A stretch of 64,000 nucleotides of DNA, taken from positions 352,001-416,000 of the forward strand of contig CAWGMQ010000011.1 in assembly GCA_963823665.1 (NCBI GenBank), written 5' to 3'. The stretch comes from an uncultured Planctomycetota bacterium (lineage in GTDB: Bacteria > Planctomycetota > Planctomycetia > Isosphaerales > Isosphaeraceae). Positions within the stretch are counted from its first letter, which is position 1. Each line of letters starts with the position of its first letter. Positions 1-64,000 of this stretch are shown here, one piece after another. The notes beneath the pieces are model-generated. The model had not been told where the DNA came from. It worked only from the letters and a program-made list of their open reading frames with translations, and did no database searches. Made by a program: the position numbers and the translations under genes.

Positions 1-3000
1 GAACAATGGGTATTACGACGTGCGGCTGACGGTCGAGGATGAGAGCGGCCAGGTGTCGACGGCCGACTACACTTACCAGGTGGATGGCGCTGCCAAGATC
101 GGCGACTTTACGGTGAGCTACCAGGACGTGAATATCCCCAACGCAGGACTCCCGATCACAATTACGCGAACTTATAGCAGCATGCAGAAGGACGTTTCGG
201 GAGACTTCGGCTACGGGTGGAGCTTGTCGACGAGCAACATCCAGGTCTCGGCATCCTCGGTCTTGGGTGCGGGCTTCATCGAGACAGAGACCCAGCTCCC
301 GGCCTCATCGCTCAACCCGCTCGGCGGTCTGGGCGGACTCGGAGGCTTGCCCGGTCTCGGCTTCCCGGGCCAGACACAGCGAACCGAGATTCAATACAGC
401 TTCGAGAACACGCAGAACGACCTGGTAACGATCAACTTGCCGGACGGGAGCAAGGAATCGTTCGACATGGGCTTCGTCGGCGTAACGTACAACTATGCGG
501 CCCCACCGCTTGACACAACCAGCATCTTTTTCGTGCCGCTTCCCGGTACGGGTACGACCGGAACCTTGCAGGCCTTGACCGACAACAACGTGATTGTCTC
601 GCCCGCGCAGGTCGGCCCGGTGACGTTCCTTGATGCATCGACAGGAGCCGTCTACAACCCCACGCTCTGGAAATACACCGATCAGGCCGGCACCGTCTTC
701 ATCATCAGCACGGCGAACGGGGTCCAGAGCGTGACAGACGCAAACGGCAACACCGACACCTACACGGCGAACGGGATCCAGTCGTCGGATGGACAGAACC
801 TGACGATTGCGCGCGACTCGCAGGGCCGGGTGACCTCCATCACCGAGCCGGACGGCAGTCAGATCCAGTATGGGTACGACTTCTACGGCGATCTCGTCAC
901 CGTGACCGATGCCGTGGGCAACGTGACGCGCTATACTTACGACTCGAACCATCTGCTCATATCGACTTATGACCCACTGGGACGGCAGGGCGCACGGAAT
1001 GAGTATGACTCGAGCGGCAGGTTGATTGCCGAGATTGACTCGCAGGGAAATGAGATAACCTTCGACCACGTTTTGCCCCAGAACACCGATTCCAAGACCG
1101 ATGCCCTGGGGAACACGACCACCTACATTTACGACGACCAGGGCAACATCATCGAACAGATTGACCCGCTGGGGGATGTGACTCAGTCAACCTATGACGA
1201 TCTCAATCACCTCCTCAGCCAGACTCAGGTCCTGGCTGATGGGACGAAGCTGACGACGTCCTATACCTACAACGCGCAAGGTGATAAGACGTCGGAGACC
1301 GATCCGATGGGAAACACGACGTATTTTACCTACGACGCCTTGGGCGACCTGTTGACGACGACGGACCCGATGGGCTACTTAACCTCCAGCACTTTTGACT
1401 CCGCAGGCAACCTCACCTCGACCACTGATGCCGATGGAAACACGACTCAATACGCGGACAACGCCTTCGGCGAGCTCGTACAATCCGAAGATCCAATGGG
1501 ATATGTGGATTCGTACAGTTATAACTTGTTCGGTGACTCTGTCGGTATGGTCGACGCGGCGGGGAATACCATGAGCGCGACCTTCGACTCCAGCGGAAAC
1601 CAGACGAGCACCGGCTATACCTGGATCAATCCGGCGAACCCATCGGATGTCCTCAATCCCACCGAGTATGTGGTATACGACGCAAACGGCCAGGAAACCC
1701 TCGACACAAAGGCCACCGGCGAGCAGGAGTCCTACGTGTATGACGCGGATGGCGACGTTGTGAAGGACGTCGATCCGCTCGGGGGGACGACTACCAGTAT
1801 CTACGACTCGAATAACGACCTGATCGAGACCGAGTATCCGGACGGGACCATCCAGAAGATGGTCTACAACGCACTTGGGAATATTACCTATGAAACCGAC
1901 CGATATAACCCGACAACAGGCGTGCTACCGGATGGGACATATACGGTCTATGACGCCGATCAGCGGATCATCGGCACAGAGCGTCTCTCCCAGATGGACG
2001 TGTCAGTCACCACAACTCCCGGCGGCGACAGCTCCAGTCTCTTTGTCTCCGCGGGAAGCGTCCTGAGCAGCACATCGACCACATATGACGCGGCAGGCCG
2101 AGTGATCGAGACCCGCGATTCAAATGGCGCGGTCACCATGAACGAATACAACCTGGACGGCAAGCTCACGTCGTCCGTCGACGCGCTCGGCGACCAGACC
2201 GAGTACACATACGACGCCGACGGCCGGCTCATCCAGATGACCGACCCATCGGGGAACGTCACTCAATATCAGTACGATCCCGACGGCAACCTCTTGAAGA
2301 CGACCTACGCCAACGGCACTTTCACGACCCAGACTTTTGACAAGGACAACCGAGTCACGAGCAGTACGGACGCGGCAGGCAACACGACGAACTACGAATA
2401 TGATTCGAACAATATGCTGACGGAGACGATCCTCCCCGCGGTGCCCGATCCCGCGAATGACGGCAAGTTAACGCGCCCGGAGTACGTTTATACGTACGAC
2501 AGCTACGGCAACATGGTGTCCATGACTGACCCTCTGGGGAACAAGACATCCTTCTCCTACGATCCATACGACGATCAAACTTCCGAGACGCTACCCGGAG
2601 GCCAGTCGGACTCGACCCAGTACGATGAGTTCGGGCGCATCACAGAGCAGATCGATTACAAGGGGCAGGTCACCGAGTACAAGTACGACACGTACGGCCG
2701 TCCCATCGAGACTCTGCTTTTCAGCGACGTTGCTCAGGCGGATTCAGGTGTCCCGTCAACGACCATCGTCTACACGTATGATGCCGAGGGTCGTCTCGCG
2801 AGCGTCGATGACCCGCGCGACGGGATCGAGAACCCTCACCTACAATTCTGAGAACGAAGCGACGACTGTTGATACACCCCAGGGTAATCTGTCTTACGCT
2901 TACGACCCCGCTACCGGAGCAGTGACCGAAACCTCGACGCAATACACAGACGTGCGCTATGCTTACGACGCGCTTGGTCGCCTGTCTACCGTGACGGTCG

Positions 3001-5903
3001 ACGAGGCCAATGGCGAGACCCTCGCATCGCCTCTTGTCACGACGTACGCGTACACCCCGACTGGCAACATCGCCTCGATCGTCCAGGCGAATGGCGTGGT
3101 GACCGACTACACCTACGACAGCCTGAATCGCCTGATCGGGATCACGGACACCAATGCGTCGGGCACGCTACTCGATAAGTATGAATACGTTCTCGACGCG
3201 GACGGCCGCCGCGTCTCCGCCGACGAGTTTGAGCTGCAGAGCAACGGGGTCCTTGATGAAGTCAAGATCAACTGGACTTTTGACGCACTCGGCCGGATGA
3301 CGAGCGAGGACTCTTCGGACGTGACCGGATTGCGTCCGGCACTTTCGTACGACACGACTTACACCTACGACCTCGATAGCAATCTGGTCGCCACGACCAC
3401 CGTGAACGCTAGCGGCACGACGACGGTCAATAACACGTACAACTCTGACGGCGAGCTTGTGGAAACGACCAATACATCGGGCTCAACGACGCTTTATACG
3501 TACGACGCCAACGGGTCGTTGATCGAGCAGCAGACGAACGGTCAACCAGCCGCCGCTTATGCCTACGACCTGCAGAATCGTCTGGTGAACGTGTCGCTCT
3601 ACAGCACGAATTCGAGCGGTGCGCTGGTGGCGACGGCAACGACCTACACTTACGACTTCGCCGGCAACCTGGTTGGCGAGCAAACCACCGTCTCGGTTGC
3701 CGGCGTCTATCAGAGCTCGACCGCAGAGGTGTTCGTCAATGACGCTCAGAACCCGAGCGGGTACACTCAGATCCTCGAGACTCGAGGTACGTCCGGAACC
3801 CCGAGCGCGACCTACGTGATCGGCAATCGCGTTCTGGCGCAGATCAGCTCATCGGGTGAAGCGCAATTCATCGAGACGGATGCCCTCGGGTCAACGCGAG
3901 TATTGACCGGCGCTACCGGTCAGATCTTGGATAGCTTCGATTACACGGCTTACGGATTGCCACTCGACTTCAATGCGCCCTCAGCCGCAACGATTGTGCT
4001 CTTTGCTGGGCAGGATTTCGACGCTGGCAGTGATGAGTACTACATGCGCACGCGCTTCTACGACCCGAGCACGGGCCAGTTCACCACAGAAGACACAGCC
4101 CAAGGGAATGGCGATTCTCCGCTTACGTTCAACGAGTATCTCTACGCTGACGGCGATCCGACGAACGCGACCGATCCCAGCGGGCACGGAATCTTCTGGG
4201 CGGAAGTTGGCAAAGAAGTTCACGACGGGCTGAGCGCGGACTTCATAGCTAAAACTGGACCCGGTGCAGTAACAGATAACCATCTAGCCGATATCTTGAT
4301 TCTTATTGAGGGAATCGCGGCAGACATTGCCGCGCTGATTCCCATCTATGGTGTTGTGGCGACAGTGGCTGACACTCTCGGCATCGATGTGGACACCTTG
4401 CCCAAGACTCTGTTGTCGCGGCCCGACCTCCTGAACTCAATCACAGGTGCGATTTATGAGATCAAGCCAAACAAGCCGGGTCAGATCGTAAAAGGACGGG
4501 CGCAGCTTGCGGGTTATGTCGCGACCCTCACCATCACCTCCAGTAAGCCGCCGGGCTTCTGGCATGAGGGGTCGCCACCCGTCGACGCTTATATACCGGT
4601 TTCGACGATCTATTCACCCACACTTGGAAATGATACTTACATCACCCCCTTGTGGCCTGGACTGATTGTTTACTCGAATATTCAGGCAGCAAAAGATGAT
4701 CTTGCGCTTGAACTCGTGCTAAACATCGTTGGCATACTCGTATTCGCAGCGCTCGGGGGGTTTGGCGCGCTCCCTGCGCTGGGCGAGCTCGGCGAGCTCG
4801 GCGAGCTCGGCGGACTTGCGACTGCGCTGGATGCGGGGCCTGTTCCGCCTCATGCGCCGCCCGTCGATACAAAACTCCAGACCGCTGACGCGAGGATCCC
4901 GGCCGTGCTTCAGGAAGCAGAGCAGGCCTGGGAGCCCGCGATTGGAGGTTCTTGGCCCGTCGCAGTGAACGTCCTGGTGCAGCCCTTGCCGGCGGGACGT
5001 CTGGGTGAAACAATCGTCACGTCTTGGGCCGCCGATGGTCGTCCTCTGGCCGGCGTCATTTATCTCTCTCCAGACGCGGCCGGGCAGGGCTGGTTTATCG
5101 ACGATCGCGTGGAAGATCCTGGCAATTTTCCCCTGCTCCTGTCATCGACCGCCTCAGCCGCCGTTCCGGGTTCGAATGCGTACGGAGGTTATGACCTCCT
5201 GACCACATTGGAGCACGAGCTGGGCCACATCCTCGCTTTCGACCCGTCCAATCCCGGCTACGAAGGCCACCTCCAGACTGAGAACGGCTCACAAGTCTTC
5301 GTCGGAGCGGACTTCACCCTCCCTGTCGCGCCGGGGGGCGAGCTCAACCCTGCCCTCTATCTCGATGACGTGATGGCCGCGACCCTCGTCCCCGGCGTAC
5401 GCAAGCTGCCCGCGGCGAACGAGATGGCCGTGGTTAGCGCCCTGTGGAGCGGCGATTATACGCCTCCCTCCCAACCGATTAATGGCTCGCCTCCCGCCGC
5501 CGTCGTGCAGGCCGCCGTCCTGCCGGCGTTGCCGCCGGTTCACGTTGCCCCCGTTCCCACGGCGGTGATCGTGGATCACGCCATCGCTGCGCTCGCTCCG
5601 AGTGCGACGGCGATTGGCCCGGTCCCGTCGACCGACTCGCAAAGCGACCAGCGGGCGGGCCGCGCCGCAACCAACTACCGCGAAGGCCACCGAGTGATCG
5701 TCGAGTCAAAGGCCCACGGCGCCGATAACGGTCGAACGAAGTTGGCACAGCAGGCGGGCTCGAGCGCCCATTCCAAGGACCACCAAGAGGCTCTGTCGAC
5801 ACCGCCCGACGGCAGTCTCGCGATCCAGTTCTCGGGTAGCGTCTCCAAAAACCATCGCGCTACCGACAAGAAAGCCGGATACGTTCCCTTGCCACGTCTG
5901 TAG
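1..5903 (+). CDS. Giant RHS/YD-repeat protein (5' partial) with post-core nuclease-like toxin region and C-terminal HExxH domain; one frameshift at ~2830
   Basis: ORFs 20-2851 and 2625-5903 join if one A is removed at ~2830 (atc gag a acc ctc acc tac gives DGIETLTYNSE). Pre-RHS motif RTYSS..GDFGYGW, dozens of YxYDxxGxL repeats, RHS core YYMRTRFYDPSTGQF..YLYADGDPTNATDPSG (DPSG at 4173-4184). The frame is open from the window start. Confidence 0.93.
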
Positions 5904-5929
5904 AGGTAGAACCCCGTCTCCGAAGCTAG

Positions 5930-6736
5930 CTATTTCATGCCCAATTGAGAAGCTAACTGGCGCCATTCCGGCACCATTTCCTCCTCCAGTTTTTGGGCAA
6001 GGAATGCGATGTTATCAAACGTCATCGTCAGGTTTTTTTCCGTAGTAAACGGTATGTACATTACTACGATGCCCTCGGCATGCTCCTGCTTTCCAATCGT
6101 CCAGTAAATAAACGGTATTCTCACGCTAAGACGTTGGAGAGCATCGTGCGATACGCGGTCATACATAAAAGTGGAATCGAGACTGTTTCTCCATGTGCCG
6201 AAATCGAATCGGCATTCCAATGTTTCATATTCGGATATTTTCTTATTATATCTATAATTCTTTCCCTTGTAGCCCAATGGCTTGAATCGAGGGCCGATAA
6301 TTTTTTCACGTTTCACGCCTGGTTCTCTATGCAGAATAACAACAGGATAGTTGTGTCCGTCCAGAACGGTGTGAAACTGCGGTTGAGGATTGTAAGGCTT
6401 GTCAGAAGAAAATTCAGATTCCCAAAGCACCCTGTACTTCTCTTGCTGCTTCGTAATAAGGGATTGACTCCGCTCCCGCGTGATATCCGCCTTGATGAAG
6501 GCAGCGGGAAGCGGCTCAAGGTCGGACACGACAACAGCTTCAAGAGGCATGTACCGGATCTCACCGGGACTGTATGGCTCGTGCGCACCAATCCGCAATG
6601 CTTTGACATGGTAGTCCTCAAGGGCATGCGGCAAATGCCGATGAAGGGCCAGGTCATACATATATTCCGTTGCGACCTTCTTCGCTTGACGTTCCGCCTC
6701 TTTCAATGGCGCATCGATAGTTTTATCGTCAGACAA
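5930..6736 (-). CDS. AT-rich hypothetical protein (~268 aa), candidate immunity protein
   Basis: Long ORF with GGAGGAGG RBS just before a TTG at 6736 (the track starts it at 6832). Soluble, charged composition. Line 6241-6300 is 23/60 GC, far below the flanks. Confidence 0.7.
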   Translation of the reverse strand: MSDDKTIDAPLKEAERQAKKVATEYMYDLALHRHLPHALEDYHVKALRIGAHEPYSPGEIRYMPLEAVVVSDLEPLPAAFIKADITRERSQSLITKQQEKYRVLWESEFSSDKPYNPQPQFHTVLDGHNYPVVILHREPGVKREKIIGPRFKPLGYKGKNYRYNKKISEYETLECRFDFGTWRNSLDSTFMYDRVSHDALQRLSVRIPFIYWTIGKQEHAEGIVVMYIPFTTEKNLTMTFDNIAFLAQKLEEEMVPEWRQLASQLGMK

Positions 6737-7185
6737 TATGCCTCCTCCCGCTCCGCGATGACGCGGTAGAGGGTTGCTATAACTTCCCGCCGTCTCAAAA
6801 TTGGTCAGTTTTGGTACGACGGTGCTGAGCACTTCACCCGATCATCAAATCCGTCCCGACATTATATCCTAGATCCATTTATTGTGTTGCGTCCATGCAA
6901 TTCTGCTCCTTCATAAGACGGGTTTTCCCTGGGAGGCTACTCAGAGCTGATGTCTCAAAAAATCATCATGGCAGCGGACTTGCTGATCGAGTGCGTTGCT
7001 TCATTGCGCTTGGCCAGGTAGAATCTGCCCGCGGAACGGAGATCCCGCTGATTACTATGCGCTTATCCGATGACCGATCCGGGCGCGGATTACGCCCGTC
7101 TCATTCCCGCTTGATTCACGGGAAAGCATTTCCTTTCGGTCGAGATTGAGGCCAATTGACGTATTTTCGAGCCCGAGGGCGTGAT

Positions 7186-7935
7186 ATGAGATTTCGTGGA
7201 AGCAGGCCGCTTGTCATCGCGTTGTTTGCCGTTCTCGCTTCGCTTGTGGTCGTTTCGCCCGCCCGCGCCGACTTGGTCCTGGGCTTTCCTAACGGCCTCA
7301 CGGGCTGGAGCACGTACGGTGATCCCGGCTCGGTGTCGGCCAGCGGTGGCCTGGCCACCATCACCGATAACACGTCTACCCAAGAGACCGACCTTTACAT
7401 AAGCTTCACGGTCCCGACCGGGGGGGCTCAGACCCTGCAATTCACGATCAACTCGGTCTCTGCTGACTCTTCTTATGGTGCATTCTTGGCCCCCTTTTTC
7501 GGGGCCTCGTTCGGGTTAATCACACCAGACCCGACCGGAGTTAACCCGCCTGCGGTCTCCCCGCTGGTCCCGACGGCCTATCCGGACACCGACTCTTTCT
7601 ACACCATGGACGTGGTTACGAACCCCAACCCGGCAATGACGGCGCCGGGGGTTACTGTTTCGTATCCAGCCGGAGTTTTCGCCCAGGTCAGCGTTTACCT
7701 CCCCTCCACTCTGGATGGTCAGTCCGCGGGTGTCCTCTTCCGTCTGAACGGAGGCTCGGACGGAGACATTGGATCATCCGTCACGATCTCCAACGTCTTG
7801 ATTGTCACGGGCGCGGCTGTCCCCGAGCCGTCCTCGATTGTTCCGGGCTTTACCGCCGCAGTCGTCGTGGCCGGCACTCTGGGCGCACTCGCTCGCCGGC
7901 GGGCGGCCGCGAAGAAGCATCGTCTCGCTTCTTGA
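7186..7935 (+). CDS. PEP-CTERM sorting domain protein
   Basis: Signal peptide ending PARA; C-terminal VPEPSS, hydrophobic helix and RRR. Confidence 0.9.
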   Translation: MRFRGSRPLVIALFAVLASLVVVSPARADLVLGFPNGLTGWSTYGDPGSVSASGGLATITDNTSTQETDLYISFTVPTGGAQTLQFTINSVSADSSYGAFLAPFFGASFGLITPDPTGVNPPAVSPLVPTAYPDTDSFYTMDVVTNPNPAMTAPGVTVSYPAGVFAQVSVYLPSTLDGQSAGVLFRLNGGSDGDIGSSVTISNVLIVTGAAVPEPSSIVPGFTAAVVVAGTLGALARRRAAAKKHRLAS

Positions 7936-8046
7936 AGCTTGTCGAGAACCTGGGCGCCATGGCGAGTATCTTCGAGCGGGATCATGTCCCCGGGCTTCGT
8001 CAGCCCCTGAAGAGCATTGCACCGGCACGCGATTGAGGTGCGTGGC

Positions 8047-8538
8047 TCACCGGGCGAGCGTCAGTCGCGCCGTGTACGCCCCGGTCTCTCCCTCCATCGA
8101 CGTGGGCCGGCGATTCGGATCCGCGTTTGAAACGTCATTGCCGTACCAGAAGAGCCGCAGGGTCGACCCGTCGCGCTCATAGACTGTTCGAGTGAGGCCA
8201 TCCCAACGGTTGGCCGCCACCGATCCCGGGGCCAGAGGAAAGCGGATATCCATGTGCCTGGGCGCCGGCCGGCCGCTCAGTCGGAAATGTGCTTCCGACC
8301 GTTCCGGATTCCCTGCCAACTCGAACGTGAACGTCATCGCCACGCCGTCGATCACCACCCGATCTTCGGGTGAGACCGGCTCCGCCCGGCCGCCGTTATC
8401 CCGAGACACGATGCGCCAGACGCCGTGCAGGTCAATGCGCTCGGCCGCTTCCGGCAGATAGTGGTGATGCACCACCGCGATGATCGCTGCTATCGTCGCG
8501 GCAAGCAGAGTGATTCCGATCCGGCGAGTGAGCGTCAT
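8047..8538 (-). CDS. TIGR03067-like Planctomycete domain protein
   Basis: N-terminal membrane anchor, then LHGVWRIVS..PRHMDI..YERDGSTLRL pattern typical of the family. Confidence 0.7.
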   Translation of the reverse strand: MTLTRRIGITLLAATIAAIIAVVHHHYLPEAAERIDLHGVWRIVSRDNGGRAEPVSPEDRVVIDGVAMTFTFELAGNPERSEAHFRLSGRPAPRHMDIRFPLAPGSVAANRWDGLTRTVYERDGSTLRLFWYGNDVSNADPNRRPTSMEGETGAYTARLTLAR

Positions 8539-8795
8539 CTCGCGCTCTCCGCGGTCGCTCTGTCGCGGGCAAGGGCCTCACGCCGCCGGACCTCGAGATG
8601 AAGCTGCTCGAGCGTCGGCGGTTTCTCCGATGCCGTCCGGAAAACGGCGTAGGCCACCGCGAGCACGGGCAAGGCGTACAGGTAGGCCCAGCCAGGCACC
8701 CGCACCCAGTGCGCCACGGGCAAGACGAGAAGAACAAGAGTCCCAATCGCTGCGGCGAATCTTCCGTAAAGCGAGGCTAGAATGCGAATGTTCAT
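8535..8795 (-). CDS. Small two-TM membrane protein
   Basis: MNIRILASLY.. with two hydrophobic segments; stop overlaps the ATG of the next gene (ATGA). Confidence 0.55.
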   Translation of the reverse strand: MNIRILASLYGRFAAAIGTLVLLVLPVAHWVRVPGWAYLYALPVLAVAYAVFRTASEKPPTLEQLHLEVRRREALARDRATAESAR

Positions 8796-9020
8796 CACGC
8801 GCTTCCCGCACGAAACCGAAGCCCGAACCCTGACCATCGCTCGCTCTGGTGGGTCTCGTAGAGTTGTTCGATGTGTGCAGGGTGAATATTGACGACGTCC
8901 GATACGATGTACCACGCTCGGTACGGCCGCCCGGCTTTGCTCAGGCGAATGCTTCGAAGAGATGGCCGTTCGGATCTGGAAAGAACACGCGTCCATGACC
9001 GCCGAGAAAATCGGTGATCT

Positions 9021-12000
9021 TCACGACATCACATGCCGCGGCTTGGGATCCTTGTAGCGCTCAAGCAGGCCGGGGTTGAGGCCATACCCCATCCCCAGCA
9101 GCTTGACCGGGTGCAGCGTGCGCTTGGAGGTTCCCTGTTCCATCTGGATCCGGCAGGCGCCGCATTCGGTGGCTCCGATGTCGATGTCGGGTTCGCGCAG
9201 CCGGGTCATGAGCCCTCTCCCGGCGCGGAGCGAGTTCCAGAAACGCTCGCGCGAGAGCCCGAACGTGCCTCCCATGCCCGAGCAGCCGCGGTTGATGAAC
9301 TCGACGTCGAGCGAGAGCACGTCGCGCAACAGCAGGAGCCCCGGTGTGCCGGCGCCCGTGGCGCGTAAGTGACACGGCTGATGATAGCCCACGCGGGCGT
9401 CGAGCCTCTGGGGCACCTTCGGAAGCTGGCCCCTGGCTTCCAGTCCAAGCAAATACTGCCCCACATCCATCGTGTTCGAGGCGACGAGCTCGGCGTCGAG
9501 GTCTTCCGTCAGCTTGACGTATTCTTGCTGAAGCATGAGCGCGGCCGTGGGCTCGGAGCAAATCACGGTGTAGCCGTCGCGCACTGCATTGGCGAGCAAC
9601 CGCAGGTTGGCCATGGCCGCCTCGCGTGCGTGGTCGATGTCGCCCACCAGGAGCGCGGCCATTCCCGAGCCGCGCTGCGCGCGGGCACGAACACGTTCAC
9701 TTCGGCGTGCCGCAGCACCTTCACGACCGAATCGGCCAGCTCCTGATCGTAATAATTGGCATACACGTCCACGAAATACACGACGCGCGGCCCGCTCAAC
9801 TGGGGCCGGGGTTTGTCGAGCCCGAGCCGCGCCGCTCGCCGGGTGAAGCTCGAGCGCGTCACCCTGGGCAGCACCCTGTGCCGCGAAACGCCCAGCATCC
9901 GCTCCAGCAGCCAGCGCGATGAGCGGCGGGCCAGGAGGAAGTTGGTGATGATCGGGAACCGGCTCGCCAGCCGCGCCCAGAACTCGGTGCGCGAGAAGAC
10001 CCAGTCGTGAGGCGGAAGCCCGTGCATCTCGACATAGGCTGCCTTGGCCTCGAGCATCAGGCTCGAGACGTCCACTGCCGACGGGCACTCACTGCGGCAG
10101 AGCTTGCAATGAATGCACAGGTCGGCGTGCGCCTTGAATTCGTCGGACCCCCATAGCCGCGGATCAAGCCGCCCGGTGGCGATCTCGCGCACCAGGTTTG
10201 CCTGCGACCGGGGCGAGGCCGCCTCGTGCCGCAGGGCGCGGAAGCTCGGGCACATCCGCGCGGTCGGCTCGAGCGAGCGGCAGGTGCCGCAGCCCTGGCA
10301 GTTGGCTGCCGTCTCGACGAGCGACAGCGCCGGCCAGCGCAGGGCCGGCTCGATCACCGGTTCATCCAGCGGCGCGCCGCCTTCGCCCGCGCCCGCCGCC
10401 GATGAGCTCTCTCCCGCGGCCGGCGTGCCGCGGCGAGCTCGACGCGAATCTCGCTGCTCGACCACGAGAGCGGCGTCTGCGGCTCGGCGATCGCCGGCGG
10501 CCGTGCCTGCGGCGCCGGCCAGGGCTTCAAGTCTCGGAGCAGAAGATGAGGATCATCGCCGATCACCTTGCCCGGATTGAGCTGGTCGAGTGGGTCGAAC
10601 GCATCCTTGATCTCGCGGAAGACCTGGGAGAGCTCACCGTACTGCTTGCGCAGAAACTGCGTGCGCGCCAGCCCGCATGCTTGCGCGCCGCTGATCGTGC
10701 CGCCGGCCTCGAGCACGATGTCGTAGACCGCCGTGGCCAGCGGCTCGAGCTTGGCCCGATCGCCGGGGTCGGAAAGATCCAGAAACGGCCGCAGCCGGAG
10801 CCGGCCGTCGCCGGCACAGGCGTCCAGCGTCCACGTGATATTCTGCTGCTGCAACAGGCCTTGAAGCCGCTGAAGCACGACGGCGAGCTGCTCCGGCGGC
10901 ACCGCGACGTCGTCGACGATCGAGACCGGCCGCGCCCGGCCCCGCGACCGCATGAGCAATGGCTCGACCAGTCTCCGCAGGCCCAGGAGGCGATTGCACT
11001 CCGCGGGCTCGAGGGCCCCGACGGGCTCCGAGACCAGCGTTCCAGTCCGCGCAGCGATCTCCCTGACCTGAGCCAGTCGTGCCGAGATCGTGGCCGGCTC
11101 GTCCCCCTCGAATTCCACCGTCAGGATCGCCTCGGCCGATTCGTCGATCCAGCCGCGCAAGAGCAGGTCGGCGTCGCGCGCCAGCGAGAGCGCTCGCCGG
11201 TCGAACAGGTCGCACGATGCAGGATCGAGCCCTCGCCTCAAGATCTGCTCGGCGAAGGCTGCGGCGTCGAGCAGCCCGGAAAACGCCAGGAGCACGACAC
11301 CTCGCGCGGCGGCAAGGGGAACCGTGCGCAGCACGGCTGCAAGCGTGACGGCCAGGGTCCCTTCCGAGCCGGCAAGCAGTCTGCCCAGGTGAATGCCCGT
11401 GTCGCTCGCCGCGCGATGAAGCGCGTAGCCGGCCCGGTTGCGCGCGCGCGAGCAGATCCTCGCCAGCCGGCTTTCACTATTGCGGAAGATCATCTGGAGC
11501 TTGCGAACCACCAGCTCCTTGAAATCGCCCGGATCCGAGTCGTAAGCCGGCCAGGGCTCGAAGCCCACGTCCGCGACCTCGCCCCGCGCAAAGACCACCC
11601 GCAGCCTGTCGACCTGATCGCCCGAGGAACCATGCTTGATCGACCGGGGCCCGGCCGCATCCACGGCGATCATGCCTCCCACCGTCATGACGTCCGAGTT
11701 GTGGGCGACCGGCTCGAGCCGCCGCCCGGTTCGCGCAAGCTGCGCATTGAGCGCGTCCAGCACGACGCCGGCCTCCACCACGACGTGGTCGCCCCCGATC
11801 GAGATCACCCGCCGAAAATGGCGGCTCAAATCGACGATCAGCCCGCGCCCGAGCGCGCCGCCGCCCGAGTCGGTGCCCGCCCCTCGCACATGGACGGCGA
11901 TCCGGTTCTCGGCCGCATACCGCACGACGTTCACCACGTCGTGCTCGCTGCGCGGCAGGACAACTCCCAGCGGATCGATCTCGTAAAGGCTCGAGTCGAT

Positions 12001-12105
12001 CGCGTAAGGAGCCCGGTCCAGGGGCTCGAAGTAAAGCTCCCCCTCGACCAGTCCCCGCAAATCGTCATAGATCCGCGCACGCGGTTCGTCCACGGCGGCA
12101 ATCAT
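9021..12105 (-). CDS. FAD-binding / Fe-S oxidoreductase (GlcD-GlcF type fusion); frameshifts at ~10470 and ~9690
   Basis: RGAGTDSGG FAD motif, GSEGTL, LNPGKV, two ferredoxin motifs (CQGCGTC, CIHCKLC..CP) and a CCG-like C-terminus (HQPCH, CSGMGG, ECGAC) spread over three ORFs. Confidence 0.9.
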
Positions 12106-12586
12106 CCCTCACGACTGGATTCCCGGATCTGCTCGGCCCGCATTCTCTCCTGCCGGTATCGCTCGCCGATCCCCAGATCAAAGGGCTTGAACTTACCCGG
12201 CGGGTTCGCCCCCTGGCCGCGAAACTGCGAGAGACACCGATAGCAGATCGTGACGTCCGGCACCTGGTAGTACAGCAAGAAATCCAGCGCAATCGAAATA
12301 ATTAAGACAAGATACGTTAAAAGCGGCATTTCATAATACCAGAAGACCGTGCTGATTGCGAAGCCCACGAGCACGATGAAGAGGCCGAGCCCCTTGGGAA
12401 AGTCTTTCTGGATAAAGAGATCGCTCGTCGTGCACAGCGGGCAGAACTGGAGCTCGCCTCCTGCGCAGCCCCCCGGTCGATCGCTCTGGAGGAGCCGCAC
12501 CGCCGGCAGGTTGCTTCCGAGGCAGTCTCGAGCGGCGACACAGAGCCGACCGTGCCACAATTCTTGCAGGAATAGGTCAGCTCCAT
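12102..12586 (-). CDS. Zn-ribbon membrane protein; frameshift at ~12465
   Basis: MELTYSCKNC..CRRC in one frame continues as CPLC..QKDFP, two TM segments and CYRC in another. Confidence 0.7.
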
Positions 12587-12717
12587 TTCGCCCCGGGTTG
12601 GCCCCCTTGTTTGATTCTGCGATCGATGACGTCCCGGCTCGACCGCGCCGGGCCTGCACATCGAACGATTGTAATCGTTTCGGGCGCCGGAGATAGATGG
12701 GGCAGGCTTTTCGGATT

Positions 12718-13491
12718 CTAGCAGATCACCCCGTACCGGCCCGAGAGAACGAGCGACATGAGCTCGCCGAAGAGCGCGAAGATCATGGCGATGTAGAGAA
12801 TGCCTGTCGCCGACTGGGTCGAGCGAATCATCGCCGTCTTCCAGGTCATGTAGGTGGCGATCCCCGTGGCCAGGAACCCCATGCCCCACCGCCCGCAGAA
12901 GAGCACCGTCGCCCCGGAATCACTCGCCCAGGAAGCCTGCCCGGCCAACCCCGCGAACAAAAGTGCCAGGCCGACTCCCGCCAGCACGGCGCGTGCCGCG
13001 AGCCCCCCGCGATCGAGCGCGATCGTGCGCTTGAGCGGCTCGATCGTCATCGCCGGCGCGGTCAGGTAGTAGTGTCCCAGGAGCATCGAGCAGAGCACCG
13101 CCCCCAGCAAGAACCCGGAAGCCACGCGGCTCGCTCCGTTATGCAGAAGCAGAAGACCTTCCGCACCGCGCGAAGCCGTCAAAAGCCACAAGATTTCCGC
13201 AACCGCCCCGGTGGCCGCGGTGCCCTCGCCCACGCCCGGCAGCCCCAGCCCCCACGCGATCGATGAGACATAGGCCATCACCCCGCCCGCGACGATGATC
13301 CAGAACGAGATCCCCGTCCCGCTTGCTCGCGCTTGGTCGAGCGCAGCCAAGGCCAGCAAACCCAGGGTGATCTGCTGCTGCGTCCGGAAGAACGGCAGCG
13401 GTACCGTCCGCCACGAGACGAGCACTGTCGCAATCGAAAGGCCCAGCGCCAGCCGGACTGCAAAATCGGCAAGCATCGGTGCGGTCATCAT
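12718..13491 (-). CDS. Multi-pass membrane protein (hypothetical)
   Basis: About 7-8 hydrophobic helices; SMLLGHYYL and QSATGILY motifs. Start codon uncertain. Confidence 0.75.
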   Translation of the reverse strand: MMTAPMLADFAVRLALGLSIATVLVSWRTVPLPFFRTQQQITLGLLALAALDQARASGTGISFWIIVAGGVMAYVSSIAWGLGLPGVGEGTAATGAVAEILWLLTASRGAEGLLLLHNGASRVASGFLLGAVLCSMLLGHYYLTAPAMTIEPLKRTIALDRGGLAARAVLAGVGLALLFAGLAGQASWASDSGATVLFCGRWGMGFLATGIATYMTWKTAMIRSTQSATGILYIAMIFALFGELMSLVLSGRYGVIC

Positions 13492-13607
13492 TGTCCGGAC
13501 GATGCTCCGGATTCCCAAAAAAGCGGGCTATGGCCAAATGCCATGTGTCATAGTAGCATGTTTCTTTCGGCGCCGACCAAACCCCCCCTCTCAAGAAGGG
13601 CGAATCG

Positions 13608-14708
13608 ATGAGCAGACTTTTGAAACACACCCTCGCATTTGTTGCGTTCGCGGGGCTCACCGCCTCCAGCGCACTGGCGATCGCTGCAGATCGCACGGCA
13701 GACGAAATCCTCAAAGAGCTCGCTACTGTGTCGCCGAAGCTCGACCCAGCCAAGGCACGCGATGCAACCGCCGTCCGCCAGTTCCGGTCGGAAATGCAGA
13801 AGGTACTTCCCAAGCGGCTTGAATTGATTCGCGAGCTGTACAAGGCCGCGCCAGAAAACGAGCAGCTCGTCACCCTGTTGCCGGAACGATGGATGAATCT
13901 GCAATTCACCGGCGCGACACCCGACGCGGGCTATGACGAAGTTGTTGAAGTGCTCGCCCACAACAAGAACGAGAAGCTCAGGCTAGAGGGGTCGTTCCAC
14001 AAGGCTCGCTTCCAGTTGATCAAGGGCAGCGAGAGTGGAAAGCCTGAGCTCACGGCGATGGACGAATTCATCAAGCTCGCACCCAAGGATCCGCGCTCCC
14101 CCAATCTGCTCTACGGCGCAGTAACTCTTACGAAGGACAGCAAGGCCAAGGCCGCGATCGAGGATCGTCTCGTCAAAGAATTTCCGGAGTCGATGTACGC
14201 GGGGATGATCAGCGGCGCTCGTCGCCAGCGCGAGCAGGTCGGCAAACCGTTCGATCTTGAATTCACCGATGCTATCAAGGGCTCGACGGTCTCGATCAAA
14301 GGATTAAAAGGCAAGGTCGTGGTGATTGATTTCTGGGCGACCTGGTGCAACCCCTGCGTCGCCGAGATGCCCAAGATGAAGAAGATTTACGCCGAGTATC
14401 ACGACAAGGGAGTCGAATTCATCGGCGTGAGCCTGGATCAGCCCAAGGATCAGGGCGGCCTGGAGAAGCTCAAGAAGTTCGTCAAGGACAACGAGATCGC
14501 CTGGCCCCAATACTATCAAGGCGATGGCTGGCAGAGCGAGTTCTCCAAGTCATGGGGAATCAACTCGATTCCCTGTATGTTCATCGTCGACCAGGATGGC
14601 AAGCTCGCATCGGTCGAGGCACGCCAGCACATTGAAACGCTTATCCCTGAGTTGCTCAAGAAGAACGCAGCCCCGGCAGGCGCAGGTACCGGCGCCGGCG
14701 GCCAGTAA
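13608..14708 (+). CDS. Secreted TlpA/ResA-type thiol-disulfide oxidoreductase
   Basis: Signal peptide; KGKVVVIDFWATWCNPC; GINSIP cis-Pro loop. Confidence 0.92.
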   Translation: MSRLLKHTLAFVAFAGLTASSALAIAADRTADEILKELATVSPKLDPAKARDATAVRQFRSEMQKVLPKRLELIRELYKAAPENEQLVTLLPERWMNLQFTGATPDAGYDEVVEVLAHNKNEKLRLEGSFHKARFQLIKGSESGKPELTAMDEFIKLAPKDPRSPNLLYGAVTLTKDSKAKAAIEDRLVKEFPESMYAGMISGARRQREQVGKPFDLEFTDAIKGSTVSIKGLKGKVVVIDFWATWCNPCVAEMPKMKKIYAEYHDKGVEFIGVSLDQPKDQGGLEKLKKFVKDNEIAWPQYYQGDGWQSEFSKSWGINSIPCMFIVDQDGKLASVEARQHIETLIPELLKKNAAPAGAGTGAGGQ

Positions 14709-14747
14709 CGTAAGCGACATTCTCGAAAATAGACGTGCCCGGATCAG

Positions 14748-14787
14748 GCCGGCTGAGCTTCGCGCGTTCAGGCGAAGCTCGGCCGGC
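14748..14787 (+). terminator. Intergenic hairpin (terminator or stabilising stem)
   Basis: gccggctgagcttcgc-8 nt loop-gcgaagctcggccggc: 16-bp stem with one G-U pair; gttttc follows shortly after. Confidence 0.5.
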
Positions 14788-14840
14788 ATCCTGAGTTTTC
14801 AAGAACGAGTTTTTCCTATTCACTCCAAGGCAGGTGCACC

Positions 14841-15917
14841 ATGATGAGAGGCATGACGATTGCTTGCGTGCTCGGTGGGTGTCTCGCCTCGGCGGCTGTG
14901 GCCAGGGGCGCGGATCGCAAACCCGAGCAGATTCTCAAGGACATCGACGCGATCAAGGCGCCGGCGGGCGACTCGGACTCGAACGACAAAAAAGCGGCGG
15001 CCTCCTCCGCCGACGTCAAGAGCCGTGAAGCCGCCCAGAAGCGAGCGAAGTTGATTGCGGAGCTGTACAAGGTCGCGCCCGATCACAAGCGCATTCCCGT
15101 TCTGATGGTGGAGCGCTGGAAGACCCTCGGAACCCCCGAAAAGACGCGGTATGCCGAGTTCGTGACCGAGCTCGACAAAGTATTTACCCATACCAAGGAC
15201 AAACACTTGAAGATTGAGGCCGCCTACCTGCGGGCGACGCTCAAGCTCACGCCGGCGAGTTCCAAGAAGCAGCCTGACGCCTCCGGTGTTGAAGATTTCC
15301 TCAAGCTCGCCCCCAAGGATCCGCGAGCCCAGACCCTGCTTGGAACGGCCATCGAGGTCGTGAAGGACGACAAGAAGAAGGCCGCGCTCGAGGAGCGTCT
15401 GAACAAGGAATACGGCAGCTCCGACCAGGTCGCGATGTTCGGGCCGCACAGCAAGAAAGACTCGATCGGCAAGCCCTTCCATCTCCAGTTCACCAATGCC
15501 ATCGACGACAAACCGATGTCGATGGCGGACTTGAAGGGCAAGGTGGTCGTCATCGACTTCTGGGCGACGTGGTGTGGGCCTTGTGTGGCCGAGATGCCGC
15601 ACATGAAGGAGCTCTACTCCAAGTTCAAAGACCAGGGGGTTGAATTCATTGGCGTGAGCTTGGATCAGCCCAAGGCGCAGGGCGGCCTCGACAAGCTGAA
15701 GAAATTCGTCAAGGACAACGACATCGCCTGGCCGCAGTATTACCAGGGCGACTTCTGGAACAGCAAGTTCTCGAAGTCGTGGGGCATCAACTCGATCCCG
15801 TGCGTCTTCATTGTCGACGCGGATGGAAAACTCTACTCCGTCGAAGCCCGCGGCAAGCTCGAGGAGATGATTCCGCATCTGCTCCAGAAGGCGAAGTCGA
15901 AGGTGGCGCTCAACTGA
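14841..15917 (+). CDS. Secreted TlpA/ResA-type thiol-disulfide oxidoreductase (tandem paralog)
   Basis: Signal peptide; KGKVVVIDFWATWCGPC; C-terminal domain nearly identical to the upstream paralog. Confidence 0.92.
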   Translation: MMRGMTIACVLGGCLASAAVARGADRKPEQILKDIDAIKAPAGDSDSNDKKAAASSADVKSREAAQKRAKLIAELYKVAPDHKRIPVLMVERWKTLGTPEKTRYAEFVTELDKVFTHTKDKHLKIEAAYLRATLKLTPASSKKQPDASGVEDFLKLAPKDPRAQTLLGTAIEVVKDDKKKAALEERLNKEYGSSDQVAMFGPHSKKDSIGKPFHLQFTNAIDDKPMSMADLKGKVVVIDFWATWCGPCVAEMPHMKELYSKFKDQGVEFIGVSLDQPKAQGGLDKLKKFVKDNDIAWPQYYQGDFWNSKFSKSWGINSIPCVFIVDADGKLYSVEARGKLEEMIPHLLQKAKSKVALN

Positions 15918-15935
15918 GCTGAGCCGGCCTGGCCA

Positions 15936-15967
15936 GAACGTCGTTGGCCGCGCGGCCAACGACGTTC
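15936..15967. terminator. Perfect 32-bp palindrome between convergent genes
   Basis: gaacgtcgttggccgc|gcggccaacgacgttc. Confidence 0.6.
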
Positions 15968-16006
15968 AAGAGTCGCCTTTTGCTCCGCGAAAGTGCGTTC
16001 TATTGC

Positions 16007-16592
16007 TCAGCCCCGCGACCCAAAAATCAGCGACATGAGCTCAGATCGTGTCGCGGGTTTTTCGCGGAACGCCCCGCGCATCGCGCTGGTCACAAACGTG
16101 CTATCCGGCTTCGAGACCCCGCGAATTGTCATGCAACTGTGGCTGGCCTCGATCACCACGGCGACTCCGCGTGCATCGAGCTCGCGCATCAACAGGTCCG
16201 CGAGCTTCCTCGGTCAATCGCTCCTGCATTTGCGGGCGCCTCGCCAGCACGTCCACGACTCGCGGGATTTTCGAGAGCCCGATCAGCTTACCGTTGGGGA
16301 TGTAGGCCACGTGTGCCTTGCCGACCACCGGCAGCAGGTGGTGCTCGCAAAAACTTACGAGCCGGATGTCCTTCACCAGCAGGATCTCATCATATTTCTG
16401 CGTGAACAGCTTCTTGAGATGCCCGCGCGGATCGCGATGAAGCCCGTCGAAGACCTCGGCATACATCCGCGCGACCCGATCCGGCGTCTCCCGCAGACCC
16501 TCGCGCTCGGGGTCTTCGCCCACCGCCAGCAAGATTTCCCGCACCGCGCGGCGAATGCGGTCCAGATCCATCGACTGCTCTTTCCCAGCCAA
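16007..16592 (-). CDS. folE: GTP cyclohydrolase I; frameshift at ~16205
   Basis: [34 protein letters not shown], continuing in another frame as [20 protein letters not shown]. Confidence 0.95.
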
Positions 16593-16888
16593 TTCATAAC
16601 CCCCGAACGCGTGCTGTCATTGCCCTGCTGCCTGCGGGAAAGCCCGCCACCATTCTGAAGGTTGGCCGAGTGTGGCCGCAGATCGCGTCATTCAATGTAA
16701 GTTTAAGCCAATTAGGCAGTTCCGAAAAGAAAGTTATGTATTCTAGGCACGGCACAGTCGAAAATCAACCGAGCGCTGGCTGATGGGAATGGGTTGTCGG
16801 CCATTGACCAGCGCCATCCTGGGTGTTGGAATTCCGGCTTGCGTGGCCATATTCGGGTGACGACTTGGCTGAACGATTGGTGCTGGTG

Positions 16889-17246
16889 ATGAAGTTCGAG
16901 CTCGATTGTAAATGTGGCAGGCGAGTCGGCGTGCTTGCTTCGGCCGCGGGCACCGAGGTCGCCTGCAAATGTGGTAATGTTCCTTGCGTTGTTGATCAAT
17001 CCGCTCATATTTCTGATCATGCGAAACCGGGAAAAAGACGCGGTCGGCCGCGACACCGTTGTCGACGTTCCGCTGCGCATGTGCCAGGAACACCGCGGGT
17101 CGCTCACGCGGTCTGGCCAGCGGAAACTGAGGCGTTTGCTCGTCTCCGTTCCGGTCTATCAGAAGCTCTTGACCGCGTACCCGTGCGCACGGATCAACGT
17201 GAGCAAGCTCGCGGCCGGCACGGTCGATGATGACAATTCTCGCTGA
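16889..17246 (+). pseudogene. Disrupted Zn-finger/membrane hypothetical gene
   Basis: MKFELDCKCG..VACKCG in one frame abuts a TM segment and GRDTVVDVPLRMC..PVYQKLLTAYP in another frame at ~16970. Confidence 0.45.
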
Positions 17247-17272
17247 CAACGACAGCGGTCTGCGTCACGCAC

Positions 17273-18877
17273 CTAACGGGCCTTTTCCAGCGTCAGAAAC
17301 GCAACCCGCTCATTCGCGAAATCCAGAACCACGCGGAACGGCTTGAGGAAGTCGACCCCGATGTTTCCGTCGAGGTATTCGTCGCCGAAGATGCCCGTCT
17401 TGTCCGTTGCGAAGACCACCGCGGGGTTTTTGAACCGGTGGCCCGCCAGCTCGAACCAGGCAATCGTGCCCGTCGCGGTATCGCTCGACCCGATCATCCC
17501 CGTGCCGAGCTTCCGGCCTCGGAGGAGACGCTTTTCCTGCACGGTCTGCGCGTGGAACACAACGTTGCCCACGCCCCGGGGCCCGCTGGCGCCTAAGTCT
17601 AGTCTGAAGAGGCCCTTCTTGTTGCCCTCAAAGGTTGCCGAGATGACCGGCGCCGTTTGATGAAAGATCAGCGGCTTCCAGGACGGCGATTCAAGGTGGT
17701 GGCTCTTCGGGTCGTACAACTTGACCGACTCGTCATCGAGCGCGATCTCGGCCACACACCGCGCCAGCACATCGTAGCCGGCGATTCCGACGACGTCCTT
17801 CCCCATCGCATTCTGGATGTTGACCATGTTCATCGTCACGAATAACGGCCGTTCGGTCGTCATCGGCCCGAGCGTGAGCGACCTGGCCCGGAAGATCGAG
17901 CTTGGCTCGTTGCCCATGACGCTCGTGACGATTGACGAGCCCAACCGCTCGAGCTTCAAGTTCGCGGCGACCGAGGCATCGATCACATTGCTGCCCGCGC
18001 ATGTGTCAAAAATGAACCACCCGGTCTCCTGGCCGTCGATTCTGGGCCGGACCAGAATGTGGCCCGTCATGGCGCGTTTGACGGACAGGCCGGAACGCGC
18101 GGCTGCGTCGAATCGCGTGTCATCGGGGCGGGCCGCCATATCGTAAACGCTTGCCTGCGCGGTTGGCGCGGGGCGAATCGACCCGACGCGGTAGATCTCC
18201 GTGTCTCCCGCCAGCGTCACCGTCACCGTTCCCGGCACCTTCAGGCCACCGAAGTCGCGGTAATCGGCGAACGCCCAGGTCTCCGCGCCCGAGATGCTCC
18301 CGCAATTCAAAGACTTCGGCAGCCACGTTTCGCGCGAAACGCGAAGCTCGACCTTGAACCGGCCTTGCTTGACGTCGATCGCCATCTCGTCACGACTGGG
18401 TCTCACCCTGGAGGACGCGAGCGCCTCACCATCGGCGCGTGCGAGCCACTGGCCGGTTTGCAACTCGACCAGGAGGCGGTTTCGATCGAGGTCGCGGAGC
18501 TGGAGCCGCATTGGCATGTTACTCAGATCGGTCGACCAGCACTCCTTACCGTTGAATCCTACTTTGCTCGGCAGCGGCCCTTCGACGCTCTGAAGGAACA
18601 TCCCCGCGGATGCGAACCGCAGCGAATAATCAGACGTCAACCCGTTGCGCTGCACCTTCCCCTCGATCAGGATCTCCGCCGGCCGGCCCGCAGGCTTGGC
18701 CGTACCTGCCGCCGTGCGCATTTTTTCAAGGATCGCCGCGGCGCCCTCGGCCTTGCCCTTCGCCTTGACCTGAGCACGAGCCGGAGGCTCGAAGGCGAGA
18801 CACGTCACGATGACGGAAACACCGGCGGCCGACACGACGCAACCGCGGAACGCCGGACACCGATCGCGCGATAGCAT
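17273..18877 (-). CDS. Secreted retropepsin-like aspartyl protease (two protease domains)
   Basis: Signal ending PARA; FIFDTCAG and FRLDLGAS catalytic-type motifs; GIAGYDVL and GNIGVDFL. Confidence 0.85.
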   Translation of the reverse strand: MLSRDRCPAFRGCVVSAAGVSVIVTCLAFEPPARAQVKAKGKAEGAAAILEKMRTAAGTAKPAGRPAEILIEGKVQRNGLTSDYSLRFASAGMFLQSVEGPLPSKVGFNGKECWSTDLSNMPMRLQLRDLDRNRLLVELQTGQWLARADGEALASSRVRPSRDEMAIDVKQGRFKVELRVSRETWLPKSLNCGSISGAETWAFADYRDFGGLKVPGTVTVTLAGDTEIYRVGSIRPAPTAQASVYDMAARPDDTRFDAAARSGLSVKRAMTGHILVRPRIDGQETGWFIFDTCAGSNVIDASVAANLKLERLGSSIVTSVMGNEPSSIFRARSLTLGPMTTERPLFVTMNMVNIQNAMGKDVVGIAGYDVLARCVAEIALDDESVKLYDPKSHHLESPSWKPLIFHQTAPVISATFEGNKKGLFRLDLGASGPRGVGNVVFHAQTVQEKRLLRGRKLGTGMIGSSDTATGTIAWFELAGHRFKNPAVVFATDKTGIFGDEYLDGNIGVDFLKPFRVVLDFANERVAFLTLEKAR

Positions 18878-19011
18878 TTACAATGCCTCGTTGAGGTGCG
18901 AAACTCAAGTTGTGACACAATGATAGTCACGGCTCAGTGCCGACGGGCGCCGTTGGGCGGCTCGAGCCTCAAGTCGGGCGGATGGACACGACAACGTCGA
19001 CATATGGCCGT

Positions 19012-21128
19012 CTATCGAGTCGATCTGCGGACACAAGAGCCTCGCCGCACTGGTGCACCGCGCCGCTCGAACAGCAACTTCGCCAGACTCGAGCCTCCGG
19101 CGAAACCACGGCCTCCTGTTAACAATGCCATGTGGACGGCGGCCCAGGTTTCCTCGGGTGCCTCGGGAATCGGACCAGACTGGATTGCAGGCCATTGTCC
19201 TTCGCGGGTGTAAAAGGCGTCGGCCCATCCCAGCACTTGCTCCTCCCTGAGCGGCGGATGGCGCACCATGCCGCGCTCGCGAGAAAGTAGGCGGTAGAGC
19301 GACAACTCTCCCTGCCGCACGCCGCCGGCTTTTCTCTTCAGGAAGTTATCCACGTTGAACCAGTACACACCGCCGGAATCGCTGATCAGGCCGGACGCGG
19401 AAGTTGGCCAGCGACCTGTCCGCGTGTGATGAGCATCGGCCCACGCCAGCACCTGCGGAATCGTCAGCTCCGGCACGCGCGACGAAGATCGTTTTCCCTT
19501 CCGCTCGGCGAGCAAACGAGCCAGCGACGATCCGCCCGGCAGGTCGCGCCTGCCCTGTCGAAGCGCCGCGTCGACGTGCACCCAGGTCTCGCCCGTGGCC
19601 TCCGGAATCTCACCCGACCCGCAACCGGGCCATCGCCCTTCGCGGGCGTGAAAGGCGTCGGCCCACGCCAGGATCTCTGAAACGATCAAATTGGCGCAGC
19701 CACTTCAGGGCGTTTGCGCCGGCCGATGCCAAAGAGCTTCACGAGCGACGAACCCCCTGGCAGGCCGCGGACGCTGTGATCCAGTGCGTATTGTATTTGC
19801 CTCCAGGTGTCGCCGGGAGACTCCGGAATCGCCCCGGAGCTCACGTTCGGCCACTTGCCCGTTCGCGCCCGATGAGCCTGGGCCCAGGCCACAATACCCT
19901 GGATCGTCAACGGTGCGGCCTCCTTATGTTGGGGCTCGTCGCGATCTCGCTGCAGAAGCTGGGGTATCGTCGTACCGCCCGGCAGACCGTGCGCGCCGGA
20001 TTGCACGGCGCGACTCACCGCCTGCCACGTCTCGCCGGGAGCCTCGGGAATGCGTCCCGAGTCGGCGCTCGGCCACCGGCCGTGGCGGGCGCGATGTGCG
20101 TCTGCCCAGCGCAGGATGTCGGGGATCACGAGCGGTGGCCGATGTCCCTTGCTGTACACGCCTCGCTCCTCGGCCCAAAGGCGGACGAGGGATGATCCGG
20201 GACCAACTCCTCGACATCCGGCGACGAGCGACGCATGGATGCCGCGCCAGGTCTCGCCCGGTGCTTCGGCGATCGGACCGGAGTCGACCGTCGGCCATCG
20301 ACCCGTCCGCGCGTGATGAGCATCGGCCCATCGCAGAACTCGAGGCATCGCAAGCGGTGGCAGGTGCCCCATGCTTCTCGCTTCGCGGCGCTCGACGAGC
20401 AGCCGGGCGAGCGACGAGCCTCCGGGAAGCCCGCGGTAGCCGCCTTCAAGCGCGTTATTGAGCGCGATCCAGCTCTCGTCGGGCGTCTCGATGATTGGAC
20501 CGGACGTGACACTCGGCCATCGCCCGGTTCGCGCGTGATGGGCGTCGGCCCATTCGAGAATCTGTTCCTCGGAAAGCCGCGTATGACGAAAAACCCCGCG
20601 CTCCTCGGCCAGCAGCCGGGCGAGCGTCGATCCGCCGGGCAGCCCTCCTCGCCCAAGCTTGAGTGCGTCGTTCAGTGCAAGCCATGTGACGCCGCCGCCA
20701 CCGGGAACCGGGCCCGATGTGCCCGTCGGCCACTCCTCCTTCACCGCATGCCACTCATCAGCCCACGCCAGGATCTGCTCCAGGCTGAAATCTGGTTCTT
20801 GCAGGTGATAACGCCCTCGGTGCTCGGAAAAGAAGCGGGCAAGCGTGCCGCCAAAGGCGAAGCCGCGGCGCCCGAAGCTTAACGCAGCTTCAATCAATAA
20901 CCAAGTCTCGCCAGGGGCCTCTGGGATGGGCCCCGCTCCTGGAGTAGGCCAGTCACCTGAGCGTGCGAAGAAGGCGTCTGCCCAGCAAAGGACCTCGTTC
21001 TCATCGAGGTCAGGCGGCACGCCACGCGCCGCTTCATCTTCCGCCAGGGCGGCCCGGAGCACGCCGAACCAGCGCCTGGCGTCTCTTCCAGCTTTCATCC
21101 ACGTCACGCCGGCGCTTTGCCCGCCCAT
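19012..21128 (-). CDS. Protein of nine ~73-aa tandem repeats (ILAWADAHxARTGRWP..GETW..AL..GxRGLPGGSSLARLL); frameshift at ~19690
   Basis: ORFs 19686-21128 (6 repeats) and 19012-19689 (3 repeats) join at a repeat boundary if one base is added (GCG CCA AT TTG ATC). Confidence 0.85.
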
Positions 21129-21475
21129 TGCCCGCTAAGAAAGGTCGATTGGGGTTCTTTTGAGTGTACATAGATAAGACCGCTATGCATTGTCGCGTTC
21201 CGCGCTGCGCGGCTCGGCCGACGATCGGCATTCTTAAGTATCGGCACGAGCTGTGTCGTGCCATAAATAGCGTTTTCTTTTGCCGCGACCGCACTCGATG
21301 GAGTCGCGGAACGCGTCCTGGTCGTCCGGGCGTGCGTCAACAGGATGAAGTGCAACTCGATCCCGCTTGTTCAAGAAATGTTTGACGCCGTGTTCTGCGG
21401 CCGGGGATAATTCGTGACGAGCCCACCACAGCGAGACCACCGTTGTGCGAGGCGTACGGCGGGCGAGACGAGCGG

Positions 21476-24370
21476 ATGAACGTCGAATTGATGATCGTGG
21501 CGGCGGCGGTTGGGCTTGTGCAGAGTGGCACAATCGCTTCGCCGGTCGACTATGCCCGCGAAATCAAGCCGATGCTGGCTGCCAGGTGCACGAGCTGCCA
21601 CGGGGCAGTTCGTCAGAACGCGGGTCTACGCCTGGATACGGCCGAGCTCGCCCGACGAGGCGGCAAAGGCGGGCCGGGCTTCGTGCCGGGTAAGAGCGGG
21701 GAGAGCCTGATCATTCTCCGCGTGACCGGTTCCGACGGCTTGGACCGCATGCCTCCCGAGAACGAGGGGGTTGGCCTGAGCGAACGTGAAATCGCCCTGC
21801 TCCGCTCGTGGATCGACCAGGGCGCGAAGGCGCCGCCGGAGCCGACGCCCGTCGACCCCCGCAAGCACTGGGCGTACCAGCCACCCGCTCGCGCGACGCC
21901 TCTCCGTCCGGCGGACGGAAACCGGGCCCAGAATCCGATCGATACCTTTCTCGCCGCCGGCTACCAGGCACGCGGGTTGCGGTCGAGCCCGCCTGCGCGC
22001 AAGGATCTCTGGCTCAGGCGCCTTTACCTCGATTTGATCGGATTGCCGCCGACCCAAGAAGCACTCCAGGCTTTTCTGGCTGATTGCTCGTCCGATGCGC
22101 AGACCAGGGTCGTCGACCGCCTTCTTGCCGACCCTCGCCACGGCCAGCGCTGGGGTCGGCACTGGATGGACGTCTGGCGGTACAGCGACTGGTACGGGCT
22201 CGGAGACGAGATTCGGTACAGCCATCCTCATATCTGGCGATGGCGTGATTGGATCGTCGCGGCCCTCAATGGCAATAAGGGTTACGACCGGATGATCGAG
22301 GAGATGCTGGCTGGCGACGAGCTCGCCCCCGACGACCCGGCCACGGTTGGTGCGACCGGCTACCTCGTGCGGAACTGGGACATCTTTAACCGGAACGCCT
22401 GGCTGGCAAGCACCGTCGAGCACACCGCGCGTGCCTTCCTCGGCGTGACGATCCAGTGCGCCCGCTGCCACGACCACAAGTATGACCCGATCTCGCAGGC
22501 GGACTACTACCGCTTCCGAGCTTTCTTCGAGCCGTACCACATTCGCATCGATCGTGTTCCGGGTGAGCCCGACCGCACCAAGGCCGGCCTTTCGCGAGCG
22601 TTTGACGACTTCCTCGACACCCCCACGCATCTCTTCGTCCGCGGCGATGAGGCCGCTCCCGACAAGACCCGGGCGCTCCGTCCCGCAACCCCGCAGGTCC
22701 TGGGCGGCGAGCTCAAGATCGTGCCTGTTCTGCTCTCAACCAGCGTCACCTGCCCCGACAAGCGCGATTTCGTCGTGCGTGAAGCGACCGACGCCGCAGA
22801 AAAGGCCGTAGCCCAGGCCCGCGCACTTGCCGCCGCAGCCCGAAGCCGCGCGGAGCTTGCGGCGCGGGCGGCCAACGCGGCCATCGCAGCCGATAAGATG
22901 GCAGATACGAAGTTGAATGCCGCTGCGGGCACACCCGAGGCGCTGAAAACCGCCCAGGCCGCGGCCGCCGGGCAGATCGAGGCGCTCGCGACCGCGCAGC
23001 GGGCGGCCCGGATCGCCCGGGAAGACCGGGAGGTCGCGGAGAAGGCCGTGGCTGCGGCCGAAGCCAAACAATCCGCTTTAAGAGCGGTCTTGTACGCCGA
23101 GTGGCTTGAAGACCGGGGAGCCCGGCGCAGCGGCTCCGAGGCCTGGACTGCCGCGGCCCGCACGGCGCTGGCCGCCCAGCGCCGACTCGCGCAGGTTGAA
23201 GCTTCCTTCAAGGGCCTCGCCGCCTCGAGAGACCTCGAGCGTGCCCGGCAGGGTCTCGACGGCCTGCTCGCCGCCGGCGCAGGGCAGAAAGGCGACCCGC
23301 TCAAGGACGCCCGGGCGAAGGCCGCGGCCGCGGTCGTCGAGGCGCGCGGCCGATTTGCCGCGGCGGACCGGGAATCTGCCCTGGCGCAGGCGGCCGCGAA
23401 GGCACCGCTCACCACCGAGTACACGCCGCGCCCGCTCGAATTCCCGCGCGCCAAGACGACCTATCGCGACACACCGAGCAACGCGCCTTACAAGAATGTG
23501 AGCACCGGCCGGCGGCTTGCGCTGGCTCGGTGGATCGTCGACCGCCGGAACCCCTTGACGGCCCGGGTTGCCGTGAATCACGTCTGGGCTCGCCATTTCG
23601 GCGAGCCGCTGGTCGATTCCATGTACGACTTCGGCCTCCGGTCGCCGCGGCCTCTCCATCACGCGCTCCTGGACTGGCTGGCAGTCGAATTCATGGAGAA
23701 CGGCTGGAGCTTCAAGCACCTGCACCGGCTCATCCTCACTTCGCAGGCGTACCGGATGCGCAGCTCCGATTCCGGCGCCGGCGATCCCAACGTCGCCCTT
23801 GACCCCGACAACCGGTACTTCTGGCGAATGAATGTTCAGCGGATGGAGGGCGAGGTCGTTCGCGACAGCGTGCTTTGCCTGGCCGGCCGCCTCGACACCC
23901 GGATCGGCGGGCCCGAGGCGCCGGTGGCCGCCGCCGAGGCAGGCACCCGCCGGACCATCTACTACCGCTATGCCAGCGGCGATAACGTTCCGCTACTCAG
24001 TATGTTCGACGCCGCGAACGTGACGGAATGCTACCGCCGGTACGAGACAATCGTGCCGCAGCAGGCGCTGGCGCTCTCGAACAGCGCGATGGTCTTGACC
24101 GGCGCGGGCGAGATCGCGGCGGCAACGACGCGCGAGGTCGGCGCGGGCGCCTCCGCGCGAGCTTCGTTCGTGGACTCAGCGTTCGTGCGCATTCTCGGTC
24201 GGAGCCCGAGCGCCGCCGAGCAAGCGGAAGCCTGCGCAGGTCTCGCGCGGCTGGCCGAGGCGTTTGAGTCGGAGCCGAAGCAAAACCACGGTCCGGCGCC
24301 GGAGGCCCGCGCTCGCGCAGCGCTCGTGCACGTACTCTTGAATCATAACGATTTTGTCACGATCCGATGA
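21476..24370 (+). CDS. PSD1 and planctomycete cytochrome c domain protein (PSCyt1/DUF1549/DUF1553)
   Basis: CTSCH heme motif, HWAYQP, RRLYLDLIGLPP, RHWMDVWRY, QCARCHDHKYDPI, NPLTARVAVN, PQQALAL. Confidence 0.95.
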   Translation: MNVELMIVAAAVGLVQSGTIASPVDYAREIKPMLAARCTSCHGAVRQNAGLRLDTAELARRGGKGGPGFVPGKSGESLIILRVTGSDGLDRMPPENEGVGLSEREIALLRSWIDQGAKAPPEPTPVDPRKHWAYQPPARATPLRPADGNRAQNPIDTFLAAGYQARGLRSSPPARKDLWLRRLYLDLIGLPPTQEALQAFLADCSSDAQTRVVDRLLADPRHGQRWGRHWMDVWRYSDWYGLGDEIRYSHPHIWRWRDWIVAALNGNKGYDRMIEEMLAGDELAPDDPATVGATGYLVRNWDIFNRNAWLASTVEHTARAFLGVTIQCARCHDHKYDPISQADYYRFRAFFEPYHIRIDRVPGEPDRTKAGLSRAFDDFLDTPTHLFVRGDEAAPDKTRALRPATPQVLGGELKIVPVLLSTSVTCPDKRDFVVREATDAAEKAVAQARALAAAARSRAELAARAANAAIAADKMADTKLNAAAGTPEALKTAQAAAAGQIEALATAQRAARIAREDREVAEKAVAAAEAKQSALRAVLYAEWLEDRGARRSGSEAWTAAARTALAAQRRLAQVEASFKGLAASRDLERARQGLDGLLAAGAGQKGDPLKDARAKAAAAVVEARGRFAAADRESALAQAAAKAPLTTEYTPRPLEFPRAKTTYRDTPSNAPYKNVSTGRRLALARWIVDRRNPLTARVAVNHVWARHFGEPLVDSMYDFGLRSPRPLHHALLDWLAVEFMENGWSFKHLHRLILTSQAYRMRSSDSGAGDPNVALDPDNRYFWRMNVQRMEGEVVRDSVLCLAGRLDTRIGGPEAPVAAAEAGTRRTIYYRYASGDNVPLLSMFDAANVTECYRRYETIVPQQALALSNSAMVLTGAGEIAAATTREVGAGASARASFVDSAFVRILGRSPSAAEQAEACAGLARLAEAFESEPKQNHGPAPEARARAALVHVLLNHNDFVTIR

Positions 24371-25864
24371 ATCGAGCCATTGCCATGAACGAGCACCAAA
24401 CCGACCGCGCCTGTTGCAAGCGCACGCGGCGGGTTTTCCTGGCCGATGCCGGAATGGGGTTCGTGGGCCTGGCGCTGGGCGCGATGCTCCACCGAGACGG
24501 CGCGGCTGCTGCGCAGAGCCAGGAGAGCTGGGTGCCGCCCAGCGGAAAGCCGCATTTCCCGCCGCGAGCGAATCGTGTGATCTGGCTGATGATGCGCGGC
24601 GGTGTGAGCCACCTCGAGAGCTTCGACCCCAAGCCGGAACTGACCAGGCACGCCGGCAAGACGATCAGTGATAGCCCCCACAACGCGGCAGTCTTCGGCT
24701 CGCCTTTTCTCAAGAACGTGCGCGAGCAAGTTGCGAACAACATCATCGACAAGACGAAGGCGACGATCTACCCCACCCAGATCGGCTTCAAGAGAGGGGG
24801 CCAAAGTGGGATCGAGGTGAGCGACTGGTGGCCGAACGTGCGAGGCTGCGTCGACGATATCGCGGTGATTCGCTCGATGTTCACGACCGACAACAATCAC
24901 GGTGCGCAGCTTGAGTTCTTCACCGGCCGCCATTTGCTCGACGGCTGCCATCCGACGATCGGTGCGTGGGTTCATTACGGGCTGGGCTCGCTCTGCGATG
25001 ACCTGCCGCAATTCATCTCGATGGGCCCGCCGCTGGAATACCAGTGCTCAGGAGCCACCGACGCCAATTATCTGGGCCCGGAAAACGCGGGCGTGACCCT
25101 CAAAGTCGACCCAGCCGATCCCCTGCCCTTCGCCCGGCCCGGTTTGCCGCTGGGACAGACAGAACCGGCGCTCAAGGCCGAGCTGCTCGGGCGGCTCAAC
25201 CGGCTCGCGGCACTCGAGTATCCATCGGACGAGAAGCTCCGCGCCCGGATCAAATCGTACGAGCTGGCCTTCCGCATGCAAACGGCCGTGCCCGAAGTTC
25301 TGAGGTTCGCGGAGGAAGACAGATCGACCTCGGCCCTCTACGGCCTCGACCAGGACGTTACCCGGCCTTTTGGCCAGCAGTTGCTGGCGGCCCGGCGGTT
25401 CGCGGAGCGCGGGGTGCGCTTCATTCAGGTGTTTCACGGCGAGGGCGCCGCCGGCGCGTGGGACGCTCACTCGGGCCTCCGCGCCAATCACTCGAGCCTC
25501 TGTGCCCAGGTCGACAAGCCGATTGCGGGCCTTCTGACCGACTTGAAGCGGCGGGGGATGCTTGACGACACGGTCGTCGTCTGGACCACGGAATTCGGCC
25601 GTACCCCCTGCGCAAGGCGCTGACGGCCGCGACCACCACAACTACGGCTTCTCAATCTGGATGGCCGGCGGCGGCGTGCGCGGGGGGATCGTTCACGGCG
25701 CGACCGACGAGATCGGCTTCCACGCCGTGGAGCACCGCCATTACGTCACCGACATTCACGCCACGATTCTTCACCTGCTGGGGCTCGACTCGCACCGCCT
25801 GGAAATCCCCGGCCGGAAGCGACTGGCGGTCGAGCATGGATCGCCGATCCCGGAAATCCTTTGA
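24367..25864 (+). CDS. DUF1501 domain protein; frameshift at ~25615
   Basis: Tat-like [30 protein letters not shown], continuing as [20 protein letters not shown]. Confidence 0.93.
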
Positions 25865-25964
25865 ATTGCACACCAGGCGACTGGCGCGATATGATGAACG
25901 ATGCTCCCTCGTCAAGAATCGGTCGATTGGCTCGGGACGCAAGGTTGGTGGAGCACCGCTCGTT

Positions 25965-26327
25965 ATGTCATCCTTCAGCACGCGAGCTGATTCGGACGTT
26001 CTGGTCGTCACGTTCGAGACCGCAGCCGGCCTCAACGATTTTCGGAACAACGCGCTGCGAGACTCGCTCTACGAGCTCGTCGGAGCCCAGCCGTCGCCAC
26101 GCTTCGCCGTCGATCTCGCCAAGGTCGACTACCTTTCGAGCTCCGGCGTCGCCATCCTGGTCGGCCTCAAGCGCCGCGTCGAAACCAAGGGTGGTCAGAT
26201 GGTCATCTACCACCTCCAGCCAATCGTCCACGACCTCCTCGCAATCATGAAACTCGACCAGTTCTTCACGATCACCGACGACGAGGCCAATGCGGTCGCA
26301 TCCTTGCGTCCCCTCCCCACGGCCTAA
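25965..26327 (+). CDS. STAS domain anti-sigma-factor antagonist
   Basis: VDLAKVDYLSSSGVAILV motif, ~120 aa. Confidence 0.9.
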   Translation: MSSFSTRADSDVLVVTFETAAGLNDFRNNALRDSLYELVGAQPSPRFAVDLAKVDYLSSSGVAILVGLKRRVETKGGQMVIYHLQPIVHDLLAIMKLDQFFTITDDEANAVASLRPLPTA

Positions 26328-26632
26328 TCGGTTCGTCCGCTTTCCTCGATACCCTGTGTTCCCTATCTTCACAGGTCTCATGAAGGCGCGCGGTGATGGG
26401 CGCCGATGGAGAGAGGCGTAAGTGCGTCGCTGCGGTCGCTGGTTGTCCGGGGGTCGAGGCGCGGGCCGTCGATCGCCTGACTTGGGGGTTTGTTCGGGCG
26501 CAGCGGAATCGCTTTATCTCCGAGCCGGATGATATCGAACAGGGAGGGCGGCTTTCGGAGCGTCGAGCGTCGTCGATCGCGATCGATCGGCGGCTGGACG
26601 CCTGTTGAGGGCTGCCGGGGAGGGAGTCTTCC

Positions 26633-28342
26633 ATGAGTTTGCCACGGAAGCGGTCCAGCCGTTCCGAGCGAAGTCGGATCAAGCGCCGGCTCTTGTGCAT
26701 GCCCGATACCCTGGAGAGCCGCTGGGTGCTCCAGGCTGGGATTCCGAATTACCAGTCCCCGTGGATACCCTCGGACCTGCTGGTCACCAATCCGATCACC
26801 AAGGAGCGGGAGATCTTCGAGGCGTCCGAGCAGGTCAACCCTAATAACTTCAACAGCGAGGGGTTTACCAACCAAGGCAAGGTTGTCTCGGGCACCGACC
26901 GGGCGGGCGACAAGTGGGTGATCACGGTGCACGGGCCGGGCTACGTGATTGTCACCGACACCACGCCGAATGACGGCGTACTCGACGATGACATCAACAC
27001 GATCCAGCTCGTCAATACGAGCCCGAAGAAGACTTACGTTACCGGCAACGTGATCCCGTCGAATACCGTGCAGACCAATGGCGACGTCCTGTTCAATCAG
27101 CTCACGGCGGTCTCGGGCGTCAAGTCGATCGAGCTGAACGGCTTTGACCTCTCGGGTGCGGTGACCCCGCCCGTCAGCACGCCGTATGGCGTCTTCCTGT
27201 ACGGCGGAGTGGGTACTCTCTCGTTCAACAGCATCGATGCGCAGATCGACACCTCCGTGAACACCGCGCCGTACCAGGTAGTGATTGGCACGGCGAACAC
27301 GCCGCTCAAGCAGATGCCGTCGATCTACATCAACAACATCACCAACCTGGTCTTCGACAGCGAGTCGACGACCATTCCAGAGACGCCGGTCACCACGCCC
27401 ACTGTGGATTTCACGATCAACGGTGTCGTCCGCAACTTCGATATCGTCTCGACCACGCAGGGGTCGGTACCGGCAGGGTTCCAGTTCGAGTTCCCGCAAG
27501 TGGGCACGACAGGTCGCACAGCGCTCCAGGCGACGGCCGTGAAGACCTTGACCGTGCATGGCTCCGCCAAGAACTTCACGGTATCACGCGCACCGGTGCC
27601 GTTCTCGTCGGAATCCAGCGGTGTCGGTTACTTGAAGAAGGCCTATTTCGGCGGCAACGCCGACGCGGTGGGGCTGGACGTCAAGGGCAAGATCGGCAAG
27701 CTCACCTTCAAGAAGGGACTGGGCAACCCCGCCGGCGTCTTTACGGCGGTGTCTTCATCATCTGGTCTGAACCTGCCATCGACGCTGTACGGAACGCCTC
27801 CGGGTTCGACCGGGTATCCCGCGGCCGGCCTCTCGGGCGGCACGGTCCGGGCCAGCAGCATCGGCAAGCTCACGGTCGGGGCGTCGAACGTGTTCGTCGA
27901 GACCGCAACGAATCCGGATTTCGTGCAGCTCGGCATTCAAGGGTATCCGACATATGCGGTCTTGCCGGGCTACAACCTGACGAACGCGACCATCTTCACA
28001 TCGGGCTCGATCGGCACCGTGAACGTGCAGGGCACGCAGCTTAACAGCGAGGTGAAGACCGGCTTCGACTACACGGCGTATGTTCAGGGCCTCGAGGGAA
28101 CGCGCAGCGCCAGCAACATCAAGCTTTACCACCAGCGTGGCGACCTGGTCAACAGCGATGTCTCGGCGAGCGTCCGCCCCGCCAACAATCATTACAACAA
28201 GGCAACCAACACGAACGGTCCGGGCTCGATCACGACCAAGCGCGCCGGCCGCAATTACGACACCGGCGGCGTGACCGGCCTGGGCAACACCGGCGCCGGC
28301 ATCTTCGCCCGCACCATCAAACGGCTGCGGGTCAAGGGCTGA
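26633..28342 (+). CDS. Extracellular beta-rich hypothetical protein with Planctomycete LExR-type leader
   Basis: Basic N-terminus then DTLESRWVL; T/S/G/N/V-rich; 569 aa. Confidence 0.8.
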   Translation: MSLPRKRSSRSERSRIKRRLLCMPDTLESRWVLQAGIPNYQSPWIPSDLLVTNPITKEREIFEASEQVNPNNFNSEGFTNQGKVVSGTDRAGDKWVITVHGPGYVIVTDTTPNDGVLDDDINTIQLVNTSPKKTYVTGNVIPSNTVQTNGDVLFNQLTAVSGVKSIELNGFDLSGAVTPPVSTPYGVFLYGGVGTLSFNSIDAQIDTSVNTAPYQVVIGTANTPLKQMPSIYINNITNLVFDSESTTIPETPVTTPTVDFTINGVVRNFDIVSTTQGSVPAGFQFEFPQVGTTGRTALQATAVKTLTVHGSAKNFTVSRAPVPFSSESSGVGYLKKAYFGGNADAVGLDVKGKIGKLTFKKGLGNPAGVFTAVSSSSGLNLPSTLYGTPPGSTGYPAAGLSGGTVRASSIGKLTVGASNVFVETATNPDFVQLGIQGYPTYAVLPGYNLTNATIFTSGSIGTVNVQGTQLNSEVKTGFDYTAYVQGLEGTRSASNIKLYHQRGDLVNSDVSASVRPANNHYNKATNTNGPGSITTKRAGRNYDTGGVTGLGNTGAGIFARTIKRLRVKG

Positions 28343-28430
28343 GAGCGCGACCGGACGAGCCCTACCGTTGCCACTTCCGCCTGCTTCTCTTCAGGCAGAC
28401 AGACCGTCGGTCGGTCGTTCAATCCGAGCG

Positions 28431-28838
28431 TCAAGTTCGCGGAGCGTGCTCGTAGAGCGCCAACCTTCGGCGGATATCCCGAAGGGTCATGGCAAAGCCC
28501 AAGAGGGTAAGGAGCGAACCGGCTAAACTCAGGGTTGTCTGTATTGCTACGTAAGTGTTGTTACCGTAGAACGGCGAGGGTAATAGCACGAACACCATAA
28601 GCTGGGCGGCCCACCAGAGCAGTGGCCAGGACTGACCGGCGATCCAGACCCAAATCCATCCCGAGAGGCGACGATTGTAGAATAGCACGCCCAGTCCAGC
28701 ACAGCTCAAGCCAATTCCAATCAAAGCGATGAACGTGAAGTTGCCACGGATGATGAAAATCGCATTCGCCGTGAGGAGAGCCGAGAGCGCAATCAAGCCC
28801 ATCAGTTGGCCGATCGAGAAACGTAATCGATAAGGCAT
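28431..28838 (-). CDS. Small membrane protein with RFSI..LM N-terminal motif
   Basis: MPYRLRFSIGQLMGLIALSALL followed by about four hydrophobic segments in total. Confidence 0.7.
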   Translation of the reverse strand: MPYRLRFSIGQLMGLIALSALLTANAIFIIRGNFTFIALIGIGLSCAGLGVLFYNRRLSGWIWVWIAGQSWPLLWWAAQLMVFVLLPSPFYGNNTYVAIQTTLSLAGSLLTLLGFAMTLRDIRRRLALYEHAPRT

Positions 28839-29347
28839 TCGAAGCGTTCTCCCTTCTTGTGAGTTCGAGAAGACCGCACCGATAGATGCTACCACGAAGT
28901 TGTAGCGGTTCAGTTGCTCCGAAATCACGTCAGCCGACTTGACGCTGCTGGGCACGAACCGCCTGTCCGCGGCTCGCGTCGGTACGGAACCGTACCGGCG
29001 CGATTTTTCTCAGCTACCGACGCCTCGGCGCCGACTTGCCGTAAAGAGCGCATCGCGTATTGATTTCCTCGAAGATCCCAGGAAAAAGGGATTGCTTCAG
29101 GCACGCGTGTAGGGGATGCTAAGCGTGGGGTATTCGCCTTGCTTGAGATCACGGGGCGAACGCTGCTTGAGAATCGCTGATCAGTAGAAATCATCGCCGT
29201 GTACATGAGGGAAGTCTCAGCGAAGCGACTCTCTTCCGATCCGCTGCCCGTTGCCCCAAAATTCAAGCACGTCCCTGAAAATGCAGAGGCCCGCAGTTCG
29301 CGATTCGATTGGAGGGTGCCGGTATCCGATCCCGGTCGTCTTCACGA

Positions 29348-29387
29348 AGTTAACCTTTGATGAACATAGTTAACCTTCGATGAACAT
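29348..29387 (+). repeat. 20-bp tandem direct repeat upstream of the kinase
   Basis: agttaacctttgatgaacat / agttaaccttcgatgaacat, one mismatch. Confidence 0.85.
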
Positions 29388-29395
29388 CCTGAATC

Positions 29396-36544
<7,149 letters not shown>

Positions 36545-36581
36545 TGAAGATGGAGCTCCGAGTGAGAGAACCGGAAGGTCA

Positions 36582-38363
36582 ATGAGCACAAATCGAATAA
36601 CGGCGCTGACGGACATCGGCGCGGTCGACCCGCAGCGGGAGGCCGGTACCCTGAGCGCCACGCCGCCTTCGGCGGCTTCAAGCGACGAACGCATCAACAT
36701 CCTGCTCGTGGACGATGAGCCCAAGAATTTGACCGTGCTCGAGACCGTCCTGGCTGACCCAGCCTACCGCCTGGTCTGCGCGGAATCCGCCGAAGCCGCG
36801 CTGCTCGCGCTTGTTGCGGAGGAGTTCGCGCTCCTGGTGCTCGACATCCAGATGCCGGGCATGAGCGGTTTCGAGCTCGCGCAAATGATCAAACAGCGGA
36901 AGAAGACTGCCGGTGTCCCCATCATCTTCCTCACCGCCTACTACAGCGAAGACCAGCATGTGCTCGAAGGCTACAGCACCGGGGCGGTGGATTACCTGCA
37001 CAAACCAATCAACCCGACAATCCTTCGATCCAAAGTCGCGGTGTTCGCTGAACTGTACCGCAAGAGCCGCGAGTGCACGAGAGCCGGTCACTCGTTGCTG
37101 AACGAAGTAGCCGCGCGCAGGCGCGCCGAAGAGCAACTGCGGCAGATGAACGACGAACTGGAACATCGCGTGGCCGAACGCACGGAAACACTGCGCCAGC
37201 GGGAGCGTGAGTTGCTGACTGCCGAGGAAGCCCTGAAAAGCGCGGACCGGCGGAAGGACCAGTTTCTGGCCACACTTTCGCACGAGCTCAGGAACCCCCT
37301 CGCTCCTCTTCGGAACGGTCTCGAACTGCTCAAGATAACACAGGACCTGGCGACTGAAGTCGACATCCGACAAATGATGGACCGACAGCTTTCCCACATG
37401 GTTCGGCTGATCGACGACCTGCTGGACCTGTCCCGCATCACGAGCGATAAGCTAAGCCTCCGGAAGGAATGGGTGTCGCTGCACACAGTGGTCGAAACTG
37501 CGGTCGAGGCAAGCCGACCAATCATCGAGGCGTCTGAGCACGCCCTGAAGCTTTCACTGCCAGTTGAACCGGTTTGGCTCAGGGCGGACGCGACTCGTGT
37601 TGCCCAGGTGATTACCAACCTCCTTACCAATGCTGCCAAGTACACACCCAATGGGGGCTCAATCGAGCTGGCGGCCGTGGACGGGACTTCGGAAGTCATG
37701 ATTCGCGTTACGGACACGGGACTTGGCATTCCACCTCACTTGTTGGACGACGTGTTCCAGATGTTTAACCAGGTGAACCGCAGTCTTGACCGGTCTCAGG
37801 GGGGGCTCGGCATCGGCCTCGCCCTGGCCAAACGACTTGTCGAACTTCATGCCGGGACGGTCACCGCAGAGAGCCCCGGCCTTGGTCATGGAAGCAGCTT
37901 CACCGTGCGTCTGCCACTCGAGAAGGAATTCGGAGCGGGGACGCGACAAGGAACGAATCACAACGCCACCAGGTCGAAGCTCCCCGCGTCGGGCCGTCGC
38001 GTGCTCGTGGTCGATGACAACGTCGACGCAGCCGTGAGCCTGGCGAAGTTCCTTCAATTAAAAGGACATGAGACGCGGACCGCTCATACCGGCCCGGAGG
38101 CACTTGCGGCGGCTCACGCATTCAAGCCTGGCTTCGTGTTTCTCGACATCGGACTTCCCGGAATGGACGGGTACGAGGTCGCCAGGCGGTTGCGGACGGA
38201 GGCCGCGCTGTGCGGGGCCGTGCTCGTTGCCCTCACCGGTTGGGGAAGCGACGAAGACAAGCGACAGTCGAAGGAAGCCGGCTTTGATTTCCACCTGACA
38301 AAGCCTGTCGATCTTACGGCCGTTGAGAATGTCCTCGCATGCCTGGCGAAGGGTGCGGAGTAG
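36582..38363 (+). CDS. Hybrid response regulator / histidine kinase (REC-HisKA-HATPase-REC)
   Basis: ILLVDD..LDIQMPGMSG; LSHELRNPL; NLLTNAAKYT; GGLGIGL; C-terminal VLVVDD..DIGLP. Confidence 0.93.
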   Translation: MSTNRITALTDIGAVDPQREAGTLSATPPSAASSDERINILLVDDEPKNLTVLETVLADPAYRLVCAESAEAALLALVAEEFALLVLDIQMPGMSGFELAQMIKQRKKTAGVPIIFLTAYYSEDQHVLEGYSTGAVDYLHKPINPTILRSKVAVFAELYRKSRECTRAGHSLLNEVAARRRAEEQLRQMNDELEHRVAERTETLRQRERELLTAEEALKSADRRKDQFLATLSHELRNPLAPLRNGLELLKITQDLATEVDIRQMMDRQLSHMVRLIDDLLDLSRITSDKLSLRKEWVSLHTVVETAVEASRPIIEASEHALKLSLPVEPVWLRADATRVAQVITNLLTNAAKYTPNGGSIELAAVDGTSEVMIRVTDTGLGIPPHLLDDVFQMFNQVNRSLDRSQGGLGIGLALAKRLVELHAGTVTAESPGLGHGSSFTVRLPLEKEFGAGTRQGTNHNATRSKLPASGRRVLVVDDNVDAAVSLAKFLQLKGHETRTAHTGPEALAAAHAFKPGFVFLDIGLPGMDGYEVARRLRTEAALCGAVLVALTGWGSDEDKRQSKEAGFDFHLTKPVDLTAVENVLACLAKGAE

Positions 38364-38556
38364 CTCTGCTCCGAAGATCCCTCGACCGAGTCATTCCCAG
38401 GGCTCCAGGGTGATGCTTTCGGAAATTGGTCGCAAGGATGTCGAACTTGCCGATGGAGACCTCGCCTTGTGGTCGTTTCTCTGCCATCACGGTTCTTCCA
38501 AAAGTCGGCGCACGCGGGTTGCTTCTCGAGCAGGTCGGCCGGTGTCCCGTCCAAAT

Positions 38557-39342
38557 CTAAGAGCTGCGCGATACTTCGACGCTTTGCTCGACCATTTTGC
38601 TTCGACACCACAGCGTCGACATCGCGACGTCGGCCGCGTCGCGTCCGTGTGCGATGGGGATCAATGCCGGTCGCTCATCAGCGAGCGTGGCATCCAAGTT
38701 GTGCCAGGCACCACCCAAGTAAACCTGTGCGTATCCATGGAAGTCGGGTGCCTCAAGGCCTAATGCATACCCCGAAACATAGCGCGCGGGGATATCCAAC
38801 CCGCGGCAGAACGCGATCACCAGATGCGCGAAGTCGCGGCATACCCCGATGCGCTCCGTCGCCGTGTCGTACGCTGAGGTCATCGCGTCAGTCGTCCCGT
38901 AGCGGTATTCGACATGTTGGCGCACCCACGCAGCAATCGCTCGAACGCGGTCCGCACCGGGCGTCAGTCCACCGAACTCGTCGATCGCCATTCGTGCAAG
39001 TAAGTCGGATTGGCAGTACCGGGAAGGCAACGTATAGATCGCCGCATCAGCCGGCAACTCCTGCGGCGAGTGCTCGACGGCGACTGGCGGCACTCCGGTA
39101 TTGGGCTCGACATCAACTTGTGCATTGAACTCGAAACTAAATCGCCCTTGCGGCAGTGCCAGCAACCGAACGGTATTGCCATAGAAGTCCTGCCGACACT
39201 CGGATGCTACCATCGGGGTAGTCACGACGCTCGAGCGGGTGACACGATGGGCGGCGCCCTGCATCGCTGGTTCAACCATCAGCCACAAGTAAGAAGCGGA
39301 CTCGAGCTCATATGTGGTCGTGGCGCGAACACAGAGAACCAT
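38557..39342 (-). CDS. Transglutaminase-like family protein
   Basis: PSRYCQSD, GVCRDFAH, IPARYVSGY, DFHGY, GRDAADV. Confidence 0.92.
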   Translation of the reverse strand: MVLCVRATTTYELESASYLWLMVEPAMQGAAHRVTRSSVVTTPMVASECRQDFYGNTVRLLALPQGRFSFEFNAQVDVEPNTGVPPVAVEHSPQELPADAAIYTLPSRYCQSDLLARMAIDEFGGLTPGADRVRAIAAWVRQHVEYRYGTTDAMTSAYDTATERIGVCRDFAHLVIAFCRGLDIPARYVSGYALGLEAPDFHGYAQVYLGGAWHNLDATLADERPALIPIAHGRDAADVAMSTLWCRSKMVEQSVEVSRSS

Positions 39343-39711
39343 TCAAGCGGCTCCGAGATGAATCGTCGTTTTCGACTCCGTCCAACGTCTTGGCACGAGC
39401 ATGCCGGCCCGAGCTCGCGGCATAGTGTAGCCGCCGGTTGTGCCACGGTATACGCGGAAGCCCCGTCGATGGAGGCACTGTCGGACCGGCGACGATTCTT
39501 CATCCACTGCGCCGAGTCGGACGCCGGTCGTCAGCCCGCTGGTCCACCAGCAAACGCGGGGCCTCCTGATCCGATGAGGATCTCTGGCTCAGCTTGCCCG
39601 GGACCGGGGGATTGTTTCCGACTTCAAGGAACGGTCCAATGGCCTGAGTCGGCCCCCGCGCGATCACCTCGAGCCGCGCGCCTCACAGGGCCTGATTCCG
39701 AGGAACCTACC

Positions 39712-41013
39712 ATGATGAACGGGACCACTCCGTGCACGCGGCGGCGGATCTTGGGCGGAGCCGCCGGTGCAGTCGCCTTTCCCACAATTGTCCCCAGCAC
39801 CGTCTTCGGGACCGCGCGCACGGCTCCGCCGAGCGAGCGGATCACGGTCGGTTACATCGGCTGCGGCAAGATGGCCAACGACTACCATCTTCCGGAGTTG
39901 CTCAGTTTCGGCGACGTCCAGGCGCTGGCCGTGTGTGAGGTCGACCGCACCCGTCGCGAACATGCCAAGAAGCGCGTCGAAAAGGCGTATAGCGGGAAAA
40001 CTGAGTACAAGGGATGCGAAACGTACATCGACTTCCGTGAGCTGATCGGCCGGTCGGACATCGACGCCGTGTGCATTGCCACGCCGGAGCACTGGCACGC
40101 GATTCCGGCGATCGAGGCGATGAAGGCGGGCAAGGATGTGTACTGCGAGAAACCACTCACCCTGACGCTGGCGGAGGCCAAGCGGTGCATCGACGCTGCG
40201 CGGAAGTACAACCGTGTTTTCCAAACCGGCAGCCAGCAGCGGTCGAACGTCTTCGGGCCGTTCCGCGAGGCGGTCGAGATCATCCGGAGCGGGCGGCTGG
40301 GCCAGATCCAGAGCGTGACCGTGGGCGTGGGCGGTCCGAGCAAGTGGTGCGACCTGCCCGGCGAGGACGCGGAGCTAGGCCTCGACTGGGACCGGTGGCT
40401 CGGTCCCGCGCCCATGCGACCGTACAACGCGATCCTCAGTCCCCGCGGCGTCCACAAGCACTTCCCCGACTGGCGCGGCTACCGCGAGTACGCCGGCGGC
40501 GGACACTCCGACATGGGCGCCCACCATTACGACATTGCTCAGTGGTGCCTGGGCATGGATGAATCGGGACCGGTCGAGATCATCCCGCCGCTCGATCCCA
40601 AAGCGGGCCACGGCGTGATCTACCGCTATGCCAATGGCGTGACCATGATCCACGGCGGACCCAGCGGCTGCACGTTCACCGGCAGCGAAGGAACTCTTCG
40701 GATTGACCGCGACCACCTCTCGAGCGATCCGGTAAAGATCGTGAAGGAGCCGCTCAAGAAAAGCGAGTTGCACCTGCCGTCCTCGCCGGGCCACCATCGC
40801 GATTGGATCGACTGCATTCGCTCGCGCAAGCGGCCGGTAGCCGATGTCGAGATCGGATCTCGGTCCGTGGCGATTCCAATCCTCGGCAACATCGCCTACT
40901 GGAATCATGCCGTGCTGCACTGGGATCCGAAGAAATGGGAGTTCACCGACGCCGACGCCAACAAGTGGCTCGACCGCGAGCGCCGCGACCCGTGGAAGCT
41001 GCCGACACTCTGA
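39712..41013 (+). CDS. Gfo/Idh/MocA family oxidoreductase with Tat signal
   Basis: TRRRIL, IGCG, ATPEHWH, YCEKP, QTGSQQRS, DMGAHHYD. Confidence 0.93.
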   Translation: MMNGTTPCTRRRILGGAAGAVAFPTIVPSTVFGTARTAPPSERITVGYIGCGKMANDYHLPELLSFGDVQALAVCEVDRTRREHAKKRVEKAYSGKTEYKGCETYIDFRELIGRSDIDAVCIATPEHWHAIPAIEAMKAGKDVYCEKPLTLTLAEAKRCIDAARKYNRVFQTGSQQRSNVFGPFREAVEIIRSGRLGQIQSVTVGVGGPSKWCDLPGEDAELGLDWDRWLGPAPMRPYNAILSPRGVHKHFPDWRGYREYAGGGHSDMGAHHYDIAQWCLGMDESGPVEIIPPLDPKAGHGVIYRYANGVTMIHGGPSGCTFTGSEGTLRIDRDHLSSDPVKIVKEPLKKSELHLPSSPGHHRDWIDCIRSRKRPVADVEIGSRSVAIPILGNIAYWNHAVLHWDPKKWEFTDADANKWLDRERRDPWKLPTL

Positions 41014-41060
41014 CCCAACGCTGTCGTCGTTGCGCCTGCCAACGATTGGAAGAAGCTATT

Positions 41061-41342
41061 ATGGACCCGAAGTTCAAAGCTATGGAAGTCGTCACGGTGA
41101 TCGGGGAGGACAACGCCGCTTGCACGAATCGTTGTCTAGCCGTCGGGATTGGCTTCGTGACTGGGCGGAGCGATGAATATGAGGACGGGCATCGAGACGA
41201 CGCAGTGCACTTCAATACTTTCGGGGAAACGATGGCCATCCCAGAGGGGAGCTTGGAGTCCCTGGGCAGGATCGCCGATCCAGGCGAGGTTGTAACTCGG
41301 AGCCGAGCGCATCGTGGTCGGGGAGGCGGCAGCGGAGCGTGA
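41061..41342 (+). CDS. Small protein resembling Imm31-type immunity proteins
   Basis: KFKAMEVV..GFVTGRS..AVHF..IPEGSLESLG matches the family pattern as recalled; not searched. Confidence 0.5.
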   Translation: MDPKFKAMEVVTVIGEDNAACTNRCLAVGIGFVTGRSDEYEDGHRDDAVHFNTFGETMAIPEGSLESLGRIADPGEVVTRSRAHRGRGGGSGA

Positions 41343-41452
41343 GAACATCGAGGTCAGGCTGAACGGAGTTGAACCAACTGCAAAGTCATGGAATGCTCTC
41401 GCTGGCGTGCGGATGCAAGGGGGTGCTGGGTTGCGATCTCATAACCCTAGAG

Positions 41453-42028
41453 TCAGGCGTTCGAGTCACCGCCGCGGTGATCCGATCTCAGCGGTTCGCA
41501 GTTGCTTGCAACGGTGCGAGTTGTCTTGCAGGCCATCCGGCCGAGCAATCCGCCGGTAAGAGCGACCGAGATCTGAATCAGCATGGACGGCGCGAAGAAT
41601 ATCGGGATAAGTATAAATATGATCGTATATCGAAGAATTACAGCTCGTTCGGTGAAGATAGGCCCGAACGCGAAATCCAACAGCCACTCGGGGCACCAGG
41701 TGATGCAGTAAGCGGCGTAATGGATCGACATTCCGTGCATCTGGTCGGGAATCCAGAAGTAGCACCCGCAGTGGACAAGGACGGCCAGGGCGCCAGTCAT
41801 TAGAAAGCCGATGAGAAAAGGGCGGTTCTTGCCGCGCACCGCAATGAGGCGAAGAAGCCCGAGGGCGAGGATATTCACCATGATAAAGACGCTTCCCACA
41901 GCGTGCGCCTGAGCAACGAATCGTGCGTCAGCGCTGGCCATGTCCATCAGGCGCAGGAGGCTGAAGTCGGTGGCGACGATCGCCACGATGAACATGAGCG
42001 TGAAGATCGAGAACGAGGGACGCTTCAT
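41453..42028 (-). CDS. Membrane protein with FSI.xLM N-terminal motif
   Basis: MKRPSFSIFTLMFIVAIVA; four to five hydrophobic helices. Confidence 0.75.
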   Translation of the reverse strand: MKRPSFSIFTLMFIVAIVATDFSLLRLMDMASADARFVAQAHAVGSVFIMVNILALGLLRLIAVRGKNRPFLIGFLMTGALAVLVHCGCYFWIPDQMHGMSIHYAAYCITWCPEWLLDFAFGPIFTERAVILRYTIIFILIPIFFAPSMLIQISVALTGGLLGRMACKTTRTVASNCEPLRSDHRGGDSNA

Positions 42029-42226
42029 CCATACTCCCGTAAGGTCGGCGATGGCTGGCGCTTCATAATAAGCGAGCCGCGTTGCCTCCGGTATCCGTTT
42101 GCTCGATCGGCCGAAGGCGGGAAAAAACCTTGGACGCCAACAACGTTGCGTGAGGTAGGTGGCATCAAACGGGGTAAGCGTTATAGGACGAGATTTGTCG
42201 GAACCGTTCGGTCGAACGCGCCGTGT

Positions 42227-42640
42227 TTAAATCTTCGGGGTAACGCGACACGCTGCTGGCGAGTCGGTCGCAGTGCCTTTGCTCGCCATTCCCGGCCGGA
42301 TCGTACTCAGGGGCGAGGGGTCGCCCTGGCAGACGAAGGCGCCCCAGTCAAACGGGTCAGGGTGCTTGGCCATCACCGCGAGCTGCGCCTCGCAGAGCGC
42401 TTCGGCGCGGGCCTGCCCGGCCATCAGGCGGCCACGGCCGCAGTTTCCCGGCCAGTCGCGGCGTACAGGGCTGCCAATTGGCTCAGGCTTTGAACGTGAT
42501 CCGGATGATTGTCACCCAGGGCTGCTTCAACAATCGAAGTCGCTTTGCGCAGGAGGTACTCGGCCGCATCGTAGTCGCCCTTGGCAAAGTGCATTTCTCC
42601 CAGGGTGCGAAGGGCCCGGGCTTAGTCGGGATGATGCATA
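42227..42640 (-). pseudogene. TPR + CHAT domain gene remnant
   Basis: Hand translation gives HHPD*ARALRTLGEMHFAKGDYDAAEYLLRKA..ALGDNHPDHVQSLSQLAALY (TPR, in-frame TAA), abutting the CHAT C-terminus AEALCEAQL..PFDWGAFVCQG. Confidence 0.8.
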
Positions 42641-43081
42641 GAGGCGGATAATGTCCTGGATGAGCGGCCAGATGTCCATCGACGTACCTTTGGGGGTTCG
42701 AGTCACCGAACGACCCATGCCGAATCTCGCCCCGACATGCCGTAGTCTACCAGACCCGGGATGTCCATGAGGAAGGCGATGCAGCGAGCCCGCGCCCGAC
42801 GCTTCCGCGGTTTCTTGATTTTTGCTCCCGGACCGAAAAAGTGGACTAAGCTTGACATAGACTTCCCCGATCGAATTCGACACTGATTGTCGAGGATTGC
42901 TAGGAACGGGCTGGACTTCTCATTTTTCGCAGCGAGTACGACGGTACGGGAGCCGGTGTGGCTGTCTACCGCAGAATCGTCGAACGACGTAGCGGCGCGA
43001 TCGCGGCTTGGAGCACACGCGGAGAGGGTTCTCCATTTAAAGTCAGATTGGCGGTCAAGCAACCGAACGAGGTAACACCCG

Positions 43082-43555
43082 ATGGATGAGAATGGCAAGA
43101 CGATCTCGATACTCATCGCCGACGACGACGCTGACGATCGCCTCATGGCGAAGGAGGCTCTGGAAGAGTGCCGGCTGGCCAACAATCTCGACTTCGTAGG
43201 TGACGGCGTCGAGTTGCTGGAATACCTTCGCGCCCGAGGCCGTTACGCGACCACCGGGGTGGCGAAAAGGCCGGGCTTGATCATTCTCGACCTCAATATG
43301 CCGAAGATGGACGGCCGCGAGGCGCTACGGGAGATCAAGGCAGACCCATCGTTGCGGCGAATTCCGATCGTGGTGATGACGACGTCAAAGGCAGAAGAGG
43401 ACATCTATCGCACCTACGACCTCGGCGTCAACGCGTTCATCTCGAAGCCGGTCACCTTCGAGGGCTTGGTCGACGTCATGAGGGTGATGGGGTCGTTCTG
43501 GTTCGAGGTCGTAGCGCTTCCGGCAGTGGGTGGAGCGGAGGAAAATCGTGCATGA
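43082..43555 (+). CDS. Single-domain response regulator (Rcp1-like)
   Basis: ILIADDD, ILDLNMPKMDG, VMTTS, YDLGVNAFISKP. Confidence 0.92.
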   Translation: MDENGKTISILIADDDADDRLMAKEALEECRLANNLDFVGDGVELLEYLRARGRYATTGVAKRPGLIILDLNMPKMDGREALREIKADPSLRRIPIVVMTTSKAEEDIYRTYDLGVNAFISKPVTFEGLVDVMRVMGSFWFEVVALPAVGGAEENRA

Positions 43556-43599
43556 GGCACAACCGATTCGTTTCGGGGACGCCACGTTTGGCGCGGGTC

Positions 43600-44739
43600 T
43601 TAATTGGGTGCCTTGGGGATCAACGTTTTGAGTATGCGAAGCCCCACTGCGTCGACGGCACCCAACGAACCGAGGGAGGGGCCGCCGTTGGCCAGCACGA
43701 CTACCGCGATCTTCGGTTCCTTGATGAACCCGACGAAGCTGCTAAAACCGCCGGTTCCGCCGTTGTGCCAGTACAGTTCGCGCTCTCCGCTGTCCTTGGG
43801 GAGTTTGGTGATCAACCAACCAAGGCCCATCCGCGTTCCCTTGGCCGGCCCATCCCGCCGCGGCTTCTGAGTGAGCTCCATGGCGGGACGCAGCTTCGAG
43901 TCTTTAACGCCCAGCTCGGCGGTGAGAAAGATCAGCATGTCGTCGACGGTCGAGTTGAGCGCACCGCAGCCGGCCAGTACGTCGAATGTCCAGCGGGCCG
44001 CAGGCTTGTTGCCGAACGCATATGGCTTGGCCAGACGTTTTTCTTGATCGGCGGTGAGCTTGATTCGTGTGTCGTTCATGCCGAGCGGCTCGGTGATTCG
44101 GTTTGCGATCAACTGCTCGTAGTCGACACCCGCGCAGCGCGCCAGGGCGTGGCCGAGTAAGCCAACGCCGACGTTCGAATAGTCCCACTTTGACCCAATG
44201 TCTTGCTTGGGCTTCCATTCCTTGAGGAAGTCGTAAAGGTCCTTGTCTCGATAGTTGGCGTAGGGGTTGCCTGAAGCGAGACCGCCGAACAACAGTTTCA
44301 CGGGCAAGCGCGGCAGGCCGGACGTGTGCGTTGCCAGGTCTTCCAAGGTGATCGCCCTGCCGGCGCGCGTTGCGACCTTCACGTCTGCCGGAAGGTATTG
44401 CTCGACTGGATCGTCGATGTGCAGCAAGCCCTCTTGAGCAAGTTGCGCCAGTGCGAGCGACGTGAAGACCTTGGTCCCGGAGCCGATTTCGAAGATGGTC
44501 TTGGCGTCCGGCGTCTTGTCAACTTCCAGGGCCGTTCGGCCGAAGCCGAAGACTCGTGTTTTGTCGCCCTCGAGTACGCCGATGACCACGCCGACGCTCT
44601 GTTTTTTTTCAAACAGCGGTTTAACAAGGGCTTCGGCTTGTGCGTGGATGTCGGCGGGTTTCGCCCTGGACGCGTCGCCTCCGAGCGAGGGCAAGGCGAG
44701 CGCAAAGCAGAGTCCGGGGACGGCCAGCAGCACCTTCAC
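43600..44739 (-). CDS. Serine hydrolase, beta-lactamase class C / AmpH family
   Basis: Signal peptide; FEIGSGTK (SxxK), LATHTSGL, YSN, HNGGTGG. Confidence 0.92.
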   Translation of the reverse strand: MKVLLAVPGLCFALALPSLGGDASRAKPADIHAQAEALVKPLFEKKQSVGVVIGVLEGDKTRVFGFGRTALEVDKTPDAKTIFEIGSGTKVFTSLALAQLAQEGLLHIDDPVEQYLPADVKVATRAGRAITLEDLATHTSGLPRLPVKLLFGGLASGNPYANYRDKDLYDFLKEWKPKQDIGSKWDYSNVGVGLLGHALARCAGVDYEQLIANRITEPLGMNDTRIKLTADQEKRLAKPYAFGNKPAARWTFDVLAGCGALNSTVDDMLIFLTAELGVKDSKLRPAMELTQKPRRDGPAKGTRMGLGWLITKLPKDSGERELYWHNGGTGGFSSFVGFIKEPKIAVVVLANGGPSLGSLGAVDAVGLRILKTLIPKAPN

Positions 44740-44941
44740 GGTTTTTTGCCTCAGTTCTCGATTTTACTTTGTTAGTTGTTCGTCGTTGGTTGTTAGTTAT
44801 TAAGCGAGTAATTGACATCCGCGATGCCCTGGCACGCCACAACAAATGGGCGCGGAAGATCGCCAACTCCATTTCTTCCCATGGGCAGGGTGTACATACT
44901 AGCTGTACATTTTCGGTCGGTGAGTAACGGAGATCAGCAAC

Positions 44942-45400
44942 GTGGATCGCGATGATGCGCTCAAACTGCTCAAGGGCGGGGAGAAAGGCATTGCCAAGTG
45001 GAATCAATGGCGCGAGGCAGGTGGGCAACCGCCAGACCTCCGGGACGTCGATCTCCGTCGGGCGAACCTTGGATGCGCGAACCTTGGCCGCGCCTGTCTA
45101 GTCGGCGCCAACCTGCAAGCCGCTGACTTTAGCGCCGCCAACCTCGACCACGCCGACCTTAGCGGTGCCGACCTTATCGGCGCTAACCTCCGGGGCGCTG
45201 ACTGTAGAGAAGCGACGTTCGTCGGCGCCTGGCTCCTGCTCACCACCCTGGCGGGCGCCACGCTCCGCGGCGCCGACCTCGGCCATGCCCAATGTCTATC
45301 GACAGTGTTCGCCGACGTTGACCTGTCGGAAGTCGAGGGTATAGACCACGCGATTCGCACGTACGACAAGCTTGTGCTGATCGCAAGCGAGCCACGTTGA
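44942..45400 (+). pseudogene. Pentapeptide-repeat / TIR gene remnant
   Basis: GIAKWNQWR, pentapeptide repeats (ANL/ADL), then DLSEVEG fused directly to IDHAIRTYDKLVLIASE (mid-TIR-like) and an early stop. Confidence 0.7.
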
Positions 45401-45432
45401 GCACTGACGCTTTCGTGCGAACGGCCCGGAAA

Positions 45433-46273
45433 TTATTCAAAGCACTCATTCAACACCTTCGCCAGCCTGATGCCGGCCCGGTACATTCTCTCCTTGGCCC
45501 TCGGGATGTTCTTGTTGTGGTAGTCGAGCCCAAGCTTCGTCCCCGACTTGATCCGCTCGCCCGTTAGAGGGGCCTGGTAGGCTTCCCTGGCGGCCAGCAG
45601 AGACTCCGTGGCCCCAATCCTCAACCGTGCCCGCGGGCACGTCCCGGGGGTTCTGAGGCGACGAGAGCGACGTGAGCCCTTTCAGCCAGTATTCCTCGTC
45701 CGTGCTGACTCGCTCGATCATCCCGCCATCCCACAGCGATTGCATGTTCGTGCCCCGGTCAAAGTACCGCACCTGCGTGTCGTTCCCGCCCCGGTCGTGG
45801 TTGTCCCCGACGTGCAACGGCATGTGCATATCCTCGATGCAATGGATCAGGAACCGCAGCGCGAAGCGTCGCTCCTCGACAGGCTTGGACTTGTCCTTCA
45901 CCACCTTCCGGAACTCGTTGATCTTGTCGACCACGCAGCCCTTCTTCGGATCGTCTGCTGACCACTTGGCGTCATACGCGGGTTCGTCCAAGGGAACGTC
46001 CACGTAGTGCCAGGGGGCAGTCTTGGGCAACCTCCGTCGGTTCTCATCGGCCCAGAGCGAGGCGTCTGCGATCGTCTCGTTCGGGTCGAGCAACTCCGCT
46101 AGCGCATCCCGGGCCTTCTCGGTCATGTGCTTCTTGGCGAGCCGCGAGATCACGCGGTGGCCGAGACGGCCCCATGCCCAGGCGGGGGTCGCGGACTGAA
46201 GGGCGATCAGCAGTGTCAGGAGAATGACGAGCCACGAACGGCGGTACGAGCGGTGGCGGCGGAAGCAGGCCAT
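45433..46273 (-). CDS. S1/P1 nuclease; frameshift at ~45615
   Basis: Signal then WGRLGH, WAD, WHYVD, HCIEDMHMPLH, DRGGN, continuing as WATES..AGIRLAKVLN. The usual HxxWD reads QSLWD. Confidence 0.9.
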
Positions 46274-46410
46274 GATCGGCTCCGATTGAACTCCAGGCTG
46301 CGGTGTTGAGCGCGGTCGGACGTAGGATTATCATCTTCTGATTGGGACCTCGCAAGCGGCGGGGATGGTCATCCATGGACTCGGTGCGGGGCGATTGCGG
46401 CACTGCGCAC

Positions 46411-46439
46411 TTGAAAGGCGTTACACTAGATGGTGTAAT
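46411..46439 (+). promoter_or_regulatory. Sigma70-type promoter with overlapping palindromic operator
   Basis: TTGAAA (46411)-N17-TGTAAT (46434); inverted repeat TTACAC-tagatg-GTGTAA at 46421-46438. Confidence 0.6.
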
Positions 46440-46458
46440 TATGTTCGAGTTCATTCCG

Positions 46459-46989
46459 ATGCGATGCAAGCCCAACAAGCCGACCCTTCGTGAGCGGCCT
46501 TTGCTCACGCCCAGCCAAGCGAGCGGGTTGATGGCCGTCTTCAAGATCTTGGCGAACGATACCCGGCTCCGACTCCTTCACGCCTTGGGCAAGTCGGGCG
46601 AATTGTGTGTCACCGACCTTGCCGCTGCCGTCGACATGAAGCCGCAAGCCGTTTCTAACCAGCTCCAGAAGCTGGTGGATCGCAGCATCCTTGGCTGCCG
46701 CCGGGATGGCCGCCGCATACGGTACCGCATCGTCGATCAATGCGTCATCGCCCTCCTAGATCAAGGGCTATGCCTCACCGACCGAACGTGCCAACGAGCG
46801 GCAGAGCGTTCACGCATCAGCGTGAGGACGCCCGCGGTCCGCCTTCGCCGGGGGGGTCACAACATGGAGAAGGCAGGGAGTGCTAGTATGAGCTGGTTTA
46901 TCTGTTTGGTGCTCGCACTTACGACGCAAGCAAAGGGCACGGGTTTCGCTTGCTGTGACGAACGTGACACGTGCCCGGATTGCCAATGA
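46459..46989 (+). CDS. ArsR/SmtB family regulator with Cys-rich C-terminal extension (or read-through into a small gene)
   Basis: FKILANDTRLRLL, ELCVTDLA, QAVSNQL, RRDGRRIRY. Alternative start at 46441. Confidence 0.85.
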   Translation: MRCKPNKPTLRERPLLTPSQASGLMAVFKILANDTRLRLLHALGKSGELCVTDLAAAVDMKPQAVSNQLQKLVDRSILGCRRDGRRIRYRIVDQCVIALLDQGLCLTDRTCQRAAERSRISVRTPAVRLRRGGHNMEKAGSASMSWFICLVLALTTQAKGTGFACCDERDTCPDCQ

Positions 46990-47181
46990 ACCGCAACGAT
47001 TGATCGGGCAGCGAATTCGTGCGCCACTGGATCCGTCGCTCGCTGGCGGCTGACCCAGTGCACCGTGGCCTTTCGTGACGGGTCGCGTATCAGTTCGCTA
47101 AAGTCACCGTTTTGGTTGATGTTCAACCCGGCCTCGGCATACTTGCCACTCGTTGGTCTCGAGTATGATCAAAGGCGATGC

Positions 47182-47580
47182 TCGGCGGGCCGGTTGGCTG
47201 AAGTTTGGCGTTAGCCCGCTGGGGATATGGCCGTGGCGGGCGAACTCCCGATACGCCCAGAGGCGCTATCTTCCCGCTCTTTCGAGATGATCCGCGTTTG
47301 GCTCGCAAACGAGCAGCAGCAGATCGTGCTGAACATCGGATTCTGGAAGGAGCGAGGGATCGATGAGCGCGCTGCGTGGCGCATCGTGGTCGCGAATATG
47401 GTGCACCATGTCGCCAATGCTCACGAGGCTGAGTACGGGTATAACCCACAGGAATTGGTCGCGAAGATACGTGCGGTGTTCCAGGCCGAGATGGAGTATG
47501 CGACCCCTGATCGGCTCGGTGAGTTCGTCAACGAGCATCGTGCGGAGAGCGGCTAACAAGGCGATGCAGCGGCCCGCCGA
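47182..47580 (+). mobile_element. Integron-type gene cassette remnant (attC-like arms flanking one ORF)
   Basis: GTTAGCC at 47210-47216 before the ATG; its exact complement GGCTAAC at 47551-47557 contains the stop; followed by AAGGCGATGCAGC. Confidence 0.6.
47227..47556 (+). CDS. DUF5076-like protein
   Basis: ELPIRP..EMIRVW..AAWRIVVANMVHHVANA pattern; 109 aa. Confidence 0.7.
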   Translation: MAVAGELPIRPEALSSRSFEMIRVWLANEQQQIVLNIGFWKERGIDERAAWRIVVANMVHHVANAHEAEYGYNPQELVAKIRAVFQAEMEYATPDRLGEFVNEHRAESG

Positions 47581-47876
47581 TCGGCGGCAGTTGGGTGTCT
47601 GAGACTCGCTTGACTCGGGTCGGATGTCATCTCGAAGCTCCTTGTCCGCCTGGCTCAATGGCCGGTTCAGGCGGCGCGCGTAAAAAAACCCGAGCACGCG
47701 ACAAGAATCGCGCGACGGGGCCACCATAGCCGTCCTTCCATCGCTCATCGGGAGCGCTGCTAATATTGCGATAACGGCATGACGCATGAGGGTCAAGCCG
47801 CAATCGTCGCCGCGACAGTATCAGCCATCGAGAACCAGTAATTGGTGTGGCCGGGTTCGCCCCCACGCGCCCCCCT

Positions 47877-48658
47877 TCAAACAGGGGGAACGGGAGCGCT
47901 GCCGCTGCCCAAAGCGCGCAGCGAAAACGGGAGCAAAGCACCGGCGCCGTGACGGCGTTTTTTCACTACCCCAGTCGCATGCCGCCAGCCGAAGAGTGCG
48001 ACGCTGATCGCCCCGATGCCCAGGAGTACCGCGGTCGAAGGCTCGGGGACGACTTGACCGGAGATCGTGAAGGCCAGGTCGGCAGGCAGAGTCCCCAGCA
48101 CGGTGCTCGCGGGCACGGCGGTCATTGCACCTGGGACCAGGCCGCCTCCGGGGTTCTGGATGTAGAACTCACTCCCGATGGGGTTCCCGTAGTCGGTCAG
48201 GGACCAGAACCACTGGCCGCCGGTCGGGAGTCGGGGCGGACGACCCAGGCGGTGATCCAGTACGTTCCCGGAGCCAAGTTGATATTGAGGCCCGTGAAGT
48301 TCAGGTTGCCGCTGGAGTCTTCCGTGCCTGTATAGATCGGGGCCGTCATGTTTCCGAAGCTGGGCAGGCTGGTGGACTGGAACTGGAGGTTGACCGCGAT
48401 GTTTTGGGTGGGGTCGCCCTGCTCCTGCCCGTAGATGGTGACCGCCTGCACCAGCCACCCAGCCCCGGTGACCGTCACGTCATCGAACGATTGGGTGGAA
48501 AAGTTCGTGAAATCCGGAAAGACCTGCGAGGGGGCGCCCGGGCTGGTCCCGTCATAGGGCTGGCTATAGAGGACCCCGGCCTGGGCCGTCGCGGGCACGG
48601 TCAAGAGACCGGCGACCGCCGCCAGCGTCAGAAGTCCCCGGATTGGTCTGAATCTCAT
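47877..48658 (-). CDS. PEP-CTERM sorting domain protein; frameshift at ~48220
   Basis: Signal MRFR..AQA; C-terminal VPEPSTAVLLGIGAISVALFGWRH in the second frame. Confidence 0.88.
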
Positions 48659-48766
48659 CAGTGCACTCCTCATTCAAGGTGGTTGGTCATCAGCAGCGAA
48701 ATCGGGCGGGTCGATGCGTCGGCTCCGAGCGGCCCGCCAAGGGTTTGATCGGCGCGGTCGAACCTA

Positions 48767-51700
48767 TCAGATCGTCGAGATCACGAACAGGGTGTAGCTC
48801 CCGTTGCCGGAGCTGGTCACCCACGTGTTTCCGCCGCCCAGGGCTGGGAAGTCATCCGTGGTGAAATCGCCGGCCAAGGTGCCCATGTAGGTGATGATCT
48901 GGAACGAGCTGCCCGCCGTGGGCGTGAAGCCGTTGACCAGGCTGACGCTGAGCGTGCCGCTTAAGGTCACGTTGCCCGTGACGTGGAGCTGATCGTACTG
49001 GCCCACGCCTGTGCCGCCGAGCTTGATATCCAGGGTGCCGCCGCTGGTCTGGTCGTAGTTGCCGGCGATGGTCGCGGCGGCGATGTTGGCGCCGCCGAGC
49101 GAGAGTGTCCCTCCATTGGTCACGCCGTTGCTGGCCGTCAGGGTCACGCCGTTGTCGAGCTCGAGGATGCCCGCACTCTGAACCTGCACCGCCGGGATGC
49201 TGCTGAAGCTGGTTTTGACGTCGAGCGTTCCCCCGGTAACGCTCGCGGTCTGCACATGGCTGACCGTCAGGGTCGACGTGGGCACGGTCCCGGAGGCCAC
49301 GACCAGCATGTTGGTCCCGGTGCCGCCGGTGATGCTCGTGGTGCCGGTCCAGCCGTGCAGCGTGAACGAATCGTTGCTCGGGCCGCCGGTCAACCGGGCG
49401 GCGGTGACGTTGTCGAGGTCGATCGAGTCGGCCCCGGTGACGCTGTTGCCGCTGATGGTCAGGCCGCTATCGCTCAAGGTATAGTTGGAGTCGGCGTTGA
49501 GCTCGACGATGTTCGTCCCGCCGGGCGCGGCATTGAACGTCACGCCGCTGGTGGGGACCGGATCGCCGTTACTGTAATTGAGGATGAGGGTATCGTTCTC
49601 GAGGTTGGACGGGGTGCCGGCCTCGTCGCCGTCGACGCTGACTCCGCCGACTGTGATTCCTCCGGACAGGCTCGCGATCGGGGCAACCGCCACGACGACG
49701 TTGTTCTCCAATACTTCGTCGGTGTTCGAGCCGCTCGACACCTGCTGGATGGTGATGGTGTTGTTGCCCAAGCTCGTCAGGATGAACAGCGTGCCGGGCA
49801 TGGCGAACGACTCGACGGCCACTTGCTGGCCCGTCGCCGTCGTGCCGGTGTAGCTGTTGGCGTCATTGGCGACGAACACAGTGGCGCCGTCGATGACCAC
49901 GCCGAACGAGTTGCCGATCCCCGTGGTGGGCGGTGGTCCGGCCAAAACCTTGGCTGCGCCGGCGTCGGGGTCGAACGGCTGGGAATCGACGGCGAACGGC
50001 GTCTGCCAGGTCGCTCCGCCGTTGGCGCTGTAGGTCGCGTAGGTGTCGAGAAGATAATCACCCGCCGCGTTTTTCGCGCCGCTCTGGTTGGTGTACCAGC
50101 TCACGACGATGTCGCCGACCGCGTCGATCGTCGCCGTGGGGAAGAGCTGGAAGACCGAGCTCGACGATGGGGGTGCGATGACCGAGGTCGCCGAGCTCCA
50201 GGTGCCGTTGGCGTTCTGGGTGAGCGTGGCGATGACCACTTCCGAGGAGGGTGGTTTGTTGGTGCCGGCGTCGGGGTCCTCCACGGTCACGACGTACATG
50301 ACGCCCGGCTCGATCGGGTTGACCAGCACGTAGGGGATCACCGATCCCTGCGTGAGGAACGTGGTGCCGGCGATCGTGCGACTGCCGGACTGGTCGTTGA
50401 ACGTGATGTCGCTCTGGCCGGCCGCCAGCGCGGTGATCGTGCTGCCTTGCTGAGTGAGGCTTTGCATGCTGCTGTTGTAGATGTAGACAGCGGCCAGGGT
50501 TTTCCCGCTGGTTCCGTTAGGCACGATGCCGCCGTCCGGTTCGATGGTATAGCCGGGCTGTGCGTGATAGGCCACGGTGATCGAGCCGCTGGGCGCGATG
50601 GTGACGGTTGCCCCATAATAATAGGTCGGCGGGATGGTGATGGATGGTGCGGCCACGGTCACCGGCGTGAGCCAGGTCTTGCCCTGGTTGGTGGAAATCG
50701 ATAGCAGGATCTCCGACTTGCCGGAGGGGCCAAGCTGAGTCCAGACGATGGAGAGGTTGTTGCTCTGGGGGCTGCCGTGGGAATTATCGGCGGCAAGGTC
50801 TTGCTGGACGTCGGTCGATCCCGAGGCCGGCGCATCGACTGTGAACGGTCCGGCGGTGACGGCGCCGGTGGTGGGGTTGAGCGTCACGATCTCGATGCCG
50901 CCGGTCATCGGGTCCAGGTAGGACCAGAAGAGGTTGCCGCTCTTGTTGTAAACGACGCTGGAATCGCCGCTCGAGGCGGTCGGGAACGGGATGACCGAGC
51001 TCCAGCTCGCCCCGGCGTTGGTCGAGATCACCACGCCGTTCTGGGAAGCGACAGCCAGGTCGTTCGGGTTGGTGGGGCTCGCGGCGATTGCCGGCTGGAC
51101 CAGGCTCGCCCCCCCTGGGATGCTCGGGCCGGTATGGATGGGCGGCGTCGGGCTCGTCCTATTGGAGAGCGGCGGTTGGGCCGGCGGCGCCGGACGAGGG
51201 GGAGTGGGACTGGTGTTGGTCGGCGGAGTCGGTATGAACGTCGACGGCTGCTTGGGCGTGCTTTGCGGCCACACGTGAGGATCGGTCGACAGCGGAATGA
51301 AGTTTGACCAATAGAGCTGCACGTACCAGGAGTCGAAGCCCCCCAACGGGAAGGCATTGGCCGTCGTCAACCAAAAATCCTTGCCGACGAGAGGGTCGCC
51401 GATCTCCGTGCCCAAGGTGTTCGGCCCCAAAGCCTGCGTGCTTGGCGTAAAGTACCATCCGAATCCCAGATTCACAGCTCCTGCGGCGGTCTGGGCGGCG
51501 ACAAAAGCCTCGGGGTCGGTGGCGGCTTCGACCATCTCGTGCGACGAGACGACTGTCAGGTCAGTGAGCTCCGAGGGCGCGTCGGCGGCGGCTCCGTTGG
51601 AAAAACCTCCGCCGACCGCGCCCGGGTACGGGATCACTGCGTAGGAGCCGTTCGCGGCGCTCCACGTGTGCCAGGCGAGTAGTTGCGGGACACCAGCGCC

Positions 51701-52264
51701 CTTGTAGCTGGCGGCGGCGGCGGTGATCGTGCCCGTGCTGTTGGTGAAGTTGTAGGGGTCGCCGGGAGGCAGGAACACCAGATAGAGCGTGTTGGCGTTG
51801 GGGGCAGGGATGTTCGTCGCCCCCACGTTGGCGGTGAGCATGGCCTGGACATCGACGTCGGTGGTCACGCCGCCGGGCGGGGCCGTAACGCCCGGGTTGG
51901 CGGGGCCCAGCGGCGGGGCGCCGGGGACGTCGAACGAGCCCACCCAACTGCCAGAATCGACGTCGTACTGAGCCAGACCGCTCCAATAGGAGCTGGTGGG
52001 CGCGACCAGGTCGGCCACGAAATTGTTGAGCTGCGGCTCCATCGCCGCCTCCGGTCCGGCCCAGCCCCAGTAGATCGTCTCCACCTGAATGTTTTGAAGG
52101 ATGACTCCTCCATGGTCTGTGACCAGCGGGACGGCAAGGAGCTGCCGATCCTCCAGCGCTTCGCCACCGAAAGTCCGCTTCCGCCGCCGCCGAACCGCGG
52201 CCCGCGCCGCCCTCCGCGTTCGGTGCCGGTCGTTCAGCCAGTGATTCCATCGGGCTGCGAACAT
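48767..52264 (-). CDS. Large extracellular protein (LEDRQLLA leader, PHI-1/EXORDIUM-like domain, BNR/Asp-box propeller, autotransporter-passenger-like C-terminus)
   Basis: EALEDRQLLA; HGG..IYWG..HEMVEAATDP..GWY..EIGD; STNAGASW, STNQGKTW, SANGGATW; YDQTSGGTLDI..YDQLHVTG. Confidence 0.85.
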   Translation of the reverse strand: MFAARWNHWLNDRHRTRRAARAAVRRRRKRTFGGEALEDRQLLAVPLVTDHGGVILQNIQVETIYWGWAGPEAAMEPQLNNFVADLVAPTSSYWSGLAQYDVDSGSWVGSFDVPGAPPLGPANPGVTAPPGGVTTDVDVQAMLTANVGATNIPAPNANTLYLVFLPPGDPYNFTNSTGTITAAAASYKGAGVPQLLAWHTWSAANGSYAVIPYPGAVGGGFSNGAAADAPSELTDLTVVSSHEMVEAATDPEAFVAAQTAAGAVNLGFGWYFTPSTQALGPNTLGTEIGDPLVGKDFWLTTANAFPLGGFDSWYVQLYWSNFIPLSTDPHVWPQSTPKQPSTFIPTPPTNTSPTPPRPAPPAQPPLSNRTSPTPPIHTGPSIPGGASLVQPAIAASPTNPNDLAVASQNGVVISTNAGASWSSVIPFPTASSGDSSVVYNKSGNLFWSYLDPMTGGIEIVTLNPTTGAVTAGPFTVDAPASGSTDVQQDLAADNSHGSPQSNNLSIVWTQLGPSGKSEILLSISTNQGKTWLTPVTVAAPSITIPPTYYYGATVTIAPSGSITVAYHAQPGYTIEPDGGIVPNGTSGKTLAAVYIYNSSMQSLTQQGSTITALAAGQSDITFNDQSGSRTIAGTTFLTQGSVIPYVLVNPIEPGVMYVVTVEDPDAGTNKPPSSEVVIATLTQNANGTWSSATSVIAPPSSSSVFQLFPTATIDAVGDIVVSWYTNQSGAKNAAGDYLLDTYATYSANGGATWQTPFAVDSQPFDPDAGAAKVLAGPPPTTGIGNSFGVVIDGATVFVANDANSYTGTTATGQQVAVESFAMPGTLFILTSLGNNTITIQQVSSGSNTDEVLENNVVVAVAPIASLSGGITVGGVSVDGDEAGTPSNLENDTLILNYSNGDPVPTSGVTFNAAPGGTNIVELNADSNYTLSDSGLTISGNSVTGADSIDLDNVTAARLTGGPSNDSFTLHGWTGTTSITGGTGTNMLVVASGTVPTSTLTVSHVQTASVTGGTLDVKTSFSSIPAVQVQSAGILELDNGVTLTASNGVTNGGTLSLGGANIAAATIAGNYDQTSGGTLDIKLGGTGVGQYDQLHVTGNVTLSGTLSVSLVNGFTPTAGSSFQIITYMGTLAGDFTTDDFPALGGGNTWVTSSGNGSYTLFVISTI

Positions 52265-53241
52265 CGCTCACCTCGCTTCCTGGATCTTGGGACGGAAGAC
52301 TACGGGCCTTGGCGATGGTGCGAGTCGGCGCTGAAAATGAGTCGTTGGATCTGATGAAGCTCAATAGATCCCGGGAGATCGTACAGCCCTTGGGATACGG
52401 GTTCCGGTGTTGGGCGAATCAGGGCCCGCCCGCCGATCCTCCAGCGAGCCGGTTCGATCGCGTCATGAAACACCTCCCACGGCGAATTGCGGGGTCGAGA
52501 ATCGAGATGAACGGCGAAGGACGAAGTTAGGTCGGCAGCGATTTTCCCCCTCGTCCCTGTACGCTGCACCTCGGACCATTTGTGCACATAAGGACTAGAC
52601 CCGTCACCCGCGCCACGACGACAGCGATCGCGGTTGCGAGCCGTATCGCATGTGTTGACGGTCTCAACAGCGTGATAGCGACTCCTCGTATCTAAGGAGG
52701 CGTCACTTCCCATATCGGTAATCAACCGTGATCCAACCGGCCCGTACAATACGGGGGTCCATCCGCACTGCCTAGATACGTTGATTATTATCAACAATGA
52801 GGGCTGTGGCTTCGCTGCCCGGTGTTGAAGTCCCGCGGCTTTCGCCGCCAAGGGATCGATTCCAGACACCCACTTTTCGATCGAGTCCCGGTGTCTGCTT
52901 CTCGGTCTAGGTGGTCTCGAAGGGTGAGTGTCTGCTCGGCCAGATCGGCCCGGTGAAGTTTGACGGTAACACATCGAGAAGCTAGTGCTCTGGATCAAAC
53001 GAAGCGACGCGGCGGTGCTGGTCGTGTCTCCGGAGCGGACCGTTCTCCCACCTCACCTTCCGCGCAAGGGATCGCAAGTTTGTTGCGTTCGTTGACCCGG
53101 TCGGTTTCTGCAATTCTTCTGCACATGTTGCCCGTGCCAGCCCAATGCGAATACAATGCGAAGCACAGCGAGGGTTGTCGCAATACCCCCGCGAAATCCC
53201 TGATAACAACGTCAAATCAACGTCAGCCCAATACCACGCAG

Positions 53242-53309
53242 ATGGCAGACGCGCCGGACTCAAAATCCGGTGTGATCAACGGGTGTGGGTTCAAGTCCCA
53301 CCTTCGGTA
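53242..53309 (+). tRNA. 5'-truncated tRNA-Leu(CAA) (pseudo-tRNA / att remnant)
   Basis: Anticodon arm ccgga-ctCAAaa-tccgg, T arm gtggg-ttcaagt-cccac and 3' acceptor strand cttcggt-a are present. No complementary 5' acceptor strand upstream. Confidence 0.8.
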
Positions 53310-53399
53310 TTCAAGAGCGAAGCGGAAAAATCCCCTTGGCGACGCTTGCCTGTCCCGAGGAACGACGCGCCGGTTACAATGGCCGCGGGAGGGTTAGCC

Positions 53400-53894
53400 A
53401 TGCCGCTGCGCAATCACTTTCGTCCGCCGCTCGACAATGTCAGGTCCTGGGAGGAGCTCCACGGCGGCTGGCCGACGATGCTTGTCGCCACCTTGTCCAG
53501 AAGACTGCCGCCCGGCTACGTTGCCGGACCGCGCGTCCAACTCGGCGCCTCCTTCGAGATTGATGTGCCGTCCGACGAAGAGGACGTGCCCGCCCCCTTC
53601 GCATCGCGAGGAAGTGTGCAGGAGGGCGGCGTCGCAGCGGCGGTCTGGGCACCGCCCCAACCGACGCCGGCCGTCAACACCGACCTAGCGGATCAGGACG
53701 AGTACGAGCTGCGGGTCTACGATGCTAAGCAGCACCACCACCTGGTGGCCGCAGTTGAGATCGTCAGCCCGGCGAGCGTCCGGGTCGCGCGCGATGCCCC
53801 GTGTTTTTGCGCATTATCTTCGTCGATTGTGTCGTTGCGATCGCGCCCGTCGCTGAAATGGCTGCGACCGGAAGAGAATTTTCAGATTTCCTGA
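53400..53894 (+). pseudogene. Truncated DUF4058 family gene
   Basis: MPLRNHFRPPL..SWEELHGGW..EIDV..AVWAPP..LVAAVEIVSPA; similarity stops at ~53773 where NK is expected. Confidence 0.7.
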
Positions 53895-54631
53895 TCGACG
53901 GAATGGCCAAATTCACGAGAGTCGACGCATATTATACGTGTGCCGCGATCGCTGCCACCGGAGTCGGCGCGGGGCACGATTGGACACCCAGAGCGGTCGC
54001 CCTGGGCTGTGTTGTTTTGGCCTTTCAGGCCGGATGGCGGACGGTGCGGCATGAAATACGCCCGAGTTTTGAACTCGCCGTTGCGGGGTTTGAGGAGCGC
54101 CTGACCGAGGTCGAGGAGTCGCTTGATCAGCGGAAAGGCGCCGGGAGCAGCACCGGCTGTTGCCAGGCACCGACCAACTATTGCGGACGGCGAGCGACGA
54201 TTGATCGGTCAGTTGCGCTCGGTCCTCCCGGACGAAACATGCACGATTCAATACTAATTAGGCATTTTCCGATCTTTGATTGATTTTGGGACGATCGACC
54301 GGTGAAAGTAGCGATTTTTTATGCGTCACACCTATCGAGAAGGCTGGCACCGAGTTGCGTTCGATTGTTGCACACCTGAATTTGGCTGCGTCACACGTAA
54401 GTCCAAGCGCCGCAAGGCTGTGTCGCAGGTGACGCAGAAAATGGGGGTCCGTAAAAGTTTAAATGCTCGCTGCCGTTGTCGATTGCGCGTGAGACGGAGG
54501 GCGGAGGGCGGGGTCAGATATGAATTTGAACTGCTGAGCACACCGAGGTCACGGTGATGAGGCGGGACGCTCAGGCGAGACGGAAACGAACTGCGCGGGG
54601 GAGCTGGGCTGCGCGGTCTTCCCTGCGCGAG

Positions 54632-54678
54632 CCCCCCACCACCGCCTGCGGCGGCACTTCCCCCAGAGGGGGGGAGGA
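54632..54678. repeat. REP-like palindromic element downstream of fabH
   Basis: ccccccaccaccgcctgcggcggcacttcccccagagggggggagga, containing two GC hairpins. Confidence 0.45.
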
Positions 54679-54740
54679 ATGCAGTTTAGTTCCCCTAATC
54701 CTTGTGGCGTAAGGGCGCGAGACGAATTTACAAAACGAAC

Positions 54741-55762
54741 TCACCAGCGCCAGAGCGCGGTGCCCCAGTTGAGGCCGGCGCCGAAGCCGGAGGTGAGCAG
54801 GAGGTCGCCGCGTTCGATGCCGCCATCGCGATAGACCTCGTCGAGGGCGATGGGAATCGAGCCGGCCGATGTGTTGCCGTAGCGCTCGAGGTTCTTGAAG
54901 ACGGCTTCGCGGGGGAAGCCGAGCACGTCGCTGGCGGCGTGAATGATCCTCACGTTTGCCTGGTGCGGGATGAACCACCGCACATCTGCGACCCGGCAGC
55001 CGGCGTGCTCGAGAACGACCTGTGAGGAATCGGCGAGGATGCGAACCGCCCATTTGAAGACAGCGCGACCATCCATCGTCAGGTAATGCAGGCCCTTTTC
55101 GAGCACAGCCGCCGTTGGTGGAATGCGGCTGCCACAGCCTGGGCGGCTCAAGAGGTCGCCGCCGGAGCCGTCCGAGCCAAGCTGGTAGGCGACCAGGCCC
55201 TGGTCTTTTTCGCCAGGGCCAAGCAGGACCGCGCCGGCACCGTCGCCAAAAAGTGGAAAGCTCTTCTGATCGCCGGGATTGATCACCCGGCTGTTGCAGT
55301 CGCCGCCGATCACCAGCGCACACTGGCTGTTCCCCGTCGCCACGAACTGCGCGGCGATCACGAGGGCGAAGACAAAGCCGGCACAGGCCGCCTGCACGTC
55401 GAACGCGGGGCAAGCCAGCTTGAGCCGGTCCTGAATCAGGTTGCCGGTCGACGGGAAATGCCATGTCGGGGGTGAACGTCGCAACGACCAGCAAGTCGAC
55501 GTCGGCGGGTTCGCGTGCCGGCAGCTTTCAAGCATCGCGTGGCCGCGTGCACGCAAAGGTCGCTCGTCGCCTGGTGCGGAAGAGCGAATCGGCGCTCGTG
55601 GATGCCGGTGCGATTGACGATCCATTCCGGGTCAAAGCCGTGGCTCTCGCGCAGGTCGTGATTGCTGACGACGAGCTCGGGCAGATAGCTTCCAGTACCC
55701 AGGATGCGCACGCCCAGAAGTGTGCGGGCCGGCGGCCCGAGATGGATTTGGCCGTTGTTCAT
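54741..55762 (-). CDS. fabH: 3-oxoacyl-ACP synthase III; frameshift at ~55465
   Basis: GTGSYLP..WIVNRTGIHERR; AACAGF; FGDGAGA; PHQAN; GNTSAGSIP; GFGAGLNWG. Confidence 0.93.
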
Positions 55763-55903
55763 GAGCAAGTTGACTATAATGAGTGCTTCGTACGCACACT
55801 ATACCAGAGGGCGAGCGAATCTTGAAGTTGCGTCGCGGGAACGGGCACCTTTTCCGCGCCGGTTGTGTCGATCCCAGCGTCTTGAGAACCCTGGAGGCGC
55901 CCT

Positions 55904-56320
55904 GTGGCCGAGCATCGGATCCGCCTTCGTGGTGCTTGGGAATGCCGGAGCAGCTCGTGTTCGACCGAGCCGCCGGAGCGGATCAACTTGCCCATCCACT
56001 GGGACCCGCGAAATCCTCGCCGTTTGTGCCTCTCGCGACGGTTCGGCCGCCCGCCGGCCGATTTCCGGAGCGAGCGCTTGCTGCTGGAGCTCGACCAGGC
56101 TCGCGGAATCCACTCGCTCTCTCTCAACGGAACGACCCTTCCCGCAATTTCTCCGGCGAAATCCTACTACCTTATCTCGCTCCCGGAAATAGAGGAGCGG
56201 AACATCCTGGTTCTGGAGATTGAAACTGGCGAAGCTTGCCAGGGCGTAGATGAGAGCGATTCGGACTGGGGCCGGATCGCGATTGTCGTCCGGCCGATTG
56301 AGCGAGGTGCTGAATCGTGA
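55904..56320 (+). CDS. Hypothetical protein (jelly-roll / sugar-binding-like)
   Basis: HRIRLRGAW..RRFGRP..LNG..ERNILVLEI; divergent from fabH. Confidence 0.65.
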   Translation: MAEHRIRLRGAWECRSSSCSTEPPERINLPIHWDPRNPRRLCLSRRFGRPPADFRSERLLLELDQARGIHSLSLNGTTLPAISPAKSYYLISLPEIEERNILVLEIETGEACQGVDESDSDWGRIAIVVRPIERGAES

Positions 56321-56363
56321 ATCAGTCGAGCTCCGGCCTCGCCGGCGTGTGCCGTGGGGCGAA

Positions 56364-56509
56364 TCCCTTCGGAGCGAAGGGCGACAATGGGGCGGGGTCT
56401 GGAGACCCGTGCCGAACGTCTGGAGACCTTCGGTCGTTCAGAGGGCGGGGTCGGAGTCCCGCGCCCAACAACGGGAGCGCGGCGGATCTCTTCGGAGCGA
56501 AGGGCGACA
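56364..56509. repeat. Mosaic of REP-like repeats
   Basis: cttcggagcgaagggcgaca at 56367-56386 and 56490-56509, enclosing two gcggggtc(t)ggag-cccg-gcc-aac units. Confidence 0.7.
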
Positions 56510-56660
56510 CTGTTCGAGGATCCCTTGCATGGACCGCGGTGGCTGGGATGGCACGCGCCGGCCCCTTGGCGGAGCCGGGTGCGTTGGCATAAGATAAAAC
56601 CTGATTCTGGTTCCGATTCCATGTCGGTTGCCCGCACGGTCGACTCGTGGCGAGGTCCTG

Positions 56661-57461
56661 ATGTTCGACACCGAACGAGAACAGATTCGCAAGACTTATC
56701 AGCTCTGCCGGTTCGGCTTCGGCAGCTACGGGGCGGCACTGCTCGTCGCGGCGGTGACCGCTGTGATTGGCTTGCTGGCGATGTTTCGCGTCGATCAGGT
56801 GCGGTGGATCCTGGTGCAGCCCTGGTACAGTTGGCTCGACACGCCGATTGTCTGGCTCCGGTTGATCGGAGCCATCGTGCTCTGGGGACGCTGGGACCAG
56901 AAGAGCTGGCAGCGCAGAACGAGCGTGTTGCTGACTCTATGCACGGCAGACATTGTTCTCTGGGTGATCGCTCGCGGGGCAGTCCTGGGATTGCACGGGG
57001 GTGACATCGGCCACGAATATTTGAGGGCCATCATTCGCGAAGCGATGAGCTGGGGGCGGATGGCTCTGCTCTCGAGCCTGGCCGGCGACTATCTGGTGCA
57101 TCTGGGTGTCGAGAATGCACGCGAATCAGACAAGCTCACCCGGTCCATGATCGTCACCGGAGCACTCGTCTGGCTGCTATGGGTCTGTCAGCAGACGAAC
57201 TGGGCGGCATGGCCGCTCCAGCACCTGGGCCGGCGCAACCTCGAGAGTGAACTGCTGCTGCACGGCTTCACGCTCATTTACTCGATCACGCTCATCCAGG
57301 TGACCGCGCTCGTTATCTCGGCTGCACGCCAGACCACGGCGACCCTCACCGAGATGGACCGCGAGGATCAGGAAGACGACCTGCTCCGTCCTCAGTCGGA
57401 CGTCTACCAGGATTCCGCCAACGACTGGTGGCGTGACGACGTTCCGGGGAAGAACAAGTGA
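56661..57461 (+). CDS. Multi-pass membrane hypothetical protein
   Basis: About six hydrophobic helices and an acidic tail; GAGG RBS upstream. Confidence 0.75.
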   Translation: MFDTEREQIRKTYQLCRFGFGSYGAALLVAAVTAVIGLLAMFRVDQVRWILVQPWYSWLDTPIVWLRLIGAIVLWGRWDQKSWQRRTSVLLTLCTADIVLWVIARGAVLGLHGGDIGHEYLRAIIREAMSWGRMALLSSLAGDYLVHLGVENARESDKLTRSMIVTGALVWLLWVCQQTNWAAWPLQHLGRRNLESELLLHGFTLIYSITLIQVTALVISAARQTTATLTEMDREDQEDDLLRPQSDVYQDSANDWWRDDVPGKNK

Positions 57462-57466
57462 TGCGA

Positions 57467-58477
57467 CTACGTCCAACTGATCGCGGGGCCGGATGGCTCG
57501 CCCTCGCCCGAGCGGCCCACGCCCGATCCGTCCACGCCGGAGCCGGAGGGAAGGAGCTCGCGGAGTGACCTGGGAAGCGGAAAATGGACGTTCTCTTCGC
57601 GGATCGTCTCTTCGTGAAAGGTTGCACCGAAGTTCCGCGCCAGGTATTCCACACACTCCTGCACGACGTGCTCCGGTGCGCTGGCGCCGGCCGTGACCAG
57701 AAGCGTGTCGACCCCCTCGAACCACTCATCCCGAATCTCATCGACACCATCGATCAAGTAAGACGGGATTCCCAATCCGTTGGCGATCTCGGCGAGTCTG
57801 CGGCTGTTCGAGCTGTTCTGACTGCCGAGCACCAGCACGAGATCAGCCTGGGCCGCCATGTGCCGCACGGCTTCCTGACGGTTCTGTGTGGCGTAGCAAA
57901 TGTCGTCTTTGGGCGGGTTGGCGATGCTGGGGAACCTTTTCCGGAGGGCAGCGATGACGACGTTGGCGTCGTCGACGCTGAGGGTTGTCTGGGTGAGGTA
58001 AGCGACTTTGGTGGGGTCTGGCACATTCAGCCGCTCGACGTCGTCGGCGGTTTCGACGAGGATCATCTGCTTAGGGGCTTCGCCCATGGTGCCGATCACT
58101 TCGTCGTGGCCTTCGTGGCCGATCAAGATGATGGTGTAGCCTTCCCGAGCGTAGCGGACGGCCTCGAGGTGCACTTTGATGACGAGCGGGCAGGTTGCGT
58201 CGATGGCGAGCAGCCGGCGTTTCTGCGCCTGGTCGCGGATCTGGGGGGAGACGCCGTGAGCGCTGTAGAGGAGCGGCGAGCCTGGTGGAACCTCGTCGAG
58301 CGACTCGACGAAAACGGTGCCGCGCTCGCGAAAGCGATCGACAACGAACTTGTTATGGACGATCTCGTGATAGACGTAGAGGGGCGGCCCGAAGAATTCG
58401 AGCGCTCGCTCGAGGCACTCGATCGCCATATTGACGCCCGCGCAAAACCCTCGCGGATTGGCCAGCAGGATCTTCAT
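57467..58477 (-). CDS. ispH: 4-hydroxy-3-methylbut-2-enyl diphosphate reductase
   Basis: MKILLANPRGFCAGV, IVHN, SAHG, DATCPLV, QTTLS, ICYATQNRQ, NSSNS, TAGASAP. Confidence 0.97.
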   Translation of the reverse strand: MKILLANPRGFCAGVNMAIECLERALEFFGPPLYVYHEIVHNKFVVDRFRERGTVFVESLDEVPPGSPLLYSAHGVSPQIRDQAQKRRLLAIDATCPLVIKVHLEAVRYAREGYTIILIGHEGHDEVIGTMGEAPKQMILVETADDVERLNVPDPTKVAYLTQTTLSVDDANVVIAALRKRFPSIANPPKDDICYATQNRQEAVRHMAAQADLVLVLGSQNSSNSRRLAEIANGLGIPSYLIDGVDEIRDEWFEGVDTLLVTAGASAPEHVVQECVEYLARNFGATFHEETIREENVHFPLPRSLRELLPSGSGVDGSGVGRSGEGEPSGPAISWT

Positions 58478-58654
58478 CAGCACGCAGCCTCCGGGACGTG
58501 AAAGAATCGTGGCCCTCATGGTATGCGTTTTCGGCGGCGAGGGAAAGGTGAGACGGCCTCCAGCGGCGGATTCTTGATGCGGGGCGTCATTCTCTGCTAC
58601 AGTCCCATTCACGGATCATGTCCAGCGCTACAAGGACGAGATGGAGGCTTGAGG

Positions 58655-59230
58655 ATGAAACCGACGGAGGAGCGGCTATGCGATGCGCACCAGATCGGCG
58701 GTCTGATCTCTGCGATGGCCCGCAAGCTCGCGGAGTCTGCGCGGCGCAAGAAGCCGCTGTTCATGGTCGGGATTCGCTCACGGGGTGTGCCCCTGGCGGA
58801 ACGGCTGGCGCGTGAGCTGCGTGTTCTGCTCGACCAGGAGGTCGAGGTGGGCGCGGTCGATATCACGCTCTACCGCGACGATCTGGGCCAGGGAGAGCGC
58901 TGGCCGGTGCTTCGCGGCACCGAGATCGACTTCGCCCTGGATGGGGCCGAAGTGGTGCTGGTGGATGACGTGCTGTTCACCGGGCGCACGGTCCGCGCCG
59001 CCTTGAACGCAATCTGCGACCTGGGCCGGCCGGCGTGCATCCGCCTGGCGGCGCTCGTCGATCGCGGCCATCGTGAGATTCCGATCCATCCTGACGTGGT
59101 GGGCTTGTCGCTCAAGACGGATCGAGAAGACCACGTCCGGGTTTGCCTGAAGCCGGTCGATCCGGTCGAAGAAATCGTCAAGATCACGCATGCTCTCAGC
59201 CCACCTGCAGCGGAGAGGAGCAGGCCGTGA
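58655..59230 (+). CDS. pyrR: Bifunctional pyr operon regulator / uracil phosphoribosyltransferase
   Basis: GIRSRG, DITLYRDD, LVDDVLFTGRTVRAAL, VDRGHREIPI. Confidence 0.95.
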   Translation: MKPTEERLCDAHQIGGLISAMARKLAESARRKKPLFMVGIRSRGVPLAERLARELRVLLDQEVEVGAVDITLYRDDLGQGERWPVLRGTEIDFALDGAEVVLVDDVLFTGRTVRAALNAICDLGRPACIRLAALVDRGHREIPIHPDVVGLSLKTDREDHVRVCLKPVDPVEEIVKITHALSPPAAERSRP

Positions 59231-60219
59231 CGGCTCAAGCGCCGCACTCAGACGGTGAGAGCACTGCGCGGTTTGCCCGCCGGCATCTGCTGGGTCTGGA
59301 GGAGCTTTCCGCCGACGAGATCCTGGCCGTGCTCGATACCTCGGAGTCGTTTGCGGAGATCTCGACGCGCAGCCGGAAGAAGGTGCCGGCCATGCAGGGC
59401 CGGATTGTCTTCAACCTGTTCTTCGAGAATTCGACGCGCACGCGCACGAGCTTCAGCCTGGCGGCCAAGCGGCTCTCGGCCGATACGCAAGACTTCTCGC
59501 CCAGCGGATCGAGCCTTTCCAAGGGCGAGTCGTTCATTGACACCGCCAAAAACATTGAAGCCATGGGGGCCGATGTCATCGTGGTGCGCCATCCCACCCC
59601 GGGCACACCGCTCATGCTCTCGCAGCACCTGAAGTGTTCGATCATCAATGCCGGCGACGGTGCGCACGAGCACCCGACCCAGGCCCTGCTCGACCTGATG
59701 ACGATCAGGCGCAAGAAAGGCAGGATCGCGGGGCTGACCGTCGGGCTGCTCGGTGATATCGCGCACTCCCGCGTCGCGCGGTCCAACATCTGGGGGCTGC
59801 TCAAGCTGGGCGCCAAGGTCATCCTGTGCGGGCCTCCGACCCTGGTGCCCCGGGGCTGGGAGCGCATGGGTTGCGAGGTTTGCTATCATCTGGATCAAGT
59901 TCTGCCGCGCTGCGATGTGGTCAACGTGCTGCGCATCCAGTTCGAGCGGCAGCAGGGAGGGTTGTTTCCTTCGATCGGCGAGTATTCGCAATTCTATATG
60001 ATGACGCGCGAGCGGCTGCGGCTGGCCCGGAGCGACTTGCTGATCCTGGCACCGGGGCCGGTGAACCGCGGAGTCGAGCTCACGCCGGAAGTCGCCGACG
60101 GCGAGCACTCGGCGATCCTCGATCAAGTGACGAACGGGCTGGCCGTGCGGATGGCGGTGCTTTATCTTCTCTCAGGCGGCACGGGCCCCAAGACGGCCCT
60201 GCGTGACGGGCGAAATTGA
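59227..60219 (+). CDS. pyrB: Aspartate carbamoyltransferase catalytic subunit
   Basis: FFENSTRTRTSF, HEHPTQALLD, GDIAHSRV, LRIQFER, PGPVNRG. Confidence 0.97.
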   Translation: MTAQAPHSDGESTARFARRHLLGLEELSADEILAVLDTSESFAEISTRSRKKVPAMQGRIVFNLFFENSTRTRTSFSLAAKRLSADTQDFSPSGSSLSKGESFIDTAKNIEAMGADVIVVRHPTPGTPLMLSQHLKCSIINAGDGAHEHPTQALLDLMTIRRKKGRIAGLTVGLLGDIAHSRVARSNIWGLLKLGAKVILCGPPTLVPRGWERMGCEVCYHLDQVLPRCDVVNVLRIQFERQQGGLFPSIGEYSQFYMMTRERLRLARSDLLILAPGPVNRGVELTPEVADGEHSAILDQVTNGLAVRMAVLYLLSGGTGPKTALRDGRN

Positions 60220-60243
60220 CTTGCGCGGACGGGGAAACTAGCC

Positions 60244-61557
60244 GTGCGGACGATTCAGATCAGCGGCGGGCGGATCATCGACCCCGCGCAGCAAATTGAC
60301 CAGATCGGCGATCTGTGGATCAGCCGCGGGCGGATCTTGCCGCATGGGTCCGGCTGCGAGGACGCCGAGATCTCGATCGACGCCAGGGGCATGCTGGTGT
60401 GTCCCGGCTTGATCGACGCCCACGTTCATCTTCGTGAGCCGGGCAACGAAGAGGACGAGACAATCGCGACGGGTGCAAGTGCCGCCCTGGCCGCCGGCGT
60501 GACGTCGGTTGCCTGCATGCCGAACACGATGCCCGCAATCGACTCGCAGGCGGCGGCCGAATTCGTGGTGCTTCAGGCGCAGCGAGCGCGGCAGGCCAAC
60601 GTCTATCCCGTGGGGGCCGTCAGCAAGGGGCGGAAGGGGGAAGAGCTTGCGGAGCTCGGCCAGCTCGTCGCCGGCGGCGCAGTGGCCTTCACTGACGACG
60701 GCTCGCCGGTGGCCTCGGCGTCGCTGATGAGGCGAGCACTCGAATACGCCAAGATGTTCGACCGCGTGATCATGCAGCATTGCCAGGTGCCCGAGCTGAC
60801 GACCGGCGGCGTCATGAACGAGGGGCTGGTCTCGATGCGGCTCGGCCTGCCCGGCATGCCGGCGGCCGCCGAAGACATCATGGTCGCCCGCGACATTCGA
60901 CTCGCCGAGATCACCGGCGGCCGCTTGCACATCCAGCACATCTCGACGGCCCGTTCCGTCGAGCTGGTGCGCGAAGGCCAGCGCCGCGGAGTTCGCGTCA
61001 CGGCCGAGGCCTGCCCTCATCATTTCACATTGACCGATGAAGAGCTGAATGCATTCGATTCCAACTTCAAGATGAACCCGCCGCTGCGCCCGTGGAGCGA
61101 CGTCGAGGCCGTGATCGAAGGGCTCAAGGACAATACGATCTCGATCATCGCCACCGACCACGCACCCCACGCCAGCGAAAAAAAGATGAGGGAGATCGAC
61201 CAGGCCCCGTTCGGGATCGTCGGCCTCGAGACGCTGGTTCCGATCACCGTGAAGAGCCTCGTCGAGCCAGGCTACCTGTCCTGGCCGGAAGTGATTCGCA
61301 AGCTGACCTCTAACCCGGCAGCGCTCCTGGGCATTCCCAAGGGGACCCTCCGCCCCGGCTCGGACGCTGATGTCACGATCATCGACCCCGACCTGGAGTG
61401 GACGATCGACCCCGATCAGTTCCGCTCCAAGAGCCGGAACACACCGTTCGGCGGCTGGAAGGTCCGCGGCCGAGCGCACACGGTCATCGTCGGGGGCGAG
61501 GTCCGGTTCAGCCTGGGCGGCATCGTGCAGCAAGCCGGCGCGCCCGTTCCCGTTTAA
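60244..61557 (+). CDS. pyrC: Dihydroorotase
   Basis: PGLIDAHVHLREPG, MPNT, KMNPPLR, ATDHAPH, SKSRNTPF. Confidence 0.97.
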   Translation: MRTIQISGGRIIDPAQQIDQIGDLWISRGRILPHGSGCEDAEISIDARGMLVCPGLIDAHVHLREPGNEEDETIATGASAALAAGVTSVACMPNTMPAIDSQAAAEFVVLQAQRARQANVYPVGAVSKGRKGEELAELGQLVAGGAVAFTDDGSPVASASLMRRALEYAKMFDRVIMQHCQVPELTTGGVMNEGLVSMRLGLPGMPAAAEDIMVARDIRLAEITGGRLHIQHISTARSVELVREGQRRGVRVTAEACPHHFTLTDEELNAFDSNFKMNPPLRPWSDVEAVIEGLKDNTISIIATDHAPHASEKKMREIDQAPFGIVGLETLVPITVKSLVEPGYLSWPEVIRKLTSNPAALLGIPKGTLRPGSDADVTIIDPDLEWTIDPDQFRSKSRNTPFGGWKVRGRAHTVIVGGEVRFSLGGIVQQAGAPVPV

Positions 61558-61558
61558 C

Positions 61559-61580
61559 GTAGGTCAGGCTTTAGCCTGAC
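61559..61580 (+). repeat. GTAG-class REP element
   Basis: GTAG-GTCAGGC-TTTA-GCCTGAC immediately after the pyrC stop. Confidence 0.65.
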
Positions 61581-61594
61581 AATCCGATCCAATC

Positions 61595-62211
61595 ATGCGT
61601 TGGCTGATCGACGGATACAACGTGATGCACGCCGGGGGCCGGTTGGGGCCGAAGCTCTCGCGCGAGGGGTTCCGTCGCGCCCGCCGGCGCTTTCTGGATG
61701 AGCTAGCGCAGACGCTCGGCCAGGCGGTTGCCGCGGAGACGACCGTGGTTCTCGACGCCTCCGTTCCCCCGGGCGACTTCCCGAGCGAGTCGAATTACAA
61801 AGGACTTTCGGTGCTCTTCGCCCTTGGCGAGGAGAATGCCGACGCTCGGATTGAAGCGCTCATCCGCGCCGACTCGAGTCCGAAATCGCTAACCGTCGTC
61901 TCTTCCGACAACCGCATCCGGCTGGCGGCCTCGAAACGCCGCTGCCAGTGGCTCACCTCCGAGAAGTACTGGGAGCTGCTCGACAACCTCAAGGAATCGC
62001 GCGCAAAAAACCTGCCGCGCCGTCCGGACCCACGGCGCCGGGCCCTGCCAACCAACCAGAAAGCCCGCGCGACGACGATTCGTACTGGCTGGGTGTGTTC
62101 GCCGAGCTGGATCAATCGCCGGAGATTCGACAGGTGTCGACATCCGCCCCGCAGCTTCTGACCGACGCCGAGATCGAGGCGATCGAGCGCGAAATCGAGC
62201 GAGAGGGGTGA
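61595..62211 (+). CDS. NYN/YacP-like domain protein; probable frameshift at ~62030
   Basis: LIDGYNV, ADARIE, VVSSD; the natural-looking end DDDSYWLGVF..EIEREG lies in another frame. Confidence 0.85.
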
Positions 62212-62348
62212 GGCCGGGAATTGGAATTCCACCTATTACTCTTCCGTCCAGGATGAATTAGAATGCCTGACTCGAAGTCTCCGGCGGAGGGTGCGGTTGC
62301 AAGCCCTGGGTGACTCTTCGGCAGTGCTGGCTGGTGAGGTTCTGGTCA

Positions 62349-63647
62349 ATGATGAGCCGGGGGCGGCGGCAACTTCTCGACGCGTCGGACGACCTCGACC
62401 CCGGATACTCGGACCGCTCGGCGTCGACATTCACCGACAACATGCGCTTGCCGGTGCACCGATGGTTCCGGTTCAGCGCGGGCTTTTCTGCCTTGTGGGC
62501 CGAGTCTCTGATCCGGGCGCATTCCGAGCGAGGGGCAACGGTCGTGCTCGACCCCTTTGCGGGCTCAGGAACGACGTTGCTGGCTGCTGAAAACGTGGGC
62601 GTCGAAAGCTATGGAATCGAAGCGCACCCGTTCGTGGCGAGAGTTGCCCGGGCCAAGCTGGCACGTCGCAGCAATCCGGAGAAATATCGAGACGCGATCG
62701 CGAGAGTCAATCGGATTGCGGCTTCAAGAACGCCTGAAATCGACCATTATCCGTCGCTGATCCGAAGCTGCTACGACGACGGCTCGTTGTCGCAGCTCGA
62801 CGTTTTGCGGCAAGCTGTCAGCGGCATTGCTGACGGCGCTGACGCGTCGGAGCTGGCGTGGCTCACCTTGGTCGGCATCCTTCGAAGAGTTTCGCACGCC
62901 AATACAGCGCAGTGGCAGTACGTGCTCCCGAGAAAGAGCAAGCGGAGCGCGGAACACCCGGCGGTGGCGTTCGAGCAGTTTTCGAGGGTCGTCGATCGCG
63001 ACATCCGATTATCCCAGGACACAACCGGACCGCCGGCCGTCTTTCGCCAGACAGACGCTCGAACGTGTGAAGGCGTGCCTTTGGCTCGAGTGAATCTTGT
63101 GCTGACATCACCGCCGTATCCGAACAACTACGACTACGCCGATGCGACGCGGCTGGAAATGTCGTTCATGCGCGAGATTAACGGCTGGGGTGACCTGCAA
63201 GGAGCGGTTCGTCATCGGTTGATCCGGTCTTGCTCGCAGCATGTGCCGACGAGCGCGGTCGATCTCGAGTCGGTGCTCTCCAGCGACCTGCTCGAGCCCA
63301 TCAAACGGGATATCCGGAGAGTGTGCCGAGAATTAGCCCAGATTCGTCTCTCGAGGGCGGGAAAGAAGACGTACCATCTGATGGTGGCGTGCTATTTCCT
63401 TGATCTGGCGCGGGTCTGGCGAGCGCTTCGCTCGGTCTGCGCGACACCGTCGAACCTGTGCTTCGTGATCGGCGATTCGGCTCCGTACGGAGTGTATGTT
63501 CCGGTGATCGAATGGCTGGGCAAGCTGGCTGTTTCTGCTGGATTTGAGTCGTTTCGATTTGAACGAACGAGGGACAGAAATGTGAAATGGAAGAATCGGA
63601 AACACAGAGTCCCGCTTTGTGAGGGCCGGCTCTGGGTGGAGGGATAG
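62349..63647 (+). CDS. DNA amino-methyltransferase (probably N4-cytosine), orphan
   Basis: [20 protein letters not shown] (motif I) preceding TSPPY (motif IV), VIGDS. Confidence 0.88.
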
Positions 63648-63709
63648 AGACGTTCCGAATCACAGGGTCGAGCATTCGCAACAAGAATCCGATTGAGGGT
63701 CTTCGCGCA

Positions 63710-64000
63710 ATGAAAGTACATGAATACCAGGCGAAAGAGCTGCTCAAGAAGGCTGGGGTCGCCGTTCCGGAAGGCATTGTGGTGACCACTCCCGAAGAAG
63801 CAGCGAGGGCTTATACCACGCTGGGCGGCGGTTTGATCGTGGTCAAAGCTCAGGTGCACGCGGGGGGGCGAGGCAAGGGAGTTGCCATCGGCCCAGGTGA
63901 CGACCGGGCGCTCGCGCTCGAGATTGCCAGCGGCCGCAAGCCCAGGCCCGAATCCATGGCGAAAGGCGTGCAGCTCGTCAAGTCGGCTGAAGATGCACAG
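63710..64000 (+). CDS. sucC: Succinyl-CoA synthetase beta subunit (3' partial)
   Basis: Hand translation [26 protein letters not shown]; missing from the ORF track because it runs off the window. Confidence 0.93.

Follow-up and report, generated by a model that had tools for sequence, protein, structure and literature searches.

The 64-kb window considered here, meaning the whole stretch of DNA that was analysed, derives from a soil planctomycete and carries a gene for a protein made of nine tandem units. The question that this locus raises is what such an array binds and whether, as a preliminary description had proposed, it could read nucleic acid unit by unit. Our data show that the repeat family is real and, in the libraries searched, uncatalogued.

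The nine-unit array and its reading frame

The array lies on the minus strand, with its nine units running from 21008 to 19015. Nine repeats of 71-74 aa had been described, and all nine are present, with a mean pairwise identity of 45% (34-56%); the nine five-residue words of the second helix and the nine triplets following Trp-Pro are likewise exactly those listed earlier. The spacing between first Trp residues is 73, 71, 74, 74, and 74 in the first open reading frame (ORF) and 74 and 72 in the second, the invariant unit columns are W, A, W-P, G, and W, and repeats with a period of 213-222 nt can be seen at the DNA level. A search of all six frames of the window found the motif nowhere else. 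The features are as follows.

21078 to 21171, minus strand: likely true N-terminus, a basic leader from the ATG at 21171 (tblastn with relatives)
21076 to 21079, minus strand: first one-base frame break, at the boundary of leader and cap helix (P0003 and P0005 are single-frame here)
21009 to 21077, minus strand: conserved cap helix of the stand-alone subfamily (leader pattern; modelled helix 6-35)
20790 to 21008, minus strand: unit 1, helix-2 word LLIEA, hydrophobic and similar throughout the leader subfamily
20577 to 20789, minus strand: unit 2, LALND
20355 to 20576, minus strand: unit 3, IALNN (the unit modelled alone)
20133 to 20354, minus strand: unit 4, RGIHA
19911 to 20132, minus strand: unit 5, QAVSR
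19689 to 19910, minus strand: unit 6, RQIQY, ending at the second frame break
19686 to 19695, minus strand: second one-base frame break, in the linker of units 6 and 7 (P0003, P0004, and P0005 are continuous)
19468 to 19689, minus strand: unit 7, VHVDA
19252 to 19467, minus strand: unit 8, FNVDN, with a divergent loop past helix 2
19012 to 19251, minus strand: unit 9, AAVHM, with a basic tail and the stop codon

A single ORF had been assumed, and the assembly as it stands contains two: 21128-19686 (minus strand, 480 aa, six units) and 19689-19012 (minus strand, 225 aa, three units). Comparison by tblastn with P0003 (87%), P0004, and P0005 revealed two frame switches, at ~21077 and ~19690, and the DNA repeat spacing across 19690 is 221 rather than 222. 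In these three relatives the frame is unbroken, and their nine units correspond one to one, in register, at 71-91% identity. The leader that begins at ATG 21171 shares its frame with units 7-9, and units 1-6 lie in another. Since P0003 residues 3-92 match 21354-21076 in the leader frame and P0005 starts at a Met equivalent to ATG 21171, the first ~17 residues of the 40-aa leader described earlier are out of frame (break at ~21077). The interval 21171-19012 is exactly 720 codons, and the intact gene likely gives a protein of ~719 aa from ATG 21171.

Both frame breaks are probably assembly errors. Three other genes of the window are split across frames: folE (15950-16592, minus strand; Pfam positions 1-118 of 179, the rest in another frame), a DUF1501 gene (24367-25864, plus strand; 1-303, then 304-390), and an FAD-oxidase/Fe-S gene (9021-12105, minus strand). 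In addition, split loci account for 5 of 5 in one large-contig assembly series vs 1 of 11 other genome loci. Regarding the read check proposed for 19690, contigs of X1-X5 match the gene pieces without differences, and none of these short-read contigs spans 21077 or 19690. None of the nine units contains an in-frame stop. Programmed frameshifting was set aside because the relatives are continuous and other window genes are broken alike. Given the many one-base breaks in this assembly, split genes in the window should be interpreted with caution. A syntenic pair of orthologous arrays in the genomes G000 and G001 (L078:4861-6263 and L089:4778-6303) is also broken, in unit 2 of both and ~20 nt apart; these are likely independent errors, one shared real break being a lesser possibility.

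The cap-helix leader is common to 26 proteins (25 homologues and P0001; pattern search), and it probably packs on unit 1. The first helix-2 word is hydrophobic and similar in all 26, and therefore unit 1 is likely a cap and not a reader. The window units have a net charge of only +1.0, with a helix-2 face more hydrophobic than in motor-linked units.

The array is flanked downstream by a 534-aa protein with aspartyl-protease domains (17273-18877, minus strand) and upstream by a divergent PSCyt1/DUF1549/DUF1553 gene (21443-24370, plus strand). Among the window genes, we saw neither operon sharing nor a defence-island context for the array, and the only promoter-like site at the array points toward the other gene. 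Further along, 26633-28342 (plus strand) encodes a protein of 569 aa whose N-terminus has a signal-like motif of the planctomycete type and which matched nothing in Pfam at E<=1e-4, and 29396-33352 (plus strand) encodes a 1318-aa protein of many near-identical ~92-aa repeats, which we take to resemble the N-terminus of a poly-HAMP histidine kinase.

Distribution of the repeat family

Scans of Pfam, NCBIfam, PADLOC, and PHROGs assigned the repeat to no named family, and none of the PDB sequences matched it, which, within the scope of these searches, supports the earlier claim of an uncharacterised family. The PHROGs scan gave one short 22-residue match, to a family without an assigned function. 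Weak Pfam matches in relatives (FlhC, HetR_C, Phage_TAC_18, pyrophosphatase, and others) were rejected, their scores being summed over many short stretches. The open-access articles searched yielded no description of the repeat; a TALE-inspired screen (PMC5472282) covered 30-43-aa repeats only.

Homologue searches identified 3,424 proteins among 8,000 scored candidates, as well as 2,864 clusters at 50% identity; those collected carry 1-16 units per protein and include fusions to motors and to Mrr. Of the named genome loci, 15 of 16 belong to Planctomycetota and one to an unassigned bacterium, and for two motor fusions the name given is Verrucomicrobia or Limisphaerales. The distribution is patchy, with the repeat present in 5 of 41 relatives (G000 included) and in 5 of 401 genomes of the phylum, one of them borderline (three candidates scored per genome). 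G000 itself has 19 family matches at eight places. No helicase was found at its seven other places (reading frames and 79 of 124 called flanking ORFs, 19 loci), two of which are syntenic with G001.

With P0011 as the query, no match was found in 72,556 plasmids and 50,697 phages; IMG/VR contained three loci with a family match, and a feature search of the ESM Atlas returned unnamed planctomycete clusters only. One IMG/VR contig carries a five-unit array (L030:5977-7098) antiparallel to adjacent terminase-large-subunit and DNA-methylase genes. In G001, a stand-alone array (L085:4908-9030) immediately precedes a gene for an N6-methylase on its upstream side and also neighbours an integrase-core gene.

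Fusions to nuclease-motors and comparison with known systems

Of the homologues listed with a length above 840 aa, 120 in number, 81 carry helicase motifs that precede a C-terminal array. An Mrr-like domain is present as well in 38 of these 81, and two of the 120 have Mrr without a helicase; these assignments are pattern-based, with a Pfam check on 26 chosen proteins. At least two further distant SF2 clades (the P0141 and P0344 types) carry the repeat. For the Mrr-motor core, PADLOC gave matches to its Type IIG/I REase-MTase models (E 2e-141 to 7e-152) that span the N-terminal ~650 positions only (profile positions 7-653 of 1646), and from there the repeats continue to the C-terminus. In Type ISP enzymes, what follows the coupler is a target-binding MTase-TRD, as the available text of PMC4872093 describes. 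Using the available text of PMC2790908 as the source for the LlaGI catalytic pattern, we found that the counterparts E23, D56, D60, Q74, and K76 are invariant in 21 of 21 aligned fusions.

The best 120 matches to the core alone comprised 71 with helicase-associated (HA) repeats, 47 with the array repeat, one with PF14882, and one truncated protein, and in none of them did HA and the array repeat occur together. A FastTree phylogeny of 150 cores (these 120 plus 30 added repeat-bearing cores; midpoint-rooted, without a root test) required 5 changes of tail label vs at least 43 in shuffles. On this tree, HA clades surround a clade of 51 repeat-bearing members, one repeat protein has an HA protein as its sister, and the protein with PF14882 falls inside the repeat clade. 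From these label changes and placements, we conclude that the motor has swapped its tail on several occasions. At several loci, the scanned ORFs next to Mrr fusions include integrases, a relaxase, and transposases, and no consistent DNA methylase partner was seen (one scan covered 77 of 108 called ORFs).

Several other architectures were observed. In P0097, P0147, P0174, P0306, and P0339, an Mrr nuclease is joined straight to the array without a motor, a minimal combination of nuclease and putative reader, several of this set having altered catalytic motifs. The P0141 type (e.g., L037:3-3731, L043, and L046) is a ~595-aa SF2 ATPase without a nuclease and with the array at its end, and it matched no PADLOC or NCBIfam model. 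Finally, P0213, P0310, and P0321 have a second, unnamed Trp-rich repeat ahead of the array, in the N-terminal ~180-220 aa, for which Pfam, NCBIfam, and PHROGs hold no family.

HA repeats (PF03457) occur on Mrr-ResIII-Helicase_C proteins, TtrA, and some TniQ. Like the array repeat of the family (the window protein itself stands alone), they form tandem C-terminal arrays behind the same motors, the two being mutually exclusive; both are Trp-rich, and the three helices of HA have a predicted counterpart in the array repeat. In the ESM Atlas, HA arrays occur as structural neighbours of the repeat that score below the naming bar. PMC12191111 cites HA as a DNA-binding domain, and bioRxiv 10.1101/2024.11.13.623437 describes it as tandem and possibly DNA-binding. 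However, hmmscan of the window protein and its relatives gave no PF03457 match, hhalign against 146 HA units gave a probability of 0.6% (shuffles reached 4.6%), and the units differ in motifs and in length (73-74 vs ~63-68 aa). Homing endonuclease associated repeats (PF18780) also form tandem arrays with a first helix that closes in a G-x-x-P turn, make up 4 of 10 ESM Atlas structure rows (TM 0.31-0.42, all under the bar), and share the DsrC-family chain 2xsj_C with the array repeat as a weak structural neighbour. Yet PF18780 is 54 positions long vs 73, and its second helix corresponds to a loop in the array repeat; the Pfam scan found no match (none in G000), and hhalign gave 2.6%, in another register and within the shuffled range (thin profile, 25 sequences). 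The suggested kinship with HA or PF18780 is therefore undetectable by profile comparison, the scores falling within the shuffled range.

The array fusions share their Mrr nuclease, SF2 ATPase, coupler, and catalytic pattern with the Type ISP enzymes LlaGI and LlaBIII, and differ in that the array stands in place of the MTase and TRD; the window protein has neither nuclease nor motor. With TALE, C2H2 zinc-finger, and PPR proteins, the family shares a fixed scaffold with few variable, covarying residues per unit and arrays of 1-16 units renewed by internal duplication. There is no sequence or fold match to any of the three, and the array units are 45% identical instead of near-identical, with 6-9 variable positions instead of two. 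TALE repeats in particular are 33-35-aa helical hairpins with a two-residue RVD, in contrast to units of 71-74 aa, and PF03377 gave a sub-threshold match in one relative only. By analogy, a zinc-finger-like array with a helix in the groove may be the closer comparison.

Predicted fold, unit variation, and proposed role

The structure prediction (pLDDT 90.8) suggests that each unit consists of three helices in an HTH-like arrangement, with the variable helix 2 predicted to sit where helix 3 of an HTH does. In a structure search with one unit, ~42 of the 50 listed rows were DNA-binding regulators, sigma factors, or nucleases. Model residues 1-58 align with Thermus aquaticus sigma-A 274-328, helix 2 falling onto the third helix of sigma-3, and hhalign for sigma-3 homology scored within shuffled controls (thin profile, seven sequences). 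Foldseek gave no PDB match at E<=0.001, one match in its viral library (A0A8S5S295, E 3e-4, 10% identity, rmsd 12.9), and several weak rows for helicases of giant viruses, and no named ESM Atlas structure rose above the naming bar. The solved HA chain is missing from the listed rows, an absence that is no evidence either way.

The proposal of a nucleic-acid reader thus gains indirect support, from motor fusions that place the array in the slot of HA or MTase-TRD, from the predicted HTH-like fold, and from the covariation and fast evolution of the helix-2 face. We favour, with a probability of roughly 55%, a stand-alone, capped, sequence-preferring DNA-binding array with helix 2 in the groove. 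Successive units would lay the variable second helix along the duplex, and the exposed positions 37, 38, 40, 41, 44, and 45, together with the loop past Trp-Pro, would form a contact patch that gives each unit a short sequence preference. Together, about eight units, with unit 1 as an apparent cap, would specify one long site. Where the array is fused to a motor, it would load that nuclease-motor onto its target, and the window array, enzyme-free at a fixed chromosomal place, may be a dedicated site-binding protein with a regulatory or DNA-organising role.

A hypervariable helix had been claimed, and when the entropy was computed the claim held in part. In a set of 3,034 units from the family, the entropy at positions 37, 41, 44, 45, 47, and 22-24 is 3.3-3.9 bits, as it is at ordinary surface positions (19, 29, and 69-71), and position 39, within the five-residue word, is a buried I/V. 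Among 224 units of 33 related motor fusions, the scaffold is nearly fixed and entropy peaks at 37, 40, 41, 44, 45, 47, the 22-24 loop, and the linker; the top covarying pairs after linker 69-70 are 37-41, 37-44, 40-44, and 23-40. Judged from these alignments, code-like variation appears to be present in part, not family-wide but in the 33 related fusions. Six-residue words are shared between proteins in 6 of 213 cases vs 0.5 expected (maximum 3 in 300 shuffles), and 4 of the 6 recur at differing array positions.

The helix-2 face has a dN/dS of 1.0 (0.7-1.46, 200 random splits, 7-13 pairs), not clearly above 1, and ranks first among the classes in 90% of splits; helix 1 stands at 0.52, helix 3 at 0.41, and the scaffold at 0.14. 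An initial signal of positive selection (dN/dS up to 2.0, from biased binning) was discarded after it fell to ~1.0 with separate codons for binning and estimation. Behind motors that are 90-100% identical, arrays are 62% identical in register and unit number is unequal in 64% of 56 pairs; behind motors of 87-92% identity, arrays lack register and are of unequal length. When related arrays are compared, positions 38 and 41 are kept only slightly more often than others. The closest units sit within the same array, barring one near-identical locus pair, which points to renewal by internal duplication. Specificity residues diverge between units and stay the same between orthologues. In stand-alone orthologues, helix-2 dN/dS is 0.31-0.44 (seven unit pairs) and 0.31 at 37, 38, 40, and 41, and the triplet after Trp-Pro is freer (0.68). 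The low net charge of the window units and their more hydrophobic helix-2 face weigh against reading these residues as specificity residues.

These patterns bear on an alternative that we consider unlikely, namely that the array binds nucleic acid regardless of its sequence (any duplex, DNA shape or ends, RNA, or modified bases). Binding would then fall to the conserved Trp/Arg/Gly scaffold while the variable helix drifts, and in motor fusions the array would be a processivity clamp or a modification sensor. Drift alone does not readily fit helix-2 positions that covary mutually and with loop position 23, words that recur above expectation, other exposed helices that are less variable, or helix-2 residues kept unit by unit in stand-alone orthologues.

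It is more improbable still that the array is an ankyrin- or LRR-like sensor or scaffold with the variable helix as a paratope for proteins, such as a phage protein whose binding activates the nuclease-motor, or a host partner of the stand-alone form. Protein-binding repeats, too, typically combine a fixed scaffold with a variable face that turns over rapidly; the window helix-2 face is richer in large hydrophobics on near-neutral units, and HTH-like three-helix bundles bind proteins as well (the Vps25, Prp40 FF, and DsrC structure rows). However, sister proteins fill the same slot with HA or PF14882 and Type ISP enzymes with a DNA-reading unit, and most family units are basic, with +3.1 to +4.3 per unit where the array is fused to Mrr or makes up the whole protein, and have N, Q, R, D, H, and S on the variable face.

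That the window copy is a decaying relic, left over from a motor gene since lost, its two frameshifts being real and its function gone, would agree with two unbridged breaks within 2.2 kb, with several broken paralogues in G000 and G001 (including the pair broken in matching units), and with the patchy distribution, but is very improbable given the other broken genes of the window, the concentration of split loci in one assembly series, the intact nine-unit relatives, the stop-free units, and a scaffold dN/dS of 0.16 in syntenic paralogue pairs.

Returning to the sequence-preferring DNA-binding array, its potential programmability is a separate matter. The suggested code is not borne out, as helix-2 dN/dS is ~1, six-residue words rarely recur, and the window array is stable across relatives; covariation and array turnover would be compatible with one. 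It is rather unlikely that the family represents a new class of natural, modular readers of DNA in which each 73-residue unit reads a few bases by a helix-2 code and stand-alone arrays are domesticated readers. If it were, arrays of 2-16 units would be rebuilt by duplication and exchange, the rebuilt arrays would direct a nuclease-motor that lacks a methylase to new, long foreign sites, and specificity could be programmed by combining units afresh.

To our knowledge, few natural tandem readers with a residue code exist (TALE, zinc finger, PPR, and PUF), and this uncatalogued family offers thousands of natural variants. The fusion forms provide a built-in read-out, an array on a nuclease-motor with an intact catalytic pattern, and where arrays differ behind near-identical motors, cleavage or binding could be mapped. 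The long-open role of HA-type arrays on helicases also becomes testable by comparison. Even if binding were non-specific, this would be a new domain family of moderate interest. In planctomycetes with very large genomes, the window copy would represent domestication of the module as a capped chromosomal protein, present in multiple copies and free of any enzyme.
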